In this document: piece by piece, positions 1-64,000 of the stretch
How positions within the stretch are numbered: position 1 is the first letter of the stretch
Layout of the letters: each line of letters starts with the position of its first letter
NCBI GenBank assembly: GCA_963667035.1
Contig: OY762964.1
Coordinates: 2,656,001 to 2,720,000 of the forward strand
DNA from: Candidatus Cloacimonadales bacterium
GTDB lineage: Bacteria; Cloacimonadota; Cloacimonadia; Cloacimonadales; JAFGVF01
Direction: 5' to 3'
Length of the DNA: 64,000 bases
Program-made: the position numbers and the translations under genes
Notes under the pieces: generated by a model
Database searches by the model: none
Seen by the model: the letters and a program-made list of their open reading frames with translations, nothing else
What the model was told of the DNA's origin: nothing

Positions 1-2
1 AA

Positions 3-1061
3 CAAATCTTCTCAAATGAACATGATTGTAAATATGGTGTTTTTTGCAATAGCGGGACTTCAGCTCTTCATATAGCTTTAGCTGCTCTTAAAGAAAAATA
101 CGGATGGAGTGACGGAGATGAAGTGATTGTACCGGCCACTACCTTTATAGCTACTTCAAATATAGTTATCCACAACAATATGGTACCTGTTTTTGTTGAT
201 GTTGATAGTAGAACATATAACATAAATCCAAGCTTAATTGAAGAAAAAATTACAGATAAAACCAAAGCAATGATTCCGGTTCATCTGTTTGGTATGCCGG
301 CAGATATGGACCCGATAATGGAAATTGCTGAAAAATACAATTTGAAAATCATTGAAGATTCATGCGAAACAATGTTTGCCAGATACAAAGGTAAAAGAGT
401 TGGCTCGTTTGGTGAGATTGCTTGTTTCTCTACCTATATTGCTCATTTCTTAGTTACAGGCATTGGCGGTCTTTGCACAACAAATGACCCTGACGATTTC
501 ATAATGCTGAGAAGTTTGATGAATCACGGTCGAGATTCAATCTATCTGTCCATAGATGATGACCGTAATATTACAAAAGAGAAGTTACACGAAACCATAG
601 ATAAAAGATTTAAATTTGTACGTTTAGGACATAGCTTCAGGGCAACAGAGCTAGAAGCTGCAATCGGTTTGGGGCAATTTGAGAAACGAGAATCGATTAT
701 TGCGAGAAGAAGAGAGATTGCGAGGAAGTTTATTCAGGGACTAAATGATTTGAGTGATTATATTCAGTTACCTTTTATACCAGAGAATGTTGAACACAAC
801 TTCATGATGTTCCCAATTGTCGTCAGAAAGGAATCAAAAACAGAGTTAATCAGATTCTTAGAAGATAATAATATTGAAACCAGAGATATGGTACCGCTAC
901 TTGATCAACCTGTATATGAAGAGATATTCAATATAAAAAGTAGTGATTATCCTGTTTCAGATTGGATATTGAAATCTGGTTTCTATATTGGTTCTCATCA
1001 GTTTATATCAGATGAAGAGATTGATTATGTGATAGAAAAATTCCATGAGTTTTATAATTAA
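3..1061 (+). CDS. DegT/DnrJ/EryC1/StrS-family PLP enzyme, His-type (ColD-like sugar 3-dehydratase); 5' truncated by the window
   Basis: The frame is open from base 3 (QIFSNEH...NSGTSALHIALAAL...GDEVIVP). Motifs are PVHLFG, EDSCE and FSTYIAHFLVTGIGG, with His where aminotransferases have Lys. Confidence 0.85.
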   Translation, partial: QIFSNEHDCKYGVFCNSGTSALHIALAALKEKYGWSDGDEVIVPATTFIATSNIVIHNNMVPVFVDVDSRTYNINPSLIEEKITDKTKAMIPVHLFGMPADMDPIMEIAEKYNLKIIEDSCETMFARYKGKRVGSFGEIACFSTYIAHFLVTGIGGLCTTNDPDDFIMLRSLMNHGRDSIYLSIDDDRNITKEKLHETIDKRFKFVRLGHSFRATELEAAIGLGQFEKRESIIARRREIARKFIQGLNDLSDYIQLPFIPENVEHNFMMFPIVVRKESKTELIRFLEDNNIETRDMVPLLDQPVYEEIFNIKSSDYPVSDWILKSGFYIGSHQFISDEEIDYVIEKFHEFYN

Positions 1062-1085
1062 AGAAGTGATAAATTTGGAGGAGAA

Positions 1086-2261
1086 ATGAAAGACAATAAG
1101 GATTTAGCTATTAATGGTGGCAAACCTGTATCAGAGAAATTTATTGTGATACATAAGCCATATATGATTGAAGAAGATTTTAATGCAGTTGATACCGTAA
1201 CAAGATCAACTTTCATCTCGGGTGATGGACCGGATTGCAGAAACTTTGAGAAAAAGATAGCTGAATATCTTGGAGTTAAACATGCCTTCTTCATGGTTTC
1301 TTGTACTGCAGCACTAGATTTGGCTCTTAGAGTTAAAGATTTTCCTGAAGGAAGTGAGGTAATTGTACCTAACTTTACATATACTTCTACTGCTTTAGCT
1401 CCTTTATTAAACAACTTAAAGCTTGTATTGGCTGATGTTGATCCCCAAACAGGTACAATAGATACAGATAAATTAGAATCATATATTACCGATAAAACTG
1501 TTGCTATCATGCCAGTAGATTATGCAGGTGTTCCTGCAGACTTAGATCCTGTGCTAGAGCTTGCAAAGAAATACAATTTGTTTACTGTTCATGACACTGC
1601 CCAATCCTTTGGTTCTGAATACAAAGGTGTTAAAACAGGTAATCAAGCGGATGTCTCAACATTCAGTTTCCACGCTACTAAGAATCTGGTAACCGGTGAA
1701 GGTGGAGCTTTAGTTACTAATGATGATGAAATAGCCGAGCGTATTAAACTTATGAGAGAAAAAGGAACTGATAAATATTCTTATCTTACTAACGCTACTA
1801 AGCTTGGATACTATGAATATGTTGATATTGGAAATTCATACGTAGCCTCCAATATTCTTGGAGCTCTTGGTGTTACTCAGATAAAGAAAATAGACTGGAT
1901 GAATAGTGAAAGAGATAAAATAGCTCAGTATTACATTAAAGAATTATCAGGAGTAAAAGGAATATCTATGCCGGTAATTCCTGAATATGCTAAAACAAAC
2001 TGGCACGTATTTTACATAAAACTTGAGACTTGTGATGTAAAATGGGCTATGGAAGCTTTGAAAGCAGAAGGTATTCATACAAATGTACACTTCTCCCCAT
2101 TACATCTCAACAAGTTCTATAAGAAATACGGAACTGATAAAGACTTCCCAGGGTCTGTAGACTTCTTTAAAGGATTGCTCAGACTTCCTATCTATCCTTC
2201 ATTAACAAAACAAGAGCAAGAATTAGTAGTGAAGGCAGTTAAAAAAGTTTTTGGTGCATAA
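1086..2261 (+). CDS. NDP-4-keto-6-deoxy-sugar aminotransferase (WecE/RffA-like)
   Basis: Motifs SCTAALD, PVDYAG, HDTAQ, FSFHATKNLVTGEGG (catalytic Lys) and REKGT. RBS GGAGGAG upstream. Confidence 0.88.
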   Translation: MKDNKDLAINGGKPVSEKFIVIHKPYMIEEDFNAVDTVTRSTFISGDGPDCRNFEKKIAEYLGVKHAFFMVSCTAALDLALRVKDFPEGSEVIVPNFTYTSTALAPLLNNLKLVLADVDPQTGTIDTDKLESYITDKTVAIMPVDYAGVPADLDPVLELAKKYNLFTVHDTAQSFGSEYKGVKTGNQADVSTFSFHATKNLVTGEGGALVTNDDEIAERIKLMREKGTDKYSYLTNATKLGYYEYVDIGNSYVASNILGALGVTQIKKIDWMNSERDKIAQYYIKELSGVKGISMPVIPEYAKTNWHVFYIKLETCDVKWAMEALKAEGIHTNVHFSPLHLNKFYKKYGTDKDFPGSVDFFKGLLRLPIYPSLTKQEQELVVKAVKKVFGA

Positions 2262-3448
2262 TGAAGAAATCTGTACTCGTATTTGGAGCCGGATTAAATC
2301 AATTGCACTTGATTCAGGCTGTAAATAAATGCGGTTATAATTCAATTGCAATAGACCCGGATCCCAATGCTATAGCTAAAAATGAAGCGACAAATTTTGT
2401 TGTTGTTGCTCCTAAAGATTATGAGAAAACTAAAGAAGTAGCAGAGAAATATAATGTTGATGGTATTGTTACTGCTCAAATGGAAAATCCTCTTATCTTG
2501 ATGGCAAGGCTTGCTAAAGAGATGGGATACATTTTCCCATCACAGGAAGCAATTGAATGTTCTAGAAATAAGTTCTTAATGAAACAAAAGTTCATTGAAC
2601 ACGGTGTACCGTGTGCAAAGGGATTTATCTCGCACGATTTAGGTGAAATTGAGAAGATGGATATTACATTTCCTGCGATTTTGAAACCGGCAGATGCACA
2701 TTCAAGTAGGGGTGTTTTCAAAGTAGAAAGTAAGCAGGAACTTAGGAAATATTACAATATTACTTCAGATTGGTCATCAGATAATTCAGTTATTATTGAA
2801 GAATTTATGACAGGTCAGGAATATAGTGTTGAAGTAATTGTATATGATGAAATTGTTACAGTTGTTGCATTTACTGAGAAAACAATTACCGATTATCCAA
2901 TGGCAGTAGAATTAATGCATATTCAGCCTTCGGAGTTATCTCAAGAAGTGAAAGACAAAGCTTGCAAGATAATACAAAAAGCGATAAAAGCATTAGGTAT
3001 AGATAATTCGGGATGTCATGTAGAGATTTTTATAGATAAAGATGATATTCGAATAGTTGAAATTGGAGCCAGATTGGGAGGGGATTTTATCTCTTCATAT
3101 CTTACTCTTGATTCATGTGGTGTGGACATGGACAAAGCTATTGTTGAAGTCTGCCTTGGAATAGAACCGGATTTAGTTCCTAAGTTTGATCGCTATAGTA
3201 TTGTAAAATATATTGTTCTGCCGGAGGGAAAAGTCATTAATAAACTACCTTCAGAAGATGAGTTAAGCTTTGAGTGGCTCAGAATGGTGCACTTCTTTTC
3301 GAAAGTTGGAGATAAGGTTGGAGAGATTACTAATAGTGCTATGCGAACTGGTTTTTATATCCTTTCAGCCACAACAAAAGAAGAACTGTTAGAAAGAATT
3401 GATATTCTTGATAATCAATTAGAATCTCTTATTGAACTTGGAGAATAG
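2261..3448 (+). CDS. ATP-grasp domain protein (carboxylate-amine ligase)
   Basis: Motifs NKFLMK, FPAILKPADAHSSRGV, IIEEFMTGQEYSVE and VEIGARLGG. Confidence 0.85.
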   Translation: MKKSVLVFGAGLNQLHLIQAVNKCGYNSIAIDPDPNAIAKNEATNFVVVAPKDYEKTKEVAEKYNVDGIVTAQMENPLILMARLAKEMGYIFPSQEAIECSRNKFLMKQKFIEHGVPCAKGFISHDLGEIEKMDITFPAILKPADAHSSRGVFKVESKQELRKYYNITSDWSSDNSVIIEEFMTGQEYSVEVIVYDEIVTVVAFTEKTITDYPMAVELMHIQPSELSQEVKDKACKIIQKAIKALGIDNSGCHVEIFIDKDDIRIVEIGARLGGDFISSYLTLDSCGVDMDKAIVEVCLGIEPDLVPKFDRYSIVKYIVLPEGKVINKLPSEDELSFEWLRMVHFFSKVGDKVGEITNSAMRTGFYILSATTKEELLERIDILDNQLESLIELGE

Positions 3449-3450
3449 AA

Positions 3451-4506
3451 ATGAGAATATTATGTGTCGATGGAGGATGGGTTGGTAATTTAATGAGTTA
3501 TCTGATGAAAGGGCTTCAAGAAAAGGGTGATACTGTTAAGATGTTCAAATACAAAGAACGAACAAGTATGCTCAAGAAACTTCATCTGAATCAGCTTACA
3601 AGAGTGAAGACTCTGATACATGAAAATTATATTAAAGTTCATAATGATGAGTTCATCAAAACAGCTTTGGAATACAAGCCAGAATTGATATTTATTTACA
3701 ATGAATCAAAAATATTACCTACTTCAATTATAAAAATAAAGCAGGAATTAGGGTGTAAGTTTGCATGTTATCTTGCAGATAATCCTTTTTCATCAGCGAG
3801 TGCAAAGAATCTTTCTTATAGCTTACCTCGCTTTGACATAATATTCTATGGAGATAGGATTTGGAAACAGAATATTCAAAATGTAGCCCCGGACTCAAAA
3901 CTTTTCTTTTCAGTAGATGGTTATGACAAAGATTTGTTTTATCCTATAGATCAATCAACAATTACAGATGAAGATATTAGAAAATACAGTTGTGATATAT
4001 CTTTTACCGGATCAGGGTATGGTGGTCGAGCAGAAGGAGCTTATAGGTCCGGGATTATCAGGCATCTCAAAGAGTATAATATAAAAATATATGGAAATGG
4101 AGGGTGGGATAAGATCGCAAGATACTTTCCGGAGATAAATGACTTCTTCAGCGGTGATCGGTTAAATTTTGAGGATTTGAAGAAGCTTTATACCCTTTCT
4201 AAAATTAATCTTAATATTCCTAATCCTCAGGTCTTCACAGCTTTCCAATCAAGGATTTTTGAATTGGCTGCTTGTAAAGCCTTTCAGATTATTGATTACA
4301 GACCTGAGTTATCAAACTATTTCTCTGATGATGAGATGGTAACTTTCAAGAATATTGATGAATTGAAAGAGAAAGTTAATCACTATCTAAGTCATGAAGA
4401 TGAAAGGAAGAAAATAGTTGAGAAACTTCATAATAAAGTTGTAGATTTATTCTCTTGGACTGATAGGGCTGAATGGATTCAGAAGGTGATTTATGAGAAT
4501 TGTTAG
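3451..4506 (+). CDS. Glycosyltransferase (CgeB/Glyco_trans_1_2-like)
   Basis: C-terminal SKINLNI...RIFELAACKAFQI, DISFTG, and operon context. Confidence 0.75.
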   Translation: MRILCVDGGWVGNLMSYLMKGLQEKGDTVKMFKYKERTSMLKKLHLNQLTRVKTLIHENYIKVHNDEFIKTALEYKPELIFIYNESKILPTSIIKIKQELGCKFACYLADNPFSSASAKNLSYSLPRFDIIFYGDRIWKQNIQNVAPDSKLFFSVDGYDKDLFYPIDQSTITDEDIRKYSCDISFTGSGYGGRAEGAYRSGIIRHLKEYNIKIYGNGGWDKIARYFPEINDFFSGDRLNFEDLKKLYTLSKINLNIPNPQVFTAFQSRIFELAACKAFQIIDYRPELSNYFSDDEMVTFKNIDELKEKVNHYLSHEDERKKIVEKLHNKVVDLFSWTDRAEWIQKVIYENC

Positions 4507-5152
4507 GGTGCTAAAAGAAGTCATCATTTCTCTAAGAAAACTTTATAAATTGGAAGTCATAAGAGATAATAATAAAACCTCTCGTATTGGTTCTGATTTG
4601 AGAATTCACAGTAGTGTTGTAATTGGTAAGAATTGCAAGATAGGTGATAATGTTAGACTTGGAAAGGGTGTGGTATTAAAAAATTACTCTGTTATTGGTT
4701 CAAATGTCTCTTTAGAGAACATAACTGTAGGAGAAAACTCAAGAATAGAAAGTAGAGTTGTTGCTGTCGGAAAAGGAACAGGAAGAATTACGATAGGAAC
4801 AGATTGTTATATTGGAATAGGTTGTATGCTCGATTTCAGTGACAGCATCAATATTGGAAATTTTGTGCACTTTGCCGCCTCCACAGGAGTATGGACACAT
4901 AGCTCTTATAAGATGGTACTGGCAGGACAAAGTGTTGATGAGGAAAACTCTTCATTAAGAGAAACATCTCCTGTAGAGATTGGCTCAAATGTTTATGTAG
5001 GTGCAAATTGTGTTATTTATCCGGGAGTTACCATTAAAGACTATTCAGTGATAGCACCTTGTAGTGCTGTAGCAAAAGATATTGATTCTAGAGAAATGGT
5101 AGGCGGAGTTCCGGCTAAATTCATTAAAAGGATATCAGAAATTGATCGCTAA
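4493..5152 (+). CDS. Hexapeptide-repeat (left-handed beta-helix) O-acyltransferase
   Basis: Repeated IG..x.IG hexads, PVEIGSNVYVGANCVIYPGVTI and VGGVPAKFIK. Confidence 0.85.
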   Translation: MRIVRVLKEVIISLRKLYKLEVIRDNNKTSRIGSDLRIHSSVVIGKNCKIGDNVRLGKGVVLKNYSVIGSNVSLENITVGENSRIESRVVAVGKGTGRITIGTDCYIGIGCMLDFSDSINIGNFVHFAASTGVWTHSSYKMVLAGQSVDEENSSLRETSPVEIGSNVYVGANCVIYPGVTIKDYSVIAPCSAVAKDIDSREMVGGVPAKFIKRISEIDR

Positions 5153-6674
5153 GAAGTTAACTTTTTCAATTGTAATGAAATTCTTACAACAGGGAATAGG
5201 TTATATTTCCCTATTTTTTGTTTCTAGATTAATGGGTCCGGAAGCTCTTGGAATTGTAGCCTTTGGTCTTTCCTATGTAGCTATGTTTGGAGCTTTTGGT
5301 ATTCCCGGTATAGGGGCAGCCCATTTGAAAAGAGTTTCTGAAGGAAATGACTTTGCCACTTGCAATGGCGTATATTTTACTTTAAAGACCTTGTCTGTTA
5401 TGCTGGTTGGTTTGTTGATTATTGGTTCAATATTTTACTCGAAATATATTAAAGGTGAGGCTTTTATAAGCCCGATACATGAGAAAGTAGTATATGTTTC
5501 ACTAATAGTCTATTTAGTAGATCAATTCTCTCTTATGTTCATTAACACTTTTACGGCAAGAAAAGAAGTAGCTAAAATAGATATAGGAAGAGTTCTCGGT
5601 AAATCTATAGCTGTTATCTGGAAAGTGATTGTTGCATTTACCGGTTTAGGTATAGTTTATTTAGCTGTTGGAAATCTCTTGAACAGTATTGTTATTCTAC
5701 TATTTTGTCTATACTTCTTTAGGAATTATCCGGTTGCTAAACCAAATAAAAAACTTTTTGTAAGCTACCTAAAATTCGCATTAGCAATAATGTTTATAAG
5801 TTTTTTAGAGACTTATCTAAGAAATTTAGATAAGGTTATGATACAATTCTTTGCCAATTCTACTCATGTTGGATATTATACGGGAGCCAAAAGTATTTCT
5901 TTATTGTTGTCATCCATTACAGTTGCTACAATAGGCTTGTTGTATCCGACAATCTCGTACTATTGCTCGAAGAAGAAGTTCGAAGAAGTGAAGATATTAT
6001 CTTTGAAAGCTGAAAGATATTTAACAATGGTTGTTTTGCCTATATGTGTACTAATGAGTATTTATGCGAAGCAAATTGTTACAATTATTCTAGGAGCAAA
6101 GTTTGTAGATAATACTCCGGCAATATTGATACCACTTTCCTTTTTAGTGTATACTCAATCAACAGTGATCTCTTTTAAATACCAGATAGTGGGAGTCGAT
6201 AAAATGAGGTTAGCTTTAGTGCTATCGGGTATAATGCTAATACTTAACATTATTTTCAACGTTATCTTTATTCCTTCTGAATGGATGGGAGTTAAGTTGT
6301 TAGGTTGGGGGGCTCAGGGTGCTGCCTATGCAACTCTAATCTCATCAATCCTTGGATCATTAATGTTTAGATACTATTCGTGGAAAATCTCAGGGGTTTT
6401 TGGCAACAAAGTTGTAGTAAAGCATTTCATTGCAGCCCTTCTAATGACAGTGACTTTATTAATATTAAACAGATACATACCGGGTAAATACTTCCTTGAT
6501 ATGATTATTGGCAGTGTTATAGGAACATTGATTTATTTATCAATATTATGGGTATTCAAAGAGATAGATAAAAATGAAGTAAAGTTTTTCCTAGATTTAA
6601 TCAACCCCAAATCATTACATTCTTATGCAAAAGAAGAACTTAAAGAAGGGTACATTGAAAAGTATAAAGACTAG
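5142..6674 (+). CDS. Wzx-type polysaccharide flippase
   Basis: Many hydrophobic segments, RLMGPEALG, DKVMI...VGYY and GAAYAT. TTG start overlaps the upstream stop. Confidence 0.88.
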   Translation: MIAKKLTFSIVMKFLQQGIGYISLFFVSRLMGPEALGIVAFGLSYVAMFGAFGIPGIGAAHLKRVSEGNDFATCNGVYFTLKTLSVMLVGLLIIGSIFYSKYIKGEAFISPIHEKVVYVSLIVYLVDQFSLMFINTFTARKEVAKIDIGRVLGKSIAVIWKVIVAFTGLGIVYLAVGNLLNSIVILLFCLYFFRNYPVAKPNKKLFVSYLKFALAIMFISFLETYLRNLDKVMIQFFANSTHVGYYTGAKSISLLLSSITVATIGLLYPTISYYCSKKKFEEVKILSLKAERYLTMVVLPICVLMSIYAKQIVTIILGAKFVDNTPAILIPLSFLVYTQSTVISFKYQIVGVDKMRLALVLSGIMLILNIIFNVIFIPSEWMGVKLLGWGAQGAAYATLISSILGSLMFRYYSWKISGVFGNKVVVKHFIAALLMTVTLLILNRYIPGKYFLDMIIGSVIGTLIYLSILWVFKEIDKNEVKFFLDLINPKSLHSYAKEELKEGYIEKYKD

Positions 6675-6691
6675 TACTGGAGCAAATCGTA

Positions 6692-7936
6692 ATGAAGCAT
6701 AGATTTATTTATATTTTACCACAGTATTGGAAAACTATTACTGAATCCCAAATTATAGGTTGGTTAGAGAAAGACTATCAAAACGGCTGTCCTTTTTCCT
6801 GCATTAGCTTAGTTAGTGATGAATCGAAACTGATAGATAAGGATAAGAAGAAGAGTATCGAAGTAAGAATCGGCGGTACCTACTCTGAATTTGTTTTCGG
6901 ATCAGGTTCTTTTATAGCTAGAGATCGAAAGATTTATGCTTATTTAAAGCAATTACTTGAAAAATCTAACAGTGATGGAGTTAATATCGTTTTCATCTCT
7001 AGAATCTCTTATGTTGGTAGTGTAATGAAAAAGCTTAAGAAGTTATTCAATTTTAAGTATATTTATGATGAAAGAGCATCATATATAATTGAATACGATT
7101 ATAATAATCATAGTCCGAAACTTAAAAAATTCCTAAAGATTAAGCTAAAAAGAATGCTTGTGAAGAAGTATGAAACAAATTGCCTAAAAGCTTCAGATTT
7201 AATATTTTCAGTGTCTACTAAATTAATTAATTACGCTGCAAGAGAATATAAAGTTGATAAAGCTAAGTTTGTACTTATGCCCGGTGCTGTAGACTCTGAG
7301 CAATTTAAGTTTAATAATGAATTAAGAAGCAAACTAAGAGCAAAATACAATATTGAAGATAAAATAGTTGTTGTTTATGCTGGGAAATTGGCAAGGCAAT
7401 GGCAAAAATCGGAGACTATGTTTCAACTCTTGAGTAATCTAATTGAGCAGGATAGTCGCTTTATGTTTTTAGTTTTAACTCCAGACTTAGATATTAGTAG
7501 TAATCTTAAAGAAAGATACGGTATCCCGGATGAAAATCTTCTAGCATTCAGTCTTGCTTATGACCAAGTTCCGTCATACTTAAGTATTGCAGATTGTGGA
7601 TTACTACTAAGAGATAATCTTCCGATTAATAATACTGCTTCACCAACTAAATACTGTGAGTATATTTGTAATGGGTTACCAGTGGTTACCTCTAAAGGTG
7701 TTGGGGATTACTCAGATTTTACAAAACTAAATGAGTTAGGATATGTCATAAGTGACTTTGAGTCAATTGAAGAAGAAACCAAGAGCATTTTACAGTATAT
7801 ATGTAAAGTTTACAATGATATGGAACAAAGAAGACGAATTGAGAATATTGGAAGAACTAATTACTCAAAAGAGATATTTATGAATAGAAGAATTGCTACT
7901 TATAAGCGACTAACTAATCAAACAGATAAGGAATGA
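6692..7936 (+). CDS. Glycosyltransferase family 4-like (GT-B)
   Basis: Motifs VYAGKL..WQK and SPTKYCEYICNGLPVV. Confidence 0.8.
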   Translation: MKHRFIYILPQYWKTITESQIIGWLEKDYQNGCPFSCISLVSDESKLIDKDKKKSIEVRIGGTYSEFVFGSGSFIARDRKIYAYLKQLLEKSNSDGVNIVFISRISYVGSVMKKLKKLFNFKYIYDERASYIIEYDYNNHSPKLKKFLKIKLKRMLVKKYETNCLKASDLIFSVSTKLINYAAREYKVDKAKFVLMPGAVDSEQFKFNNELRSKLRAKYNIEDKIVVVYAGKLARQWQKSETMFQLLSNLIEQDSRFMFLVLTPDLDISSNLKERYGIPDENLLAFSLAYDQVPSYLSIADCGLLLRDNLPINNTASPTKYCEYICNGLPVVTSKGVGDYSDFTKLNELGYVISDFESIEEETKSILQYICKVYNDMEQRRRIENIGRTNYSKEIFMNRRIATYKRLTNQTDKE

Positions 7937-9039
7937 ATATGAAGAAAGTGCAGTTAATTGTTGGTGCCAGACCTAATTTTATGAAGATGGCTCCCTTATA
8001 TAAAGAGCTAGAAAGGTCAGACAAATTTGAAGTGAGTCTTGTTCATACAGGACAACATTATGATGAAAGAATGAGTAAACAATTCTTTACTGAGTTATTG
8101 TTACCGGAACCTCATATTTATTTAGGAGTGGGGTCAGGAACACATGGCTATCAAACAGCAAAAATAATTGAAAAATATGAAGCTGCAATCATAAATGACA
8201 GACCTGATTTAGTTTTAGTCGCCGGAGATGTTAATAGTACTATAGCTTGTGCACTAGTGGCAAAAAAATTGAACATAATGGTTGGGCATATTGAAGCGGG
8301 ACTAAGAAGCTTTGATATGAGAATGCCGGAAGAGATAAATAGAATACTGACTGACTCAATTAGCGATTTATTGTTTACCCCATCACTTGATGGCAATGTA
8401 AACTTAGAGAAGTCCGGGGTAGATAGAAATAAAATCTTCTTTGTTGGTAATATTATGATTGATTCTTTAGTTAATTTTATGGATAAAGCCAATAATTCTT
8501 CAATATGCAAAGATCTGGGACTTAAGAAGAATCATTTCTGTTTAGTAACTCTACACAGACCTTCAAATGTAGACGATAAGCATAATTTAGAATTAATTTT
8601 AAATGCTTTAAAAACAATATCTGAGACTATTGATGTTGTTTTTCCAATGCATCCAAGAACAAAGAAGAATATTGAGAAATTAGGATTATCTGAATTGATT
8701 GAATCAATTTCTAATATGCACGTAATTCCTCCTGCTAGCTATCTTGATTTTATGAAATTGCAGATGGATGCAAAATTTATTGTAACGGATTCCGGAGGAG
8801 TACAAGAGGAATCAACATTCTTTAATATCCCATGTTTGACATTGAGAGAAAATACCGAGAGACCAATTACAATAACTGAAGGTACAAATAAATTGGTCGG
8901 ATTGGATTATGACAAAATTGTGTATGAGTTTAATCAAGTTATTAATAATGAGTCAATACAGGCAACAAAACCAAAATACTGGGATGGCAAAACTTCTGAA
9001 AGAATTGTAAAGATTCTTGAAGATTTGATGTTTGTATAG
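7933..9039 (+). CDS. wecB: UDP-N-acetylglucosamine 2-epimerase (non-hydrolysing)
   Basis: Motifs GARPNFMK, HTGQHYD, HIEAGLRS, MPEEINR, TLHRPSN, TDSGGVQEE and RENTERP. Confidence 0.95.
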   Translation: MNMKKVQLIVGARPNFMKMAPLYKELERSDKFEVSLVHTGQHYDERMSKQFFTELLLPEPHIYLGVGSGTHGYQTAKIIEKYEAAIINDRPDLVLVAGDVNSTIACALVAKKLNIMVGHIEAGLRSFDMRMPEEINRILTDSISDLLFTPSLDGNVNLEKSGVDRNKIFFVGNIMIDSLVNFMDKANNSSICKDLGLKKNHFCLVTLHRPSNVDDKHNLELILNALKTISETIDVVFPMHPRTKKNIEKLGLSELIESISNMHVIPPASYLDFMKLQMDAKFIVTDSGGVQEESTFFNIPCLTLRENTERPITITEGTNKLVGLDYDKIVYEFNQVINNESIQATKPKYWDGKTSERIVKILEDLMFV

Positions 9040-10153
9040 GATAATGTACACTGGAGATGGTTTGAAAGTTCTCATAATTATTAGTAGTCTGCAAGCAGGT
9101 GGAGCAGAGCGACAATGTGCGGAATTATTGAAGGAATTATCGAATGAGCCAAGCATTGAGGTAACTCTTATTCTATTCAATAATATCATTGAATATGAAG
9201 CTGTTAAATCGTTACCAATAAACATTGAAGTACTTTCTAAGCAAGATAAGAATATTGTAAAATTGCTATCAGAACTTAGACATAAGATTAATAAAATTCA
9301 TCCTGATGTAATTCATACATGGTTACCAACTGCTACATTATATACTGTAATTGCTAAAATGTTAATGAGATATAAACTTATAAATGGGATGATTAGGTAT
9401 GGTAAGCCGATTAAAAGATTCTCTAAGTTATGGACTTATGGTTTAATAACTTTTCCTTTATCATCACATGTTGTGGCTAACTCTTTTGCGGGTTTGAGAG
9501 CCCATAATTTGATAACCAACAAGAAAAATTGTGTTATATATAATGGACTTGATATGAATCGGTTCAAAATTGATAAAAATAGTTCTAGTATAAGAAAGCA
9601 ACTTAATGCAGAAAATAAGATTATTGTTGTTATGGTCGCTAATTATGGAGATACTAAAGATTATCATTTACTGGTAAAAGTAGCAGAAAAACTAGAGTCA
9701 GTTAATAACGATATTTTGATTATGTCTATCGGAGAAGGGAAGAACTATAATAGTATAAAAGATTTGATTCTGAGTAAGAAATTAAGGAATTTTGTTCAAC
9801 TTGGGCGTAGAAATGATATAGAAGAGATAGTCGCTACTTCGGATATAGGTATTCTACTAACTAATACTAATTCAGGAGCTGAAGGACTATCTAATTCGAT
9901 GCAAGAGTATATGGCTTTAGGAAAACCTGTGATAGCTACTAATTCAGGTGGCAATCCGGAGTTAATAAAGGATGGAGTAAACGGGTATTTAGTAGCACCA
10001 TTTTCAAAAGAAGAAGTTGTAGATAGAATCCGAATTTTGACTGAATCAACTGAGCTTCGCAAGAAGATGGGTGATACTTCGATTCAGATAATCCAAAAAG
10101 ATTTTAGCAGTTCATCAATGGCAAAAAGATATATAGATTTATATGGTAAATAA
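9032..10153 (+). CDS. Glycosyltransferase family 4
   Basis: Motifs GGAER, IYNG and EGLSNSMQEYMALGKPVIATNSGGNPELI. The start may be the ATG at 9044. Confidence 0.88.
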   Translation: MYRIMYTGDGLKVLIIISSLQAGGAERQCAELLKELSNEPSIEVTLILFNNIIEYEAVKSLPINIEVLSKQDKNIVKLLSELRHKINKIHPDVIHTWLPTATLYTVIAKMLMRYKLINGMIRYGKPIKRFSKLWTYGLITFPLSSHVVANSFAGLRAHNLITNKKNCVIYNGLDMNRFKIDKNSSSIRKQLNAENKIIVVMVANYGDTKDYHLLVKVAEKLESVNNDILIMSIGEGKNYNSIKDLILSKKLRNFVQLGRRNDIEEIVATSDIGILLTNTNSGAEGLSNSMQEYMALGKPVIATNSGGNPELIKDGVNGYLVAPFSKEEVVDRIRILTESTELRKKMGDTSIQIIQKDFSSSSMAKRYIDLYGK

Positions 10154-11243
10154 TAAGAGTAATAACAGGATAAGCTTTCTGGGTGATATAAGCCTAAACG
10201 GTGAATATATAGAATTACACAAAAGGAATAACACTCCTTTTGAGGCAGTAAGGGAAATCTTGAATGAGAGCAGTCTTGTTGTAGGTAATTTAGAGTGTCT
10301 GTTAGAAAGTGAACAAGGTGAAAATGTTTTAAAAAAACCGCGATTGAAGACATCTAAATCTACTTTTAATTTTCTAAAAGATATTAACTTAGGCTTAGCA
10401 CTATTAGCACATAATCATGTTTACGATAACCTTGAAGAGGGATTACGAAATACACTCGATTTTCTTGATGAAAATAATATCCCCTACATTGGTGCAGGCT
10501 TTACTGAGGAGCAAGCTAACAAAGAGTATTCTACTATACTTAATGATCATAAGGTTTGTATACTTAATTATGTTGATAAGGATACGAATCCAAACATACC
10601 TGCGGATGCCGGAGTTTTTGTTAATATCTTCGATGAGACAAAGGTACAGCAAAGACTAAGTCAGTTAAGAGATAAATATGACATAATTGTTCTGTGTCTT
10701 CATTGGGGAGGTAGATGTGAAGGTGGTTACTATCCTGATTGGCATCAAAGAGGTTTAGCAAAGAGATTATTTGAATATGGTGCCGATTTAATAGTAGGAA
10801 GCCATTCACATACCTTACAACCTTATGAGATAATCAATGATAAATCCATATACTATAGCTTAGGAAACTTTTGTTTTGCCGATATTTCTAGTGATGGAAG
10901 ACATATAGAAATTGCAAATGGCAGGCAAACAGAGTCATGTATTGTTAGTATTGATTTGTTTGACAAAACATATAAAACAAATATTGTTCCGATAGTGAAT
11001 GATAATTTACATGTTAAAGTTGATGCAAGTGTATTAAGAAGATACAAGAAAAGAATGATTTGGTTTAAGCTAATAAACGGTAACAAAATTGCCTGGAAAT
11101 TGTACTATTTAAAGCTTAAATTTCTTAATCCTGTATTCTTCTATTTCTTTGGAAACGATAGGTCGTTTATTGAGCAATGTAAAAAAGTGGATCTAGGTAA
11201 GGCACAACGCTATATAAGGAGTGCATTATGGAAAAGAAAATAG
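10143..11243 (+). CDS. CapA/PGA_cap-family metallophosphoesterase-like protein
   Basis: Motifs GDI, GNLE, AHNHVYD, LHWG, GADLIVGSHSH and YSLGNF. Confidence 0.88.
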   Translation: MVNNKSNNRISFLGDISLNGEYIELHKRNNTPFEAVREILNESSLVVGNLECLLESEQGENVLKKPRLKTSKSTFNFLKDINLGLALLAHNHVYDNLEEGLRNTLDFLDENNIPYIGAGFTEEQANKEYSTILNDHKVCILNYVDKDTNPNIPADAGVFVNIFDETKVQQRLSQLRDKYDIIVLCLHWGGRCEGGYYPDWHQRGLAKRLFEYGADLIVGSHSHTLQPYEIINDKSIYYSLGNFCFADISSDGRHIEIANGRQTESCIVSIDLFDKTYKTNIVPIVNDNLHVKVDASVLRRYKKRMIWFKLINGNKIAWKLYYLKLKFLNPVFFYFFGNDRSFIEQCKKVDLGKAQRYIRSALWKRK

Positions 11244-12250
11244 TTTTGCTTGTTGATTATAAAGGACATTTTGGCTCGAAGCAAAAAGCTTCTGCTTATA
11301 GAGCCGGTATGGATAAAGATTTATTATCAAAATACTTCAAAGAGCTAGGGTATGAGACTACTTATTTACCCTTCTCAGAAGTTGATTACAGTAACAATTG
11401 GAAAGATATAATTGTGCTTTACACTTCTCAGGAGGATGTCGGATACCTATACAAAAGCTATATAGAGGATGTAGTGTATGGATTGGAATTGGCTGGAGCT
11501 ATCGTAATTCCAAGCTATAAGTTTTTAAAAGCCAATAACAACAAAGTATTTATGGAGATTTTGCGAACTCAAAATATTAAAGAGGATTATACTTCAATCA
11601 CCAGTAAGCATTTCGGAGCTTATGAGGATTACTCGAAAATAGAGATTGAAGAATATCCGGTTGTGTTAAAGAAAGCTGAAGGTGCAATGAGTTCGGGAGT
11701 TTATTTAGGTAGGAATAAAGATGACCTTGATAGATTAGTAAAAAAAGTTAGTTCTTCACAGGTAATAAAAGACCAATTAAAAGAGATAGCTAGAACTTAT
11801 AAGCATAAAGGATATAAAGTAGAATCTAAATACAGAAGAAAGTTTATAATTCAGAATCTTATACCGAATTTAAAGAAGGATTGTAAAATATTGGTCTATG
11901 GAAACAAGTACTATTTTTTATATAGGGATGTTCGAAAAAATGACTTTAGAGCAAGTGGAAGCGGAAATTTCTATTTTGACCATAATTATCAAGAAGGTAT
12001 GTTGGATTTTGCGAAAAGTATTTATGATAGGTTACAGATACCTCAATTATCAATTGATGTATGTTTTGATGGAAAGAACTTCCACCTAATAGAGTTTCAA
12101 GCAGTTTATTTCGGTACAACAACATTGGAGAAATCGGAGTTTTTCTATGAGTATAAAAATAACGTTTTCAATCTTGTTGAGGAAAAATCAATTCTAGAAA
12201 AAGTATATGCTGAATCAATTAGCAGTTATTTATCATCTTTAACCAGATAA
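11228..12250 (+). CDS. RimK-like ATP-grasp ligase
   Basis: Motifs NNKVFME, YPVVLK..GAMSSGV, IIQNLIP, DFRASGSG and IDV...HLIEF. Confidence 0.75.
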   Translation: MEKKIVLLVDYKGHFGSKQKASAYRAGMDKDLLSKYFKELGYETTYLPFSEVDYSNNWKDIIVLYTSQEDVGYLYKSYIEDVVYGLELAGAIVIPSYKFLKANNNKVFMEILRTQNIKEDYTSITSKHFGAYEDYSKIEIEEYPVVLKKAEGAMSSGVYLGRNKDDLDRLVKKVSSSQVIKDQLKEIARTYKHKGYKVESKYRRKFIIQNLIPNLKKDCKILVYGNKYYFLYRDVRKNDFRASGSGNFYFDHNYQEGMLDFAKSIYDRLQIPQLSIDVCFDGKNFHLIEFQAVYFGTTTLEKSEFFYEYKNNVFNLVEEKSILEKVYAESISSYLSSLTR

Positions 12251-12265
12251 CTAGTGGAGAATACT

Positions 12266-13699
12266 ATGAAAAAATATTACTGGGGTTTATTAATAATACT
12301 AGTTCTAAGTATAATTGCATGTGATAATGATGTAGTTGAAGTTACTAAGTATAATCTTTCAGGAAACATAACTTTTCAAGATGTGAATGGAGACCAGATA
12401 GATGAAAATGATCAAGTAGGAATCGTTAGATTGTTCTTAGCTAATAGCGATTCCATAGATTATAATGATTCAGAGAATGATTATGATTTTGTTGGAGTTG
12501 ATTTCTCATTAGATAATGTTTCAAGCTACCATACTAGAACTGATTGGTTAAGGGAGACTGAGGTAAGTAATTCATACAAATTTTCAGAAGTTACTCCTGA
12601 TAATTATGTCATCTATTATGAGTTCGATGATTATGGCTGGGGATATCAATTAGTAAATTTAGCTAATAATGCTACTAAAGATATTATCATAAGAAAGAGT
12701 TTTGAGTTATTCGGAGAGATTAATGAGCCTATAACTATAGGTCCTAATCAACATGTAATAATGGCAAATGATATAATAATCAATCCCGGTTCCGGTTTAA
12801 CTATATTAGAGAACTCTATTATTGAAATTCAGAACGGAAAGATTGTTAACAATGGTGAGTTAAACATTGAAGGAAGTATTGATAAACCTATTCTTATTAC
12901 TCATTCTGAGGGTGTTTATAGTTGGGAAAGAATTATTCTTGAAGCCGGTAGTAATACTAACATTCATCATGCTATTCTACTTGATTCCCAAAATGGTTTT
13001 GAAATCAAATCATCCAGCAACAGTATTAGCAATGTAGCAATAGTGAACTGTTTCGGTACAGCTGTATCTTACAAAGATTGTGATGGTAGTTTCACTAACA
13101 ATTTGATTCATAATGCAAATGATGGAATTGAGATTAATGGCTCAGATATTATTTGTGCTTCTCCGGATATAATTCGTTGTGTTATAAATGATTTAAAGAG
13201 TTCTGAAAATAGAGGTATTAGAATTTGTAACTCATCACAAGCTAATATTACTGATAATATTATTAATAATTGTTCTTATGGTATTGAGTCTGTTAGAGAA
13301 GTTCATAATGTAATAAGTACTGAGATAGCGATAAAGTACAACTTGATTACTAATTGTAGCATGTGGGGATGTAATTTTAGCAGAACAACACCGATACTTC
13401 AATATAATACAATAAGAGATTCTCGTGCAGGTGTTAGGTTTTTGAATGTAGATTTAAGTTTTGACCATAACAATTTTGAGAATTTCACATTTTGGGCTGT
13501 AGGATTGTTTTATAGAAGTGGTGGTAATACTATTAATGCAAATAGGAATTGGTGGGGAACAACAGACATTGCTGAATTAAGTCAATTGATGTTGGATGAG
13601 TCAGATGAACCACAAGGAGATCCTGTTGGTATAGTAACATACGATATTGTCTTAACCTCAGAAGTTAAAACAGCTTTTCCAAGAGTGAATAATGATTAA
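12266..13699 (+). CDS. Lipoprotein with right-handed parallel beta-helix repeats
   Basis: Lipobox MKK...IIAC with GGAG upstream of the ATG at 12266. Asn-rich ITDNIINN/IKYNLITN repeats and INANRNWWG. Confidence 0.7.
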   Translation: MKKYYWGLLIILVLSIIACDNDVVEVTKYNLSGNITFQDVNGDQIDENDQVGIVRLFLANSDSIDYNDSENDYDFVGVDFSLDNVSSYHTRTDWLRETEVSNSYKFSEVTPDNYVIYYEFDDYGWGYQLVNLANNATKDIIIRKSFELFGEINEPITIGPNQHVIMANDIIINPGSGLTILENSIIEIQNGKIVNNGELNIEGSIDKPILITHSEGVYSWERIILEAGSNTNIHHAILLDSQNGFEIKSSSNSISNVAIVNCFGTAVSYKDCDGSFTNNLIHNANDGIEINGSDIICASPDIIRCVINDLKSSENRGIRICNSSQANITDNIINNCSYGIESVREVHNVISTEIAIKYNLITNCSMWGCNFSRTTPILQYNTIRDSRAGVRFLNVDLSFDHNNFENFTFWAVGLFYRSGGNTINANRNWWGTTDIAELSQLMLDESDEPQGDPVGIVTYDIVLTSEVKTAFPRVNND

Positions 13700-14855
13700 A
13701 AGAGTTTTTATACTTGGAGATCATGTCCAAGGTCTTGGAGTTATTCGTATTTGTAAAAAACTGGGAGTTAAAACGGTTCTTTTTAACTCTGAGAGAGCAA
13801 GCATTGCCAGATTCTCAAAATATCTAGATGTCTTTATATATTATAAAGATGACAATGAGTTGCTATCACAGTTGGTAAAAAGAATGTGCTCTATCGAAAC
13901 ATTAATTATACCTACTAACGATACTTTGGTTAAACTTGTTAGTGATAACAGAGAATTACTTAAGGAATACAAGTTTAACTTACCTTCTCACAATACTACT
14001 ATGCTATGCTTTGATAAAGTATTGACATACAAAAAGGCAGAAGAACTTGGAATCCCTTTTCCAAAATCTTATTATCCTGAATCAATTGAGGATTTAGTAA
14101 AGATAATACCGGATATACGGTTTCCGGTTATTATTAAACCGGCAGTTATGACTACATTTCTGAAGTATACAGGTAAAAAGGCTCTTCTTTGTAATTCTAT
14201 TGATGAGCTAACTGAAAACTATGAGTTAAGTCTAAAAGCTGTTCCCGCTAAAGAGATAATCATACAAGAGTTCTTACCTGGTGGTCCTAAAAATCTATAT
14301 TCATACGGTTCTTTTTTTGCCGAAGGTAAATCATGGGCAAGCTTTATTGCTAATCGATGTAGGCAAAGACCTTTTACATTTGGAAGAGCAACTACATATG
14401 CTGTTTCTGTTGTAAATAAGGAAATTGATGCCTTGGCAGAAAAGCTGTTAGCGGAAATAGATTACTTTGGTGTATCGGAAACTGAGTTTATGTATGATGA
14501 GATTACAAAAGAATTTAAACTTCTAGAAATTAATCCAAGAACATGGAAATGGCATTCAATGGCTAACATTATTGGTATTAGCCCTTTAGAATCTTTAATA
14601 AAGTATCTGAATAATGATCCAAATTTAATACTTCAGAGAAATGAAAGAGAGGATTTGGCATGGATAGAAAGAATGATAGATACTTTTATTGTTCTTAAAG
14701 AGCTTAGTAAGGGAAACAAATCCAGAATAAAACTAAAAGATTACTTGATGAGTTTGAACAAAAAAAAGGAGTATGCTGTATGGAGTTGGAAGGATCCTTT
14801 ACCGGCTATAATGTATGCTTTGTTAACTCCTTATCTGAAATATAAAAGAGGTTAG
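13692..14855 (+). CDS. ATP-grasp ligase, D-aspartate-ligase-like
   Basis: Motifs LIIPTND, DKVLTY, FPVIIKP, IIQEFLPG and FKLLEINPRTW. Confidence 0.8.
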   Translation: MIKRVFILGDHVQGLGVIRICKKLGVKTVLFNSERASIARFSKYLDVFIYYKDDNELLSQLVKRMCSIETLIIPTNDTLVKLVSDNRELLKEYKFNLPSHNTTMLCFDKVLTYKKAEELGIPFPKSYYPESIEDLVKIIPDIRFPVIIKPAVMTTFLKYTGKKALLCNSIDELTENYELSLKAVPAKEIIIQEFLPGGPKNLYSYGSFFAEGKSWASFIANRCRQRPFTFGRATTYAVSVVNKEIDALAEKLLAEIDYFGVSETEFMYDEITKEFKLLEINPRTWKWHSMANIIGISPLESLIKYLNNDPNLILQRNEREDLAWIERMIDTFIVLKELSKGNKSRIKLKDYLMSLNKKKEYAVWSWKDPLPAIMYALLTPYLKYKRG

Positions 14856-14856
14856 A

Positions 14857-15654
14857 ATGATATATTACTTAATAAATGCGACTATTGCTATGGTTGTTCC
14901 TTTCTTGATTTATGCTTTTTTACATAAAAAAACCAATGTAAACTATTCACTGATAGTAAAGGATTTACTGATTGTTCAGTTTGTATCTCTTCTCTTCGGA
15001 TTCTTGTTTGTTGATAGTGTTAGTTGGCTGAGTATTGCAATCACGATTGTTTGTATCCCTATCATGGTATTTGGGGATTTAATGGTTAGGTTTTTCAGAA
15101 AACCAAAAAGAACTACTGATGCAGGTATCGATGATGTTGTTTCTGCTGCTGATGGAAATGTGATTTATGTTAAGCATATTGAAGCTAATACAACACCAAT
15201 ATCAATTAAAAAGAGCAATATCTCCAAACTATCAGAGTTAACAAAGACTGACATTTTAACTCAGCCATGTTGGTTAGTGGGTATTAACATGACCCCTTAT
15301 GATGTTCATAACAACTGTGCTCCTGTTAGCGGAGAGATAATTTTAAATAAACATTTTGATGGCAAGTACTTATCTTTGAAACTGGGAGAAGCACTGATAG
15401 AGAATGAACGAAATACTATGGTCTTTAAAAGAGATGACGGACTCATTTTTGGGATGGTACAGATTGCCTCTAAAAGAGTAAGAAGAATTGTTACGTACAA
15501 GAAAGTCGGTGATAAAGTTAAAAGAGGTGAATACGTTGGAATGATTAAATTCGGCTCTCAAGTAGATTTAATAATACCGGATAACTATGAGATAATGGTT
15601 AATCTTAAAGACCAAGTATATGCGGGTAAGACAACAGTAGCGAAAAGAAAATGA
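14857..15654 (+). CDS. Phosphatidylserine-decarboxylase-family proenzyme (short type, N-terminal TM helices)
   Basis: Motifs FFRKP, SAADG, DVH..APVSG, ENERN and MIKFGSQVD (Gly-Ser self-cleavage site, ~15553). Confidence 0.85.
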   Translation: MIYYLINATIAMVVPFLIYAFLHKKTNVNYSLIVKDLLIVQFVSLLFGFLFVDSVSWLSIAITIVCIPIMVFGDLMVRFFRKPKRTTDAGIDDVVSAADGNVIYVKHIEANTTPISIKKSNISKLSELTKTDILTQPCWLVGINMTPYDVHNNCAPVSGEIILNKHFDGKYLSLKLGEALIENERNTMVFKRDDGLIFGMVQIASKRVRRIVTYKKVGDKVKRGEYVGMIKFGSQVDLIIPDNYEIMVNLKDQVYAGKTTVAKRK

Positions 15655-16727
15655 ATATTTTAATTGATATTGGGCATCCCGGTCATGTGCATCTCTTTAG
15701 AAATTTTGCTTTGAATATGCAACAAAAAGGACATAAGATATTGTTTACGGCTAGGCAGAAAGAGTTTGAAATAGAGCTATTATCAGCTGCCGAACTAAAT
15801 TATGTGTCATTTGGAAATCATAAATCAAGCAAAGTCGATAAAATAATAGGTTTGTTTGATTTTACTTTCAAAATGTTGAAAACAGCTATAAGCTTTAAAG
15901 CAGATCTTTTAATGAGTCACGGATCTCCGTATTCTGCTTGGGTGGCAGGAATCATAAACAAACCCCATATTTCTTTCGAAGATACTGGTAACTGGGAACA
16001 GATAAAATTATACCTTCCCTTTACGAAAGCAGTACTTACTTCAGATGTATTTCCTTATAATTATCCGGGTAAGCAGATAAGATATAGGGGACATCATGAG
16101 CTGGCATATCTTAATCCAAAGTACTTTAAACCTGATGCGAGTATATACGAATTCTTAAAAATAAGTGAAGATACTAAATTTGCTATCCTAAGATTTGTTT
16201 CATGGAATGCAACTCATGATGAAGGGCAAAGTGGTATGAGTAATAAGCTCAAAAAAGAAGTGCTTAGATTGTTACTAGAAAAAGGATATAAAGTTTTTGT
16301 ATCTGGTGAAACACAGCTTCCTGAAGAGTTTGAGCCTTATAAAATAAGTATTCCTCCTCATATGATGCACGATGCGTTGTATTTTGCAGAAGTCTTCATT
16401 GGAGAGGGAGCTACAATGGCGATGGAAGCAGGTGTTCTTGGAACAGCTTCATTCTACATCAATACTTTACAAAGGTCATATTGTCTGGATTTAGAGAAAT
16501 ATAAACTTTGCTATAACTTCATTAACTCTGATGGAGTCCTGGATAAGTTGGAATTAGTCCTTGCAGAAAGTAATTATAAGAATTTATACCAAATGAGAGC
16601 TCAACAGTTTATGAAAGATAAAATTGATGTTACTGAGTTTACGGAATGGTTTGTGGAGAATTATCCCGAAAGCTTTAAAATTATGACCGTAAAACCTGAT
16701 TTTCAAGATAGATTTAATAATGAATAA
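15651..16727 (+). CDS. DUF354-family protein (putative glycosyltransferase)
   Basis: Motifs DIGHPGHVH, HELAYL, RFVSWNATHD and GATMAMEAGVLG. Confidence 0.8.
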   Translation: MNILIDIGHPGHVHLFRNFALNMQQKGHKILFTARQKEFEIELLSAAELNYVSFGNHKSSKVDKIIGLFDFTFKMLKTAISFKADLLMSHGSPYSAWVAGIINKPHISFEDTGNWEQIKLYLPFTKAVLTSDVFPYNYPGKQIRYRGHHELAYLNPKYFKPDASIYEFLKISEDTKFAILRFVSWNATHDEGQSGMSNKLKKEVLRLLLEKGYKVFVSGETQLPEEFEPYKISIPPHMMHDALYFAEVFIGEGATMAMEAGVLGTASFYINTLQRSYCLDLEKYKLCYNFINSDGVLDKLELVLAESNYKNLYQMRAQQFMKDKIDVTEFTEWFVENYPESFKIMTVKPDFQDRFNNE

Positions 16728-17490
16728 AGACTTCTCATTTGATCAGTACGAGTTATTGCTGAAAACCGCAATAAAGCAGGGATATCATTGTATTGGAGTC
16801 TCTGAATCAATATCAGATAATCACAATAAAGTTTTAATTATTCGACATGATGTTGACAGGAAGCCGTCAAAATCGTTGAAGATGGCTAAAATTGAACAAA
16901 TACTATTTTGCAGAGCAACCTACTATTTTCGAGCAAAACCAGTAAGCTTTGATGAGGACGTTATCCATGGAATCAGTTCATTAAATCATGAAATTGGATT
17001 TCATTATGAGAATCTATGCGATACAAATGGAGATATTGTTAAGGCATTCTCAAACTTTAAAGAAAATCTCTCAAGTTTTACCAATCTGGGTTATAAAATT
17101 AACTCAATTGCAATGCATGGTAGACCTGCAAGCCCTTACGATAGTAAAGATATTTGGAAAAAGTACGATTATAAAAAATTAGGGATTTCTAATGAAACAT
17201 TCTTTGATTTTGATTATAATAAAATCCTGTATGTTACAGATGCCGGGAGAGCTTGGAGTAATGACTCGGTTAATAAAAGGGATAGGGTTGAATCAAAGCT
17301 TAATTTTAAAATTGATAGTTTAAGCATGTTTATAAAAGAGCTAAATCAAGGAAGTCTTCCTAACACGATTATGATTAATATACATCCAGAGCATTGGGCA
17401 GAAAATGTATTAGAATGGTACATTATCCATGTAAAGAGAACTCTAAGAAACATAGTAAAGAAAACATTGTTAAGGCTAAAGCTTATATGA
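16720..17490 (+). CDS. Polysaccharide-deacetylase-like protein
   Basis: Motifs RHDVD, ATYYF, HEIGFH, MHG and IHPEHW. Confidence 0.7.
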   Translation: MNKDFSFDQYELLLKTAIKQGYHCIGVSESISDNHNKVLIIRHDVDRKPSKSLKMAKIEQILFCRATYYFRAKPVSFDEDVIHGISSLNHEIGFHYENLCDTNGDIVKAFSNFKENLSSFTNLGYKINSIAMHGRPASPYDSKDIWKKYDYKKLGISNETFFDFDYNKILYVTDAGRAWSNDSVNKRDRVESKLNFKIDSLSMFIKELNQGSLPNTIMINIHPEHWAENVLEWYIIHVKRTLRNIVKKTLLRLKLI

Positions 17491-19100
17491 AAAAAAGATT
17501 CTGGTTTTTAAGTTATTTTGTCCTAGATATGCTACTTATCTTTGGCTCTTTTGCATTAGTAGCATGGTATATGAAAGGAACACGTAATATCCTAAAAGAC
17601 TATAGTAAACCATTCTTGGGCTATCTTTTTACTTGGCAACTTGCCGGATTATGGGGTGGAAAATACACTATTAGGAAAAAGAATTCAGTTCAAGATATTT
17701 GGAAATCAATCGTTGTTAATGATGTATTTGCAATAGCGGTAATAGTTTGTGCAATACTCTTCTTTAAAAGATTCACATATTCTCAGTCGTTAGTATTCGG
17801 TACAATGGTTCTATCTGTAGGATCTGAGTTAATAATTTTCACTCTACTATATTACTCTTTCAGATTCTATCTTGATAACCCGAGTTTTGCAAAAACGACC
17901 TTAGTAACCAAATCAAGAATGCTGGAAGAGATTCCTTCAGGTATTGAGAACAAGAAATACAATCCTATATCTGATCAGGATAGTCTACCTACTGACTATT
18001 GCTCAGATAATAAATATGCACCTTTTACAGATAGAGGTGATTTGAGCGTTAGGACTGATTTAAAGAGAAACTATTTATCCGGTAAAGTAAAACTGTTTAA
18101 TTTCTTGGATGAGTTTGTTGAGTTGAAAAACATAAGTAAGAATGATTCTCTAGTTATTAATAGTCAGACATTCTATAATATAGAGGTGATTGAGAAAGAT
18201 TCAAAAGAGTTGTTTGTTAATCTACATCGAATTAACGATTTTAGGCGTATAAACAAATTCTTGATTCAATTAAATGAAATTATAAAACCCGATGGTATAT
18301 TGGTTGCTAATGTTGAAACATTTCAGGAGCAAAAGCATCAGTTAATGAAGAAATATACTTCTTTTTTTGGAAGTATAATATACATGTTTGATTTCTGTTT
18401 TAGAAGAGTTTTCCCAAAAGTAATGCTACTTAAGGGTCTATACTTTGCATTAACAAAAGGGAGGAATAGGGCTTTATCCGAGACGGAAGTATTGGGTAGA
18501 TTATATTACTGTGGATTTGAGCTAATTGAAAGCAGAAAAATAGGGACAAGACTTTATCTCATCGCCAGGAAAATTCAGAATCCTAAGAATGATGATAACC
18601 CTTCCTATGGACCGTTAATCAAATTGCGTAGAAGGGGAAAGAACGGTAAGACAATATTTTTATACAAAATTAGAACAATGCACCCATATTCAGAGTATTT
18701 ACAGAATTATATCTATAAAAAATACAAATTACAGAAAGGTGGCAAGTTTGCTAATGATCCTCGTGTTACAAGTTGGGGAAAAGTTTTCAGAAAGCTTTGG
18801 ATTGATGAGTTACCTCAGTTTATAAACTTCTTCAAGGGTGAAGTTGGATTAGTTGGCGTAAGAGCCTTAAGTGAGCACTATTTTAGTTTATATCCTGAGG
18901 ATGTACAGGAACTAAGGATAAAGGTTAAACCTGGATTGCTACCCCCATTTTATGCTGATATGCCAGAGAGCTTTGAAGAGATAGTGCAATCGGAAAAACG
19001 ATATCTGCTTAAAAAGTTAAAGCACCCGATTATCACAGATTTTACATACTTCTTCAAGTGCATGTTCAACATCTTGATTAAAAAAGTGAGAAGCCACTAA
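17487..19100 (+). CDS. Priming polyprenyl-phosphate sugar phosphotransferase (Bac_transf domain)
   Basis: N-terminal TM helices, then C-terminal YKIRTM, DPRVT..GK..RKLWIDELPQ, LVGVR and VKPG. ATG 17487 overlaps the upstream TGA, so it is preferred over the 17394 start. Confidence 0.85.
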   Translation: MKKRFWFLSYFVLDMLLIFGSFALVAWYMKGTRNILKDYSKPFLGYLFTWQLAGLWGGKYTIRKKNSVQDIWKSIVVNDVFAIAVIVCAILFFKRFTYSQSLVFGTMVLSVGSELIIFTLLYYSFRFYLDNPSFAKTTLVTKSRMLEEIPSGIENKKYNPISDQDSLPTDYCSDNKYAPFTDRGDLSVRTDLKRNYLSGKVKLFNFLDEFVELKNISKNDSLVINSQTFYNIEVIEKDSKELFVNLHRINDFRRINKFLIQLNEIIKPDGILVANVETFQEQKHQLMKKYTSFFGSIIYMFDFCFRRVFPKVMLLKGLYFALTKGRNRALSETEVLGRLYYCGFELIESRKIGTRLYLIARKIQNPKNDDNPSYGPLIKLRRRGKNGKTIFLYKIRTMHPYSEYLQNYIYKKYKLQKGGKFANDPRVTSWGKVFRKLWIDELPQFINFFKGEVGLVGVRALSEHYFSLYPEDVQELRIKVKPGLLPPFYADMPESFEEIVQSEKRYLLKKLKHPIITDFTYFFKCMFNILIKKVRSH

Positions 19101-20050
19101 TGAGAGTTCTTTTTGTTAGTAGTGGCTCTAGAATAGGTTTATCCCCTATCATTAAAAATCAAGGAGAATCACTTAAAAGAGAAGGAATTGATATTGAATA
19201 CTATTTGCTAAAACATAGTGGGATAGTTGGATACATCAAATCAATACCGGAGTTAAAGCAATACCTAAAGAATAATAAATTTGATATTATACATGCTCAT
19301 TATGGTTATTGCGGAATTGTGTCGCATTTTGCAAGGTCAAAGGAGAAGCTTGTTGTTTCAATGATGGGCTCAGAATTCTTATGGAGCAAAATCTCAAAAA
19401 AGAAATGTGCCGGTTTTATTCATAAGACCTTAAACAATCTTTTTTGTCGATATTATGACCATATTATTGTTAAATCAAGAGAGTTGTTTTCTTACCTTGA
19501 CAAAGAAAATGATAATTCTTCTGTCATTCCTAATGGTGTTTCTTTTGAAAGATTTAAACCGATAAATAATGAGATAGCAAGGGATTTCTTGAAATGGTCT
19601 AAAGATGAATATTATTTTGTCTTTCCCGGAAACGATGAAAGACCTGAAAAGAATTTTAAATTAGCTAAAGAAAGTGTATTGAAAACAGGTTTAGATATAA
19701 ATATCATTCCTTTTAAGAATATCCCCAATGAAGACCTTGTATATTACTATAATGCAGCAGATTTAGTATTATTTACTTCTGTTTATGAAGGATCACCGAA
19801 TGTGATAAAAGAGGCTTTGGCGTGTAATGCCAAAATAATATCCACACCATGTGGAGATGTTCCGGAGATATTATCGGGATGTACAGGTTGCAGATTAGTA
19901 GATTATGATAGCGAGTCAATAAAAAAGGCAATTGTTGAGCTTTTAAATAGTAATGAGCAATCAAACGGTAGAGAAGTCATCGTTTATCTACAAGATAATA
20001 TTATTGCTTCAAAGATAGTTAAAATTTATGAATCATTATTAATAGCGTAA
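19100..20050 (+). CDS. Glycosyltransferase family 4
   Basis: Motifs HAHY, IPNGV and TSVYEGSPNVIKEALACN. Confidence 0.88.
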   Translation: MRVLFVSSGSRIGLSPIIKNQGESLKREGIDIEYYLLKHSGIVGYIKSIPELKQYLKNNKFDIIHAHYGYCGIVSHFARSKEKLVVSMMGSEFLWSKISKKKCAGFIHKTLNNLFCRYYDHIIVKSRELFSYLDKENDNSSVIPNGVSFERFKPINNEIARDFLKWSKDEYYFVFPGNDERPEKNFKLAKESVLKTGLDINIIPFKNIPNEDLVYYYNAADLVLFTSVYEGSPNVIKEALACNAKIISTPCGDVPEILSGCTGCRLVDYDSESIKKAIVELLNSNEQSNGREVIVYLQDNIIASKIVKIYESLLIA

Positions 20051-20071
20051 TCTCTTTTATAAGGAGTAGAA

Positions 20072-21124
20072 ATGAAGATATTAGTTACAGGAACAGCCGG
20101 ATTTATTGGATATCATTTAGTAAATAGACTTGTTAAGATAGATGGTATTGAAGTTGTCGGATTGGATATTATCAACGATTATTATGATTTAAGTGTCAAG
20201 TATGGTAGGTTAAATAATGCAGGTATTGAAATGGAGTTTATTAAACGAAATATACTGATTCAGAGTAATAAATATCCCAATTATAGGTTTATTAAGCTTG
20301 ATTTAATTGATCAGAAAAACCTATATAAACTATTTGCTGATGAGAAATTCGACATAGTTGTTAATCTTGCTGCTCAGGCTGGGGTTCGTTACAGTATTAC
20401 TAATCCTGATGCTTATATAGAAAGCAATATTATTGGTTTCTTCAATATTCTTGAAGCTTCAAGACATAACAAGATAAAACATCTTGTTTATGCTAGCAGT
20501 TCAAGTGTTTATGGATGGAATGAAAGTATGCCGTTCAGTACTTCTGACAATGTAGATCACCCAATAAGTCTTTATGCAGCAAGTAAAAAATCTAATGAGT
20601 TGCTAGCTCATTCTTACTCTGCACTTTACAATATCCCGACTACAGGTCTGCGATTTTTTACTGTTTACGGTCCATGGGGAAGACCTGATATGGCTTTGTT
20701 TATATTTACCGAGAACATCTTAAAGGGTGAGCCCATTAAGGTCTTTAATTATGGCAAAATGAAGCGAGATTTTACTTATATTGATGATATAGTAGAAGGA
20801 ATTAGAAGAGTAATTTTTAATCCTTCAGAACCAAACAAAGATTGGTCGGGAGTGGACCCTGATCCGGGTAGTTCAAAAGCTCCATATAAGATTTATAATA
20901 TTGGAAATAATTCACCTGTGCTACTTATGGAGTTTATAAATGCAATTGAAGAAACTCTTGGAATTGAGGCAAAAAAAGATTTATTACCTCTTCAACCTGG
21001 AGATGTCCCTGCAAGTCATGCGGATGTTACTGATTTGATTGAGAATTTAGGTTATAAGCCTGCAACCCCTATTAAAGAGGGTATTGAAAAGTTTATATCA
21101 TGGTATAAAGAATTTTATCAATAA
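20072..21124 (+). CDS. NAD-dependent UDP-glucuronate 4-epimerase (CapI-like)
   Basis: Motifs VTGTAGFIG, NLAAQAGVRYS, YAASKK, RFFTVYGPWGRPDMA and RDFTYIDD. Confidence 0.92.
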   Translation: MKILVTGTAGFIGYHLVNRLVKIDGIEVVGLDIINDYYDLSVKYGRLNNAGIEMEFIKRNILIQSNKYPNYRFIKLDLIDQKNLYKLFADEKFDIVVNLAAQAGVRYSITNPDAYIESNIIGFFNILEASRHNKIKHLVYASSSSVYGWNESMPFSTSDNVDHPISLYAASKKSNELLAHSYSALYNIPTTGLRFFTVYGPWGRPDMALFIFTENILKGEPIKVFNYGKMKRDFTYIDDIVEGIRRVIFNPSEPNKDWSGVDPDPGSSKAPYKIYNIGNNSPVLLMEFINAIEETLGIEAKKDLLPLQPGDVPASHADVTDLIENLGYKPATPIKEGIEKFISWYKEFYQ

Positions 21125-21158
21125 TCTATAAGGGGATATTTATTATTCCCTTAGTTAT

Positions 21159-21199
21159 AAAAAAGCCATTTATCACCGGGGAGTATGGTGATAAATGGC
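21159..21199 (-). terminator. Intrinsic terminator, minus strand
   Basis: Perfect 13-bp stem GCCATTTATCACC / GGTGATAAATGGC with a 9-nt loop, followed by T6 on the minus strand (A6 at 21159-21164). Confidence 0.8.
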
Positions 21200-21251
21200 A
21201 TGTCTATTAGTAAACCCTCTCGCCGACATTATATTACATATCTAATGTCAT
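21159..21251 (-). ncRNA. Candidate sigma54-dependent small RNA (~93 nt)
   Basis: A -24/-12 promoter lies directly upstream, there is a 5' hairpin GACATTA/TAATGTC, and a 3' terminator. No credible ORF. Confidence 0.5.
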
Positions 21252-21260
21252 AATATATAA

Positions 21261-21278
21261 ATGCAGAAAGCGTTCCAA
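21261..21278 (-). promoter_or_regulatory. Putative sigma54 (-24/-12) promoter
   Basis: The minus strand reads TTGGAACGCTTTCTGCAT, which has GG-N10-GC spacing and is close to the consensus YTGGCACG-N4-TTGCW. Confidence 0.55.
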
Positions 21279-21676
21279 TTACAAATGAAAACTTAATTTC
21301 TTTTATGTTAGGCAGTTAGCTGTTTACGTTAAATTTATTCCTTTTATTTATAATGATTTATTTTGGCATGATATCTATTTTAATGGAAAATGCTCCAATT
21401 ATTCTAAAAGGCACTATTACTCAAATATAACTATCGCTAATCAATCACTATATTTAGTTTTCATATACTAATAAAGCAATCGCTCCAAATTATGAATTTG
21501 CTCCATTTTGCCATAAATCTATAAATACTGTAATACCTACATTTTACGCATAATCAGAAAAAAGTTTATTCACAACTTCTTAACTTATTTGTTTACAATA
21601 TGAAGTTTGTTCATTTATTTTGACATACTTAGCTTGTTACAAATAAACAAGTATCATAAAATAAGGAGTTAATTCA

Positions 21677-22978
21677 ATGAAGAAAACATTATTAGTTTTA
21701 CTAACAATCACTGTATGCTTCTCCGTATTTGCTAATGGTTTTAATCTTAATACCGTTGGAGCAAGGGCTTTTGGTTTAGGTGGAGCAATGGTTGGTTTGG
21801 CTGACGATCCAACTGCATTTCATTGGAATCCTGCCGGATTAGCAACTCAGGATAGTTCTATTCAATTACTTGGTCATGACATTATACCTGCTTTAAGCTA
21901 TGAATATAGTTTGGCTGGAATTGATGCGGAATCAGAGACAAAACATTACCCACCACCAGCACTTTTCTGGAACCATAAGGTCAAACCAACAATGGCAATA
22001 GGTTTTGGTATGTGTGTTCCTTCTGCTATTGGTGCAGCATGGGACGGAAAGGATTTAATGGGGTTCAATGGCCCTGCTCATTATCCTGTGCCCGGAACCG
22101 GTATTGTTTTAGACAATATTTTGACTAGTCCTCTTGAGTGGGAAAGCCAAGTAATGGTTGCTCATTTTGGTCCTTCTATTGCATATCGAGCTTCAGAAAA
22201 ACTCTCTTTAGGTGCTACTGCGGAACTTAGTTACGGAAGCATGAAGCTTAACATGGGTGATGACCTTACGAACAACTTTGATGCTACTGATCAGACTCCT
22301 GATGGAATGATGGATACTCAGTATAATGAGGACTCATCCGGACTTGGTTTTGGTGTTAATCTTGGTTTAAAATACGAATTCAATGATGAATTCAGTATTG
22401 GTGCCGTATATCGTTCACCGGTTAGTTTTGCTTTTAAACAGGATGATGCTGAACTGGTTACTCCCAATGGTACATTGAATGCTGAAATGACACGTTATAT
22501 TACATGGCCAATGATGTTAGGATTTGGTACAGCTATTCAAGTTAAACCATATTGGACTCTTACTGCTGATGTTCAATATACTGAATGGTCAATTATGGAT
22601 GAACTAAAGACAGAGCTTGATTTTGATAACGATGCTCTGGACAGAGTTAAAGTTACTCATCTTGACTGGGTAGACGCTACTCAGTATAGAATTGGTAACG
22701 AATTCAAAGTGCATAAGATGTGGGATGTTAGATTAGGTTATTATTATGACCCTTCACCTGCACCAAATGAGACAATCAATATTCTTTTCCCTTCACATAC
22801 TTATCATGCTGTAACAACCGGTTTTGGTTATCATAATGATAAATTTGCCGCTGATTTAGGTTTTGAATATCTGATGGGAGACGAAAGAGAAGCTGTTGGT
22901 GTTTATGGAGCAGAAATGCCCGGTACATACCAGATGAATATAACTTCTCTGGCATTATCTCTTACCTATAAGTACTAA
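21677..22978 (+). CDS. FadL/OmpP1/TodX-family outer-membrane transporter
   Basis: Signal peptide, ANGFNL...GARAFGLGGA...ADDPTAFHWNPAGL, RLGYYYDPSP and a C-terminal aromatic residue (YKY). Confidence 0.9.
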   Translation: MKKTLLVLLTITVCFSVFANGFNLNTVGARAFGLGGAMVGLADDPTAFHWNPAGLATQDSSIQLLGHDIIPALSYEYSLAGIDAESETKHYPPPALFWNHKVKPTMAIGFGMCVPSAIGAAWDGKDLMGFNGPAHYPVPGTGIVLDNILTSPLEWESQVMVAHFGPSIAYRASEKLSLGATAELSYGSMKLNMGDDLTNNFDATDQTPDGMMDTQYNEDSSGLGFGVNLGLKYEFNDEFSIGAVYRSPVSFAFKQDDAELVTPNGTLNAEMTRYITWPMMLGFGTAIQVKPYWTLTADVQYTEWSIMDELKTELDFDNDALDRVKVTHLDWVDATQYRIGNEFKVHKMWDVRLGYYYDPSPAPNETINILFPSHTYHAVTTGFGYHNDKFAADLGFEYLMGDEREAVGVYGAEMPGTYQMNITSLALSLTYKY

Positions 22979-23016
22979 TATTACAGAATAACTATTCGCA
23001 GGATATATGAACTGCA

Positions 23017-23045
23017 AAAGGCTGATGAATCATTCATCAGCCTTT
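23017..23045. terminator. Bidirectional intrinsic terminator
   Basis: Palindrome AAAGGCTGATGAAT-C-ATTCATCAGCCTTT between convergent genes. Confidence 0.8.
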
Positions 23046-23111
23046 CTATATACCCATTAATCTTATAATTGGTTTATAACTCTAAATTATATTCCAGTAT
23101 CTTTGTACTAA

Positions 23112-23195
23112 TATAACACACGGGAATCTCTCGGGACTTTACACGAGAAATTCCCGAACAATTCCTGAGAAAGTCCTGTCTTATTCCCGAGGATT
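23112..23195. repeat. Degenerate 11-bp-period tandem array (copy 1)
   Basis: Units acacgggaatc/tctcgggacttt/acacgagaaat/tcccgaacaat/tcctgagaaag/tcctgtcttat/tcccgaggatt. Confidence 0.7.
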
Positions 23196-23336
23196 GAATA
23201 TGGCCAGAGAAGATGCCGTGATAGTAAAGATAGGATTATTGGTGTTGTTAGGTATAGCTATTGCATACTATTCTATCAATACAGTAGGGCTAAAAAACAA
23301 TATAGGGCTTTATAATGTTATCGTTGAAGTTGATCT

Positions 23337-24488
23337 TTATTCTTTCAACGCCTCAATTTCTTGCATCATAACATCAAAGTAATTGCCAACCCATTCCGGT
23401 TTGACATCTACCTCCTTACTGCTTAAAAAACTGGCAAATGAATCTTCATGTTCCGGAGAAAATCCATGCATTCCCGGTAAAGCATTCCTTCCCATGTCAG
23501 AAGGTGCAATTTGTACACCCGGTTCCATTAATACTATATCATCTCCGTACATATTGTCCGGGAAGTTTATTCCATATTTTATCTTATCATTCTCGTTCAA
23601 TAATCTTGAATATGGAATAGTTTTTATTACATCCTTTATTGATTTTCGGGCATTGTCGTTGAAGTAATAAAAATGAATCATTGTAGAATCATAGACTGCA
23701 ATGTAATCCTTACCGAATTTAAGAGGTAGTGCTTCCACTATCTTTTTCGCATCAACAGTCTGAGTTAGTGTTGTCATACCATGGTCGGAAATAATGAAAA
23801 GATTATATTCATCATAATTCTTTTCCATTTCCTGCTTTAGTGTAAATATTTTCTCAGAATACCAATCTAACTTCTGTCTAACTTCTTTACCATCCTTGGT
23901 AACCTGATGTAACAATCCATCCATGGCAGCAGTATATAGAAAGGCAAAATCAATACTTTTATTAGAAACATCTTTAATCAGACTATTAATGTTTTCCTCT
24001 TCCGATAATCGCCAGTTAGATATATGATACTTTAATCCTGCTTCCTCAAGCTTATCTGCCAAATTTGGCACAGGAGACAAACCATTAGGAATGAACATAT
24101 CTTTCTTCTCTATGTAATCAAAATAGGGTAATCTGGCAAAAGGCATGGCGTACATCTCAAAATAGCCTGTGAAACCATAAAGTTTAGCAATAATCTTTGA
24201 GAATAGATGTCTGAATCTCCATCGATCAAAGATAACTCCGGGTAGAAACTTTAGAAGTTTAAAAAGCTTAAACGGTGATTCTTGAGGATTGTAGTAGTAA
24301 AAACTGAGATGCTTATGTACTTCCGGTTTTTGTCCTGTAAGTATGGTTGGAATTGCAGTGCAAGAGTAACCGAATTGCATCTTAACTTTGTTTCTATATG
24401 GTAGTAATTCTTCCAGAAAATGGTGCTTTTGCACGATTTCCCACCCTAAGGCATCTATAAACATAAATACAGATAGTTTTCTCATCAT
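23337..24488 (-). CDS. Alkaline-phosphatase-superfamily / nucleotide pyrophosphatase-phosphodiesterase
   Basis: Motifs FIDALGW, GYSCTAIPTILTG, DGLLH, ISDHGM and GMHG. Confidence 0.8.
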   Translation of the reverse strand: MMRKLSVFMFIDALGWEIVQKHHFLEELLPYRNKVKMQFGYSCTAIPTILTGQKPEVHKHLSFYYYNPQESPFKLFKLLKFLPGVIFDRWRFRHLFSKIIAKLYGFTGYFEMYAMPFARLPYFDYIEKKDMFIPNGLSPVPNLADKLEEAGLKYHISNWRLSEEENINSLIKDVSNKSIDFAFLYTAAMDGLLHQVTKDGKEVRQKLDWYSEKIFTLKQEMEKNYDEYNLFIISDHGMTTLTQTVDAKKIVEALPLKFGKDYIAVYDSTMIHFYYFNDNARKSIKDVIKTIPYSRLLNENDKIKYGINFPDNMYGDDIVLMEPGVQIAPSDMGRNALPGMHGFSPEHEDSFASFLSSKEVDVKPEWVGNYFDVMMQEIEALKE

Positions 24489-26335
24489 AAACCTTTCCTA
24501 TTTCTCTCACTAAGAAGAACTAAGTCCTTCAGTTCTTGGTTTCCACGAGCAGCTAGCCATCTCTTCTCAAAATCCTTATGATGAACCACTTGGGCAATAG
24601 ATGCTAGAGCTCTCAGATGTTGATTTCTTCTGTCAAGAGTTCCGGCGAGAACAAAGATAGCTTTAACTTCTTGGTAAAGGTCCGTATAATTAGTTCCTTT
24701 TCTCGTTCTGATTAACATGATCTGGAATCTGTCCTCTCCTTCCAGAATCAGGTGAGGCACTGCTAGGAAAGGAGTCAAAGCTGTCGAACTCTGTGCTTCT
24801 CTTTCCTTTAATGATTTTAAAACATCAGCTTCTTCCAGATTTAGATGATTACTCATCTTAATAGATATTCTATGGAATAATTCTTCTACGCCAATTTTTT
24901 CATCGATATCCAAGACAAGAGAGTTCTCAATTAAATAATCAAAACTGTCTTTATCAATCTCATCACGTTGATACAAAATCTCTTTTAATTCAGATTCAAG
25001 ATTGTAGCTAGTAAGCTTTTTATTCATCATTCTTTCAGCAAGGTGAAGAAGTGCATATTCTTGTTTTGAACGCTTTCTACCATAAGCCATATAGATGATA
25101 AATCCAATCACAATGAGACCAAGACTAATTAGAATTGCTTTTAATCCCATATCACTTATCAAAAAAATGAAAGCAATAATTCCTACAAACTGTACCCACG
25201 GATATAAGGGAGACTTGAAACTGGGTCTGTAATTCTGCATTCTGCTTTCTCTTAAAATCATAACAGATATATGTGAAAGGATGTAGTTCATAATTATTAC
25301 AGTCGAGGCAGCTTTAACAAGTATCTCTAAGTCGACCAGAAGTGCCAAAACAATAAAAGTACCGGTTAGTATGATTGAAACATACGGGGTACTTCTCTTA
25401 TCGGTTTTAGCTAAAAGAGTAGGAACCAATTCATCTCTACCTAGAGCAAGAGGATACCTTGATGCTGCCATTATTCCTGCGTTTGCAGTAGTTATAAATG
25501 CCAACATAGAAGCTACAGTAATTGCCCAATAACCGAAGTTTCCTAAAATCATTTTAGATGATTGAGCAATAGGTGTTTCTATGTTACCCGGAAGGATTAG
25601 TTTGTCTCCCATAACCCCTACTGTCACAAGTAACATAAAAGAGTATAGTATAATAGCAACAATAAGTGAGCTAATCAAAGCAAAAGGAATGTTTTTCTTA
25701 GGATCTTTGATCTCTTCACTCATACTGGCAATTTTAAGTAATCCGCCATAAGATACGAACACAAAACCGGCTGTTGTGAAAATGGTATTATAATTCTTGC
25801 CATCAGGAATAAATGGAACGAAGTTCTCTACATTAATCTTACCTAAACCTGCCAAAATATAAGTTAGCATCAGTAAAAAAAGGAATATGACAAGGATAGC
25901 TTGGAATTTACCGGCTTCTTTTACCCCCACCAGATTCAAGCCAACAAAACCAGCCGTAAACAGTATTCCAAAGAGCTGAGTATTTATTCCAGGTAACATC
26001 ATCTTTAGTACAAATACAATACCGATAATACCGAATGCACTTTTAAGGGAAAGGGCAAACCAACTTAACAATCCTGATACCGTACCAACTGATGATCCCA
26101 AACTACGAGTTATAAAAAAGTAATCTCCTCCTGCTTTTGGCATTGCTGTTGCTAATTCTGCTATGCTAAAGACACCGGTCATTGCAAGTAAACCGGCAAG
26201 AAAATAAGAGATAAAAATTGATGGCCCGGCTAGTTGATATGCGATACCGGGAAGAATGAATATTCCTGAACTAATCATTGCTCCGGAAGCAATACTAAAG
26301 ACTTCGAAGAAGCCCAATTCCTTTTTTAATTCCAT
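24485..26335 (-). CDS. APC-family amino-acid permease fused to a C-terminal PTS EIIA (Fru/Ntr-type) domain
   Basis: Motifs GAMISSGIF, ELATAMPKAGG and SEEIKDP. The C-terminal domain has REAQSSTA...AVPHL and HLRALA. Confidence 0.88.
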   Translation of the reverse strand: MELKKELGFFEVFSIASGAMISSGIFILPGIAYQLAGPSIFISYFLAGLLAMTGVFSIAELATAMPKAGGDYFFITRSLGSSVGTVSGLLSWFALSLKSAFGIIGIVFVLKMMLPGINTQLFGILFTAGFVGLNLVGVKEAGKFQAILVIFLFLLMLTYILAGLGKINVENFVPFIPDGKNYNTIFTTAGFVFVSYGGLLKIASMSEEIKDPKKNIPFALISSLIVAIILYSFMLLVTVGVMGDKLILPGNIETPIAQSSKMILGNFGYWAITVASMLAFITTANAGIMAASRYPLALGRDELVPTLLAKTDKRSTPYVSIILTGTFIVLALLVDLEILVKAASTVIIMNYILSHISVMILRESRMQNYRPSFKSPLYPWVQFVGIIAFIFLISDMGLKAILISLGLIVIGFIIYMAYGRKRSKQEYALLHLAERMMNKKLTSYNLESELKEILYQRDEIDKDSFDYLIENSLVLDIDEKIGVEELFHRISIKMSNHLNLEEADVLKSLKEREAQSSTALTPFLAVPHLILEGEDRFQIMLIRTRKGTNYTDLYQEVKAIFVLAGTLDRRNQHLRALASIAQVVHHKDFEKRWLAARGNQELKDLVLLSERNRKGL

Positions 26336-26778
26336 CTGCTCTCCAGTTCTGTTTTTAAATAACCTTCAATTTCAACGGTTCGCTCTTCACCATCATAACT
26401 GAATGATAGCTTTATTGCCGGTAAGGGTAATACTTCTTCTGCAAGAAGAGGCCACTCTATTACAGTAATATTACCCTCGATAAAGTCAGTAATACCCAAA
26501 GCAAATACTTCATCAATGTCACCCAACCTGTAAAAATCAAGATGGTTGACGATGAATCCTTCTCCGCTATACTGATTTAAAAGTACATAAGAAGGACTAC
26601 TAACATTTTCAGAAATACCTAAAAAACTACAAAGGTGTCTTGTATAAAATGTTTTTCCTGCTCCCAGCTCACCGTAAAGGAAAACAAGTTCTCCCTTTTT
26701 TAAAATATCTGCAGAAAGCTTTGCCAACTTAATAGTATCAGATTCAGTTTTTAACTTTAACTTCATTTTCACTCTCAT
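26326..26778 (-). CDS. tsaE: tRNA threonylcarbamoyladenosine biosynthesis ATPase TsaE
   Basis: Motifs GELGAGKT, VSSPSY, HLDFYRL and VIEW. Confidence 0.93.
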   Translation of the reverse strand: MRVKMKLKLKTESDTIKLAKLSADILKKGELVFLYGELGAGKTFYTRHLCSFLGISENVSSPSYVLLNQYSGEGFIVNHLDFYRLGDIDEVFALGITDFIEGNITVIEWPLLAEEVLPLPAIKLSFSYDGEERTVEIEGYLKTELESRWN

Positions 26779-27117
26779 AAATAATTTAGTTCAAAATTCT
26801 ATCTTTGAAAATTGAAAGGCAAGATAAATGTTCTATTTAGCTATAGAAATGTTACATTGTTACTAAAACCGTGTTGTAAAAAAGATAATGTATATTAAAT
26901 AAAATGGTTACTGTAAGATATACTAAGAAATCACTTGGTTATTGTAAATTTTACATCTCTAAAACTTATGATAAGGCTTTATAAGAGTGAATAATTCAGA
27001 TGAGAACAATCATTAGGGGCATTTTTTCTTACTTGACAAACAATTGTCTCAAGGAGTTTTATAGCATATAATACCTGAATTGTAAACTAATGATTTGAAT
27101 TAAATAGAGGAGATAAT

Positions 27118-30100
27118 ATGAAAAAGATTCTTTCAATTGCCCTATTACTAGCAATTTTAGTTAGTTTAGCGGCATATGTTCCTTTTGAGAAGGGACGTTA
27201 TTATGACAACATAATCCATGCTTGCTTTAAGATGGAATCTGTAGGTAATATGGCTGGTGTTATTGAATATAACCTTTCCGGTAACAGTACGGTAGTAACT
27301 GGAATGGAAAGTTTCGATAAGATCGCAGAAACTTATAAGTTTATAGATATGAAACAGCTCTACACACCTAAAGATAAGAAATGGAATAAAGATGGTCATT
27401 ATTTACAATGCATCTATGAAATCAGAATTTCTGATAATGATTTAATCCAGGAAGCTGTAGAAGCATTAAATAAAAACGAACATATACATTATGCTCAGTA
27501 CGATGTGATTATGAGAGAACGTTATGTACCTAATGATCCGAGTTATTACCTCCAATATTATATTCCAATTACTCATACAGATGAAGCTTGGGAGTTTGGA
27601 CAGGGGTCTGAAGATATAGTAATTGGAATCTCAGATTCAGGTGTTTATTGGAATCATCCTGATTTGAGAGATAATATCTGGATTAATGAAGCTGAAATGA
27701 CTGAAAATGTTGTGATAGATTGGGATAATGGTGAGATTTATGGTGGTGACGGACTCGATAATGACCAGAATGGTAAAATTGACGATGTCATCGGTTGGAA
27801 CTTTGCAATGAATAATAACAACCCTCATCAAGACTTTCCCGGTAATGAACACGGAACACATGTTGCAGGTTGTGCCGCTGCTGTTGGTGATAATAATATC
27901 GGTGTTGCCGGTCCTGGTTTCAGAGTAAAAATTGCTTGTGCAAGTGGAAGGTCTAATATTGAAGCCAGTAACGGAGTTCTTCATGGTTATCCGATGTTGC
28001 AGTATTTTGCTGACCTTGGTTGCGATATAGGTAATGCAAGTTGGGGTGGACTGGCACCCGATTATTATTTCAATGAATATAGAGAAGTAATCCAATATTG
28101 TTCTGCACAAGGAATGCTAGTTGTTGCAGCTGCAGGTAATGATAATACTGAGCATAACGCTGATTATCAAGATGCACCAAGTGATATCCCTGAAGTACTC
28201 TGTGTTGCTGCATCAACTAACAATGATACAAAAGCCGGTTTCTCTGATTTTGGTGTACCGATTGATATTACAGCACCCGGAGCAGGTATTTATTCAACTT
28301 ATTATGGAGATGAATTATATAGTTCATTAAACGGTACATCAATGGCTTCTCCAATTGTTGCAGGTATTGCTGCTCTTGTTAAATCTGTTCATCCTAATCT
28401 TACTCCGGAACAATTAAGAGCAAGACTTGAAACTACTGCTGATGATATATACCCTATGAATGAATCTTTTGCAGATGTTGCTAGTGGAGAATTTCTTCTT
28501 GGTACAGGACGTGTAAATGCTCTTGCGGCTGCATATTATGATGTTTTACCTAATATTAATATAGAACAAGTTCAGATAGATGAAATTACGGGTGACGGTG
28601 ATGGTATACCAAATCCCGGAGAAACTATTGAAGTTACTGTTCAACTTAACAATCTTATGTATATGGGGACAATGACACCAACTTTCTATACCTGGGCAAC
28701 TGCATATAATGTGCAAGCTACATTATCAAGTCCTGTTGCAGGTGTTTCTATTTCAAATGAAACAAGTGATTACGGTATAATTTCAGGTGGTTCTTCAATC
28801 TCTAATTTTAATGACAAATATGTCGTTACTACTACTTCAGATTTAACTCCGGATAATATTCCTATGGAATTGACTATAACAGCTAATCTGGATTCAGAAT
28901 GGCCTTATACAATCACAAGAACATTTAATTTGGACCTTTCACTTCTTCATACCAACTACCCTGTAAACATAGGTGGTGGTACTGTTTCATCTCCAACAAT
29001 TCTTGATTTAAACAATGATGGAACTAATGAAGTTGTATTTACACGCCCCGATGGTTCACTTGATGCTTTGTATGCTGATGGTACACATTACATGCCCGGA
29101 ACTTTCCCACTTAGTTTAGGTGGTACAATAACCGGTTCCCCTGCTTTTGCTGACTTAGATGGCAATGAAACAATCGAAACCGTTGTTTGTATGCAAAGCG
29201 GACAAATCAGATGTATTGCTAGTGATGGTACAGATTTCTTTGCTCCTTATGATAACATAGGAGCTACTCGTTCTAATCCTATAATAGCTGATTTAGATGA
29301 TAATGGTACAAAAGAGATTATCGCAGTATCACAAGCTCGTGAATTAGTAATTCTAAATAGTGACGGAACAACCTATTCTGATACATATCCTCTTAATATC
29401 GGAGAATCAGCATTATCACCAAGTGCAATTGGCGATGTTAATAACGATGGAGTATTAGATATTGTGATAGCAACAACCTCATCTAATCTTCATGTTTATA
29501 ATCCATCAACTGGTACTGAGTTATCAGGATTCCCTGTAAACTACAACTCTTATTCATTAACAGGTCCAACACTTGCTCAGCTCGATAGTGACATGAACAT
29601 GGAAATTCTGGTTGCTTCAACAGCTACCGGTGAGTTTCATGCTTTTGATGACGATGGCTCAGTGATTTTTACAAGAACACTTGATTCACAAATAAAAACT
29701 TCACCTGTTGTAGGAAGAGTTAACGGTAATGTAGGTAATGCACAGATTGTTGTTATTACTACTAGTGGAACAGTTTATGTAATGGATGAAAATGGTAATG
29801 ATATTCCAAACTTCCCAATTTCAGTTAATGCTGAAGTTGAGTCATCTCCAATTCTTGCTGGATTGAATGAAGCCGGTGATGCAACTATTATCTTTGGAGA
29901 TAATGACGGATATATTCACGGTATTAAATGGAATGGTCAGGAAAATATAAACTTCCCAATGCATTTTGAAAGCTCAATCAAAGCAAGTCCTTCAATTGGT
30001 GATCTTGATAGTGATGGACATATGGATGTAGTATTTGGCGATCAATACTCAATTTATGACCTTGATCTTAAGTATGCTTTAGGTAATGATAATAGTGCTT

Positions 30101-30459
30101 ACTATCGTGGTGATATTGCCAGAACAGGTAGCAGAGGTTACTTAGTTGTTGATAATGATGAAGAAATTGTAAAACCTTTAGTTAATAATATTCTTCATAA
30201 CGCCTACCCTAATCCTTTTAATCCTGAAACTACACTTTCATTTGAGTTAAAAGAATCTGCTCAAGCTAAATTGGAGATTTTTAATATCAGAGGTCAAAAA
30301 ATCAACACTCTGATTAATGAAAGAATGAATAAAGGATCTCACTCTATAGTTTGGAAAGGTAATGATAGAAACGGTAACACAGTGCCTAGTGGTATTTACC
30401 TCTATAAACTTTCAGCCGGTAGTGAATCTCAAACTAAAAAAGCAGTTCTAATGAAATAA
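27118..30459 (+). CDS. Secreted S8 (subtilisin-like) peptidase with FG-GAP/VCBS repeats and a FlgD-Ig/T9SS-like C-terminal domain
   Basis: Catalytic triad motifs DSGV, HGTHVAG and GTSMASP. Repeated DL(D/N)xDG motifs and NAYPNPFNPETT...KKAVLMK. Confidence 0.92.
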   Translation: MKKILSIALLLAILVSLAAYVPFEKGRYYDNIIHACFKMESVGNMAGVIEYNLSGNSTVVTGMESFDKIAETYKFIDMKQLYTPKDKKWNKDGHYLQCIYEIRISDNDLIQEAVEALNKNEHIHYAQYDVIMRERYVPNDPSYYLQYYIPITHTDEAWEFGQGSEDIVIGISDSGVYWNHPDLRDNIWINEAEMTENVVIDWDNGEIYGGDGLDNDQNGKIDDVIGWNFAMNNNNPHQDFPGNEHGTHVAGCAAAVGDNNIGVAGPGFRVKIACASGRSNIEASNGVLHGYPMLQYFADLGCDIGNASWGGLAPDYYFNEYREVIQYCSAQGMLVVAAAGNDNTEHNADYQDAPSDIPEVLCVAASTNNDTKAGFSDFGVPIDITAPGAGIYSTYYGDELYSSLNGTSMASPIVAGIAALVKSVHPNLTPEQLRARLETTADDIYPMNESFADVASGEFLLGTGRVNALAAAYYDVLPNINIEQVQIDEITGDGDGIPNPGETIEVTVQLNNLMYMGTMTPTFYTWATAYNVQATLSSPVAGVSISNETSDYGIISGGSSISNFNDKYVVTTTSDLTPDNIPMELTITANLDSEWPYTITRTFNLDLSLLHTNYPVNIGGGTVSSPTILDLNNDGTNEVVFTRPDGSLDALYADGTHYMPGTFPLSLGGTITGSPAFADLDGNETIETVVCMQSGQIRCIASDGTDFFAPYDNIGATRSNPIIADLDDNGTKEIIAVSQARELVILNSDGTTYSDTYPLNIGESALSPSAIGDVNNDGVLDIVIATTSSNLHVYNPSTGTELSGFPVNYNSYSLTGPTLAQLDSDMNMEILVASTATGEFHAFDDDGSVIFTRTLDSQIKTSPVVGRVNGNVGNAQIVVITTSGTVYVMDENGNDIPNFPISVNAEVESSPILAGLNEAGDATIIFGDNDGYIHGIKWNGQENINFPMHFESSIKASPSIGDLDSDGHMDVVFGDQYSIYDLDLKYALGNDNSAYYRGDIARTGSRGYLVVDNDEEIVKPLVNNILHNAYPNPFNPETTLSFELKESAQAKLEIFNIRGQKINTLINERMNKGSHSIVWKGNDRNGNTVPSGIYLYKLSAGSESQTKKAVLMK

Positions 30460-30480
30460 TTAATAGTATTCTATAAAGAA

Positions 30481-30506
30481 AGGCTAAAGCTTAACTGCTT
30501 TAGCCT
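30481..30506. repeat. Left target-site duplication (terminator hairpin)
   Basis: AGGCTAAAGCTTAACTGCTTTAGCCT, identical to 32170-32195. Confidence 0.9.
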
Positions 30507-30515
30507 CAGACTGTT

Positions 30516-30556
30516 GACAAAGCTATGAGTAAGATTTCATAGCTTTGTCTTTTTTT
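30516..30556 (+). terminator. Intrinsic terminator inside the IS left end
   Basis: GACAAAGCTATGA-8nt-TCATAGCTTTGTC followed by T7. Confidence 0.75.
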
Positions 30557-30626
30557 AGCTTAAAATAAGAATATCAATCATTGACAAAAACCCCCTTAGA
30601 TTATACTTAAACCATCATAATTAGAG

Positions 30627-32105
30627 GTGGTTATGCTTAAAAAAGTTTCTGACACACAGTCCCAAATGGAGTTTGTAATAATAGATGATTTAGTACCGGT
30701 AGATCACATACTAAGGAAAATCGATAGCGTAATAGATTTTTCATTCATTTTAGATAGAACAGCGCATTTGTATTGTTCTACTACCGGTCGTCCTCCAATT
30801 CATCCTATTACTCTTTTCAAAATGCTTTTTATTGGCTATCTATTCGGTATTCGCTCGGAAAGACAATTGGTCAAAGAGATTGAGGTCAATGTGGCTTATC
30901 GTTGGTTCTTAGGCTTTGGACTAACTGATAAAGTACCTCATCACTCAGTCTTCAGTCAAAATCGTAGAAGGCGATTTAATGATAGCAGCGTATTCGAAGA
31001 GATTTTTATAGATATAGTGAAGTTAGGCATTAAACATGGATTAGTTGATGGGAAGATACTTTATAGCGACTCAACCCATCTAAAGGCAAATGCTAATAAA
31101 GGTAAATTCGAGGATATTGAAGTTGAGGTATCCTCCAAGAGTTACTTGGAAGATCTTAACACAAGCGTTGATGAAGATCGGAAGGCTCATGGTAAGAAAC
31201 CTTTACCTCCTAAGGATAACAATCTTAAAGGAGGAGCATCACCTAAAGTAAAAAATATCAAGTCTAGCACAACAGATCCCGATAGTGGTTTTATGACCCG
31301 TGATAGAAAGCCTCAAGGCTTCTTCTACTTAGATCATAGGACAGTCGACCATAAAACGAACTATATAACCGATGTTCACATTACTCCCGGCAATGTAAAT
31401 GATAGCACCTGCTATATTGACAGGTTACAGTTCCAACAAAAGGTTTATGGTTTTAATGTTCAGGCAGTAGGGCTTGATTCAGGATATGATACAATTAACA
31501 TTTGTAAGCAACTGGTAGATATGAATATTATGGGAGTCCTTGGCTACAAAAGACAGGGAGGTAAGAAAGGTCTATTTAAAAAGAACAAATTTACATATAA
31601 TTCCCGGAAGGATGTTTACATTTGTCCATGTAATAAAGAGTTAAATTATAGAACAACGAGCCGTGATGGCTATAAAGAATACAAGTCGAATCCTAGTGAA
31701 TGCAAGAATTGTCCAATGCTAAGTAAATGTACAGAAAGTAAGTCTTCTCAAAAAGTAATCACTCGTCATGTCTGGGAAGAGAGCAAAGAGATAATCCACA
31801 AGAATAGGTTAACATTATGTGGGAAAGAGATATACAAGAGGAGAAAAGAAACCATTGAGAGAAGCTTTGCCAATGCAAAGCAACTTCATGGCTACCGATA
31901 TGCAAAATATCGAGGAATAGAGCGAGTTCGAGAACAAGCTTATCTAACAGCTATCGTGCAAAATATCAAGAAACTCGTAAAATACCTTTTCAAAGGTAAA
32001 TTAGGGAAATTAATAGCAAAATTTATCATCAATTACATGATTTTCAACTCCAATTTACACGAAAATAGAGCTAAATCTCGCATGTTTAGGTTTGGGCTCA
32101 GTTAA
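30627..32105 (+). CDS. IS1182-family DDE transposase
   Basis: Motifs GRPPIHP..LFKMLFIGYLFGIRSERQL, AYRWFLG, DSTHLKANA, STTDPDSG, LDSGY, YICP and RRKETIERSFA.AKQLHG.RYA.YRG. Confidence 0.93.
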   Translation: MVMLKKVSDTQSQMEFVIIDDLVPVDHILRKIDSVIDFSFILDRTAHLYCSTTGRPPIHPITLFKMLFIGYLFGIRSERQLVKEIEVNVAYRWFLGFGLTDKVPHHSVFSQNRRRRFNDSSVFEEIFIDIVKLGIKHGLVDGKILYSDSTHLKANANKGKFEDIEVEVSSKSYLEDLNTSVDEDRKAHGKKPLPPKDNNLKGGASPKVKNIKSSTTDPDSGFMTRDRKPQGFFYLDHRTVDHKTNYITDVHITPGNVNDSTCYIDRLQFQQKVYGFNVQAVGLDSGYDTINICKQLVDMNIMGVLGYKRQGGKKGLFKKNKFTYNSRKDVYICPCNKELNYRTTSRDGYKEYKSNPSECKNCPMLSKCTESKSSQKVITRHVWEESKEIIHKNRLTLCGKEIYKRRKETIERSFANAKQLHGYRYAKYRGIERVREQAYLTAIVQNIKKLVKYLFKGKLGKLIAKFIINYMIFNSNLHENRAKSRMFRFGLS

Positions 32106-32169
32106 AATGAAGAAAAATGACTTTCAACAATATATCCATGTAAATTAGAATGTTTTTGTCAACAGTCTG

Positions 32170-32195
32170 AGGCTAAAGCTTAACTGCTTTAGCCT
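32170..32195. repeat. Right target-site duplication (terminator hairpin, followed by TTTCT)
   Basis: Identical to 30481-30506. Confidence 0.9.
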
Positions 32196-32217
32196 TTTCT
32201 CTTTCAACACAATTCAT

Positions 32218-35200
32218 CTATCTTCTTAATCTGAAAATGCTATTGTTCCTTTTAGTAACTTCTTCTTTAACTGCAGCTACTCGATAGTATTTAACTTTAT
32301 CAGACACTGAAACACTCCAACTATTAGTTGTTACTGTTACATAAGTTGCTTCAATAAAATCCTCTGTGCCTGAGAAATATACTTTGTATCCTGTAGCGGA
32401 AGGTATTACTGTCCATGATAATACAAGTATATCTTCCTCAATATTAAGAGTAAGGTTTTGGGGTATAGGTATTGTAGTGATTGCATTAAGGATTTGTGGT
32501 TGAGATGCATTTCCAATAACTACACCGGGAACTATTGTTACTGTGTTCTCAATATCATATATCTCGTCACTAGATGTATCATAGATTTGGAAATTAACTA
32601 TCTCGGATGTGCCTGAAGTTTGGATTAGGAGAGTGGTATAAGCGTTATTTCTTGATACAAGCGTAATCTCTCCATAGCCTCTACATTCTTCGTCAACAAA
32701 AGCCCCGATTTCATCACCTGTGGATGCAGGAATGCCATCAATGTTCACTTCACAATACACGGTAGCAGTATTATTGGGATATATTGCCACTTCTTCATTC
32801 CAAGATGGATTATTCTGTGATTCAATAACAGTTAGAGTAACAGGAATTGTGATTGAACTCTCATCGATGTCATTGCTGGTAAGTAATATGTTCTTGTTGT
32901 AGTTTCCTACTTCTAGACCTGTGGTATTGACTTCAATATTTATCTGGTAGTTACTTCTTGGAGTGATTGTTCCTGACACTGATGAGCCATTATCTATCGT
33001 TAACCAGTCGGTTACGCCACCTGTCGCTGTAATAACGACATTATCCATAGCCCAAAACCAATCATATTCGGCATCATAGTATCTAAATCTAACTTTTAGG
33101 CTATTGTTTGCATATTCTGATATATCAATAGATTGATGATCAGGGGTAGACCAAGCTCCATAATCTGCTGAACTCATAGCAAGTACATTTACCCATTCGG
33201 TTCCATTCCATACATCTACATCCGCTTTTTCTTCTCCACCTGAACTATAATAATTGTAATACTGATCAAAATCCAGATAAAGAGATTGAGCTCCCGAGCA
33301 TGGAATAGTGGGTGTAATGAGTTCATCATCAAAGTTAACACCTGCTCCTGCTTGATCACTATCAATAAACATGAAACCGGTATCGTCAATTGAGTTACTA
33401 TTGTAATCTGTACGATTCACCCATGTATAACCTGTACCTGCACCATCAATGATTTGCCAGTCTGAAGGTAAGCCTGAATCAAAGTTCTCATCAAGCAAAA
33501 CTCCGGAATTAGCTTGTATTGCTATGAAGTAGCTTAAGTCTTCTCCTCCAACATTAGTAATCGTTAGTGATTGATTCTCAATATTGTTAGTAAGCGACGA
33601 GAAGTATAAGCTTTCCGGATTGATTTCGATATCAGCAGGAGTATAACCTGTTCCGGTTACAGGAATATTAAGAGTAGGGTTTGAGATGTCATTATTTGAA
33701 ATTACAATACTTCCGTTATAAATGTTATCTCCTAATGGAGAGAAAGTTATCTCATACATAACACTATTTCCGGAACTAATATCAAAATTTAAACTGTTAC
33801 GAATAAACTGTTTTGTAACTATTGATGCACTATAACATGCTGGAGTTACCAGAGTTCCAATTAAATTGTTATTACCTTGATTGCTTATTGTTAGAGTTCT
33901 TACTTTGTTACCGTTTATAGGTGTTGAACCAAAATCAAATTCTGTATTATCTATCGAAATAACAGGTACTTGGGCAGATGAATAGTTTAATGTACAAGGA
34001 ATAGTTAAAACGCTTTCATCTGGGTCATTACTAGTAATAACCAGATTCATATTATAAACGCCATAATCAAGGTTATTCGTGTCAAAACTGACTGTTAAAT
34101 CATCACCGGCTCCCGGGGCAATCGTACCACTCGTTGATGAGCAACTAATCCAGGGGTTACCGGTCGAGTTCTGTATTAATACTGCTAAGCCGTTACTGGT
34201 GTATCCGCTTGCTGCAATTTGAAGTCCGTCTGTTCCATCATAATTCTCAATTCCTATATGATGATCTGTTTGAGTTCCAACACTTTCATATTGGAATAGA
34301 ATACTGCCGTTAGGATAGAGAACTACTTCAAATGTAACCGGATCTGTAGGGGTAGATGAATCCCAATGAGATACATTCTCATACTGTACGACGTAGTTTC
34401 CATTGATAGTCTGTGAATATACAGTTCCCCAAATTGTTCCCGTAGGTTTTAGATCATTCCATAAAGGGCAAATAATATTATTAGGAAACTCACTATTGGG
34501 GATATGGGTGTCTTCATAATTTGTTGTACCTGTACCAAATGAGAGCAATCCGTTAGAACCAACATAGATTGAGTTATAGGTGTTTCCATAGAATTCAAAA
34601 CTAAATGGGAGAGTCTCTTCCGTATAATCATCATCATTTAAAGAAAGAGCAGTTCCTGTAGTAGATATATCAATCCAAGAATAGACCGGTCCATTCATTT
34701 CATTACTATCAATCCAGGAATATCCGAAAGTATCAGGTCCTCCGGCTCCACGAGTAGTATTCTCCAGACTAACATTGTATGTCAGATCATAATTACCATT
34801 ATTAGCAATATGGAAAGTTCTATTTGTTATGGTTTCTATAAGGCTATCAACAGTAATAGAAGTAGGCGTAACATCTATATCAGGAGTTACACCATAGCCG
34901 GAAACGGATATATAATTACTCTGATTATTTACGTCGTTTGAAGTTATGGTGATATTACCATTATATGCTACGGCATTTAATGGTGTAAACTCTACGTCGA
35001 AACTTGTAGATTCACCGGGATTAACGTTATAGTTTAATGTATTTCTTTCTTGAGTTTGTAAATAATGTTTATCAGAGGAAGATACCTTCTTTGTTTTTTT
35101 ACGACTTAGAATATTCGTATCTCTGTCATGATTACTGATAACATAAGCATAAGGCGTTATAATAGTTCCGGAAAGAATTGCTCCCCCTGAGTTACTAATA

Positions 35201-38200
35201 GTGATAGTTTCGGTTTCAGTATTACCTATAATGATATTACCGAAGTCAATGGAGTTAGTATCTATAGAGAATATTGGCTCAGAGGAAAGTCCTACACTTA
35301 TTGATACCGGTACAGTTATTATCGGATTATTCGGGTCATTTGTTGCAATTTTAATATCTTTCTGATACAATCCTTCTGAAAGACCGGTCATATCAAAACT
35401 TACATTCAGAGTGTCTGCTGAGTTACTTGAAATTAAACCACTAATAGGTGAAACTGCTAGCCACTCAGGAATAGCTTCACTATTAGTAAATTCGACTACA
35501 TAGTTATCTGTTATAGTAACACCGGCATTTCCTGATGCAACGGTTAATCCGTCAGTTCCATCTGAATTCTCAATACCAATTGTTTCCGAGCTTAAGTCTA
35601 AAGAAGAACCAACATAATCGTATTGAATTCTTATTTTACCGTTTTCAAAAAGAATAACTTGTGCTTGGATACAATCATCCGGGGTCGAAGTACCGTCATA
35701 TTCCATGTAATCCTGGAAGCTTATTATGAAAGCATTCATTCCGTTTACAAGCTGATTTTGGTAGTAAACATGACCAACATAATTGCTTTCAGTAGGATTC
35801 ATATCATCCCAAAACCAGGCAATCATGTTATTAGGCTCACTAGAATTTGGTAATGATACGTTTGCTAAAGATGTTGAACCTGACCCAAAAGTAATGTGTC
35901 CGTTAGAATTTACATACAATGAATTATAAGTATTCTCATAGAAAGGAAAGCTAAATCCTATAGGTATTTCCGAACCTGCACTATCATCGTCTAGTCCAAC
36001 AATTTCATTTGCAGTATTGGGAGTAATCCATAAGAAATCAGGACCATCAGGTTCATTACTATCTTGCCACGTATATCCGTAATTATCAGGTCCACCTGAG
36101 TTTCTTGTGTGATCTACAATATTGACTGAATAAGTCATTTCAAGATTACCTGAGTTAAACAGTACAAGATTTCTTGATGCTGTTTGCCCAATATTCATAC
36201 TACCATCCATAGATGTAGGATTGACACTTGCCTCAATTGTGGATCCACATCCTGAGACGGGTAACAGATATGTCGAAGTATCTAAATCATTAGAATTAAT
36301 GGTAATATCATAATTGTAACAGGAAGAGGATGTAGGAGCAAAAATAACTCTAAAGTCTTTTGAAGATCCTGATAAGATTGTGTAGCTAACAGTATTTCTT
36401 TTGGCTTTTGTAACTAAATGCTCCTTAGAACGTGTTGTAATCTCTTGTACCGAATATCCGGAAGGTGTAACTATTGAACCGGAAAGGGTCAATGTACCTG
36501 TATTTGAGATTGTAAAAGTTTCTTCATTTGTAGCTCCAATGGCTACATTACCAAAGTCTAATGAAGTTGGTGATACACTAATCTCAGGCTCAGGAACAAC
36601 AATCTGACAAGGAGGGAAAACAATGTTATCAACCCAAGCACAATCCGAACCATCAGATTCAGAACTGTCTTTTTCATAAGCCCATTTAAATGTATGATTA
36701 CCAACTGTTACAGGATATGATACTTGAGTCCAAGAAGCTATTCCTGCCCATTGACCTTGCCTGACATCATCAATATAAAATCTCAGATAGTCATATCCTG
36801 ATTCGGAAGAGACATTATAATAGAAAGATATATTATCTGCAGAAGTAACATCTACATCAATTGAAAACTCTGAACTCTCTGAATGGTCTATTGTACCACT
36901 CTGAGCACTATAGTTTCCTTCATAAGCTGATGTTGAAATTGTCCAGTCTGCTTCACCACTCATCATCCAAGTTAAGTTGTCAAAGTTTCCGGATTCAAAA
37001 TCTTCTTGAACAATACCTATAGCTAGAGTAAAATTATCACTATTGCTGTAACCTGTACCATTAATGGTAAGTGTGAAAATAGCATTATCGCCTATCTGAG
37101 CTAATGAACTGACAGTTACCGGAAAGCTAATCGTTGAAGATTCACCTGCTTCGACAGTTGTGACTTCTGTATCATCATTTATCGAGATATTGCTATAATT
37201 AGTGTTCAGTACGAAACTAAAGCTACCGGCGTCGGCTCCTCCACTGTTAAGTATGGATAACTGCAAGACAGTGCTCTCATTTGGATCAAGATTTCCATTT
37301 GCTCCATCATTTACTATTACTCTACTTACACTCAAATCAGGAGCATAGGACATGAGAGTAATTGTACTTTCCCATGTCTCTCCACTTCCGGTGATAGTTG
37401 TATTCAAAACAATTGTATGATTATCAGGGCAATTAGGTGATACATTAAAAGCAATGCAATTAGAGGATGAAACTGTTGCCCCGGAAGCAATCGTACCAAA
37501 AGATTGATTGCTATCAATAAGAGATATATAGCTATCAGACTCATTTACATTTAATACAACAGAACTTGCTGAGGATGTTCCAACATTTTCAAGATTAATA
37601 GTAAGATATACTGTTTCTCCACTAGCAATAATATTGTCATCACCCGCACTTACAATTACATCTTCTATAGAAATATAAGGACCTGAGAGAGGTTGAATAG
37701 GAAGAGTTGTAACAACAGGTTGTCTTTGTGGTTTCGTAATAACCAAATCTGCAGTGCCTGTTACACTAAAAGCTACTATAGGAACATCAACAGTCCCTGT
37801 GGAACCTACAAGAGCTGCTCCATGAAGCTCGCCATTTTGGGATATGGCTACATAAGATCCCGGCTCTGCGTTAACAGTGAAAGTATTAGCACTTATCGGA
37901 ATGAAAGCATTAGTACTGTATGTATTAACTGTACCTTGACTCCAATACGGAACTATTGAAGGGTCTCCAAAAAGCATATATGCTTGCCAGTAATAGATAT
38001 CACTTGAATGGGTTGGGAAGTTTTGGGCATGAACTTCAGTAACCGCAAGGTTACCCAGATATTTAGTTGCGTCTGTAGTGACGTAATCTGTCATGAAAGG
38101 TCCGTCATAAGCACCCCAACTTGTTTCATCATAGGTTGGAACATAACCGTTGTTATCTCCTGAAATCGGGAATGCTCCAACTGACCAATAGAAATCTTCA

Positions 38201-39738
38201 AACCAATATGTATTAGGAGCGGAACCAATATATGAATAAGCTCCTTTATTGCCGACTCTTATAAACTGTTCAGCGAAACAAGTACCTACTTCTGCATACT
38301 GACCGGTAACACAGCAGTTACCAATAGCAAATGGATACTTGCCTGTATTCGTCATGCTACTTATATTAGATGTGGAAAAAGAAGGACCTGACCAACTGGT
38401 TGTAGAACCATGTGCTGTGTAATTAATAAAGCCCACTCCACTGTTCATAGTATCATAACAACCGGAATATGATGTAAGATAATCATATACATTTGCATAT
38501 CCGTGGGCAGAATTGAAATACTGATTCATTCCGTATTGTATGGTTGCTTGAGCTACATTGGGATTCCAAGTGCTATCCTCACCGGCTATCAAGGTTACAT
38601 TATCAAGATACGAAGGTGAGGTAAACTGATATTGTTCGTAATAAAGGGTTTTATCTATGATGTTTTGGAGTTCGGTTGTTGTTGTTACTGACCAACGACC
38701 GTAGTATATATCAGGTATATAATCAGAGCCCCCATCATAACAGTAATAGTATAAGTCAGTACCTTTGTTACTATTGGAGCCTGTTCCATATTCTGTAACT
38801 TGAGCAACATCACCTACTATAAGAGCAAATGATGGTGCCGGATTGGTTGGAGTTGCATTATCGTAGTAGCTTTGTAGCCAATTCTTGATTTCTGTAGCAG
38901 AACTACCTATTGTGTCAGTATAATCGGCAATGACTTCAAATCCTTTCTTAGTTTTCCATTCTATGAATTGTTGTAGGGTATTCTCAAACATTCGATTTGC
39001 TACGATAAGGTATTTAATGGGGTATCTTCTCATATCCGGATTAGAAGGATAATCATGATTGGGGTATGTTCGATTTACTCTGTTATAAATAACCTCATAA
39101 TACGGAGAATAAGCTTTATCTTTATTGTATTCTGTTAGAGTCATATTGCTACCGGATAACTCAATATTGAATTCAATGTCATTTATAACTTGTATAGTAT
39201 TGGAAACAGGATTATACTTAACCGGATTGATCACAAGCCGGGCAATTCTGACACCTCTCATTATTCCTACTTCTTCAAGTGAGACAAGTTTTTCAGTATT
39301 ATAGTTGTCATCATTATAAATAGCATTATTAATCTCAAAAGGAATGTCATTAACATCTACATTCTTTGCAATTGACGGTTGAACAGGGTAAAGCTTTTCC
39401 CCTTCAAGCTTTATCTTATTTGTTGTATAACTCTTAATCTTAATTGAATACTTTGCTTCCCAAGGTATTTCAATCAACTTCTTCCTAACTGGTAAACCCG
39501 GATTCCCAACTTTACCATCTATAACAGTATTGGAAATGATAAGTTGTGAGTAATCTCCATTATCGGTTTTCAAATCTGTAACATCAATTTTACTAATCCC
39601 ATAAGTATAGCTAATCTCACTAAGGGAAGAACGCACTAATAGTAAATCTTCATTATCAGTATTAAGTTGGATTGGATTAGCATTAAGTAATGCCGTTAAT
39701 CCTAATAATAGTAGTACTACTAACCCCACTCTTTTCAT
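32218..39738 (-). CDS. Large secreted C25 (gingipain-family, Kgp-like) cysteine protease with propeptide and multiple Ig-like/adhesin domains
   Basis: Signal peptide, propeptide (GNPGLP, GIMRGVR), KYLIV...FIEWKTKKGF, NYTAHGS, IGNCCVTG and LFGDPS. Repeated 'LDFG...TISN.G..L' Ig-like domains. Confidence 0.9.
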   Translation of the reverse strand: MKRVGLVVLLLLGLTALLNANPIQLNTDNEDLLLVRSSLSEISYTYGISKIDVTDLKTDNGDYSQLIISNTVIDGKVGNPGLPVRKKLIEIPWEAKYSIKIKSYTTNKIKLEGEKLYPVQPSIAKNVDVNDIPFEINNAIYNDDNYNTEKLVSLEEVGIMRGVRIARLVINPVKYNPVSNTIQVINDIEFNIELSGSNMTLTEYNKDKAYSPYYEVIYNRVNRTYPNHDYPSNPDMRRYPIKYLIVANRMFENTLQQFIEWKTKKGFEVIADYTDTIGSSATEIKNWLQSYYDNATPTNPAPSFALIVGDVAQVTEYGTGSNSNKGTDLYYYCYDGGSDYIPDIYYGRWSVTTTTELQNIIDKTLYYEQYQFTSPSYLDNVTLIAGEDSTWNPNVAQATIQYGMNQYFNSAHGYANVYDYLTSYSGCYDTMNSGVGFINYTAHGSTTSWSGPSFSTSNISSMTNTGKYPFAIGNCCVTGQYAEVGTCFAEQFIRVGNKGAYSYIGSAPNTYWFEDFYWSVGAFPISGDNNGYVPTYDETSWGAYDGPFMTDYVTTDATKYLGNLAVTEVHAQNFPTHSSDIYYWQAYMLFGDPSIVPYWSQGTVNTYSTNAFIPISANTFTVNAEPGSYVAISQNGELHGAALVGSTGTVDVPIVAFSVTGTADLVITKPQRQPVVTTLPIQPLSGPYISIEDVIVSAGDDNIIASGETVYLTINLENVGTSSASSVVLNVNESDSYISLIDSNQSFGTIASGATVSSSNCIAFNVSPNCPDNHTIVLNTTITGSGETWESTITLMSYAPDLSVSRVIVNDGANGNLDPNESTVLQLSILNSGGADAGSFSFVLNTNYSNISINDDTEVTTVEAGESSTISFPVTVSSLAQIGDNAIFTLTINGTGYSNSDNFTLAIGIVQEDFESGNFDNLTWMMSGEADWTISTSAYEGNYSAQSGTIDHSESSEFSIDVDVTSADNISFYYNVSSESGYDYLRFYIDDVRQGQWAGIASWTQVSYPVTVGNHTFKWAYEKDSSESDGSDCAWVDNIVFPPCQIVVPEPEISVSPTSLDFGNVAIGATNEETFTISNTGTLTLSGSIVTPSGYSVQEITTRSKEHLVTKAKRNTVSYTILSGSSKDFRVIFAPTSSSCYNYDITINSNDLDTSTYLLPVSGCGSTIEASVNPTSMDGSMNIGQTASRNLVLFNSGNLEMTYSVNIVDHTRNSGGPDNYGYTWQDSNEPDGPDFLWITPNTANEIVGLDDDSAGSEIPIGFSFPFYENTYNSLYVNSNGHITFGSGSTSLANVSLPNSSEPNNMIAWFWDDMNPTESNYVGHVYYQNQLVNGMNAFIISFQDYMEYDGTSTPDDCIQAQVILFENGKIRIQYDYVGSSLDLSSETIGIENSDGTDGLTVASGNAGVTITDNYVVEFTNSEAIPEWLAVSPISGLISSNSADTLNVSFDMTGLSEGLYQKDIKIATNDPNNPIITVPVSISVGLSSEPIFSIDTNSIDFGNIIIGNTETETITISNSGGAILSGTIITPYAYVISNHDRDTNILSRKKTKKVSSSDKHYLQTQERNTLNYNVNPGESTSFDVEFTPLNAVAYNGNITITSNDVNNQSNYISVSGYGVTPDIDVTPTSITVDSLIETITNRTFHIANNGNYDLTYNVSLENTTRGAGGPDTFGYSWIDSNEMNGPVYSWIDISTTGTALSLNDDDYTEETLPFSFEFYGNTYNSIYVGSNGLLSFGTGTTNYEDTHIPNSEFPNNIICPLWNDLKPTGTIWGTVYSQTINGNYVVQYENVSHWDSSTPTDPVTFEVVLYPNGSILFQYESVGTQTDHHIGIENYDGTDGLQIAASGYTSNGLAVLIQNSTGNPWISCSSTSGTIAPGAGDDLTVSFDTNNLDYGVYNMNLVITSNDPDESVLTIPCTLNYSSAQVPVISIDNTEFDFGSTPINGNKVRTLTISNQGNNNLIGTLVTPACYSASIVTKQFIRNSLNFDISSGNSVMYEITFSPLGDNIYNGSIVISNNDISNPTLNIPVTGTGYTPADIEINPESLYFSSLTNNIENQSLTITNVGGEDLSYFIAIQANSGVLLDENFDSGLPSDWQIIDGAGTGYTWVNRTDYNSNSIDDTGFMFIDSDQAGAGVNFDDELITPTIPCSGAQSLYLDFDQYYNYYSSGGEEKADVDVWNGTEWVNVLAMSSADYGAWSTPDHQSIDISEYANNSLKVRFRYYDAEYDWFWAMDNVVITATGGVTDWLTIDNGSSVSGTITPRSNYQINIEVNTTGLEVGNYNKNILLTSNDIDESSITIPVTLTVIESQNNPSWNEEVAIYPNNTATVYCEVNIDGIPASTGDEIGAFVDEECRGYGEITLVSRNNAYTTLLIQTSGTSEIVNFQIYDTSSDEIYDIENTVTIVPGVVIGNASQPQILNAITTIPIPQNLTLNIEEDILVLSWTVIPSATGYKVYFSGTEDFIEATYVTVTTNSWSVSVSDKVKYYRVAAVKEEVTKRNNSIFRLRR

Positions 39739-40052
39739 TTAATGTCTCCTTCAATATCATAAATCAGTTTGTAACTTCATTGATGATAGCATTTTGCTAA
39801 TAACTGTTATCAATGCAAGAAAAATATCTTTTCTCCAACTCATTTTGTATCATTAACATGAATATGTGATAGCTCTTTATACTATCATTATATCAGTTTT
39901 AGTAACATAGAGACATTTTATTGTTTTATTTAACTTTGTATTAACGAGATATTAATATGAAGAGTCGGGTAAGAATTATCTTGCCGTGAATCAAACTCAT
40001 AAATTTATTGTTCCTCATTAAAGGGCTTAAATAAAAACAATAAGGAGCATTC

Positions 40053-42368
40053 ATGAAGAAAATAATCCTAATGCTTGCTTTAGCTACATGGGGAATACTA
40101 TACTCAGCTATAGTAAGCGGATATATTTATGATGCGGCAACAGGAGAACCGATTAGATATGCCAATATAATGGTTCGTAAGTCAAGTATGGGAACTCAGA
40201 CTAATAGGCAAGGCTACTTTTCTTTATCCTTTGCCAATAGAGGTAAGAGAGTTTTACAATTCACACAGATTTCTTATAAAACAGTATTACAAGAGATTAA
40301 TATTGATGATAAAGATAAGGATATTGAACTGAGAATTGAGATGGAGAAGAGTTCTGTGAAAGTAGATGGCATTCAAGTTATAGGTGAGATAACAACTGAA
40401 GTTAATACAAGGGAAATAAAGGTTGGTACAATCTTTACTCCGGCCCAAGAGTTGGCATCTTTACCACAAGTAGCTGAATCAGACCTCATGCGTTCATTAA
40501 TGGCATTACCGGGTGTAACTCCGGTATCAGATTTCTCTAATGGAATGTATGTAAGGGGTGGATCACCCGACCAAAATCTTATCAAGCTTGATGACACTGA
40601 TATCTATAATCCCGCTCATTTTGGCGGTGTTTTCAGTACTTTCAATACGGATGCGATAGATACCGTGGAGTTAATGAAGGGAGGATATCCTTCTTATTAT
40701 GGTGGAAGATTATCCTCAGTTCTAAACATTACTAACAGAGATGGTAATCGTAAAGATTTCACAGGAACTTTGAAACTAAGTATGATTAGTGCAAGTACTA
40801 CTTTAGAGGGTCCTTGGAGGATTGGTAAGCTTAAAGGGTCATGGATGGGTTCTTTTAGAAGAACTTATATTGATGCCTTAAAACCTTTCTATGATGAGAT
40901 TCCTGATTACTATTTCTACGATGGACACGGGAAAGTAAACTTTGACTTGAGTAATAGTAATAAAGCTAGTGTTAGTTTCTACAATGGGAAAGATAATCTG
41001 TTAATGGATATCGGTGGAGACTTTCTTATGTCATGGGGTAATTCCGCTTATACGGGACAGTGGACTCATATTTTTAATCCAGGTGTCTTTGGGCATTTTG
41101 TTCTTTCTCATAGTCATTTCGAGTCTTCTATGGACTATTCAGATGACGGTTCCCTCATATTTCTGAGAAGTAATTACATCGATGATGTAACTTTTAGAGC
41201 TAAGATTAGCCACAGATTCAATGATAAAAACACAGCTGATTACGGGTTCGAATCCAAGTTCATGGATATCTTCTTTGTCACTGATTCGGATGAGCAGTAT
41301 GATGAAGATGGTATGCCATATATTGATAGTAAATCTATTACTAATTCAATTTTCTATCATCATAATTATACAACCGATAACTTCTGGACCTTTGAGCCGG
41401 GAATCCGTTTTAATCATTATAGAAATATGGAGATATCACTTCCAAGCTCAAAATCAAGTGATAACTTCAATATCTCACCAAGATTTTCTATACGTAGACA
41501 ACTTGATTTTAACAGCAATGTTTATTTCAGTACGGGACGTTTTTATCAGTATTTGGCTTTAGCATCTGCGGATGAAAGTTCTCCTCTTGATATATGGTTC
41601 CCGATTGACAATACGGTAAAGCCGGCTGTGTCCAATCATTTTATTCTAGGTTACAAACATCAGATTTCCGATTATTTGGCATTTGAATCAGAGGCTTATT
41701 ACAAGACTTATGATAATTTGCTTGAGTATGATATGGCAACCGATGCAACTTGGGATAACACTATCATGACAATGTCCAATGCTTTCCACGAAGGCAATGG
41801 TGAATCGGTTGGAGTTGATTTACAACTAAGAAACGATTGGAATGGTATTCAAGGTTTTGTTGCTTACACTTTTGGAGTTACCAAAAGGAAGATGGATGGC
41901 TACAATAGCAATCCTTATGATGGTTCATTCCGGAAGTATTATCCAAGATATGATAGAACTAATCAGGTTAACTTAGTTGAAAACCTTAATTATACTCAAT
42001 TAACGGGTAAGGAAGTGTGGGGAGCCGAGTTCAAGTTTGGTATGAATCTATCATACTATACAGGTCAGCCATACAGAGAACCTGAAAGAGTTTTCTCTGA
42101 TGGTGAAAACTACTATTTTCTTAACAGCTATGCCGACAAAGTAAGGCTACCCGACTACTTACGTTTGGATTTGAACTTTAAGCTTAAATGGCAAATGAGA
42201 AGATATAGTCTTGAGCCTTATATTGAGATTATTAATGCTACAAATCATGCTAATACTTGGTATAGAATATATACTGCAGAAGAGAATGATGGAATCTTGA
42301 GTGTTGAGCATGAGGATGTCTCAATGTTTCCTTTCCTTCCATTCTTGGGACTTAACATTGAGTTTTAA
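40053..42368 (+). CDS. TonB-dependent receptor with N-terminal carboxypeptidase-regulatory-like domain
   Basis: Motifs SGYIYDAATGEPI, LPGV...YVRGGSPDQNL, KGGYPSYYGGRLSSVL, RLPDYLRLD and C-terminal Phe. Confidence 0.9.
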   Translation: MKKIILMLALATWGILYSAIVSGYIYDAATGEPIRYANIMVRKSSMGTQTNRQGYFSLSFANRGKRVLQFTQISYKTVLQEINIDDKDKDIELRIEMEKSSVKVDGIQVIGEITTEVNTREIKVGTIFTPAQELASLPQVAESDLMRSLMALPGVTPVSDFSNGMYVRGGSPDQNLIKLDDTDIYNPAHFGGVFSTFNTDAIDTVELMKGGYPSYYGGRLSSVLNITNRDGNRKDFTGTLKLSMISASTTLEGPWRIGKLKGSWMGSFRRTYIDALKPFYDEIPDYYFYDGHGKVNFDLSNSNKASVSFYNGKDNLLMDIGGDFLMSWGNSAYTGQWTHIFNPGVFGHFVLSHSHFESSMDYSDDGSLIFLRSNYIDDVTFRAKISHRFNDKNTADYGFESKFMDIFFVTDSDEQYDEDGMPYIDSKSITNSIFYHHNYTTDNFWTFEPGIRFNHYRNMEISLPSSKSSDNFNISPRFSIRRQLDFNSNVYFSTGRFYQYLALASADESSPLDIWFPIDNTVKPAVSNHFILGYKHQISDYLAFESEAYYKTYDNLLEYDMATDATWDNTIMTMSNAFHEGNGESVGVDLQLRNDWNGIQGFVAYTFGVTKRKMDGYNSNPYDGSFRKYYPRYDRTNQVNLVENLNYTQLTGKEVWGAEFKFGMNLSYYTGQPYREPERVFSDGENYYFLNSYADKVRLPDYLRLDLNFKLKWQMRRYSLEPYIEIINATNHANTWYRIYTAEENDGILSVEHEDVSMFPFLPFLGLNIEF

Positions 42369-42378
42369 GGAGATTTGA

Positions 42379-43326
42379 ATGAAAAGAATAATACCAATAT
42401 TGATGTTAGTAGTATTTATAGCAGGTTGTAACCTAACATCAGGAGATAGATGGGGCAATAATACCGTAGTAATTGCCGGAGCCCTTCCTGCAGGTGGATA
42501 TGTTGATGAGATGCATCCGATAGTGATTGGAAAAGCAATTAAAGCTGATGGGGGAGATATCTCCGATTTAGTTTCTGACGATGCTATAGTCAAGTTGATT
42601 AACGTCACTCGTCAGGACACAATTTCTCTGCAATTCTATCTGGGATTTACAGCTGACAATAATGTTAAATACGGATATATAGATGCAGGACTTGAAATGC
42701 TTGTCAATTATGGGGAAACATATAGAATAGAAGCTTCTGTAGACAGTAGTTTTGCTTATGGTGAAACAATAGTTCCTTTAGAAGTATCTGTAAATGTTGA
42801 TGCTCTTGGCAATCAATCGGAAACAAGAGGTTACTCTACGATTTTGAGTGATCCTCTTCCTGAGATTGTTTATGACCAATGCGATGATGATTTTCCTATT
42901 GAGATTACGACAGAAGACAGTCAAACTCAATATGTTAGATATTTACACTATTGTCTCGAAGAGTTTTCTACCGATATTGAATACACTCTCCAAATTTTAG
43001 GTATGGACCATTTGGAAGAAGAGGATGAGGATAACTGGGATCCTGTCATTGGAAGTGGCATTCGAGAGAATAGTTGGACATCGAGATATACTCCCATTAT
43101 GAGTAATGACGGAGAATATATCATCATAGATGATTTCTATGCAAGCGGTTTCAGTTTTTATGGTCGCTATAAGTTCGATATTATCATAATGGATAGAAAC
43201 TACTATATGTATAAAACTGTCCCTGAAGGATTCATTAATGGTGGTATTAACGGTGGAGTGGGATACTTTGGCTCATGTATCGTTAATACATACTACACAA
43301 ATATTGTTAAAGAATACAGCAATTAA
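42379..43326 (+). CDS. Lipoprotein partner of the TonB receptor (DUF4249-like)
   Basis: Lipobox FIAGC, GETYRIE and a C-terminal INGGVGYFGS. Directly follows the receptor. Confidence 0.7.
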   Translation: MKRIIPILMLVVFIAGCNLTSGDRWGNNTVVIAGALPAGGYVDEMHPIVIGKAIKADGGDISDLVSDDAIVKLINVTRQDTISLQFYLGFTADNNVKYGYIDAGLEMLVNYGETYRIEASVDSSFAYGETIVPLEVSVNVDALGNQSETRGYSTILSDPLPEIVYDQCDDDFPIEITTEDSQTQYVRYLHYCLEEFSTDIEYTLQILGMDHLEEEDEDNWDPVIGSGIRENSWTSRYTPIMSNDGEYIIIDDFYASGFSFYGRYKFDIIIMDRNYYMYKTVPEGFINGGINGGVGYFGSCIVNTYYTNIVKEYSN

Positions 43327-43335
43327 TAATTACTA

Positions 43336-43375
43336 TTAATACCCGACTCCGATTAAAATCGGAGTCGGGTATTAA
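43336..43375. terminator. 19-bp perfect inverted repeat (terminator or RNA-stabilising hairpin)
   Basis: TTAATACCCGACTCCGATT-AA-AATCGGAGTCGGGTATTAA. It lacks a good U-tract. Confidence 0.6.
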
Positions 43376-43588
43376 ATCAGAACTCTATTTAAGTATAGGA
43401 TTTTGTATGCATTGACACAGATGATGCAGTTTAACAAATGTACTGCAACTCCCCTTAACTGCTGTAACGACAAAATCATTAGAAGTTTTATTCATGTGCT
43501 CAGCTTGTTTATGAATAGGAGGGAATCTCAAAAACATATAGCTCTTCGAGCTATGTGGAGATACTGCGAACTCTTACTCTCTTCCTAA

Positions 43589-43724
43589 TGTTCTTTTATA
43601 ACACACGGGAATAATGCGAGATTTTCTCGAGACAAGAGCAGGAATTTCTCGGGCAAAGCCCCGAGTGATTCCCGAGAGAGTCCCGGGAGATTCCCGAGTA
43701 AGTCCCGAGAATTATAAAAGAGCA
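43589..43724. repeat. Degenerate 11-bp-period tandem array (copy 2) bounded by a 13-bp imperfect inverted repeat
   Basis: CG/CA cores at 43606, 17, 28, 39, 50, 62, 73, 84, 95 and 43706. Ends are TGTTCTTTTATAA and TTATAAAAGAGCA. Confidence 0.8.
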
Positions 43725-43820
43725 ATGAATAGTAGTATACTTGAGTAAATAGAGGTAATTGCCATTTATTTAAACTTGACAACTAAATAGTTTTTTAAAT
43801 GGTTATGTAGTGAGGTTCTA

Positions 43821-44492
43821 ATGAAATCTAAGAATAAAGAATACTTTGATCGTGTCTTGTTAATTACTAACCAGAAATTGTCTGAAGAAATTTTTAGTAG
43901 CATCGTGAGTGGTACGGGAGCAATATTAACAGTTACTGCCATGGTTCTGTTAATAGTTTATTCTGCCCTCAAAGGTGATGCAAATAGAGTTGTTGCTTTC
44001 TCACTATGGGGATCCTTCCTGTTTCTGGCTCATATGTTTAGTGTATTAAACCATGCTTTAACGCATAGAAAAGCTAAGAAAGTGTTTCGCATTTTCGATA
44101 GCTTTTCCGGTTACTTAGTATTAATAGGAACTATTATTCCACTAACCTTAATAGGATTCAGTTCTACCTATAAATGGGTAGTTGCAGGAATATTCATTGC
44201 CTACGGTTCGTTGGGAATAGTCCTTAAAACAACTCTTCCTAAAAAAGAACAGCTATATACGGTAGTTTTAAATACTTTGATAGTTATAACATTCGGTATT
44301 TTTGCAAAACTGTTCTATAGAGAACTTCCCATACAAGTTATTCACTACTTTCTTTTAAGTATCGCATTCTGTTTGGTAGGACTTGTTTATAGAGTAATGG
44401 CAGGGATTAAGTTCAATCACGGCATCTATCATTTGATGCTGATATTTGCAAATCTATTTCATTACTTTGCCTTTATGAGATATATGCTGTAG
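43821..44492 (+). CDS. Hemolysin-III/PAQR-family membrane protein
   Basis: About 7 TM segments, SEE, S..NH, FRIFD and HGIYHL...HY. Confidence 0.85.
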   Translation: MKSKNKEYFDRVLLITNQKLSEEIFSSIVSGTGAILTVTAMVLLIVYSALKGDANRVVAFSLWGSFLFLAHMFSVLNHALTHRKAKKVFRIFDSFSGYLVLIGTIIPLTLIGFSSTYKWVVAGIFIAYGSLGIVLKTTLPKKEQLYTVVLNTLIVITFGIFAKLFYRELPIQVIHYFLLSIAFCLVGLVYRVMAGIKFNHGIYHLMLIFANLFHYFAFMRYML

Positions 44493-44499
44493 GACGTAA

Positions 44500-45573
44500 A
44501 TGAACAAAAAAAAAGATAAGAAACTGATTTCCCACAAAAAGATAAGAATCAGAAATATTGAAGTTGGGGATTTGAATGATTATGATGATATCACCTTCGT
44601 TAAACAGGTGAAAGGTATAAAAAAGCATTCTGATAAAAATGTATCCAGTAAATCCGACCTTAATCTGAAAACAGGTCGGGTAATAGAAATCCAATCAAAC
44701 CACAAATGCCTTGTAGAATTCGAAGACTGTAGTGTTGAAAGCTGTGTGATTGGTGGAAGATTAAAGCAATACAATTTCTCAACTCATGCTTTAGCTGTTG
44801 TAGGTGACCTTGTGAAAGTCGATATGCTAAAGAATAAGAGTTTGAGAATTGAAGAAATTATACCTCGCAAGAACTGCTTTTCACGTTTTTCAGAGGGAGG
44901 ATTTCAGAAAGAAATACCAATAGCAAGTAATCTGGATTTAATAGTAATAACTACGTCATGGGCATATCCGATGATAAAATACGGTTTGATAGATAGATAT
45001 CTTTGCCTTGCAACTAAATATGAGATTACACCTTTAGTCTGCTTAAATAAAATAGATTTGGCTACAGACATAGATTTCGTAAAAGAAGATGTAGCATATT
45101 ATGAAGAAAGCGGTATCAAAATAATATTGACCTCCTGTGAAACCGGATTGGGTATTGAAGAACTAAAGAACGAATTGGCTGGAAAGATTTCATTGTTTAG
45201 CGGTCAATCCGGAGTGGGTAAAAGTTCTATAATCAATCAATTACATCCCGGGCTTGAACTTAAAACGGCAGAGATTAGCGATTTTAACGAGAAAGGACGA
45301 CATACAACAACAAGCTCCACACTCATTAAATGGAACTTTGGGGGGTATCTTGTTGATACTCCCGGTATTAAAACCGTTACACTTCATAGTACGGATTATG
45401 AAAGCATTCCGAACCTGTTCCCTGGGTTTGATAGATTCAATGATAAATGCCAGTTCAGAAATTGTACACATACCCACGAACAACAATGTGGAGTCAAAGA
45501 GGCGGTAGATGCTCTTGAGATTCCTTTGGAACGCTATGAATCATATCTAAGGTTGTTGGATTCCTTGAAATGA
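44500..45573 (+). CDS. rsgA: Ribosome small subunit-dependent GTPase A
   Basis: Motifs NKID, GQSGVGKSS, GRHTTT, DTPG and CQFRNCTHTHEQQC. Confidence 0.95.
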   Translation: MNKKKDKKLISHKKIRIRNIEVGDLNDYDDITFVKQVKGIKKHSDKNVSSKSDLNLKTGRVIEIQSNHKCLVEFEDCSVESCVIGGRLKQYNFSTHALAVVGDLVKVDMLKNKSLRIEEIIPRKNCFSRFSEGGFQKEIPIASNLDLIVITTSWAYPMIKYGLIDRYLCLATKYEITPLVCLNKIDLATDIDFVKEDVAYYEESGIKIILTSCETGLGIEELKNELAGKISLFSGQSGVGKSSIINQLHPGLELKTAEISDFNEKGRHTTTSSTLIKWNFGGYLVDTPGIKTVTLHSTDYESIPNLFPGFDRFNDKCQFRNCTHTHEQQCGVKEAVDALEIPLERYESYLRLLDSLK

Positions 45574-46430
45574 AAAACATAATCGCCTATATAAATCCTG
45601 AAAGAGGTAACATTCCTGAAGTTAAGAATATGATTATTGCAATGCACAAAAAGCATAAGATTAACTTCTGGTCACTTCCTCAACAGACAAATCTCTTCCC
45701 CGATACAATTAACTCAGCTACAGAAAAGGAATTGAGAAAACTGAAATGCGATTGTATACTCGTATTCGGAGGAGACGGCTCTATACTTCAAGCAAAAGAT
45801 GCTGCTTTAAAATTTAATACGCCTATTCTTGGAGTTAATCTCGGTAAGCTAGGTTTCTTGGCTGAGACAGATATTGCGGATTTAGAAAAATCGATAGATG
45901 AATTAGTTCAAAATAAGTTTCGCATTCAATCCAGAATGTTGATAAGTGCTCAAGTTTGGCGTAAAAAAGAGATGATATTCTCCGCTCTTGCTTTGAACGA
46001 TGCTGTAATCTATAAGTCTGTATCACCAAAGCTTATTGAAGTAAAGATTCTGGATAATAATCGGCATGTTTTGACTTCCAGATGTGATGGTTTTGTTGCT
46101 GCAACTCCAACAGGTTCTACAGCATATTCTCTTGCGGGTGGAGGTCCGATATTGACTCCCGTAATGGATGCTATTGTAATCACTCCATTGAATCCCCATA
46201 TTATGGCAATAAGACCTATTGTTTTTCCCGCTAGAAATAGAATCAACTTTAAGATGATTGATCAAGAACACAGTTCTATGCTTCAAATAGACGGAGTCAA
46301 TACTATTGAATTGATGGAAGGAGATGTTGTTAGGATAAGAGGAGCTCGCAGAAAAGTGAACTTTATAAAGATGTCTAACAGAACCTTCTACCAGATTCTT
46401 AGAAATAAAATGCATATGGGAAGAATATGA
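45570..46430 (+). CDS. nadK: NAD kinase
   Basis: Motifs GGDGS, GVNLGKLGFL, LND and TPTGSTAYSLAGGG. Confidence 0.95.
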   Translation: MKNIIAYINPERGNIPEVKNMIIAMHKKHKINFWSLPQQTNLFPDTINSATEKELRKLKCDCILVFGGDGSILQAKDAALKFNTPILGVNLGKLGFLAETDIADLEKSIDELVQNKFRIQSRMLISAQVWRKKEMIFSALALNDAVIYKSVSPKLIEVKILDNNRHVLTSRCDGFVAATPTGSTAYSLAGGGPILTPVMDAIVITPLNPHIMAIRPIVFPARNRINFKMIDQEHSSMLQIDGVNTIELMEGDVVRIRGARRKVNFIKMSNRTFYQILRNKMHMGRI

Positions 46431-48148
46431 TAAAAAAGATTATACTTTCCAACTTCATCTTAATAGATAAACTAGAAGTCAACTTTAACAAAGGCTTCAA
46501 TGTTATTACGGGTGAAACCGGAGCCGGTAAATCTATTTTAATGGGTGCAATTGATCTTGTGCTTGGCAGTAAGCTTAAGAGTACTGTTGCTTATAATCAA
46601 GAAGAACCGGTTTATTTGCAGGCTGACTTTAGTATCGATAATGATAATCCGGAGCTCATGAGTTTGATAGAAGAGCTTGACTTAGATACTTCCGATGAGG
46701 AGCTCTTCTTTTCCAAAAAGATTAACACGCTAGGCAAAGCAACCAGTTATATAAATGGAATTCGTGTTACAAACAGTGTAATTATAAAGTTTCGTGACCA
46801 ATTGATAGATTTTCATAATCAAAATGATCAGCAATTACTTCTCAAACAGGATTATCAGCTTGATATTCTTGATTCTTATGCTAATATACTCAGTGAAAGA
46901 GATGAGTTTAATAGAGAATTAGACAATCTCAAAGATCTTAGAAAGCAGATAAAAGATTTGATTTCAGAAGAACAGGCTAAAAGAGAGAAACATGATTTAT
47001 ACATGTTTCAGATTAATGAAATAGAAAGCTTTAGCCTGAAAGAAGGTGAAGATACTGATTTAGAAGATGAGATAGAATTGCTTGGTCATGCAGAAGATAT
47101 TATAAAGTACAGTAATGAACTCAGAAATGAAGTTTATGAAAATGATAACTCAATATATGATAAGCTCCAAACAATTACCCGAAGCTTGGGTAATATAAAA
47201 AGCGAGCATTCAGGAATTACAAATCTACGTAAAACTCTTGATGAGGCTTTGGTGATTTTAGATGAGTTGGCAGCGATTGCCGGAGATATACCTGATTCCA
47301 TTGATAGTGATCCTGCTAGATTAGAAGAATTAACTAATCGCTCCGATGCAATCAATGAACTTAAAACTAAGTATCACCGGAACTCTATAGCCGGAATTCT
47401 TGAGTACTATAAAACCATATCACAAGAAGTCTCAAAAGATGTGGCTAATAAAAAGCAATTGGAAGATTTACTGAAGAAAGAGCAACAACAGGTAAAGAAA
47501 CTTAATAATCTGGGAGAGAAGTTGTCCGAATTAAGACAAAAAGCTTCCATTAAGCTGGCAAATGAACTACAAACTCAGATAAGAAAACTAGCAATGCCTG
47601 ATAGTCACTTTCAAATATTAATTGACAAAAAATCCAAACTGCTGACTCCTAATAATTCAGGAGAGAAGGAGTTAGTGAGGAATGGTTTTGATTCAGTAAA
47701 TTTCTTCTTCTCTTCTAATAAGGGAATCGATACTAAGGTATTGAAAAAAGCAGTATCAGGTGGTGAGTTGTCTCGAGTAATGCTTGCTGTAAAAAAAGTA
47801 TTATCGGGATATATAATGAAAAGATTGCTCATCTTTGATGAGATTGATTCCGGTATTGGCGGAAAAACCGCAGATACCATATCCGGTATATTATTTGAAA
47901 TGAGTAGATTTCATCAGATATTATGCATTACTCATCTCCCCCAGATTGCTTCGGTAGGTGAAAATCATTTACATATTAGTAAGGATTCGTCCGGAGAAAA
48001 AACAATGACTGTTATTAGTACTTTGAATGGGGAAAAAAGAGTTGAAGAAATTGCTCGAATGCTTTCAGGTATTGAAAGCTCAATAGCTTTACAGCATGCT
48101 GAAGAATTATTAAAAAGAAATAAATGGAGTAATAATGGCAATAAGTAG
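46427..48148 (+). CDS. recN: DNA repair protein RecN
   Basis: Motifs TGETGAGKS, SGGELSR, FDEIDSG, CITHLPQIA and EEIARML. Located downstream of nadK. Confidence 0.95.
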   Translation: MIKKIILSNFILIDKLEVNFNKGFNVITGETGAGKSILMGAIDLVLGSKLKSTVAYNQEEPVYLQADFSIDNDNPELMSLIEELDLDTSDEELFFSKKINTLGKATSYINGIRVTNSVIIKFRDQLIDFHNQNDQQLLLKQDYQLDILDSYANILSERDEFNRELDNLKDLRKQIKDLISEEQAKREKHDLYMFQINEIESFSLKEGEDTDLEDEIELLGHAEDIIKYSNELRNEVYENDNSIYDKLQTITRSLGNIKSEHSGITNLRKTLDEALVILDELAAIAGDIPDSIDSDPARLEELTNRSDAINELKTKYHRNSIAGILEYYKTISQEVSKDVANKKQLEDLLKKEQQQVKKLNNLGEKLSELRQKASIKLANELQTQIRKLAMPDSHFQILIDKKSKLLTPNNSGEKELVRNGFDSVNFFFSSNKGIDTKVLKKAVSGGELSRVMLAVKKVLSGYIMKRLLIFDEIDSGIGGKTADTISGILFEMSRFHQILCITHLPQIASVGENHLHISKDSSGEKTMTVISTLNGEKRVEEIARMLSGIESSIALQHAEELLKRNKWSNNGNK

Positions 48149-49019
48149 AAAAGTTAGTAGAAGTTTAGCTATCTTTATTGTAGGCATTTCAATTGTTATC
48201 GCATTCTATCGTAATCCGGAGCAACCGGTTAATAGAATTAGTAAGGAAAAAGCAGAAACTGTTTTTGAAGAGAATATGAGTCAGTACCATGAATCAATTT
48301 CTTTCGATGTAATTATGGATAGTACCGGTATTGACCATCCTGTGTTTGGGGAAGACTATACAATCCTTTTTCAAGAAAACAAAGGAAATTATCTTAATTA
48401 CGTAATTGAGTCTCCCACAGCTTCAACACCTGAACTTCTTAGCCAAATCAAAGCTGCAGGGTTAACCCAAGGAGAAGAAAGACTAATTGTCAATGCAATC
48501 CCAAAGCAAAAAGCTCAAACATTGCAACGTTTAAGAAAGAGATTTAAAGAACACGAAGAAGCAAGAGCTAATTTCAAGAATAAGCTAATATCAAGTCAAT
48601 ATGGCTTAGACAAGTATAAAGAACTGGTAAAAGATGAAGAAGTTAAACTCGATAGTCTTCAAAGACGTATCGATGATCTTGATGAAGGAACTTATGACAT
48701 AATCATGGTTACTTTCATGAAAAAAATGGCTGAAAAAGTAGGGACGAAAACTAGAGTAACTAAGATGATTATTGATACCATATTCAATATCGCAGCCTTA
48801 TCAATTCTCATTATTGTCCTATTCTATGGTGGTAAACTGTTAAATATGTTCCTTGATTGGTTTGGAGTAGGTTCAAAGAATAAGGGTTATAACTATCGCG
48901 GTTACTATAACGGATATTACAGCAAACCTGATAGTAAGAAAAACAAAGGTAAGAGAAAAGTTAAAAGGATTTATAAAGATAAAGTAGCTTCAGATTCTGA
49001 TAAGAAGCAAGAAGATTAA
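48135..49019 (+). CDS. Hypothetical membrane protein with coiled coil
   Basis: N- and C-terminal hydrophobic segments and a basic tail. Overlaps the recN stop. Confidence 0.65.
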   Translation: MAISRKVSRSLAIFIVGISIVIAFYRNPEQPVNRISKEKAETVFEENMSQYHESISFDVIMDSTGIDHPVFGEDYTILFQENKGNYLNYVIESPTASTPELLSQIKAAGLTQGEERLIVNAIPKQKAQTLQRLRKRFKEHEEARANFKNKLISSQYGLDKYKELVKDEEVKLDSLQRRIDDLDEGTYDIIMVTFMKKMAEKVGTKTRVTKMIIDTIFNIAALSILIIVLFYGGKLLNMFLDWFGVGSKNKGYNYRGYYNGYYSKPDSKKNKGKRKVKRIYKDKVASDSDKKQED

Positions 49020-49044
49020 ATATAATCCCTAACAGGAGGAGCTT

Positions 49045-49494
49045 ATGAGTTTGTCTCCATGGAATATATGGATGATACTCGGTATAATCTGTATAATAAT
49101 CGAAATACTTGATCCTGCTTTCTTTTTCTTAAGTCTGGGTATAGGATGTATCGCAACGGGATTATTCTCATTGTTCCCGTTTATTTATAATTCAATCCCT
49201 ATTCAAATTGCACTGTTTGCAGTATTCAGTTTCATTGCATTCCTGCTAATGAGAAAGCTTGGTAAAAAAGTCCTTGAGACATCGGGAGAAGAAACAAATG
49301 TCTACGCTCTCAAAGGTAAAATTGGTGTTGTAACTACCGAGATTATAGCAGAGGGAAAAGGATATGTAAAGATCGGAGGAGAAGAGTGGTCGGCAGTAAG
49401 TGATGATAGATCACTAATCCCTATTAACACTAAAGTGGAAATTGTTGATATTTCCGGTAATAAACTTATTGTGAAGAAAATGGAGGTTAACTAA
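49045..49494 (+). CDS. NfeD-family membrane protein
   Basis: W...G...EI, GKIGVV...GYVKIGGEEWSA. Adjacent to the SPFH gene. Confidence 0.9.
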   Translation: MSLSPWNIWMILGIICIIIEILDPAFFFLSLGIGCIATGLFSLFPFIYNSIPIQIALFAVFSFIAFLLMRKLGKKVLETSGEETNVYALKGKIGVVTTEIIAEGKGYVKIGGEEWSAVSDDRSLIPINTKVEIVDISGNKLIVKKMEVN

Positions 49495-50429
49495 TGGAAG
49501 TTTTTCTTATAGTTTTAGCAGTTCTAATTATCATCGTTATTTTGAAAGGACTGATTATTGTTCGACAAGCTGAAGTTGTTGTAATAGAACGACTCGGTTC
49601 ATACAATAAAACTTTTAGTAGCGGTTTACATCTTATTGTTCCAATATTTGATAAACCACGCTCAATCACATGGAGGTCTGTAAATACTGACGTAAGAGGT
49701 AGAACCATAATAAATCAAAAAACAGTATCTCGTATTGATTTAAGAGAAACTGTTTATGATTTTCCGCGCCAGAATGTTATTACAAAAGATAATGTTACAA
49801 TTAACATCAATGCACTTCTTTATTTCCAAGTAACCGACCCTTATAAAGCGGTTTATGAGATTAGGAATTTACCTCATGCAATAGAGAAACTCACACAAAC
49901 GACTTTGCGTAATGTTATCGGTGAGCTTGAGCTTGACGCTACGCTTTCATCCAGAGATACTATTAACTCCAAGCTTAGAGATATTCTTGACGAAGCTACC
50001 GATAAGTGGGGAGTTAAAGTTAACCGAGTTGAGTTACAAGATATAGACCCACCGGAGGAAATCAAACAAGCAATGGAAAAACAGATGCGTGCTGAGCGCG
50101 ATAAACGTGCTAAGATACTTGAAGCAGAAGGTGAAAGAGAGTATAAAACAAGGACTGCTGAAGGTATCAAACAAGCAGCTATACGTGAAGCTGAAGGTAA
50201 AGCTCAAGCAAAGATACTGGTTGCAGAAGCTGAAAAGAGAGGGATTGAGCTTATTGAGGAAGCACTTAAAAATTCCAATATAGGTCCCGCTCAATATCAG
50301 TTAATGTTAAAGTATATAAGTGCATTTAATGACATTGTTCAGCAAGGCGACAAAACTGTTGTTATTCCTTACGAATCATCCGCACTTCTCGGTTCAATGA
50401 AAACAATAAAAGAGTTATTCAACCAATAG
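49494..50429 (+). CDS. SPFH/band-7 (QmcA-like) protein
   Basis: Motifs VIERLG, VITKDNV, TTLRNVIG, WGVKVNRVE and QMRAER. Confidence 0.93.
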   Translation: MEVFLIVLAVLIIIVILKGLIIVRQAEVVVIERLGSYNKTFSSGLHLIVPIFDKPRSITWRSVNTDVRGRTIINQKTVSRIDLRETVYDFPRQNVITKDNVTININALLYFQVTDPYKAVYEIRNLPHAIEKLTQTTLRNVIGELELDATLSSRDTINSKLRDILDEATDKWGVKVNRVELQDIDPPEEIKQAMEKQMRAERDKRAKILEAEGEREYKTRTAEGIKQAAIREAEGKAQAKILVAEAEKRGIELIEEALKNSNIGPAQYQLMLKYISAFNDIVQQGDKTVVIPYESSALLGSMKTIKELFNQ

Positions 50430-50439
50430 ATTATTATTC

Positions 50440-50471
50440 AAGAGACCTTTGCGAAAGCAGAGGTCTTTTTT
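50440..50471. terminator. Terminator between convergent SPFH and nrdG genes
   Basis: AGACCTTTGC-GAAA-GCAGAGGTCT followed by a T-run. Confidence 0.8.
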
Positions 50472-51159
50472 ATCTTACTTCCAGTTTAATGGATTTTGCT
50501 GAAGCATAATTATGCAATTCGTCAATTATTAAGCTATCCAGACCGGTTCTTTTCTTATATTCAGGATTTAATGTTGCTATCGACTGGAATTGTTGAAGGT
50601 AGTATTTTTCTTCTTGTAGGAGTAAATCAATACAGTTCTTTATTATTTCTAGAGAATGTAATCCCGATACGATAGTGGTTCTAAATTCATAATCTTTGGC
50701 ATATTCCCTGATAATCTCCATAGACTCTATCATTTCATTGTAATAATCGAAACCTCCCGAAGCCATTTTGAATGACTCGAAGTCAGCTTTAATATCCATA
50801 GCTACATAATCAATAATGCCCTTTTTAAGGATTTTTTGTAGCAATAAAGGTCTAGTGCCATTTGTATCCAGTTTTACTGAAAAACCAAGCTTTTTAATTG
50901 TCTCAATTAATTCTAGAAGCTGTTCATGAAGTAGTGGCTCTCCTCCTGTGAAGGTTACGGCATCAAGTTTCCCTAATCTTGTTCTTAAAAAAGAGAGTAA
51001 TGTTTCTTCATTGATTAACCTGCTATACTGTTCAGGCAGAACTAAAGACGGATTATGGCAAAAAGGGCATCTGAGATTACAACCTCTGGTAAAGACTACT
51101 GCAGTTAATTTCCCCGGATAATCTATCATTGAGAATTTCTGGATTTGAGATATATACAT
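50470..51159 (-). CDS. nrdG: Anaerobic ribonucleotide reductase activating protein (radical SAM)
   Basis: Motifs GCNLRCPFCHN, FTGGEP, DTNG, MDIK and EFRTT. Downstream of nrdD. Confidence 0.92.
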   Translation of the reverse strand: MYISQIQKFSMIDYPGKLTAVVFTRGCNLRCPFCHNPSLVLPEQYSRLINEETLLSFLRTRLGKLDAVTFTGGEPLLHEQLLELIETIKKLGFSVKLDTNGTRPLLLQKILKKGIIDYVAMDIKADFESFKMASGGFDYYNEMIESMEIIREYAKDYEFRTTIVSGLHSLEIIKNCIDLLLQEEKYYLQQFQSIATLNPEYKKRTGLDSLIIDELHNYASAKSIKLEVR

Positions 51160-51164
51160 ATTTT

Positions 51165-51197
51165 AAAAAGACAAGGGAACTGTCTCCAGTCCCTTGT
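51165..51197 (-). terminator. Hairpin plus U-tract between nrdD and nrdG
   Basis: ACAAGGGA(A)CTG-TCTC-CAGTCCCTTGT, followed by CTTTTT on the minus strand. Confidence 0.6.
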
Positions 51198-51210
51198 TAA
51201 CGAAGTTTGA

Positions 51211-53394
51211 TTAGTTAGAGCCGATGGCTTCTACAAAGCGTTTCTGTTCATTTGCAGAAGCTAAATCGTTATCAGGTTCTTCAATCATAGAACCGTTTTT
51301 AATAGTTGGTGAATCCTTAAATTCGAATGTAGTTCTTATATCAAACTCAGCTTGCTTACCTTCATTCCATTGTGCAACAGGTCTAAGATAACCGACGACA
51401 CGAGAATATACCTCACATATGCTCTCACATTTAGGGCAAACATTGTGCTCACCGTTTAAATAGCCATGCTCAGGGCAAACGCTAAAAGTCGGAGAAAAAG
51501 TAAAGTAAGGCAATTTATAGTTAAAGCAAACCTTCTTTACCAGAGATTTGATAGTATCCAGATTGTTGATTCTCTCCCCTGCAAAAATATGCAGCACAGT
51601 TCCACCAGTATATTTTGCTTGTAGTTCGTCTTGAAGATCAAGAACTTCAAATACGTCATTTGAGAAGTCAACCGGCAACTGAGTAGAATTAGTATAGAAA
51701 GGTTCTGCATTAATACCACTGTTTGCAACTTGAATATCAGGATGGCTCTTCTTATCAAGACGAGCAAGTCTATAAGTAGTTCCTTCGGCAGGTGTCGCTT
51801 CCAGATTATAATTATTACCTGTTTCCTCTTGGAAACTAACCAATTTACTTCTCAGATAGTCCATTACTTTAATAGCAAAGTTGTTTCCTTCCTCACTGGC
51901 AATATCGCAGGACAAGAAGTTCTTACAAGATTCATTCATGCCGATAATTCCGATAGTAGAGAAATGATTCTTCCAGAATTTATTGAACCTGTCTTTCACA
52001 TTCTTAAGGTAGAATTTAGTATAAGGGTATAAACCGCTATCGGTGAATGTTTCAAGTACTTTACGCTTAATTTCCAAACTGGATTTTGCCATCGATATCA
52101 GTTTATCCAATCTGTCGAAATAATCCTCTTCATCTAAAGCTAAATAACCTATACGAGGAAGGTTAATAGTGACGACACCGATAGAACCTGTTAGCGGATT
52201 AGCACCGAAGAGTCCACCACCACGAGCTTCTAGTTTTGATGTATCCAATCTCAAACGACAACACATTGAGCGAGAGTCATCAGGACTCATACTGGAATTT
52301 ACGAAGTTTGAGAAGTAAGGGATACCGTATTTAGCGGTTGCTTCCCAAAGATAATCGAGATTCTTGTTATCCCAATCAAAGTCTTTAGTGATGTTATATG
52401 TAGGAATCGGGAAAGTGAATACGCGTCCTAGTGCGTCACCTTCAACCATAACTTCCAAGAAAGCTCTATTCAGCATGTTCATTTCGTTCTGGTAATCAGA
52501 GTAGACTTTGTCTTGAGGAATTCCTCCGATAACAACAGGTTGATTTGCATAAGCTTTAGGAGGAAGTAAATCAAGTGTAATATTAGTAAAAGGAGTTTGG
52601 AATCCAACCCTTGTCGGTACATTAATATTGAACACGAACTCTTGTAATGCTTGTTTTACTTCGGTATATGTAAGTTTATCCTCTCTAATAAAAGGTGCGA
52701 GTAAAGTGTCAAAACTTGAGAAAGCTTGAGCTCCGGCAGCTTCTCCCTGTAAAGTGTAGAAGAAGTTTATGATTTGTCCTAATGCCGATCTAAAATGTTT
52801 CGCAGGTCCGCTTTCGACTTTTCCTTTAGCTCCCTTGAAACCTTGAACCAGTAAATCCATCAAATCCCAACCGACACAATAAACAGATATTAAACCTAAA
52901 TCATGAATATGTAAGTCTCCTTCAGCGTGAGCATTCTTTATCTCAGGAGGATAGATTTTATTCAGCCAGTATGTTTTACTAACTTCGGAAGCAATGTAAT
53001 TATTCAGTCCTTGCAGTGAGTAAGCCATATTACTATTCTCATTCACCTGCCAGTCAAGTTTCTCCAGATATTGGTCTATTAAGTTAACATTTGAAGTAGA
53101 GATAATTTCTCTAATCTTTGCATGCTGGTCACGATAGATAATATAAGCTTTTGCTGTCTTTTTATAAGGAGAAGATAACAGTATTTCCTCAACTATGTCC
53201 TGTAATTCTTCCACGGCAACAATGCTTTTGTTGTATAATTGTTGTGAGAGATTAACGACTTTCAAAGTCATCTTAATTGCTTCTTTCTTTCCGAATTCTC
53301 CTGTAGCTTCACCTGCTTTAGCAAGTGCTTCAGTAATCTTATTACTGTCAAACCTGGCTATTAACCCATTTCTTTTACGAACTGCCTCGAACAT
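51211..53394 (-). CDS. nrdD: Class III (anaerobic) ribonucleoside-triphosphate reductase with ATP cone
   Basis: ATP cone (VRKRNG...FD), HIHDL, SMCCRL, EATPAE, Zn site CPEHG...CPKC and the glycyl-radical motif YSRVVGYLRP. Confidence 0.95.
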   Translation of the reverse strand: MFEAVRKRNGLIARFDSNKITEALAKAGEATGEFGKKEAIKMTLKVVNLSQQLYNKSIVAVEELQDIVEEILLSSPYKKTAKAYIIYRDQHAKIREIISTSNVNLIDQYLEKLDWQVNENSNMAYSLQGLNNYIASEVSKTYWLNKIYPPEIKNAHAEGDLHIHDLGLISVYCVGWDLMDLLVQGFKGAKGKVESGPAKHFRSALGQIINFFYTLQGEAAGAQAFSSFDTLLAPFIREDKLTYTEVKQALQEFVFNINVPTRVGFQTPFTNITLDLLPPKAYANQPVVIGGIPQDKVYSDYQNEMNMLNRAFLEVMVEGDALGRVFTFPIPTYNITKDFDWDNKNLDYLWEATAKYGIPYFSNFVNSSMSPDDSRSMCCRLRLDTSKLEARGGGLFGANPLTGSIGVVTINLPRIGYLALDEEDYFDRLDKLISMAKSSLEIKRKVLETFTDSGLYPYTKFYLKNVKDRFNKFWKNHFSTIGIIGMNESCKNFLSCDIASEEGNNFAIKVMDYLRSKLVSFQEETGNNYNLEATPAEGTTYRLARLDKKSHPDIQVANSGINAEPFYTNSTQLPVDFSNDVFEVLDLQDELQAKYTGGTVLHIFAGERINNLDTIKSLVKKVCFNYKLPYFTFSPTFSVCPEHGYLNGEHNVCPKCESICEVYSRVVGYLRPVAQWNEGKQAEFDIRTTFEFKDSPTIKNGSMIEEPDNDLASANEQKRFVEAIGSN

Positions 53395-54044
53395 TGTACT
53401 CCTCGCTGAAAGTGATATTTATAATTACATAATTTTCAATAACTTATGTTTTCATTGTAAATATTTTCAATAACGTTTATGATTGTTTTACTGTGCTAAG
53501 AGACAGTCATTTCTGAAAGTTGTCAATAACTCTTTTTCTCCAAGATTTCTCAGATAATTCTAGTTACCTTTGTTTAGCAATAATTGTAGCTTCGAAAAAA
53601 GTTTTCTCCCCTATATTAGGAATAAATATACTTTTTTGGAACAAAACTTACAGTCAATGAGTTACCAACATCTGACAAAAATTCATCTATTCACTCGTAT
53701 CAATTTTCCCTTGGCGAGCCACCCTTAAAAGTATCCATCCTAGGGAGGTCAAAGTTCAACAAAAAAACTACGTAAATTAAATGATATAATATCATCAATA
53801 GTGACCGGTGTCTTTATGGATTATATACTTGATAAAAATGCAGAGTAAATGTTTCATCCACGCAAAGAGCGTAGCGAATGGAGGGGATGAAACATTCGCC
53901 TTGAATACTTGGATTATATATATCCTACAAAAAAGAGTGTCAGCAATCTTTGCAGATTACGTAATTGTTTACATAAAAGGGTTACCTTCCGGGTGATGAA
54001 AACAATCTATTCTTCTTTACTTCTCCTTCATCTCCCTGCAGTAA

Positions 54045-54110
54045 TTCCTGTGAAACCCTTGTGAAACACTTGGGCAATCCTTAGGTAATCCTTGGGTTAA
54101 TTACCAAGAA
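54045..54110. repeat. Degenerate 11-bp-period tandem array (copy 3, variant consensus)
   Basis: Units ttcctgtgaaa/cccttgtgaaa/cacttgggcaa/tccttaggtaa/tccttgggtta. Confidence 0.7.
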
Positions 54111-54360
54111 GTAGCTAATTTATTAATAAGTTAGAATTGATTTTAAAACAATTGTTACTGCTTAGAGTAGAGAGAGGAATATGAATTAGGGGGAGTAAAA
54201 AGAAAGTGGCGAGTCACCCTGAGCGGAATGACAAAAGGTAAGAATATTCTAAAAGTGTGGGGAGTAAAAAAATATTGCTATAATAGAAAAAGTCTGAATA
54301 ATTGAATTTATGAGAATGTAATAGTGTGAGTTAGCTATCACTATTCAGAAGGAGGAGAAT

Positions 54361-56085
54361 ATGAAAAGGCTGATATTATACATAATTTTTGCTACTTTAA
54401 TAACCTTTTGTTTTGCCGAAATAATCCATATTAGCGGAGCAGTAGAGACATTAGATAATTCCGAGTACATGCCGATACCAATAGAAGGAGCAACAATCCA
54501 TATTGATAATGTGGAAGATGATATTCTTACTAATGAAAACGGTCACTATGAAGTAGATGTAAATTGGATTTGGAATGGACCTATTGTGATAACTTGTTCT
54601 AAACAGGGCTTTACAACAGTAACAGAGACTCTTTTCCCAAGTCATCCATACGAATATGTTAACTTTATTCTTGAAGTTGAAATTCCAACAAATCAGATTA
54701 TCGGAAATGTATTTTATGTAAACGATGTTAATGAAAACGTTCCGATACAAGGAGCATTCATTCAGATCGCTGGGGTTGAAGAATGTGTTGAAACGGATGC
54801 TACGGGTAACTACTCAATTGAATTTGTCTGGAATTGGGATAGTGCGGTAGTTATATGTTGTGAGCATATTGATTATGAGACAGAAACATATAGCTTTTTC
54901 CCTGATGAGAATCCTGCTACAGTTAATTTTGAGATGACTCCTGTTCCGGGACCTTTTACAAATATGATTTACGGTTATGTATCAGATGTTAACTCGGGAA
55001 ATCCCATAGAAAATGCTTTGATAAGTATAAACTCGACACAAGAGACCGAGCAAACGGATTCATCAGGCTACTATGAAATATGTTTTAATTGGAATTGGGA
55101 TAGTGCAGTCGTTATTAATTGCTCTTATACAGGCTATGAGCAACAGACAATCAGTTTGTTTCCTGACGATTATGAAACTCAAGTGGACTTCTATCTTTCA
55201 ACTCAATCATCTCCTGAACCAATAACTATCCAAGGTACTGTTTTTTGCAGTGATTCAAGTGACCAGCCTATTGAAGGAGCAGTACTTACTTTTGGAGCTC
55301 CTGGAGAAGTGCCAAGTTCCGCTACTAATAGTCAAGCTAACGGCACTTACTCTGCATCACTTGTATGGAATTGGTATGGTCCGATTGAGATTACTTGCCA
55401 TGTTCCCGGATACTATCATAGAATAATTGACTATCTTCCTACTGACGATATCTATAATTATGATATCTGCATGCAGGCTCTTCCTGCTTCATTTGAACCG
55501 CCGATTGGATTAACCGGATATTTGGTAAATAATGACAGAGTTGTTCTTGATTGGGTTGAACCAACGACATGGCCGTTATCATATCCCTTAACATATAGAG
55601 TGTATATTAGGGAAAATGATAACCAATATTTTCACCCTCTGGAAAGCATCAGTTACTCTGAGACAACTTACGATTTTACTCTTTCCATGACCGGAGATTG
55701 GGAAGCTGATTTTGCTGTGACAGTATTCGAAGATTCTACTGAAACTACTTTTAGCAATATCTTCCACATCGGATATTCTATCTCAACAGATGATGAATTT
55801 CAGATAACTGTTGAACCGCAACTGTCCGTATACCCTAATCCATTTAATCCTACTACGACAATAAAGCTGGACCTACTCGAAGATGAACAGGTTAAAGCAA
55901 ATATCTACAATATCAAAGGGCAGTTAATAAAAACTCTGATTAACGGTAGGCTTGATAAAGGTGAAAACAATATTATCTGGGACGGAATTGATAACAATAA
56001 CCAAAGCGTAAGTTCGGGAGTTTATCTGTTAAAAGTCGAGACGCATGGAAGAAGTTATATAAGAAAATTATCCTTAATGAAATAG
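54361..56085 (+). CDS. Secreted protein with four carboxypeptidase-regulatory-like repeats, an FN3-like domain and a FlgD-Ig/T9SS-like CTD
   Basis: Signal peptide, 4x PI.(G/N)A...G.Y....W.W....I.C....(Y/F), and SVYPNPFNPTTT...RKLSLMK. RBS GGAGGAG. Confidence 0.85.
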   Translation: MKRLILYIIFATLITFCFAEIIHISGAVETLDNSEYMPIPIEGATIHIDNVEDDILTNENGHYEVDVNWIWNGPIVITCSKQGFTTVTETLFPSHPYEYVNFILEVEIPTNQIIGNVFYVNDVNENVPIQGAFIQIAGVEECVETDATGNYSIEFVWNWDSAVVICCEHIDYETETYSFFPDENPATVNFEMTPVPGPFTNMIYGYVSDVNSGNPIENALISINSTQETEQTDSSGYYEICFNWNWDSAVVINCSYTGYEQQTISLFPDDYETQVDFYLSTQSSPEPITIQGTVFCSDSSDQPIEGAVLTFGAPGEVPSSATNSQANGTYSASLVWNWYGPIEITCHVPGYYHRIIDYLPTDDIYNYDICMQALPASFEPPIGLTGYLVNNDRVVLDWVEPTTWPLSYPLTYRVYIRENDNQYFHPLESISYSETTYDFTLSMTGDWEADFAVTVFEDSTETTFSNIFHIGYSISTDDEFQITVEPQLSVYPNPFNPTTTIKLDLLEDEQVKANIYNIKGQLIKTLINGRLDKGENNIIWDGIDNNNQSVSSGVYLLKVETHGRSYIRKLSLMK

Positions 56086-56094
56086 AGTTTACTG

Positions 56095-56125
56095 AGCGGG
56101 ATGCTGATAGTATCCCGCTTTTTTT
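56095..56125 (+). terminator. Intrinsic terminator
   Basis: AGCGGGATGCT-GAT-AGTATCCCGCT followed by a T-run. Confidence 0.85.
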
Positions 56126-56520
56126 ACAGATTGACTCGAGCAAATAAATCTAAACTACTTAACTTACTGTAAAACAGGATTGCTTTTCAAAGCAGAGTAA
56201 CGGCATTCACAAAAATAGTAAAAATTTAGTTTACAGTCATTGCAAAGTTAAAAAAATCACTTCATTATTAATTGCTCTGTCCTTTTATGGGAGAAGAGCG
56301 AAAATTTATGAATGTTTTCAAAAGTATTTCAGAACTTGGATGGTCTGAAGAATTAATCGCATAATGATTTCTTAACTATAAGTAAGAATCACTTATTTCA
56401 TTTTAAAAGGTTGTTAGGTAACTATTGCAAACAGAAAGATGTTGATTACTCTATCAATGTGCAGAGCTGTTTCAATCAATCTTTACTTCCGGAGAAAATG
56501 ATGAAAAATTGGATTATAAT

Positions 56521-58296
56521 ATGAAAAGCAAAAAGAAGACTAAGCAGTTTGCCCGTGTTATTCCGCTACTAAAGAAATCTTGGCACAAAATAGCCCTCGG
56601 TATTGTAACCCTAGTAATTGTAGACACAATTCAATTGGTAATACCTAAGTTTACTCAAAAAGCAATTGATGGTATTCAAACCGGTGTCCTCGACAAATCA
56701 GGATTAGCTTTGATAGCGATGCATATCTTGCTTCTTACTTTAGGAATTGTTGTAATGAGATTCCTGTGGCGATACTTGATTGTGGGGAATTCGTTTTTCA
56801 TTGAAACTGAGTTAAGACAAAACTTCTATAATCATTTGTTGAAGCTATCTCAGAATTTCTATAATTACAACAAAATCGGTGATTTGATGGCTCATGCAAC
56901 TAATGACCTTAATGCCGTAAGAATGCTTTTCGGATTCGGGGTTATTGCTGCTTCCGATATCTTTCTTATGTTTCTGGCGTCATTAGGATTTATGGTTAAT
57001 ATTGATGCAAGATTGACCCTGCTAGCTATCATACCATTACCAATCTTAACAGTGATAATCCTATCATTCGGAAGAAGAGTTCACAAATACTTTGGACAAG
57101 TACAGAACTCATTTTCTCAATTAAGTGGTATGATTCAAGAAAGCATTAGTGGAGTAAGAGTGATAAAAGCTTTCTCACAAGAAGGTAGTGAATTACAGAA
57201 GCTGAGCGATTATTCTCTGGATTACGTAAAGAAAAACATAACAATGGCTAAATTGCAAGGGGTATTCAATCCTTTGATGACAGTTGTTGTAAGTTTAAGT
57301 ATGGTGATTACGCTTGTTTTTGGTGGTAGAGCAGCAATTGCTGGTGAAATTACTATTGGTGAATTCATAGCTTTCTATTCATATCTTGGTATGCTTGTGT
57401 GGCCTATGATCGCAGTTGGCTTTATCATCAATATGTATCAGAGAGGTACTGCTTCACTTGTCAGACTTAATAAGATTTTTGAATCAGAACCTGAATTGAA
57501 TAATAAGAATGCTGATAAGAATATAAAAGAACTTAGGGGAAAGGTTGAGTTTAAAAACCTAACCTTCTCATATAAAAAAGATGAACTTCCGACAGTTTTA
57601 GAGGATCTTAACTTCACAATTAATCCGGGTGAGACCTTGGCGATTGTTGGACCAACAGGCTGCGGGAAGACTACGATAATTGATCTCTTGGCCCGTGTCT
57701 ATGATCCGGATAATAACTCAATATTGCTTGATGATAATGACATTCATAAAGTACAAACAGACATCCTTTACAGAGATTTATTGACGGTCCCTCAAGAAAT
57801 ATTCCTATTCTCGGATACAATTGCAAACAATATTGCTTTATCAAAACCTGATGCAACAAAAGAAGAAATCATGCAAGCTGCTGAATTAGCTCAAGTTCAT
57901 GCTGATATTGAAGGATTTGAACAGGGATATGAGACCATTGTCGGCGAAAGAGGCGTGACTCTCTCAGGTGGACAAAAACAAAGAGTTGCAATTGCAAGAG
58001 CACTATTGGGTAATCCAAAGATACTTGTATTGGATGACGCGTTATCTGCTGTTGATACTAAAACGGAACGCTCCATTATTAATCATTTGGTAAGAATCAG
58101 AAAAGATAAAACCACTATTATTATAGCTCATAGAATCTCTTCAATCCAACATGCTGATAACATTATCGTAATTGATAATAAGAGAATTGCTGAAAGTGGT
58201 ACACATGGGGAGCTGCTAAGTAAACAGGGACTCTATTGGGACTTAAATGAGAAACAGAAATTAGAAGAGAAATTAAGTGGAGGTCATGATGCCTAG
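56521..58296 (+). CDS. ABC exporter half-transporter (MdlA/BmrC-like, degenerate Walker B)
   Basis: TMD plus GPTGCGKT, LSGGQKQR and ILVLDD. ATG 56521 is preferred over TTG 56509. Confidence 0.92.
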   Translation: MKSKKKTKQFARVIPLLKKSWHKIALGIVTLVIVDTIQLVIPKFTQKAIDGIQTGVLDKSGLALIAMHILLLTLGIVVMRFLWRYLIVGNSFFIETELRQNFYNHLLKLSQNFYNYNKIGDLMAHATNDLNAVRMLFGFGVIAASDIFLMFLASLGFMVNIDARLTLLAIIPLPILTVIILSFGRRVHKYFGQVQNSFSQLSGMIQESISGVRVIKAFSQEGSELQKLSDYSLDYVKKNITMAKLQGVFNPLMTVVVSLSMVITLVFGGRAAIAGEITIGEFIAFYSYLGMLVWPMIAVGFIINMYQRGTASLVRLNKIFESEPELNNKNADKNIKELRGKVEFKNLTFSYKKDELPTVLEDLNFTINPGETLAIVGPTGCGKTTIIDLLARVYDPDNNSILLDDNDIHKVQTDILYRDLLTVPQEIFLFSDTIANNIALSKPDATKEEIMQAAELAQVHADIEGFEQGYETIVGERGVTLSGGQKQRVAIARALLGNPKILVLDDALSAVDTKTERSIINHLVRIRKDKTTIIIAHRISSIQHADNIIVIDNKRIAESGTHGELLSKQGLYWDLNEKQKLEEKLSGGHDA

Positions 58297-60412
58297 AGGT
58301 GGTGGATTCGGAATGAATGTTGATGATCTGCAAGGTAAGATTTATGATAGAAAACTTTATGGTAGACTATTCCCATATATCAAGCCTTATATGCATATCA
58401 TTGCAGTTGCCTTCATTATCATGCTTGCCTTAGCTTTTATTGAAATATATCTTCCTCTGATTACAAAAACGGCTATGGATGATCATGTTGTTTCAAACAG
58501 GTCTATTCTAATTCTCGATACGAAAGCAAAACAGGATGAATTTGATAAGCGTTATGGAAAGCTTAAGTTTACTAAATATCAAAACAATGATATTGAGTAT
58601 GTTATTGTCCCTACTAAGAAGCGAAAACATCTAGGTAAAAAAGAGATAGCTGCCTATACCAAAGCAGGTACATTGACAAAAGAGAACTATTATTTTACAC
58701 AAAGTAGCCCTGAATATATAGAAATATTGAATAAATACAATCCGACCGGAAATGAAGTAATCCGACTTTCTAATCAAGAGTTGGCTTTCTCGGAAGTCAT
58801 TTCTAAAAGATTTGATAAAAAAGATTGGCTTCATCTGCGACAACGAGATGCGGATAAACTTATGCATTACGGATTGTTGTATTTAGCATTTATATTGCTT
58901 CAATTTGTCTTTAACTTTCTACAAGTGTTTTTAACAACTTATTCATCACAGCATGCGATGAATGACTTAAGAAAGGATTTATTTGGTCATCTACAAAGAA
59001 TGCCTGTATCCTTTTTCGATAAGAACCCTGTAGGAAGACTTGTGACCAGAGTGACAAATGATATACGTACTCTTGATGAAATGCTTGCCACAGGTGCAAT
59101 AACAATTATTCAAGATTTCTTAAAGATAATTGCTATTATGATTCTTATGCTGAATTTGAATGTTGAGTTATCCCTTGTATCATTCAGTTTAATCCCTATT
59201 ATAATTTTACTGATTGTGCTATATAAAAGGAAAATTAGACCTATTTACAGGGAAGTTAGAAAGAAAATAGCATCACTTAATGCTACTTTAGCAGAGCATA
59301 TGTCAGGCTCAAAGATTATTCAAATATTCAATCAGTATGATAATAAGAGGAAAGAGTTTAGTGAGAAGAACGAAAGCTATTATAAAACAACACTTCAACA
59401 GTTGACTCTGAATGCTTTCTTCAATCCGCTTATTCATATCTGTACTCATATAGCTATTGCTCTCATTATCTGGTATGGCGGTGGTAAGATTCTTGATAAT
59501 GTTATTACAATAGGTCTGTTTATGGCATTCACGGAGTATGTCAGAAAGTTGTTTGAACCAATCAATCAGTTTAGCCAGAAGTTTGATATCTTACAAGCAG
59601 CCCTTACAGGTGCTGAGAGAATATTTGGATTGATGGATGAAAAACAAGATGATTATAGAGAAGGGTTAACTAGTAATAAGAAGTTTGATGGCAGTATAGA
59701 ATTCAAGAATCTTTGGTTAGCTTATAATCCTGAGGAATGGGTACTGAAGGATGTCTCATTCAAGATTAATCCTGGTGAAAAAGTTGCTTTGGTTGGTCAT
59801 ACAGGTTCAGGTAAAACCTCCATAGTTAATCTTATTCTCGGTATGTATCCCTTCCAGAAAGGACAAATACTGCTAGATGGTAAAGTAATTAAAGATTACT
59901 CTTTAGCAGATATTAGGAGTAATATCGGTATTGTTCAACAAGATGTATTCCTTTTCTCAGGTACTATTAAAGATAACATTGTTCTGAACAATAATGCTTT
60001 AACTCAAAGAAGGTTGGAAGAAGTATCACACATGGTAAATGTGGATAAGTTTATAAACTCACTTCCGGGTAAATATGAGGAACCTGTCCAAGAACGTGGA
60101 GCTACATTCTCTGTTGGACAAAGACAGTTAATAGCTTTTGCAAGAGTTCTTGCTTATGATCCCTCTATCTTTATTCTTGATGAGGCTACTTCCAATATTG
60201 ATACCGAAACAGAGATACTAATCCAATCAGCTCTTGAGAGGGTGATGGAAAATAGAACATCAATAATTATTGCTCATAGACTCTCTACAATCCAGCATTG
60301 CGATAGAATTATAGTTCTTCATAAAGGAAGAATTATTGAAGAAGGAAACCATCAGGAGCTCCTTCAAGAAGAAGGATTGTATTACGATTTGTACAAATTA
60401 CAATATAATTAA
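58286..60412 (+). CDS. ABC exporter half-transporter (MdlB/BmrD-like, large extracytoplasmic loop)
   Basis: Motifs GHTGSGKT, FSVGQRQ, ILDEATS and AHRLST. GGAGG precedes ATG 58286/58289. Confidence 0.92.
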   Translation: MMPRGGGFGMNVDDLQGKIYDRKLYGRLFPYIKPYMHIIAVAFIIMLALAFIEIYLPLITKTAMDDHVVSNRSILILDTKAKQDEFDKRYGKLKFTKYQNNDIEYVIVPTKKRKHLGKKEIAAYTKAGTLTKENYYFTQSSPEYIEILNKYNPTGNEVIRLSNQELAFSEVISKRFDKKDWLHLRQRDADKLMHYGLLYLAFILLQFVFNFLQVFLTTYSSQHAMNDLRKDLFGHLQRMPVSFFDKNPVGRLVTRVTNDIRTLDEMLATGAITIIQDFLKIIAIMILMLNLNVELSLVSFSLIPIIILLIVLYKRKIRPIYREVRKKIASLNATLAEHMSGSKIIQIFNQYDNKRKEFSEKNESYYKTTLQQLTLNAFFNPLIHICTHIAIALIIWYGGGKILDNVITIGLFMAFTEYVRKLFEPINQFSQKFDILQAALTGAERIFGLMDEKQDDYREGLTSNKKFDGSIEFKNLWLAYNPEEWVLKDVSFKINPGEKVALVGHTGSGKTSIVNLILGMYPFQKGQILLDGKVIKDYSLADIRSNIGIVQQDVFLFSGTIKDNIVLNNNALTQRRLEEVSHMVNVDKFINSLPGKYEEPVQERGATFSVGQRQLIAFARVLAYDPSIFILDEATSNIDTETEILIQSALERVMENRTSIIIAHRLSTIQHCDRIIVLHKGRIIEEGNHQELLQEEGLYYDLYKLQYN

Positions 60413-60605
60413 ATAATTAATGTTAGTGTAAATATTGCTGATTATACTGTATGACAGAAACAAAAATGATGTAGTACACGGCTAATAGAGCACTTTAGCC
60501 TTACATTTATAGTTTGACAGGAAAAACAGCAGATATATATTTTGAAATTAATGCAATGAAGAAAAAGAATAATAAACGGATTAACCGTATAACAGAGGAG
60601 GAATT

Positions 60606-63416
60606 ATGAAGAAAGCTCTAGTAATTGCAAGCATTTTTATCTTTGCTTGTAGTTTATTTGCTTTGGATTTCCAGCAAGATAACTACTCAACTCAAAGCTC
60701 TCAGTTGAATAACCGTTATGTTGAAGTCTCTTATTCAGAAGACTTCGAGAACGGTATGGGAGACTGGACAACATTTGATGGTACAGTTCCTGCTGGAATG
60801 TGGCGTACTTACGATTACAATGGTGAAATGGTCTGGTGGATGGGTGATGAATCTTTAGCCAGTGGTAACCATATTGGTGGTTACTTAGATCAGACTTATG
60901 TTGTTCTTGATACTCCGGCTTTCACTGTTGACGCAAACACATTAACATTTGATTTAAACTATGAAATCGAAACTCCAGGTGGAGAAGACCCTCCTTACAG
61001 TGGTTGGGATGGATGTAATGTAAGAATTTCTACAGACCAAGGTGCTACTTGGACTGTTATAAACCCTACAAGCCCTGCTTATAACTGTTCTGCTTTATTC
61101 TCTTTTGGTAGTATCCACGGAGAAGGCACAAGTATTGCAGGTTGGGGGGGATCATCTAACGGCTGGCAACAAGCTTCTGTCGATATGTCTTCTTATTTGA
61201 ACCAATCAGTTATGATTCGTTTTGCATTTGCTTCTGACGGTGCATATTGTACTTCAGATAACGCTAGCTTATTTGGTATGATGGTTGACAATATCTCTTG
61301 CGGAACTTTCAGTAATGATGCAAGCACTAATACAGGATTTGTTCCATCAAGCATGGTTCCATTAGGTGGAGACATTTGGAATGTTAGAACAAGTACTACC
61401 GCTCCATCAGGAAGCAATATTTTAGCTTGTGTTAGTGATAACAACCAATACCTTCCAAACTTATTAAACTATGTAATTAGTCCTACTATTACTCTTCCTG
61501 AAACAGGTGAGATTTGGGCTGATTTCAAGGTTAAAACAAACTTCAGAGACCCACAATCATCTGAAACTAATCCATCACTTTCCGTACTTGATTATTTCGG
61601 TTTTGAAATATCACCTGATAATGGATCTACATGGTATGCCATGAACAATCCTTATCATGAATCTAATATTCAGGATTATGTTTACACCGGACCGACAAAT
61701 GGCGGTTTAAGTGATTGGGGTTCAATGATTGATAGCTATTCTAGTATCAATGGTAGAATCGATGATTATGCAGGTCAAGACGTTAAATTCCGTATTTATT
61801 TCCGTTCAGATGCTGATACTCCTGGCGGAGATACAGATACTGACGGTTATGGTATTTTTGTTGATGACTTCACGATTTATAATGATATCTACTTACCTCA
61901 ACCTACCGGTATGAACGGTGAGTTTGATCAATCTACCGGTGTTAGTCTTAGTTGGAATGCTCCAGATGCAGCTTCTCCAATTGATATTACATATACAAAC
62001 GGTAGTTGGGCTAGCTATGTTAACGATTCTCAGCCTTATGCAATGAAGATTGAAAACACATATGATATAGCTTTACCACTGCATACAATTAATATTGCGA
62101 TGTATGATACAAGTTCAGAGTTTACTGGAACAGTAGATTTATATGTATATGAAGATTCAAATGGCGAACCTTCTACTACACCTCTTTTCACACTTGAAGA
62201 CCAAGGAAATATCCTTCACAATGAATGGACATCAGTTAATGTTTCTGAATTAGAGTATTCAGTTCCTGCCGGTGCAACTATTTGGGTTGCAGTTGGTGGT
62301 TTCGATACAACAACTCAAGGTCTGTTGTGTGATGATTCTTCTCCAACTTCTGGAAGTGCATGTTATACAAATGGAATGTGGGTTGATTTTAACGAGAGTT
62401 ATGAAACTTTAGTTAACTGTGGTATTAGTGCAACTTTACTTGTTCCTAATCCTGATGTTCCTGTAGCCGATGGCTACAATGTTTACCACTCACTTGATCA
62501 AGATTCTTGGTCAAATATTGGCAGTGTTACCGGAGCTACAACAACTTCTTATATCCATACAGCTCCAACAGCCGGTCAATATAACTATTATAGAGTGACA
62601 GCTTATTATGGAAACAATGAATCTGAAACTTCTAATACAGCTTCTGTATTCGTAATTACTGATGATTATGTATATCTTAATAACACAGACGGAACATCTG
62701 AAATGGGATATACTGTTGGTTTCAATAGCTCTATGGCAACGTATTTCGAGCATGACTATGTTCCTGAAATAGTTAACATAGGTGTTTATGTTGAAACATT
62801 AAACACAGCTCCGCTTGTAATCAGAATATATGATGATAATAATGGCGTTCCAGCAGATAATTATACATACCAGACAACTTATGCTAACGCATCAATTGTA
62901 GCTGGTCTTAATGAAATTGTTGCACCGGAAGGAATGAATGAACAAATTAGCGATATAGTTGACGACGGAAAATTCTGGATTGCTTTATTCGAATTTCCTA
63001 ATGCATCACCTATAGGAGTTGATACATCAGCATCCGGTAACTCTATGAAGAAATTAGGTACTGGTGCTTGGGAAGCAATTACAGAAGGAAATATTATCGT
63101 TCGTACTCTTGTACGTAATGGAACTCAAGATACTCAAGAAGTAGTTAATCCAACAATTCCAATGACAATTAATAACTACCCTAACCCATTCAATCCTGAA
63201 ACTACAATTAAGTATAATTTACCTACATCAGGTCAAACAACACTTAAGATTTATAATATGAAAGGTCAACTTGTTGATACTTTAGTTAACGAAAATCAAG
63301 CTCAAGGACCACAAGAAATTGTTTGGACAGCAGACAATCACACAAGTGGTGTTTATTTCTATAAACTAGAGAATGGCGGAAAAACAGTAGTTAATAAAAT
63401 GGTTCTTATGAAGTAA
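60606..63416 (+). CDS. Secreted multidomain protein (InhA/MAM-like jelly-roll domains, FN3, FlgD-Ig/T9SS-like CTD)
   Basis: Signal peptide, YSEDFE.G...W, WDGCNVRISTDQGATW, IRFAFASD...G..VDNI and NNYPNPFNPETT...KMVLMK. Confidence 0.8.
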   Translation: MKKALVIASIFIFACSLFALDFQQDNYSTQSSQLNNRYVEVSYSEDFENGMGDWTTFDGTVPAGMWRTYDYNGEMVWWMGDESLASGNHIGGYLDQTYVVLDTPAFTVDANTLTFDLNYEIETPGGEDPPYSGWDGCNVRISTDQGATWTVINPTSPAYNCSALFSFGSIHGEGTSIAGWGGSSNGWQQASVDMSSYLNQSVMIRFAFASDGAYCTSDNASLFGMMVDNISCGTFSNDASTNTGFVPSSMVPLGGDIWNVRTSTTAPSGSNILACVSDNNQYLPNLLNYVISPTITLPETGEIWADFKVKTNFRDPQSSETNPSLSVLDYFGFEISPDNGSTWYAMNNPYHESNIQDYVYTGPTNGGLSDWGSMIDSYSSINGRIDDYAGQDVKFRIYFRSDADTPGGDTDTDGYGIFVDDFTIYNDIYLPQPTGMNGEFDQSTGVSLSWNAPDAASPIDITYTNGSWASYVNDSQPYAMKIENTYDIALPLHTINIAMYDTSSEFTGTVDLYVYEDSNGEPSTTPLFTLEDQGNILHNEWTSVNVSELEYSVPAGATIWVAVGGFDTTTQGLLCDDSSPTSGSACYTNGMWVDFNESYETLVNCGISATLLVPNPDVPVADGYNVYHSLDQDSWSNIGSVTGATTTSYIHTAPTAGQYNYYRVTAYYGNNESETSNTASVFVITDDYVYLNNTDGTSEMGYTVGFNSSMATYFEHDYVPEIVNIGVYVETLNTAPLVIRIYDDNNGVPADNYTYQTTYANASIVAGLNEIVAPEGMNEQISDIVDDGKFWIALFEFPNASPIGVDTSASGNSMKKLGTGAWEAITEGNIIVRTLVRNGTQDTQEVVNPTIPMTINNYPNPFNPETTIKYNLPTSGQTTLKIYNMKGQLVDTLVNENQAQGPQEIVWTADNHTSGVYFYKLENGGKTVVNKMVLMK

Positions 63417-63436
63417 CCATTCTATTATAGAATAAT

Positions 63437-63470
63437 AAAGGCTGATGAGTTATTCATCAGCTTTTTTTTT
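63437..63470 (+). terminator. Intrinsic terminator
   Basis: AAAGGCTGATGAGT-T-ATTCATCAGC followed by T9. Confidence 0.85.
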
Positions 63471-63600
63471 GTGTAACGAAAACCACCTGCTATGTAGGTG
63501 GTCATGATTCTATTTTGAAGAATTGATAATGTATGAAAAATAGCTTGCCACAATGAGCTTAATGAATCCTTAGTTTGGTACTAAACAAAGATAGGTATTT

Positions 63601-64000
63601 ATGAGTTCATTTTTTGTTAAAATCATACCGATTATATTAATATTTGCCACTGGTTATATCAGTAAGCTTATAGGTTTATTTAAAATCAAAGATGGCGATT
63701 TATTTCTTAAACTTGTTTTAAATATTACTCTACCGGCACTAATTATTGCAACTGCTCAGGATATTGTTTTCGAAAAGGAATACTTATATTTACCTGTAAT
63801 AGCAATAGCTGTGATTTTACTAACTGCTATTGTTGCTTATTTAAGTGGTAGATACTTGAAGCTTTCAAAGAGAGCTCTGGGAAGTTTTCTTTGTGGTTCA
63901 ATGATAATGAATACAGGATTTTGCTTACCCTTTTTTCAGGCCGTTATGGGTAACAAAGGTGTGCTTTTAGCTAATCTCTTTGATCTCGGTAACACATTCA
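63601..64000 (+). CDS. AEC (auxin efflux carrier/Mem_trans) family transporter; 3' truncated and not in the ORF track
   Basis: My translation reads MSSFFVKIIPIILIFATGY...LVLNITLPALII...GSMIMNTGFCLPF..., open to the window end. Confidence 0.8.
   Translation, partial: MSSFFVKIIPIILIFATGYISKLIGLFKIKDGDLFLKLVLNITLPALIIATAQDIVFEKEYLYLPVIAIAVILLTAIVAYLSGRYLKLSKRALGSFLCGSMIMNTGFCLPFFQAVMGNKGVLLANLFDLGNTF

Follow-up and report, generated by a model that had tools for sequence, protein, structure and literature searches.

The window, the whole 64,000-nt stretch of Candidatus Cloacimonadales DNA analysed here, contains on its minus strand a compact unit (21159-21278) made up of a candidate sigma54 promoter and the predicted gene for a small non-coding RNA (Table 1). 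The unit is single-copy in the 3.1-Mb, one-contig, 98% complete genome (G000). The same epimerase adjoins it, with the unit facing the epimerase, in all three genomes that carry it (G000, G001 and G003), while the OmpP1/FadL neighbour on the other side is kept in G001 and replaced by another gene in G003. Between the RNA and the epimerase lies another hairpin, at 21129-21153, which the original prediction had missed and which likely serves the convergent epimerase operon; on the epimerase strand its tail is T7 in G001 and G003 but weak in G000. As this operon has its own hairpin, T7-tailed in both relatives, it does not need the 13-bp hairpin of the unit. The original prediction had described the RNA as convergent with the polysaccharide operon; the arrangement is as described, but nothing was found linking the RNA to the genes of that operon, and the convergence appears incidental. 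Elsewhere in the window are a polyprenyl glycosylphosphotransferase-like gene with a long middle region lacking a match (17394-19100, plus strand), an APC-type amino-acid permease with a fused C-terminal PTS IIA-like domain (24485-26335, minus strand), and a transposase-like ORF (30627-32105, plus strand) with near-identical copies elsewhere in the genome, its N-terminus recurring at several places. Two families of short intergenic repeats were also seen in G000, the first near C1 positions 311119, 1240252 and 3035566, and the second at 1581212, 1581523, 1581834 and 379041, with three of its copies at a 311-bp period.

Table 1. Features at and around the predicted RNA gene (positions in the window), with the candidate RNA loci of another genus (positions in the named loci)
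Feature	Position	Strand	Basis or remark
Sugar epimerase, NAD-dependent	20072..21124	+	ends the polysaccharide operon; converges on the RNA gene; no family over cut-off
Separate hairpin, likely terminator of the convergent polysaccharide operon	21129..21153	+	folding; outside the RNA
Predicted non-coding RNA, 93 nt	21159..21251	-	start placed by the -12 offset, end by the U6 run
Stem P3, 13-bp intrinsic terminator with U6	21159..21199	-	13/13 pairs kept
Terminator loop AUACUCCCC, predicted seed	21178..21186	-	CUCCCC invariant
Stem P2, 5 bp, 4-nt loop	21202..21215	-	GUUUA/UAGAC; 5/5 pairs kept
Invariant 19-nt core AUGUCGGCGAGAGGGUUUA	21211..21229	-	identical in 3/3; middle unpaired
Stem P1, 7 bp, loop length variable	21225..21249	-	7/7 pairs kept in 3 sequences
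Predicted sigma54 -24/-12 promoter TTGGAA-N7-TGCA	21262..21278	-	boxes invariant in 3/3; the genome's enriched spacing; rpoN present
Palindrome TGGA-N6-TCCA, predicted activator site (enhancer)	21384..21397	.	119 bp before the -24 box
OmpP1/FadL-family outer-membrane protein	21677..22978	+	Pfam PF03349; divergent from the RNA
Candidate RNA loci, genus g56	L256:2470-2620 (+), L257:2525-2674 (-), L258:1530-1680 (+), L259:2072-2220 (+)		

The promoter, TTGGAACGCTTTCTGCA at 21278-21262, has its GG at 21276-21275 separated by ten bases from the GC at 21264-21263, confirming the GG-N10-GC element of the original prediction, and this box is kept in both of the relatives that keep the hairpin (G001 and G003). 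TTGGAA and TGCA are invariant in all three homologues, and the 7-nt spacer between them differs. Because intergenic [TA]TGG[AC]A-N7-TGC[AT] occurs 21 times in the genome, against one to four times at each of six other spacings, the N7 form is taken as the predicted sigma54 consensus of this lineage; nine of the 21 matches sit 30-120 nt before a same-strand gene. The bare TGG-N9-TGC is common, with 1028 matches in the genome, and hence spacing alone is little proof and the claim is carried by conservation. A sigma70-like match overlaps the box, such matches being at chance level (5 found against 6.0 expected). The sigma factor on which the original prediction depended is encoded, with rpoN scoring 352.8 bits against a curated cut-off of 277, and 11 strong PF00158 matches represent sigma54 activators. 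Genome-wide, many candidate sigma54 promoters precede genes for large secreted-looking proteins in G000, one precedes a pilin-like gene at C1:2628836, and a strong -24/-12 box at C1:2855589 (plus strand) lies 359 nt before the next gene, marking either a long leader or another RNA.

The predicted start is the A at 21251, given by the usual offset of a sigma54 +1 from the -12 element, and the corresponding RNAs of the relatives would be about 100 and 115 nt long. The features of the original prediction (box, start, first hairpin, and terminator with its loop) all lie where it had placed them: the 7-bp hairpin P1 (21249-21225) is kept in three sequences, and the perfect 13-bp terminator, P3, has its stem at 21199-21165 and its U6 at 21164-21159, with all of its pairs maintained. 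The middle of the RNA, previously read as single-stranded, instead holds the conserved 5-bp hairpin P2 (21215-21202), leaving just CGGCGAGAGG-type open bases between the stems. This third hairpin and the conserved palindrome at 21384-21397 are newly found parts that the original prediction had missed. Across the three sequences, pairing holds in 75 of 75 stem cells, and four pairs have changed on both sides: P1 has one pair changed on both sides and two on one side, P2 has two that vary on one side only, and P3, the U tract of which is weaker in G003, has three changed on both sides. Four such pairs were reached by 11 of 500 shuffles, and structures slid along the alignment paired at 33-52%, such that three sequences and four pairs suggest covariation with modest strength. 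The folding z-score was -3.68, and none of 200 shuffles was as stable, with the terminator contributing most. The C-rich loop on the intrinsic terminator is conserved, reading ACACUCCCC and AAGCUCCCCU in the relatives, and is exposed according to the fold and the unpaired probabilities. Searching Rfam with the window and four loci returned no match at the gathering score, the seven weak matches (E 0.37-9.8) all falling far below it.

The unit has a narrow distribution. When 60 relatives were searched at the DNA level, two matched strongly, G001 at E 3.6e-25 and G003 at E 9.9e-14. Both are members of the same genus, and all other matches were at E 2e-4 or worse; of the three further species in this Cloacimonadota genus, two retain the RNA unit. 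These two relatives preserve the box, all three stems and the core of the loop, and bear out the expectation of covarying stems and a conserved -24/-12 box, albeit with modest covariation. The fourth genus member, G002 (83% complete), gave no RNA match, its epimerase being closely followed by another operon. The core was found in none of five genomes when up to three mismatches were allowed, and an RNA model matched only its three training genomes, both among 151 genomes of the order (under stricter filters) and among 12 of the family, in which other loci reached E 0.139 or worse. A pattern search of 232 phylum genomes matched four, including G107 and a match in G015 that reads like coding DNA. 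Among genome contigs there were 22 matches, comprising 20 without the other parts of the element and two records with it (Cloacimonadota and Cloacimonadales), which over the element are identical to copies already counted and were not recounted. Metagenome contigs yielded no match and then two matches attributable to chance, of which one fell within a long ORF and the other was not accompanied by the rest of the element, and the element was not found in viral contigs or plasmids.

These data bear on whether there is an independent RNA at all. The hairpin could be a two-way second terminator of the epimerase operon, or the unit could produce nothing beyond interfering antisense transcription, as the operon's own terminator is weak-tailed in G000, the terminator scan listed a 13-14 bp hairpin on the plus strand, and all three copies adjoin the same epimerase. 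Nevertheless, we consider this very unlikely, because G001 and G003 have a strong separate operon terminator, the U tracts are oriented for the minus strand, G002 retains the epimerase but not the element, and a terminator does not need the conserved promoter, palindrome, P1, P2 and core. It is likewise very unlikely that the unit is a mini-gene: the ATG at 21229 opens MSARGF(T/S)N... in all three genomes, in a frame open for 18, 19 and 31 residues, but it lies inside stem P1 without a preceding Shine-Dalgarno (SD) sequence, the stops differ among genomes, and a comparison by eye of G000 with G001 found four amino-acid-changing bases, one silent base and a difference in the stop codon, with no silent change in the first six codons. 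The original prediction of an unannotated sigma54-type small RNA gene is supported by the conserved promoter, stems and loop core, with no Rfam match, and this gene is very probably real and transcribed as a 93-nt RNA.

Sites for sigma54 activators are palindromic, and lie about 80-150 bp upstream. In the three 180-nt regions upstream of the RNA, which are otherwise no more similar than shuffles, TGGA-N6-TCCA is the sole palindrome with 4-bp arms common to all, at distances of 119, 120 and 101 bp that fit this range for a predicted site. When arms contained at least two G/C, none of 2000 control shuffles and one of 20000 triplets drawn at random from intergenic DNA matched this; with any arm, the counts were 85 of 2000 and 99 of 20000. 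The palindrome, which has five intergenic copies in the genome, is likely the enhancer of the predicted promoter. An IHF site often, although not always, lies between an enhancer and a sigma54 promoter, and an IHF-like match (at most one mismatch from the consensus) falls between the two elements in one of the three genomes, the region being 73-79% AT. Among 22 other sigma54 promoter candidates, none was associated with an exact TGGA-N6-TCCA and one with a copy containing one mismatch; a further search for promoters with the palindrome gave three more matches, two in G000 and one in G003 that reads like coding DNA. Read by eye, similar-sized palindromes lie between other activators and their divergent genes, and several G000 activators of 700-780 aa are divergent from genes for secreted-looking proteins, each with its own palindrome.

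The search for the owner of the enhancer also led to a predicted target of the RNA, as it was then that the match between the loop and a gene leader was first noticed by eye, with the tests coming afterwards. The loop AUACUCCCC has an exact 9-nt complement in the leader of the gene for a 468-aa activator (G000:C1:793875-795281), which is the sole one of 2394 predicted genes to have all nine bases within 22 nt of the start, 13 having GGGGAG and four GGGGAGT near theirs. In a ranking confined to G000, using our own ORF calls and the loop and core segments, the SD site of this gene was first of 2393 by hybrid energy (-14.7), and stayed first after accessibility correction (-12.8, the next being -11.1), with the other ten sigma54 activators ranking between 138 and 2140. 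The anti-SD loop of the original prediction hence acquires a specific predicted target, ranked 1/2393. Any anti-SD loop favours G-rich SD sites, and 214 of 756 loop permutations match some gene perfectly; sigma54 activators, however, are 11 of the 2393 genes, and two of the 756 permutations, the real loop included, match any activator leader. A 9-bp helix cannot fit fully inside a 9-nt loop.

A predicted loop-complementary site is kept in the activator leader across G000, G001 and G003, at 9, 7 and 6 bp. G001 keeps GGGGAGU, and in G003 a U to C change in the site (GGGAGC) accompanies an A to G change in the loop, giving -12.7 with its own loop against -8.9 with the other two. This single, one-sided event would restore pairing, although the G of the G003 loop also pairs with U, and this loop pairs even better with the sites of the other two genomes (-15.2 and -15.8). 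In G002, without an RNA found, the activator has an ordinary AGGAGU (-6.9 to -8.0). Searches for the target pattern, confined to starts followed by A, gave 79 matches in G003, of which 30 had loci and one, the activator, came through the filter; in G001, two of 18 matches came through the start filter, with the activator dropped, its frame being open upstream.

The 468-aa protein is an orphan, NtrC-like regulator with REC, sigma54-interaction (AAA+) and Fis-type HTH domains and an intact GAFTGA, and reached no named family at its cut-off among the best 25 matches shown. Its gene, 1.9 Mb from that of the RNA in coordinates, heads a run with YbbR-like and lipoprotein-like genes and one that, from its sequence, we take to be TsaD-like. 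There is no sigma54-like box in its upstream region, where the promoter has TTGAC and then TGG(A/C)-N6-TCAA in each of the four genus members; the latter motif differs from the enhancer palindrome at one position in three of them and at two in G002. This near-copy is placed as a self-repression site might be. Under a neutral rule (at most one mismatch) applied to 150 free upstream bases, 25 of 860 genes have one site and only the activator has two, and 4 of 1134 whole intergenic regions have two or more. In the self-site, the right arm coincides in part with the predicted -10 and can be read as a divergent -35 element. The second self-site of G000 overlaps a DnaA-box-like TTATCCAAA, and the relatives showed no counterpart at that position. 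Close orthologues of the activator occur in 3/3 other genus members and in none of eight genomes of two sister genera (E 1e-110), the same eight genomes giving no RNA match. The genes of distant orthologues (41-48%) are operon members that follow a GH57 gene; they lack a promoter of their own, and the HTH they encode differs.

On the loop match, it is probable that the predicted pairing with the activator's SD site occurs and that the RNA acts on it. Whether the same protein activates the RNA through the palindrome and represses itself through the near-copy is, on our assessment, evenly poised. A rather unlikely alternative is that a real sigma54 RNA with an anti-SD loop answers to another activator, of 1219 or 1434 aa, or acts broadly on G-rich SD sites, so that the 468-aa gene is one target of many or a coincidence. 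Neither of these large activators has a sigma54-like box in its upstream region, and the self-site has the other possible readings described above; against this, two separate features, the loop match and the palindrome, indicate the same 468-aa gene, and the 1434-aa activator is also present in the sister genera that gave no RNA match. The 1219-aa activator is in all four genus members, and was not seen in the two sister-genus genomes examined. A candidate for wider targeting is the ABC auxiliary lipoprotein gene at G000:C1:772558, which has GGGGAGU(A) in G000 and G001; it was rejected as a target, having AGGAGU in G003 and a poor accessibility score (-5.2). Also rejected was a 780-aa TPR activator (G000:C1:2777851), which adjoins a TGGA-N6-TCCA, as its G001 and G003 orthologues keep a different palindrome instead.

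Conservation of the 19-nt core exceeds that of the loop; the core likely has another partner, and may be a protein site or a second seed. It has no clear 5'-region target in the hybrid-energy ranking of G000, its best hybrid being the paired acceptor stem of tRNA-Sec, and a core-loop pseudoknot was set aside with at best 5/6 pairs by eye. The RNA might thus be a protein-binding decoy, GlmY- or CrcZ-like, in which a protein is titrated by the GGCGAGAGG core, flanked by two stems, and the loop has a lesser role. The invariance of a core without a clear mRNA partner would suit this reading, which is nonetheless improbable, as it leaves the first-ranked loop match unexplained. Decoys of the CsrB/RsmZ type combine repeated GGA loops with the CsrA protein, whereas there is no GGA in the 93-nt strand, and CsrA (PF02599), Hfq (PF17209) and ProQ were not found in the 98% complete single-contig genome, the controls of the Hfq search having been detected. 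A KhpB/Jag protein is encoded, which favours the decoy reading to some extent; a study of Fusobacterium reports KhpA/B as RNA binders in bacteria without Hfq, CsrA and ProQ (10.1101/2023.10.30.564711).

The reading we prefer is a feedback circuit between the 468-aa regulator and the RNA, for which the following steps are proposed. Firstly, a signal would phosphorylate the orphan regulator. Secondly, the regulator would bind the TGGA-N6-TCCA enhancer and fire the sigma54 promoter, whereupon sigma54 polymerase would make the 93-nt RNA. Thirdly, the loop would pair with GGGGAGU(AU), 9-17 nt before the GTG of the 468-aa gene, occluding the ribosome and cutting translation. Fourthly, the same protein would bind the near-copy between its own -35 and -10, thereby repressing itself. 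The whole loop, from activator to RNA and back to activator, LuxO/Qrr-like and Hfq-free, is a prediction that might equally well hold or fail. More tentatively, Cloacimonadota may have independently built the double feedback of LuxO/Qrr, with an orphan sigma54 regulator that gained its own promoter in one genus, represses it and drives a dedicated Hfq-free RNA, the terminator loop of which co-evolves with an unusual GGGGAG site, while the invariant purine core signals to a further partner.

Among the papers that literature searches listed for Cloacimonadota, none describes such an RNA in its title or the start of its abstract. Other loci offered further candidates. Four genomes of genus g56 (G181, G183, G184 and G185) encode another candidate sigma54 small RNA, distinct from this one and roughly 100 nt long. 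Its -24/-12 box is conserved, and it has a hairpin, a stretch of the UAGUAAUACCCCUCAC type that does not vary, and a terminator whose loop core is UCUCCCA; it has only short words in common with the G000 RNA and a different upstream motif. Two of its loci gave no Rfam match, and its loop no orthologue-consistent match in 30 of 41 activator loci from three g56 genomes, a result that tells against the proposed link between loop and activator in G000. A possible small RNA of about 90 nt was also seen in G068 (L230:1501-1620, plus strand), with a sigma54-like box and a GC-rich terminator with the loop CUCCC.

The G000 RNA belongs to none of the glmY, NfeR1, RepG and LuxO/Qrr systems, although each resembles it in part. 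In Enterobacteriaceae, glmY is transcribed from a sigma54 promoter whose activator sites lie over 100 bp upstream, with three copies of the GlrR site TGTC-N10-GACA; the two-component genes adjoin it, and GlmY is a decoy for RapZ (PMC4152352). The likeness lies in a sigma54 small RNA with sites at this distance and an overlapping sigma70-like match, the last being at chance level here; however, our RNA has no GlmY/GlmZ match in Rfam, the sole palindrome shared between its upstream regions is TGGA-N6-TCCA, and the activator scored 220 of 763 bits with the GlrR model. NfeR1 of Sinorhizobium meliloti has three anti-SD motifs, forming roughly eight base pairs with the start region of an mRNA of the NtrC system; it is repressed by NtrC, targets ntrB, and closes a feedback loop that adds to operon autorepression (PMC10746234). 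Anti-SD pairing in an NtrC-type feedback loop, predicted for the G000 RNA, is what these RNAs have in common, whereas here there is one loop, activation is predicted, the target is the regulator's own leader, and there is no Rfam match. RepG of Helicobacter pylori uses a C/U-rich terminator loop to pair with a G-run in an mRNA leader, its target being the phase-variable G repeat before tlpB-hp0102 (PMC8295292). The predicted seed position is RepG-like, a C-rich terminator loop facing a leader G-run, but here the G-run is the SD itself, the RNA has a predicted sigma54 promoter and enhancer, and there is no sequence match.

The closest parallel in wiring is with quorum sensing in Vibrio harveyi, in which LuxO is a sigma54 activator that drives Qrr1-5 from an upstream site and represses its own transcription, while the Qrr RNAs repress luxO translation (PMC3130561, PMC10162802). 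Autorepression combined with RNA feedback is the same wiring as predicted here, yet the components differ: the palindrome is TGGA-N6-TCCA instead of TTGCAWWWTGCAA, the 468-aa activator scores 226 bits against a cut-off of 800 for the LuxO model NF041946, and the RNA is single-copy, with no Rfam Qrr match, no Hfq found and its predicted seed in the terminator loop. The circuit claim extends to one genus and three sequences, and is a prediction from sequence. If true, an uncultured, deep-branching phylum gains a complete and testable RNA circuit, with its enhancer, promoter, RNA, seed, target and activator all named, and the approach offers a means of assigning orphan sigma54 activators using only sequence data. 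It would also mean that the activator-RNA-activator loop familiar from Vibrio quorum sensing evolved a second time, in the absence of Hfq, CsrA and ProQ.
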